NCBI GenBank assembly: GCA_002009975.1 | Contig: MTLP01000016.1 | Location: 1-10,169, forward strand | Source of the DNA: Thermococcus sp. JdFR-02 | Lineage (GTDB): Archaea; Methanobacteriota_B; Thermococci; Thermococcales; Thermococcaceae | Direction of reading: 5' to 3' | Length of the DNA stretch: 10,169 bases | Shown here: positions 1 through 10,169 of the stretch, piece after piece | Position numbering within the stretch: position 1 is the stretch's first letter | Layout of the letters: every line of letters starts with the position of its first letter | Made by a program: the position numbers and the translations under genes | The notes under the pieces: generated by a model | What the model was told of the DNA's origin: nothing | What the model saw: the letters and a program-made list of their open reading frames with translations, nothing else | Database searches by the model: none

Positions 1-25
1 CTACATCCTTTTTGCGACCAAACAT
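1..25 (-). CDS. 5' end of a gene running off the left edge (MFGRKKDV...)
   Basis: Minus strand reads AGGAGGTGAGAAAGGTC-ATG TTT GGT CGC AAA AAG GAT GTA. A strong archaeal-type SD (GGAGGTGA) lies 8 nt before the ATG at 25 and the frame is open to the edge. Confidence 0.65.
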
Positions 26-27
26 GA

Positions 28-158
28 CCTTTCTCACCTCCTGTCTGGCTTTTGGAGAAGCTTCTCGAAATGTGCCGCATTGCTGTGTTTTTATGGGGGC
101 GAGGGGTGCGGCAACCCCCCGCCCCCGAGTAACCCTGAGGAGGTGAGAAAGGCTCCTC
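28..158 (-). promoter_or_regulatory. Structured intergenic leader with SD/anti-SD inverted repeat and GC-rich hairpin
   Basis: 28-42 CCTTTCTCACCTCCT is the exact reverse complement of 138-152 AGGAGGTGAGAAAGG. Hairpin at 95-126; alternative stem 137-142/153-158. Confidence 0.6.
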
Positions 159-166
159 CTATTCTA

Positions 167-469
167 TCAGAGTCCTTCTATCTGGGCAAAAAGTTCTTCA
201 TAAGGTACTGATACTTTCTCAGAAATTTCCATGACTTCAACGCTAGTTACAGAGTGCAATTTTATGCGTTCAAGCTGCTCTAGCTGCTCTAAAGCTATGT
301 CAGGGTTATTGCTGATGTGTGCGATGTCAATACCACAAGCGCGAAGGACGCTTTTGGCGCATTCAATGTGGTAATCCCTCTCTGCCTTAGTTTGCGCCTC
401 ACGAGCAAGGCGCAGATAAATACTAAAATCTCTAATTAGGGTATTTTTACCTACCATCATAGGCGCCAT
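167..469 (-). CDS. Hypothetical protein (100 aa, probably helical)
   Basis: ATG start after purine-rich AGAGGGG; normal amino-acid composition; no motif recognised. Confidence 0.7.
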   Translation of the reverse strand: MAPMMVGKNTLIRDFSIYLRLAREAQTKAERDYHIECAKSVLRACGIDIAHISNNPDIALEQLEQLERIKLHSVTSVEVMEISEKVSVPYEELFAQIEGL

Positions 470-757
470 CCCCTCTTTTTGTTTTTTTCAGTCCCTAAAG
501 AGTCCGCCCTTTCTTGCAGTTATCGTGCGAAGCGGTGATTTCCATCTTCCCTGCTCCATCGCCTGTAACTTGAGGAGTTCTCCTACAACTGTCGCAGGAA
601 CCCACACAAGTCCTTAAAGTTGCAGGGATCCCAGCTCCCGCTTATAGCATTGTTCTTCCAGAGCCATATTGCGGAAGATGCAGGCACTATGCCTGCAGTG
701 ACCCGTGCCCACTGGTGTACTGAAAAGAGAACCTTCTCTCTCATCAATTTTTGATTT

Positions 758-807
758 TGTTAACATAAATGTATAGGTTGTTAACAATGCAATCAAATAG
801 TTAACAA
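758..807. promoter_or_regulatory. Triple GTTAAC palindromic operator upstream of the RHH gene
   Basis: GTTAAC at 759-764, 780-785 (within the 10-bp palindrome TTGTTAACAA, 778-787) and 800-805; spacing 21 and 20 bp in an AT-rich stretch. Confidence 0.6.
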
Positions 808-821
808 CACAGGTGGCGGGC

Positions 822-1352
822 ATGTCCAAAATGATTGGCTTCCGAGCCCCCGCTGCCCTCCTTGATGAGTTCCGCGAAACACTCAAGAAAGAGGGGGCGA
901 ACGTGAAGGGAGGGCAACAGAAAGCACTAGAAGAGGCTATGAGATTGTGGATTGCCAGCAAGAAGAAAGAAGTTGTTGTATTAGACACTGAGAAGGAGGT
1001 GAACGCCTTGGTTCCGGTGAAAGATATAACTCCGGAGCTCGTTATAGAGAAGGAGGAACTTTCTGTCCATCCTGTAGCTGAGCGGTTTCCGCAGAAGGTT
1101 TTTGTGTATCTCGCTCATGTACTCGTGGAGGCTGCGAAAAAGAATGGTAAGATGGTGACCTGCCAAGTCAGGATGCCTGACGGTTCTATAAAGCCCCTGG
1201 AGTGCTCTCCTGACGAGGCTGTTTCAAAAATTAAAGAAGCTTGGAACCTTGGTATTGCTGGTCAGATTGCCTCTGTAAAACTGGACAACGGCGAATTGTC
1301 CCTTGGTAAAGACTTCTTTGACAAAGTCCCTGCCTCACTCCTCCTTATCTGA
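822..1352 (+). CDS. Ribbon-helix-helix (CopG/Arc-like) DNA-binding protein with unknown C-terminal domain
   Basis: N-terminus KMIGFRAPAALLDEFRETLKKEG...QQKALEEAMRLWI fits the RHH pattern of a beta strand and two helices. SD AGGTGG at 811-816 favours ATG 822 over GTG 813. The 3' end overlaps the convergent gene by 18 bp. Confidence 0.7.
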   Translation: MSKMIGFRAPAALLDEFRETLKKEGANVKGGQQKALEEAMRLWIASKKKEVVVLDTEKEVNALVPVKDITPELVIEKEELSVHPVAERFPQKVFVYLAHVLVEAAKKNGKMVTCQVRMPDGSIKPLECSPDEAVSKIKEAWNLGIAGQIASVKLDNGELSLGKDFFDKVPASLLLI

Positions 1353-1997
1353 GAGCCTCTGCTGAATGATGGGCAGGTGCAAATCTGCCCACTCTGGTTT
1401 TCCACCTTTATGATCCAACGATACTATAAAGGATTTCTCCTTCAAGTCTGAAGCAAGCTTGGCGACGGTGTCCCTCAGCTTGAATTTGTCGTTGCCCTTT
1501 TTGATCCCATGAAGTTTCTCTGTCTCTTCGTCCCACTCGACACCGCCGTAGCTGGGCAAACCAACGAATTCTGGGTTGAGTGTTTCAATGATTGCTTTGA
1601 TGACTTCTATTTCATTCAAATGGATGTCCGCTATTATTAGTCCTCTGAAGTACACGAGTTTCCTGCCGTGCCTTGTTTTGATAACCAACCATATCCATGG
1701 AGTGTGTTGATACTTCAACTCCTTGCCCGTAATTCTCTCGGCATCTGTCCGACCAATCCACTGGACTGTGATGATATTTTTGCCGACTTTATCCCTGAAG
1801 GTCTTGTAATAGTGGGGCGCAGGAATGTCTTCTGGCACCTTGACGAAATATGGGACTTTTACTTCAACCGCTGGATTTAGTGGAAGGTGATCCCTATGAG
1901 GGTGGCTGATAATGACGATGTTCGACTCTAGAAACCCCCTGCAGTCTATGTTGATTTCTGTAAAAATGTCCCTTAGAACCTCCTGCAACTCTAACAT
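1335..1997 (-). CDS. Metallo-beta-lactamase-fold metallohydrolase
   Basis: IIISHPHRDHL matches the HxHxDH motif (1887-1904). Further candidate ligands: HTP, IIADIH, SLDH. SD GAGGTG (2004-2009) favours ATG 1997 over GTG 2006. Confidence 0.75.
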   Translation of the reverse strand: MLELQEVLRDIFTEINIDCRGFLESNIVIISHPHRDHLPLNPAVEVKVPYFVKVPEDIPAPHYYKTFRDKVGKNIITVQWIGRTDAERITGKELKYQHTPWIWLVIKTRHGRKLVYFRGLIIADIHLNEIEVIKAIIETLNPEFVGLPSYGGVEWDEETEKLHGIKKGNDKFKLRDTVAKLASDLKEKSFIVSLDHKGGKPEWADLHLPIIQQRLSDKEE

Positions 1998-2027
1998 CCC
2001 TACCACCTCACGCTAGCTGCTGTGCAG

Positions 2028-2948
2028 CTACCACCTGTTGCGGCTCCGCCACATCGCTGGCGTTCCATGTCTCTTAGTCGTTCTCTTGGCTCTGCGCTTC
2101 ATCTGTGCTCTGGTTCTGTGTGACTTACGCGTATGCACTACCTTGCGGCGGTGCAGGCCCTTGGTACTCCAGAACGGGCGCTCCCATCGCCTAACCGCAA
2201 GGCGCCTAGGGGTGAAGCGTCCACGCTTTCTTGGAGTGTTGCTCACCAACGGATCTGGTATTCTGCGCTGGTAGGGTTTCCATTCGCCGCACAACTGGCA
2301 GCGCAGGACATTGCCCTCGCGCCGCCAGACGTGCATCACATGCGGTAGCTTTGGCTTCTGAGGCACGCCGCTGAAGACTTCTCTGAGCGCCTTGCTGTCA
2401 TAGGATACTGCTAAGGCGCCGTACAGCTTCTTGAGGCCCTGAATGCTCTTCAGAGCCTCCTCATAATCAAGGAGGCCGTCGACAACATCGAACCTACTCG
2501 CGACTGCAGCGACTGACGCGAGCAGGATTCTGATGTCGACGTGTTCTAAGGGCATAACTTTTACCACGCCTTCCTCGCCCCGCGCGGTCTTAACCCGCAC
2601 GAGAGCGAAGCGCAATTGTCCGTTAACATAGACGTAGCAGTGTGGCGGGACGCTGCTGTACTTTGCTGCCTTTATCGGGCGCTCTGGGTAGAATATGTAG
2701 AATCTTCCAGTGCGCCCCAATACGAGGGTACCCTCCCATACATCGCCAGGGGCAACTGGTGCACCTCGGGCTGGGAGGATAACCCTATTATCACGGGCAC
2801 GGGCAATTGCCCTGCCGTCCCGCCCCACAAAGAAGGAGACTACCGCCTTCTGCTTGTGTGAGGTCTCTTCGATGACCTCCATTAGGAGGCACGGGTTGGG
2901 GATGCTGTAGCCCCCGACACCTAGGTTTATTCTTATTGTGGCAGCCAC
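2028..2948 (-). CDS. Hypothetical nucleic-acid-binding protein: OB/TRAM-like beta-rich N-terminus, HxxH...CxxC Zn site, Arg/Lys-rich tail
   Basis: GTG start after SD GGAGGTGGTGA. Segments GRDGRAIAR..RVILP..PGDVWEGTL and HVMHVW..CQLCG; about 80-aa highly basic C-terminus. Domain calls are by eye. Confidence 0.65.
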   Translation of the reverse strand: MAATIRINLGVGGYSIPNPCLLMEVIEETSHKQKAVVSFFVGRDGRAIARARDNRVILPARGAPVAPGDVWEGTLVLGRTGRFYIFYPERPIKAAKYSSVPPHCYVYVNGQLRFALVRVKTARGEEGVVKVMPLEHVDIRILLASVAAVASRFDVVDGLLDYEEALKSIQGLKKLYGALAVSYDSKALREVFSGVPQKPKLPHVMHVWRREGNVLRCQLCGEWKPYQRRIPDPLVSNTPRKRGRFTPRRLAVRRWERPFWSTKGLHRRKVVHTRKSHRTRAQMKRRAKRTTKRHGTPAMWRSRNRW

Positions 2949-3000
2949 TTTTCACCACCTCCTTTTTCAGTTGGAGGAGCATTCTGGCAGGCTGCCAAGT

Positions 3001-3177
3001 GAGATAGCCCGAGCTAACCCGTCTCAGTCTCCTTTTAGGATTAGCTCAGACTACTCCGACTCCAGAACGCTCCCCCTCACGACTCCGCCGGGGACAGTAT
3101 GCCCGCACGTCACGGAGCCGCTCCCTGCCCTCGCGGGCTTTCAGGGCGCGATCCTCGCCCTCCGCCCGGGAACAGGC
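3001..3177 (-). ncRNA. Putative structured RNA leader, copy 1 (unassigned family)
   Basis: Stem 3168-3177/3117-3125; GCCC-GCGA-GGGC GNRA hairpin at 3127-3138; 16-bp stem 3038-3053/3005-3020 with three G-U pairs that form only on the minus strand. Homologous to 3831-3985. Confidence 0.6.
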
Positions 3178-3393
3178 GACCCTAGCAGGCGTGCCAAGGT
3201 TTGAAAAAGGAGTAGCTTCTCCTTTGCCTGTGGATGTATAAAGAGACCCTGTCAGTCTGTCAGAACTGTGCCAAGGCAGATTTGATAAGTCCTCATAATA
3301 TAACTATAGGGCAAAATTTGTGATACACAGAATTATGCTGTTAAGGCAGGATCGAAAGAGCGTCATCGTAATACTGATCAGGAAGCACAAAAT

Positions 3394-3434
3394 AAAAAAA
3401 GCCCGAGCCGGCCTAGCAGGGCTGACTCGGGCTT
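3394..3434 (-). terminator. Hairpin plus T-tract terminator after the small membrane protein gene
   Basis: Minus strand AAGCCCGAGTCAGCC-CTGCTA-GGCCGGCTCGGGCTTTTTTT, about 40 nt after the stop at 3473. Confidence 0.7.
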
Positions 3435-3472
3435 ATGATCGCTTAGATTTTATAAAGAGTAAGGCCCCGCCG

Positions 3473-3802
3473 CTATGCGTAGGCTGGGTCATTGGTATCG
3501 GGCGGAGGATAGCCCTCCCACTCGACCTCGTGCTCCTCTGCCGCCGCCATAATGACGGCGGTGAGGAGCTGTGGGACCCCGGGCTTTTCAAGCACCTCAG
3601 GGTGCTTGTTGATAAGCTCAGTAAGTTGCCTGTGCAACTCGCCCGAGGTTGGTTGCGCATCCTCCTGAAGGACTGACGGAGGCTCTCTACACCGCTCAAC
3701 CATGCGTTTCTTGTATTCCCTGTCCATCCACAAAAGCAAAACCAAAGCAGAAGAAGCCATCCAAAACATCAAAAATACTGGGATGGCCAAAAACACTAAC
3801 AT
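3473..3802 (-). CDS. Small single-pass membrane protein (109 aa) with acidic C-terminus
   Basis: Hydrophobic N-terminus MLVFLAIPVFLMFWMASSALVLLLW followed by DREYKKR. SD GGGGTGGTGA (3808-3817) favours ATG 3802 over 3835. Has its own terminator. Confidence 0.7.
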   Translation of the reverse strand: MLVFLAIPVFLMFWMASSALVLLLWMDREYKKRMVERCREPPSVLQEDAQPTSGELHRQLTELINKHPEVLEKPGVPQLLTAVIMAAAEEHEVEWEGYPPPDTNDPAYA

Positions 3803-3830
3803 CTGAATCACCACCCCTGTTGGTGCACAA

Positions 3831-3985
3831 CCCATCTGCTTCGAGATAGCCTGAGCTAGCCCATCTCCGGGTCAGCAGGTTCCCCCAAAAGAAGCAGATG
3901 GGCGGCTGCTATCGAACTCCCCCTTCGAATTAGCTCCGGTGGGAGCCCGCTCCCTCCCGTCACCGGGTTTTGCCCGGGAGCAGGC
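3831..3985 (-). ncRNA. Putative structured RNA leader, copy 2 (unassigned family)
   Basis: 10-bp stem 3976-3985/3945-3954; CCCG-GTGA-CGGG GNRA hairpin at 3956-3967; perfect 12-bp stem 3891-3902/3831-3842. 3843-3867 is 22/25 identical to 3001-3025. Confidence 0.6.
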
Positions 3986-4471
3986 AAAATTAGCTTTTCA
4001 AAAAATAAGCTATACTTTTAACGCTCCTATTTTAATGGGTCTTTTACTACTCAAATATATTCGGATTCTGGTTGTTTCACGAACGCAGCAGCCCAACGTT
4101 TTCTACTCATCCCAAGTCCGTCTGATCTCCTCCTACTCCTCCGGCTCAGTAGCACTTTTCTATAAATAAATTAACGAAATACAAACAATATTAAAATATT
4201 ACAGCGTTTTGCTCAAAATTAAGCTGCTGATACAAAAAATATCAGTAAATTAATCTTGCCGTTTTGATACGTATCAGCATGCACCTCTGTCACAAATTTG
4301 CAGCGCGTATCATTTGTGCACGTAGAATTATTTGATACGTCCTTCACAATTGCGCAGGAGAATCAAAAAGATTCCTTAACAACTGTGCGGGTTGCACAGC
4401 TTGCCAAGGCATTAGATTGACGAAAAAGTGCTGGAAATGTACTGCCCGATTTTCCTGACACGCTGTGCGCG

Positions 4472-5695
4472 TCAGAACATTCTGAAGGGTGGCTTCAGCC
4501 TGAGCTCGCCACCAAAGAATTTCGCCATGCCCATGATTGATACAAAAGTAATCAGAATGGACACGGCAGGCACGACACCCACCGCAACAAGCAGGAACAC
4601 GGCTACGTTGTGGAAAGCCCTGATTGGGAGTGCTGCAGGCGACATGTAGACGGACTGCGGGTCAGTGGGGTCCGGAATGATGTCCCTGTATGAGAGGCTG
4701 GAGATGCCGAGGTGCAGGTTGCCGCTGCTGTCCACAGTGATCAGCCCGCCGCTAATGCCCGCAATGGCGCGCTTTGATAGGTCGTCAACGATCAGCACGC
4801 CAGCGTAAGTGACTACGGGAAACACGAAGAACATGCTCAGGGCGAAGCCCATAAGCGCAGCTCCTGCACGCCTTGTCGGCGATATTGCACGCATAACTAT
4901 CCCCATGGGCAGAAAGTAGGGTATAACGTAGGTCTGCGCAAACGCAAGCAGCATCTTCATCGCCAGCACAATGGTCAGGCCGTTCATGAGGTACTTCAGG
5001 ACATTCTTGAGCGTATCCTGCGCAAACCCGTTCAGCGCCTTCACCGCACCGGCAATCGCCAGGGCTGCTGCACCGAAGATTTGACCGACCAAGGGCACAA
5101 ACAGCGCGACCTGCCCACCCTCTTTCAGCACAGTGGTCAAAGGCTCTGCAAGTGCGTTCAGAGCCACCTTGAACAGCAGAACAGCACTGTAGAGGGTTGC
5201 GAGCCAGCCACCAAGCTCGTGATAGTAGTTCAGGCACTGACGGTACACCCAGTCCATGCCGAGCATGCCGTACAGATTTGTCACCGCACCCGCATACACC
5301 AGCGCAGCTATTATCACTGAAAAGACCAGCTCGTTCAGCTCTTCAGCAGCGCTCTCCCGGAGGTCGTAGTTCCCGGTGAGTCTGGCGTAGATGTAGAAGA
5401 GGAACACTATCAGCGCAACCAGCGGCAGAAAAGAGCCCATGATGACCGGAAACCATGTGAAGAACCCAACAGGCGAGGGAAAGTTGCCAAAAACTGTGGT
5501 CGTATTAATCACGTACCTCGAAGGGTCGAATGTAAAGGTTGTATCCGGCAGGGTGATTACCGTGAAGTCAGTCGTGTTATCTGGCAGAGTAGTCACAGTG
5601 AAGTTTACCTGTTTCGCAGCTTCTACATGCTCCTGCGGAACAAGGATAAGGACTGCCAACATCAGAATCGCAAACTTCATGCTTGGGCGCAGCAT
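4472..5695 (-). CDS. Polytopic membrane protein with signal peptide; tentatively CedA/VirB6(TrbL)-like DNA-transfer channel subunit
   Basis: Signal-like N-terminus, Thr-rich extracellular segment and many hydrophobic helices. FLPMGIVMRAISPTRRAGAALMGFALSMFFVFP recalls the G-x-x-L-R/M...R-x-AG..L-I/M-x-F..V-x-P segment of archaeal CedA/VirB6-like proteins (from memory, unverified). The ORF itself is solid. Confidence 0.6.
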   Translation of the reverse strand: MLRPSMKFAILMLAVLILVPQEHVEAAKQVNFTVTTLPDNTTDFTVITLPDTTFTFDPSRYVINTTTVFGNFPSPVGFFTWFPVIMGSFLPLVALIVFLFYIYARLTGNYDLRESAAEELNELVFSVIIAALVYAGAVTNLYGMLGMDWVYRQCLNYYHELGGWLATLYSAVLLFKVALNALAEPLTTVLKEGGQVALFVPLVGQIFGAAALAIAGAVKALNGFAQDTLKNVLKYLMNGLTIVLAMKMLLAFAQTYVIPYFLPMGIVMRAISPTRRAGAALMGFALSMFFVFPVVTYAGVLIVDDLSKRAIAGISGGLITVDSSGNLHLGISSLSYRDIIPDPTDPQSVYMSPAALPIRAFHNVAVFLLVAVGVVPAVSILITFVSIMGMAKFFGGELRLKPPFRMF

Positions 5696-5717
5696 CGCAG
5701 GAGAGAGCGGAGAAGCG

Positions 5718-5726
5718 TATATAAAA
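5718..5726 (-). promoter_or_regulatory. Archaeal TATA box for a leaderless transcript of the membrane protein gene
   Basis: Minus strand TTTTATATA ends about 22 nt before ATG 5695; no SD between them. Confidence 0.6.
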
Positions 5727-6327
5727 GAATCAGAACTCCCGCAAAGACTTTGCTATACCTCTAAACAAAATATTTAGATTCTACACCTGGACAAAAACAG
5801 CTGAGACGAATCATAACAACATGAATGTTCGTCATGGAGAAATGATTTGTGACAAGTATCAAAGTAGCTGGATGTTACCCGCAACACCATGCAACGTTAA
5901 TTCTTCTATTCGCTTCTGATTCTGTCCTGCTGCGTACGGCACCAGACACTGCTGATATACATCAGAATAAATCCCTGTAACAATTTTTCAGCCGTACATG
6001 CTGATTCAACTGCTGAATTGATACGTATCTGGCCGCTCATCCAATTCAGTGCGTCTTTTCCTGAAACCTGCCTTTCCGTGTTTTGGTCTTTCTCTTCCAG
6101 CGGTCGTCCAGTTGCCTGCTGGCATTCTGTCCTGCTCAGGTTCTGTGCTGGCGGTTCTCTCTGGTTCTTTTCTGCGTCTGGTTCCTGTGCAGTTCTCGGC
6201 AGTTTCCGTGCCTGCTATGCTCTGCTTTGCCTTCTGCCATGCACAGCTCAGAACCTCATTGCATTCTGCCATGCCAGCACTGCTGTATTCTTGGCTCAGT
6301 TCTGCCAGCTTTGCAATGTTAGCAGGA

Positions 6328-6430
6328 CTTGCAATGCCAAGCCAAGCTCAGCATGCATGCTTTGCGCTGCTCAGCACCGTACTGCTTTGCCCTGCATAGC
6401 TATGCCCTGCTCAGCGATGCTTTGCACTGC
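6328..6430. repeat. Degenerate pentanucleotide (NNWGC) tandem array
   Basis: 6361-6430 reads tttgc gctgc tcagc accgt actgc tttgc cctgc atagc tatgc cctgc tcagc gatgc tttgc actgc (13 of 14 units end in WGC). 6328-6352 reads cttgc aatgc caagc caagc tcagc. Confidence 0.8.
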
Positions 6431-6692
6431 TGCATGCAATGCACTCTCGAGCCTTCATCACGAAAAAAGAAAGACTCTGAGGTGCTTTGGCGGCTAAAGA
6501 AATAAATTGCTATTGCCTTTGCAGAGAAAAAAGAAGCGTCTCCGCTGGTCTGTTTTCTTTCATCACATCGCTCCCGCCCCCCACTGCTCCTCACAGGGCT
6601 TTTATAGAGGAGTGGAAGGTTGGGTGGGGCCGAGGTGGGACAATACCACAAACCTCTGCGGTTCAATGTGTCTTCTGCTTACAGCTAGAGTA

Positions 6693-7883
6693 TCAAATAG
6701 TGTGGTAGGGTAAAGAGGAGGTTCGGGCTTCCACCGCAGGGATAGCTATCTCAATCAGTTTTTCTGCTGTAATTAAAAACTTCTTTAGGAAGTGTTTGAA
6801 GAATTTTATCTCCAGTAGCGAGAAAAAAGGTAGTGGGGGCTGATTGTGTATCACAGTGCTGCACGCTCTATACAGCTCAATCAGATTCCCCCCACCTAGG
6901 CCGTAAGTTTGAGCAAAATTCCTTAACAAATCTCGGTTTATTCCGAGCGAAGGGACCTGCTTTTCTTGAAGTTTATCTAATACTTCAAGAATGTATATAG
7001 TCTCGCCAGATTGTTCTTGTAGAATTTTCAAGAATTTTTTTATAGATTTTTTCTTAAACCTGTCCAGTGAATATATCTTTGGACATCCTTCGTATTCATA
7101 AAAGAACATTGAATACAGATAGACATTAGGATTGATTCCTCTTCCAACATTTAATAAAATGACCAACTTAACGAACCATTCGAGTATGTTTCTCAATAGG
7201 AGATATGCTGCAGGAATGTTAAAGGTCTCAGTCAGCGCTGCATGAAGTTGCCGAATATACATTGATACGCTACTGGTATACAGTCCAATCGAGACAACAT
7301 TGCTTTCTTCTTCTGCTCTTCTCAACTGATCAACTAAACTCTGCATCAGATTAAGAAGCTCCTCTATCTGTTGGAAATCTCCTGTTTTCTTCAGCAATTC
7401 TCTGAAATCATCACGCATTAGATGAAGATGCTTTTCCTCTACAGGTTTTACTTCCCCTATAATAAAGAGTAGATTTTTCCATATATCTCTGTAAACCTTC
7501 ATTATATCTTCTCCGTCCTTTTCAACCTCAGATGCAAGCTGAGAAGCTTTTATCTCCAAATACTCTACAAATAGTTCCCATTTGATACGCATCCTTAAAG
7601 AAGGTCTAGTAGATGATAATGGCGAACAGAGAAACACAGTTACAAAAGGCTTCCCGTTAACAGTGAGGGCATTTTTGTTCTCTTTTAAAAATTTTTGCCA
7701 TTCCTTTCCTATATCTATTGCACTCAAATCTTCTTCGGTTGCCTTTATCATCGCAAGCTTTAGAAAGTGGTAGACCTGCCAAGGCAGATCAACATACAAG
7801 CGACGGGTTCCAAACCTTACCTTAGATTTAGGAGGTGTTCTAAATATGAATGGATACTCTGGAAACAACTTCCTTATGCTCAT
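6693..7883 (-). CDS. Hypothetical helical protein (396 aa) with HEPN-like C-terminal domain
   Basis: Long ORF. AAYLLLRNILE and LYRACSTVIH resemble the 'L-R-x-x-x-E' helix and 'Y-x-x-x-S-x-x-x-H' motif of divergent HEPN/DUF5677-like proteins. No canonical Rx4H motif. Confidence 0.55.
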   Translation of the reverse strand: MSIRKLFPEYPFIFRTPPKSKVRFGTRRLYVDLPWQVYHFLKLAMIKATEEDLSAIDIGKEWQKFLKENKNALTVNGKPFVTVFLCSPLSSTRPSLRMRIKWELFVEYLEIKASQLASEVEKDGEDIMKVYRDIWKNLLFIIGEVKPVEEKHLHLMRDDFRELLKKTGDFQQIEELLNLMQSLVDQLRRAEEESNVVSIGLYTSSVSMYIRQLHAALTETFNIPAAYLLLRNILEWFVKLVILLNVGRGINPNVYLYSMFFYEYEGCPKIYSLDRFKKKSIKKFLKILQEQSGETIYILEVLDKLQEKQVPSLGINRDLLRNFAQTYGLGGGNLIELYRACSTVIHNQPPLPFFSLLEIKFFKHFLKKFLITAEKLIEIAIPAVEARTSSLPYHTI

Positions 7884-7908
7884 TATAAGAGAATTTTGGT
7901 GAAAAATA

Positions 7909-7916
7909 CATATAAA
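7909..7916 (-). promoter_or_regulatory. Archaeal TATA box, with adjacent inverted repeats upstream
   Basis: Minus strand TTTATATG lies 25 nt before ATG 7883; no SD. Confidence 0.6.
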
Positions 7917-8064
7917 GGTTACAAAGTTACATACTTTGTATCAGCTCGAGGATTTCTCGAGCGACCTATACAGGCACCTCGAACCCTCTTCTGAATAGAA
8001 ACATACAATTTGCTCTTAAAGCACTGCTTATAGAAGCGCTTATTACGGTATGTCAAACTCTTTA

Positions 8065-9687
8065 TTATATTCTATGTTCAAATTCCTCAATTATATTGGA
8101 TATCTCCTTTAAAAATTTAAGTGGCAAATTAACAAATTTCTCAGAAACATCTAATACAAATACATTTTCTCCATCCTTTCCAAGAGGAATAGTTAATATT
8201 GCATGCTCAGCAAATATAGGCAACTTTGGAGCAATTGTAAGCAGTGACAATGTATATCCGCCTCTAATTATAAGGAAATCAATCCATCTCCGAACACTTT
8301 CCAATTCCAATGAATACGAAAAAGAATTTTTTTCTCCAAATTTAATATTTAAATATCCGTTTTTTATTTCGATTTGAGGTACTGGTATATGCTCACCGCT
8401 TTTTGTACAAGCAAAACTCCAGTACTGAAGGACATCTAATTCTGGTGTTAACTCTTCAGTAGGGTATAATTCATCACCGATAAGTTGTGGGTCTGTATAA
8501 CCAAGAATAACTGCTTCTATCCCCCAATTCCGGATCTCTTCAGGATTATTAATTACGTAGAACTCATAATAGAAAGCATCCTGTACTGCAGATTGAAAAT
8601 CGAGCAATTCTTCGTAAAGTCTTATAAATTCTTCAAATGAAATTTTCCTTCCATATCTTGTTAGCTCGATTTCCTTAGAATCTATGACTATCTTATACTG
8701 ATTATGGGCAAATGCATTACGGAGCTGTGTATCGTATAATCTAGTTAGTAATGCATAAATTTTTTTGCCACTTTTAAAAAGATTGAACGTTTCTATCATG
8801 TCTTTTAAACCTTTGACTTTTTTACCTTGTTTTAATCTACTAGATGGTAATTTTATTTTTCTAAATGGGTTTTTACATATTTTTATCCCCTCTATGATGT
8901 ACACTAAATTTAAAAGGAGGGTTAAAATTGTTTGACTTTCTAATGCATCCTTGTAAGCTGATAATTTTGTTAAAATCTCATATTTTTCTAAATCGAAAGT
9001 ATCTTCAGCTTGGATTCCCATTAATTTTGTATTTTCAAATAATATTTTTTGTTTTCTAGGTGCAATCTCATGAGCAGAGGTATTGAAGGACTCTATACTC
9101 ATTGTGTACCAATCTATAATATTTTTTAGATTATTAAACTCTGCCAAATTTGCTTTTTTAGCTTCTAAAATAAGTTTGTTAATTAGTTTAGAATAAATAT
9201 CATCTTCTTTATCTTCGATTGTGGTAAAATGGCTCTTTAAGGCAAGTGTAAAAAAATGGAATCCGATAATAAACTCATCAGGATGTCCTGTAGGAAATAA
9301 CCCTTTGGCCAATTCCTTGATTTTCTTAGTATCCTCCTCATCTAAAAATTTTTGGGAAGGTTCATTTAATAACCATCTCTCAAAAATAGCGGTTATTTTT
9401 TCGATTCTTTCCAGTATAGTAAGATCCAAAACTTCATTTTCATAATTTCCACATCGTTTACAAGGCACCTCATTAGAATTGTACTGTTTTCTTAGTTTAT
9501 CCGCCATACTTCTATGTAAAATCATAATTTCTCCACACTTGCATTGATGGACTTCTAAATCTTTACTTTCTAAAGCTGCCTCTATTTTTTTAGTAAATCT
9601 CGGAGAAAGAAGTCCATGACCACGCTTTTCGAATAATTTTCTCAATTTTTCCCTATCAATCTCTTCAATAGATTTGATCCTTACCAT
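8065..9687 (-). CDS. HEPN-domain putative RNase with N-terminal Cys4 Zn-binding motif (about 540 aa)
   Basis: LRNAFAHN matches the canonical R-N-x3-H HEPN motif (8704-8721); CKCG...CKRCG near the N-terminus. TTAAAAAT at 9709-9716 about 22 nt upstream favours ATG 9687 over TTG 9756. Very AT-rich. Confidence 0.7.
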   Translation of the reverse strand: MVRIKSIEEIDREKLRKLFEKRGHGLLSPRFTKKIEAALESKDLEVHQCKCGEIMILHRSMADKLRKQYNSNEVPCKRCGNYENEVLDLTILERIEKITAIFERWLLNEPSQKFLDEEDTKKIKELAKGLFPTGHPDEFIIGFHFFTLALKSHFTTIEDKEDDIYSKLINKLILEAKKANLAEFNNLKNIIDWYTMSIESFNTSAHEIAPRKQKILFENTKLMGIQAEDTFDLEKYEILTKLSAYKDALESQTILTLLLNLVYIIEGIKICKNPFRKIKLPSSRLKQGKKVKGLKDMIETFNLFKSGKKIYALLTRLYDTQLRNAFAHNQYKIVIDSKEIELTRYGRKISFEEFIRLYEELLDFQSAVQDAFYYEFYVINNPEEIRNWGIEAVILGYTDPQLIGDELYPTEELTPELDVLQYWSFACTKSGEHIPVPQIEIKNGYLNIKFGEKNSFSYSLELESVRRWIDFLIIRGGYTLSLLTIAPKLPIFAEHAILTIPLGKDGENVFVLDVSEKFVNLPLKFLKEISNIIEEFEHRI

Positions 9688-9821
9688 AACATTATATTGA
9701 AATCCCCTATTTTTAATCTTTATTCGCTTGTTTACATCTTCACGCAGGTGCAGCAAAACTCAGCACAGCCAATTTACCCTTATCATCTTTCCAAAAACTT
9801 GAGATTTGTCAGCTTTATCTC

Positions 9822-10160
9822 TTATTCTTCTCTCACTTCCTTTTCCTTCTTCTTTCGCTTTTTACCCCAGTTCCCAAGTGGTACCAGTTTGAACCTCCCC
9901 CTTCCTCCATAGTGTACGTAGGCAGCGAAGCCTTTTCGCTCTTTGGCAACCTCCCTCAGCTTTCTTCTTTCTTTTCTGGATAGCTTGGCTGAATGGCTCT
10001 TAACCTGCACGTATGTTTTCACACCGCTCGGTGAGACGGCGTAGATGTCGTATGGGCCTCTGCTTCCTTTGCTGCGCCTGACGTTCCTGAATCCAAATCT
10101 TTTTAGCCAGTCTGCCACCTTCTTCTCAGCTATCCTCCCACGACGATACCTGTTTACCAT
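9822..10160 (-). CDS. Hjc-like / Mrr-like PD-(D/E)xK endonuclease (112 aa)
   Basis: G-x-x-AE-x-x-V-x-x-x-L-x-x-x-GF...R-S-x-GS-x-G-P-Y-D-I...V-Q-V-K matches the archaeal Holliday junction resolvase pattern, with QxK in place of ExK. Confidence 0.8.
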   Translation of the reverse strand: MVNRYRRGRIAEKKVADWLKRFGFRNVRRSKGSRGPYDIYAVSPSGVKTYVQVKSHSAKLSRKERRKLREVAKERKGFAAYVHYGGRGRFKLVPLGNWGKKRKKKEKEVREE

Positions 10161-10169
10161 GTTTTTAGT

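Follow-up and report, generated by a model that had tools for sequence, protein, structure and literature searches.

What common role could a long, structured leader have in front of two genes that appear to be unrelated? The question is raised by two stretches on the minus strand of the window, that is, the whole 10,169-nucleotide segment of DNA analyzed here. Copy A (3180-2949) and copy B (3988-3803) are homologous, non-coding and GC-rich, lie on one contig in the same orientation, and each run up to the Shine-Dalgarno (SD)-led start of an unrelated gene.

Two leader copies and their relatives

The initial annotation described four elements common to the two copies, and all four were found on the minus strand in the places where it had put them. 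The opening element, GCCUG(U/C)UCCCGGGC (3177-3164 in A, 3985-3972 in B), is complementary to GGGAGCGG (3125-3118 and 3954-3947, respectively), but a hairpin combined with a pseudoknot describes this opening better than the single nested helix originally drawn. The second element, AAA followed by a 4-bp GNRA hairpin (GCCC-GCGA-GGGC at 3138-3127 in A, CCCG-GUGA-CGGG at 3967-3956 in B) and then by an A, is present in both copies. The AGGGGGAG..UUC and GAGCUAAU blocks do occur in swapped order in A and B but do not amount to a conserved homologous feature: neither GGGGGAG nor GAGCUAAU was seen as such, by eye, in the aligned rows of the related leaders L004, L012 and L013, and in copy A some of the block's letters form one side (5') of the helix P6 described below. 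The fourth element, a 25-nt motif, is real, its core being more precisely a UAGC-N4-GCUA hairpin. It is identical between the copies in 22 of 25 positions, with all three differences being transitions, and has two matches at up to three mismatches in the window (200 dinucleotide shuffles: mean 0.00, maximum 0); these same two sites are the only ones in the entire 2.36-Mb genome. The motif ends 52 nt before the GTG at 2948 in copy A and 40 nt before the ATG at 3802 in copy B, both SD-led, as had been proposed.

Four further copies, denoted L007, L004, L012 and L013, all precede homologues of the copy-A gene and carry the elements in the same order. The support set thus consists of 6 sequences in about 4 lineages (A/L007, B, L004, L012/L013). 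Single-base insertions and deletions separate copy A from close variants in read contigs, and no open reading frame common to all copies was found in the alignments; the leader therefore appears to be non-coding. Between the window and L007, the block of leader and promoter shows 91.5% identity, while no blastn match at E<=1e-3 was obtained for the initial two thirds of the ORF that follows.

That copies A and B are homologous, as originally claimed, is supported by models built without copy B that still recover it. One such model, R2, matched copy B with 29.5 bits (E 5.4e-5 over the loci, E 0.0036 genome-wide), and another, R3, with 28.6 bits (E 0.0057 genome-wide), its sole match besides copy A. 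The two halves of copy B found in this way are adjacent, collinear and correctly oriented, and the two models had no other match in the genome except copy A.

Beyond these loci, the 25-mer was found in one of the 97 genomes of the source genome's family and the R1 model in one of the 133 genomes of its phylum, in both cases the source genome itself. A viral contig collection searched with two DNA motifs and three protein queries, a metagenome protein scan, and PLSDB and INPHARED queried with the leader and the 306-aa protein encoded behind copy A all yielded no match. Several candidates were discarded: L005 and L006, which are one sequence present twice, with a 24-nt pattern inside an apparent coding stretch (by eye) and only 21 bits with R1; G023/L011, which scored 22.5 bits (E 0.08 per genome, 97 genomes searched) and is treated as a chance match; L019, which scored 31.7 bits with R2 but on reading proved to be an AT-rich promoter, an SD and a short hairpin; and L021 and L022, which came from a gapped viral pattern and had no covariance-model match.

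No known RNA family was recognized in the leaders: none of the 4227 models of Rfam 15 matched the window at the gathering score, and the five weak matches at E<=10 over 2900-4100 overlapped neither leader. In L004, L007, L012 and L013, only an unrelated lncRNA model, inside an ORF, was found at E<=1, and inspection by eye revealed no conserved K-turn, bulge-helix-bulge or C/D-box signature. An IS or MITE end can be ruled out because there are only two copies in the 2.36-Mb genome, on one contig and in one orientation; no inverted partner of the leader was found, and the window has no DNA in common with any other contig. A full-text literature search, judged by titles and the beginnings of abstracts, brought up nothing on the leader or the element that carries it.

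Two structural domains

Along the putative transcript, the order of the parts is an optional hairpin P0, the S1/S2 pseudoknot, a variable hairpin P3, a domain closed by P6 that contains the hairpin P5, and the SD. The 5' domain is an H-type pseudoknot in which the loop of the S1 hairpin pairs with a downstream GGRR sequence (S2), and the long connecting loop consists of the optional hairpin P1a, AAA, the GNRA hairpin P2 and an A. The 3' domain is closed by the long-range helix P6, with the invariant, free-looped P5 inside. The parts are the following (all on the minus strand).

3180..3199: copy A P0 hairpin, CCUUGGCA-CGCC-UGCUAGGG, from the sequence and the MFE fold
3114..3180: copy A 5' domain, R1 covariance-model match of 94.1 bits
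3179-3175 with 3166-3162: copy A S1, from pair counts
3172-3168 with 3125-3121: copy A S2 (pseudoknot), from pair counts
3161-3156 with 3148-3143: copy A P1a hairpin, from pair counts
3138-3135 and 3130-3127: copy A P2 GNRA hairpin, loop GCGA, from pair counts
3081..3117: copy A P3, lineage-variable hairpin directly 3' of the pseudoknot, from the MFE fold
3062..3072: copy A P6 5' strand, GAGCGUUCUGG (columns 9-19 of alignment A12, paired with 100-110)
2977..2987: copy A P6 3' strand, CCAGAAUGCUC, pairing with 3062-3072
3001..3025: copy A 25-nt motif, with P5 formed by UAGC (3016-3013), loop UCGG (3012-3009) and GCUA (3008-3005)
3943..3988: copy B 5' domain, R1 match of 48 bits
3987-3983 with 3974-3971: copy B S1
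3980-3976 with 3954-3950: copy B S2
3967-3956: copy B P2, CCCG-GUGA-CGGG; copy B lacks P1a
3829..3912: copy B 3' domain, R2 model match
3904-3894 with 3839-3829: copy B P6
3893-3885: copy B U-rich tract
3867-3843: copy B 25-nt motif, with P5 formed by UAGC (3858-3855), loop UCAG and GCUA (3850-3847)

In the 6-sequence covariance-model alignment A9, 97.3% of the 112 cells of the pseudoknot model are paired and both sides have changed in 10 of the 20 pairs, figures that have to be read with the caveat that A9, like A12, was fitted to a covariance model carrying part of the tested structure, and that many counted cells trace to one or two events. These values were reached by 0 of 500 shuffles, and sliding the partners by 1-3 columns reduced the paired fraction to 40-54%. 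All six leaders keep the unpaired purines that flank P2, AAA on its 5' side and A on its 3' side. The nested helix P1, the local hairpin and the pseudoknot overlap, so that the 5' domain has mutually exclusive pairings, and switching among them may occur, which is consistent with the data. The flanking hairpins are more variable. L004 has an equivalent of P0 in the matching place, CCCGCUCA-CGCC-UGAGCGGG, with several pairs changed on both sides (by eye); in L012 the equivalent has a longer loop, and copy B lacks P0 in that form. P3 appears in the unconstrained MFE fold of all six leaders, in differing shapes, with changes on both strands between L004 and L012 (by eye).

Helix P6 comprises 11 bp, with an invariant UCUG/CAGA core. 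On A12, with the same caveat of model fitting, 93.9% of its cells are paired, 6 of the 11 pairs have changed on both sides, and single pairs show up to four pair types. Even between copy A and L007, which are about 91% identical, two pairs differ, one changing from U-A to G-C and the other from G·U to G-C. Of the six sequencing runs found for 2900-4100, none was of RNA; four DNA runs gave variants, two of which bear on this helix. In that of runs X4/X5, in which only loop positions 3012 and 3010 changed within the 25-nt motif, the outermost part of P6 contains an A·C, which counts against the helix, and the X3 contig (2920-3167) has a 5'-strand change at 3067 with the partner 2982 unchanged, producing a G·A break unless the contig is chimeric. 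The P5 stem is invariant in all six sequences, with loops UCGG, UCAG, UUGA and UAUG; a fifth loop, CCAG, follows from two loop changes in read contigs. Lineage-specific alternatives to P5 exist, as judged by eye from the alignment and folds. A positionally conserved partner of the P5 region, provisionally called P4, was rejected on inspection by eye, given that the upstream complements pair with different halves of the motif depending on the lineage. An oligo-U run follows the P6 5' strand in four of the six leaders (B, L004, L012 and L013; 5-6 U, 2+4 in B) and is absent from A and L007 in the A12 alignment.

The predictions that further homologues with covariation exist and that the structure is strand-specific thus both hold: S1/S2 and P6 covary in alignments that include the four additional loci, with the reservation that these comprise only six sequences and are model-fitted, and the fold belongs on the gene-sense strand because, in the supported helices, G·U cells outnumber A·C cells 20 to 2. 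Folding energy did not separate the strands (z from -1.6 to -4.5 for sense and from -0.8 to -3.8 for antisense). On this sequence evidence, the leader is very probably a conserved structured RNA element of the sense strand.

Putative promoters, starts and downstream genes

The features that surround the leaders, also on the minus strand, are as follows.

3235..3263: putative promoter of copy A, with a TATA-like box TTTATACA at 3242-3235, read from the sequence
2946..2976: putative expression platform of copy A, with CCUCC (anti-SD-like), SD GGAGGUG at 2962-2956 and GTG at 2948-2946
2028..2948: gene behind copy A, encoding a soluble 306-aa protein of the GVGGY-motif family, whose tail at the C terminus is strongly basic
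3816-3806: copy B SD, GGGGUGGUGAU, with ATG at 3802 (SD and gene together span 3473..3816)
within 3473..3816: gene behind copy B, encoding a membrane protein of about 109 aa
3392..3434: terminator-like hairpin with a T-run, between the copy-B gene and the copy-A promoter

Two operator-like CTGACAG direct repeats (3261-3247) lie upstream of the TATA-like box of copy A, and a nearly identical CTTTATA(T)ACATCC box precedes the L007, L012 and L013 leaders. In the available text of the T. kodakarensis transcriptome study, the TATA-to-start spacing is given as ~23 bp and the median 5'-UTR as 16 nt (PMC4247193). Judging from the position of the TATA-like box, transcription of copy A would start near 3213, and the resulting 5'-UTR of ~265 nt would far exceed that median. 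No antisense promoter was seen by eye in the GC-rich leader.

A strong SD and start codon lie directly 3' of every copy, with the 3' strand of P6 ending ~15-30 nt before the SD. The copy-B gene also has an in-frame ATG at 3835, without an SD and inside P6. A short anti-SD hairpin can be drawn by eye in 5 of the 6 leaders, its position not being conserved, and no conserved SD-sequestering pairing was found across the six. A helix closing the leader between its 5' tract and the SD was rejected, being strong only in copy A: of 500 shuffles, 0.4% were equally stable in A, 10% in L007 and 54-58% in L004, L012 and B.

The two downstream proteins show no resemblance by eye, in agreement with the original description of them as unrelated; the same type of leader stands before both genes. 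The L007 homologue of the copy-B gene carries an unrelated leader. The window also contains an RHH-like gene at 813-1352. Neither protein had a match in Pfam or PHROG, and the 306-aa protein had none among PDB sequences or in the protein atlas. Its family comprises 21 representative clusters at E<=1e-3, 10 of them at E<=1e-10. Its AF2 model (mean pLDDT 64) gave no Foldseek match at E<=0.001 against PDB and BFVD; the non-significant matches, among them eS4, Rho and RumA, were OB/KOW/TRAM-type proteins. In P0016, a remote relative, the matching stretch scored 21.4 bits against a Pfam TRAM cut-off of 21, and a wider profile run against PDB did not reach TRAM structures or anything else relevant. 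These weak leads hint that the 306-aa protein may contain beta domains of a nucleic-acid-binding type.

Possible modes of action

The best reading is an undescribed family of long (about 190-270 nt), multi-domain, cis-acting 5' leader RNAs. The folds are preserved in copies from other archaeal metagenome bins, which makes control of the downstream gene's expression the most likely role, and we consider a cis-regulatory function likely. We propose that transcription proceeds from the TATA-type promoter through the leader and that the folded leader would serve as the operator of a trans-acting factor that the element itself encodes, most likely an RNA-binding protein; the basic protein made from the downstream GVGGY-family gene is a possible candidate. 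Such binding would stabilize the P6-closed fold and set the accessibility of the adjacent SD and start codon, and both leader-bearing genes could thereby fall under one post-transcriptional control. The invariant stems (P5 and the P6 core) suggest sequence-specific recognition; together with the mobile-element context, which includes no metabolic gene, and the weak fold leads for the 306-aa protein, they point to a protein partner. Protein responsiveness specifically is put forward tentatively, and the mechanism as a whole, presumably a protein-responsive translational operator, has a probability of roughly 0.4. A point against this reading is that the copy-B gene differs and that its L007 homologue has an unrelated leader.

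Autogenous translational operators are familiar from phage and ribosomal-protein mRNAs, for example the leader pseudoknot of phage T4 gene 32. As in that case, the gene is a mobile-element one with a possibly nucleic-acid-binding product, its pseudoknotted 5' leader comes before the SD, and protein binding is proposed to control translation. Unlike the gene 32 leader, the archaeal one is much larger, with two domains containing the GNRA hairpin, long-range P6 and invariant P5; from the pseudoknot to the SD it is structured rather than single-stranded; and it also stands before an unrelated membrane-protein gene. Structured leaders are known as well in bacterial plasmid rep mRNAs (R1 CopT and the pT181/pIP501 type), where antisense RNA exerts the control. 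These resemble the present leaders in being multi-hairpin, belonging to small extrachromosomal-type elements and being better conserved than the adjoining coding sequence, but here no antisense promoter was seen by eye, no recognizable replication domain lies downstream, and two copies precede unrelated genes.

The main rival to a protein-responsive operator is a small-molecule or ion riboswitch, in which both domains would form the aptamer and the ligand would alter SD access or termination at the U-tract. The pseudoknotted fold, the GNRA loop, the conserved unpaired purines, the mutually exclusive pairings of the 5' domain, the alternatives to P5 discerned by eye, the oligo-U tract in B, L004, L012 and L013, and the presence of one RNA before two genes would all fit. 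However, the genes behind the leader encode mobile-element proteins of no recognized function rather than transporters or enzymes, no Rfam class matches, A and L007 lack the U-tract, the invariant stems resemble protein or tertiary contacts more, and the sequences are too few to define a ligand pocket; a riboswitch in this sense is, in our view, doubtful. With the ZTP/pfl, fluoride/crcB and preQ1 aptamers, the leader shares a conserved pseudoknot, hairpins in the connecting loop, conserved unpaired purines, possible alternative pairings and a probable 5'-UTR position. In contrast to these classes, it has no covariance-model match even at E<=10 over the region, its genes are neither metabolic nor transport genes, and it is ~3-4 times as long as the fluoride and preQ1 aptamers. 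Predicted fluoride and preQ1 riboswitch transcripts are reported for Thermococcales in the available text of PMC4247193.

A variant that we consider unlikely would make the leader a riboregulator peculiar to mobile elements of archaea, with the pseudoknot/GNRA part as an aptamer docked on P6/P5 and sensing a signal of the cell or of the element itself, either a small molecule or a nucleotide messenger. If true, it would co-regulate several virus or plasmid modules, represent a portable RNA control cassette moving between genes, and be the first riboswitch class known solely from archaeal mobile elements.

Quite unlikely, too, is a constitutive structural leader that senses nothing and serves for protection of the mRNA 5' end at heat, as a processing site or as a translation enhancer. 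It would require no partner and would account for a GC-rich, stable leader (208 nt of copy A fold at -108 kcal/mol, z -4.3) on an element whose assigned MAG has only ~37.5% GC. Stability alone, however, does not call for conserved unpaired positions, a conserved pseudoknot or a hairpin whose stem is invariant while its loop is free, and copy B keeps the core although it lacks two hairpins.

Archaeal termination at oligo-T is not known to require a hairpin, and a separate small non-coding RNA gene, comprising the 5' domain and P3 and ending at the oligo-U run present in four of the six copies, with the remainder being ordinary untranslated region, can be envisaged. One predicted riboswitch RNA is described, in the available text, as an orphan small transcript (PMC4247193). 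Such a gene appears improbable given that P6, the best-supported helix, pairs across the U-tract, that A and L007 have no such tract, and that the 3' domain is conserved as much as the 5' domain.

Bacterial Frpo is a -35/-10 promoter folded on transferred single-stranded DNA in conjugative leading regions, and the initial annotation raised this analogy, in favor of which we found nothing beyond the strand-specific G·U(T) pairs. Like Frpo, the leader is a strand-specific folded element on a mobile element; unlike it, the leader is archaeal, runs in the direction of its gene from a TATA-like box to an SD, with no transfer gene recognized, and has long-range, pseudoknotted helices as its best-supported pairings. 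A sigma-70 scan over 2800-4400 yielded two sites (1.3 expected), both outside the structures. More generally, the element could act at the level of DNA, on one strand or as a duplex: as an Frpo-like hairpin, as a single-strand origin, as a module of recombination, or as an operator (TAGC-N4-GCTA) to which a dimeric DNA-binding protein attaches. Such a role could draw on the equal strand specificity of G·T wobbles in single-stranded DNA, on the P5 stem as an operator-like invariant palindrome with a free spacer, and on the leader block being a conserved island amid diverged flanks, as modular recombination would leave it, but is very improbable considering that all copies have the orientation of their gene and stand after a TATA-like box and before an SD, that long-range P6 and the pseudoknot show a covariation for which a duplex-DNA site has no use, that ~200 bp separate the palindrome from the putative promoter upstream, and that no relaxase or transfer gene was recognized among the nine window ORFs, nor a rolling-circle Rep in the window, where nearly all ORFs lack annotation.

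The known cis-regulatory RNAs of Archaea are few. As of 2014, according to the available text of the T. kodakarensis transcriptome study, attenuators and riboswitches in Archaea were without direct in vivo evidence (PMC4247193). The leader described here is a compact, well-delimited candidate of about 150-250 nt whose pseudoknot, GNRA hairpin, long-range closing helix and invariant hairpin provide a testable architecture, and it stands before a conserved gene family of unrecognized function on an uncharacterized element of archaea sampled in marine and subsurface metagenomes. If regulatory, it would open a way into the gene control of archaeal mobile elements and supply Thermococcales genetics with a thermostable RNA part. 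The contig itself is best read, from its sequence, as a small archaeal plasmid- or virus-like mobile element. The MAG is archaeal by its RNaseP_arch match (227 bits), and one homologue comes from Candidatus Hydrothermarchaeota.

Two related leaders and their homologues

Two minus-strand leaders, copies A and B, lie in front of unrelated genes:

3180-2949, minus strand: copy A, a GC-rich intergenic stretch that ends at a strong Shine-Dalgarno (SD) sequence and precedes the 306-aa ORF
2948-2028, minus strand: 306-aa ORF behind copy A
3988-3803, minus strand: copy B, a GC-rich intergenic stretch that ends at a strong SD sequence and precedes the ~109-aa membrane-protein ORF
3802-3473, minus strand: ~109-aa membrane-protein ORF behind copy B

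All four elements described in the initial annotation were found in both leaders, including the 25-nt motif, which is identical at 22 of 25 positions. With up to 3 mismatches, this motif had 0 matches in any shuffle of the window, and its only matches genome-wide are copies A and B. The impression that the leaders belong to no familiar RNA class was borne out by Rfam 15, with 0 matches at gathering score and none overlapping the leaders at E ≤ 10; nothing relevant was found in the homologous loci. Insertion sequence or MITE ends were ruled out, since both copies are on one contig and point the same way, and no inverted partner was found.

Further homologues of the leaders exist at four loci. 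L004, the one locus from a scan of genome contigs, comes from a record titled Candidatus Hydrothermarchaeota and contains a leader with the same element order before a homologue of the 306-aa ORF. A 24-nt degenerate pattern of the 5' domain yielded three metagenome stretches, of which L007 carries a leader ~91% identical to copy A before a diverged homologue of that ORF; the other two are, by eye, one apparent coding stretch in duplicate and were taken as chance matches. R1, a covariance model for the 5' domain, added L012 and L013, both from one other genome in the phylum of L004 (2 of 37 genomes with hits). Within the window's own family, R1 hit 2 of 97 genomes at E ≤ 0.1, namely, the source assembly and one regarded as a chance match (22.5 bits), and within its phylum, 1 of 133, the source assembly itself. 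Viral contigs, PLSDB and INPHARED gave no matches. The known leaders thus amount to 6 sequences from ~4 lineages, with two close variants from read contigs, and, judging from sequence comparison, probably represent a new family of structured mRNA leaders, a known kind of element, that is rare in the databases searched.

The membership of copy B was assessed with models built without it. Genome-wide, copy B was the only hit besides copy A for both R3 (5' domain, E 0.0057) and R2 (3' domain, E 0.0036), and the two hits lie side by side, in collinear order and correct orientation. R2, trained on copy A, L007 and L004 only, also recovered L012 and L013. The 3' domain of copy B shares with L004 and L012 a linker, CCAUCUGCUU plus a U-tract, and UGUGCAC, which copy A lacks. 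In L007, a homologue of the copy-B gene stands behind an unrelated leader, so that the leader is a movable module rather than the fixed partner of one gene.

The 306-aa proteins form a very small family with a GVGGY motif: a word-indexed search found 7 proteins at E ≤ 0.001, and among 1.84 billion representatives, there were 21 clusters at E ≤ 1e-3 (10 of these at E ≤ 1e-10). The protein has no Pfam, PHROG or PDB relative and no structure match.

A two-domain fold on the gene-sense strand

Single-base insertions and deletions among close variants and the lack of a shared ORF argue that the leaders are non-coding. The proposed strand specificity of the structure held up, with 20 G·U against 2 A·C cells in the supported helices; hence, the fold is that of the gene-sense strand. 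The strands could not be told apart by folding-energy z-scores.

Three overlapping models of the 5' domain were counted on A9, a covariance-model-guided alignment of six sequences.

Table. Models of the 5' domain counted on A9, an alignment itself fitted to a model; the both-side changes reflect few independent events.
Model; cells paired; pairs with both-side changes
Nested long-range P1 + P1a + P2; 94.1%; 8/18
Local hairpin + P1a + P2; 96.8%; 9/17
H-type pseudoknot + P1a + P2; 97.3%; 10/20 (19 cells)

We prefer the pseudoknot, in which the hairpin retains its base (S1) and five nucleotides of its loop form pairs with a downstream GGRRG (S2), because it keeps all well-supported pairs and drops the weak ones. 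Its paired, both-sides-changed and covariation values were reached by 0 of 500 shuffles, its count of further pair types by 347 of 500, and sliding the partners left 40-54% paired. Conceivably, the RNA switches between the local hairpin and P1. P2 is a 4-bp GNRA hairpin in every copy (loops GCGA, GUGA and GCAA; stems GCCC, CCCG and GUCC), flanked by AAA on its 5' side and A on its 3' side; copy B lacks P1a.

In the 3' domain, the long-range closing helix P6 links the stretch 3' of P3 with that immediately upstream of the SD sequence. On A12, a six-sequence alignment likewise fitted to its model, P6 is 93.9% paired, with an invariant UCUG/CAGA core and both-side changes, again few as independent events, in 6 of 11 pairs; between the close relatives copy A and L007, U-A becomes G-C and G·U becomes G-C. 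P6 encloses P5 (UAGC-N4-GCUA), the stem of which is invariant in 6/6 sequences whereas the loop varies; in the X4/X5 variant from DNA reads, the only two changes inside the 25-nt motif are both in this loop. Against P6 stand a contig from another read run, X3, with a change at 3067 but no partner change, and an A·C at the helix end in the X4/X5 variant. Unconstrained MFE folds recovered P2, P3 and P6 in 6/6 leaders. The covariation that had been noted between the copies is real but thin.

A candidate cis-regulatory operator

A conserved, sense-strand, two-domain fold with a closing helix adjoining the ribosome-binding site precedes two unrelated genes of one element. The observations of the initial annotation stand, and its regulatory interpretation is supported in part; we infer that the fold would act as a cis-regulatory operator. 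The partner of this operator would be a protein, a reading that we favor at a probability of roughly 0.35-0.4: the invariance of the stems points to sequence-specific recognition, the genes belong to a mobile element rather than to metabolism, and the downstream 306-aa protein ends in 60 residues of almost pure Arg/Lys/His and weakly, non-significantly resembles OB/KOW/TRAM-type RNA-binding folds. This basic tail is better conserved than the rest of the protein (88.6% DNA identity to L007 over 2027-2219). The main rival is a small-molecule riboswitch, which we consider somewhat less probable. Three further readings rank lower: a leader that stabilizes the mRNA constitutively, a small RNA of its own with its 3' end at the U-tract, and a site acting at the level of DNA.

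Upstream of the leaders in copy A, L007, L012 and L013 lies a TATA-like box, CTTTATA(T)ACATCC; combined with the Thermococcus kodakarensis medians reported in PMC4247193 (TATA-to-start 23 bp, 5'-UTR 16 nt), it would place the start of copy A near 3213, with a leader of ~265 nt. Of the six sequencing runs matched to 2900-4100, none is an RNA run. Just 5' of this box are CTGACAG direct repeats (3247-3261, minus strand). A similar TTGACAGACTGACCGACTGAG precedes another L007 gene (about 4440-4470, minus strand), and CAGTTCTAATTGACAAAAGAC, akin to these repeats, is present in L012. Repeats of this type have the look of a common operator at which a DNA-binding protein encoded by the element would act.

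The surrounding mosaic element

Four collinear blocks are 88-98% identical between the window and L007, an 11.7-kb metagenome contig: 1-752 and 9841-10169 (both contig ends), 2027-2219 (the basic ORF tail) and 2940-3434 (leader A with its putative promoter and terminator). They are separated by unrelated or diverged DNA, a pattern indicative of a mobile element of mosaic build whose cargo can be exchanged. Three further genes of the window are:

813-1352, plus strand: 179-aa ORF, start resembling a ribbon-helix-helix regulator by eye, no Pfam hit
1335-2006, minus strand: 223-aa ORF, HPHRDH motif reminiscent by eye of metallo-beta-lactamase-fold enzymes, no Pfam hit
9822-10160, minus strand: small Mrr_cat-type (restriction-endonuclease-fold) protein, Pfam E 9e-6

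The first two have tblastx counterparts beside the leader-bearing gene in L004, and the third, 97.6% DNA-identical to the L007 end, is the best-conserved gene of the element. The low-GC part (6700-9800) encodes two large ORFs, of 396 and 563 aa, neither of which has a Pfam hit; in L007, its place is taken by different genes, among them one for a staphylococcal-nuclease homologue and one for a 413-aa winged-helix protein.

The host of the element is uncertain: its GC content is unlike that of the metagenome-assembled genome, the relatives of which lack it, and the other copies are in Hydrothermarchaeota bins. The window is an entire contig in a 2.36-Mb, 44-contig assembly that is archaeal (RNaseP_arch 227 bits, over its cut-off), and no other contig of the assembly shares DNA with it. 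Its GC content is 45.5% overall and 53-60% within 2000-5600, against ~37.5% in the large contigs. Six other small contigs (C18, C22, C26, C38, C43 and C44) are likewise GC-rich (44-49%), and the bin may contain further foreign or mobile DNA.

Finally, ~1 kb of the window (5700-6690) lacks a convincing ORF, contains very little T on its minus strand (plus-strand AT skew -0.42 over 6001-6400) and is rich in short GCA-rich direct repeats of two families, D4 and D5 (GCTTTGCGCTGCTCAGC-like and TTGCCTTCTGCCATGC-like). This region may serve as a replication origin or encode a long non-coding RNA.
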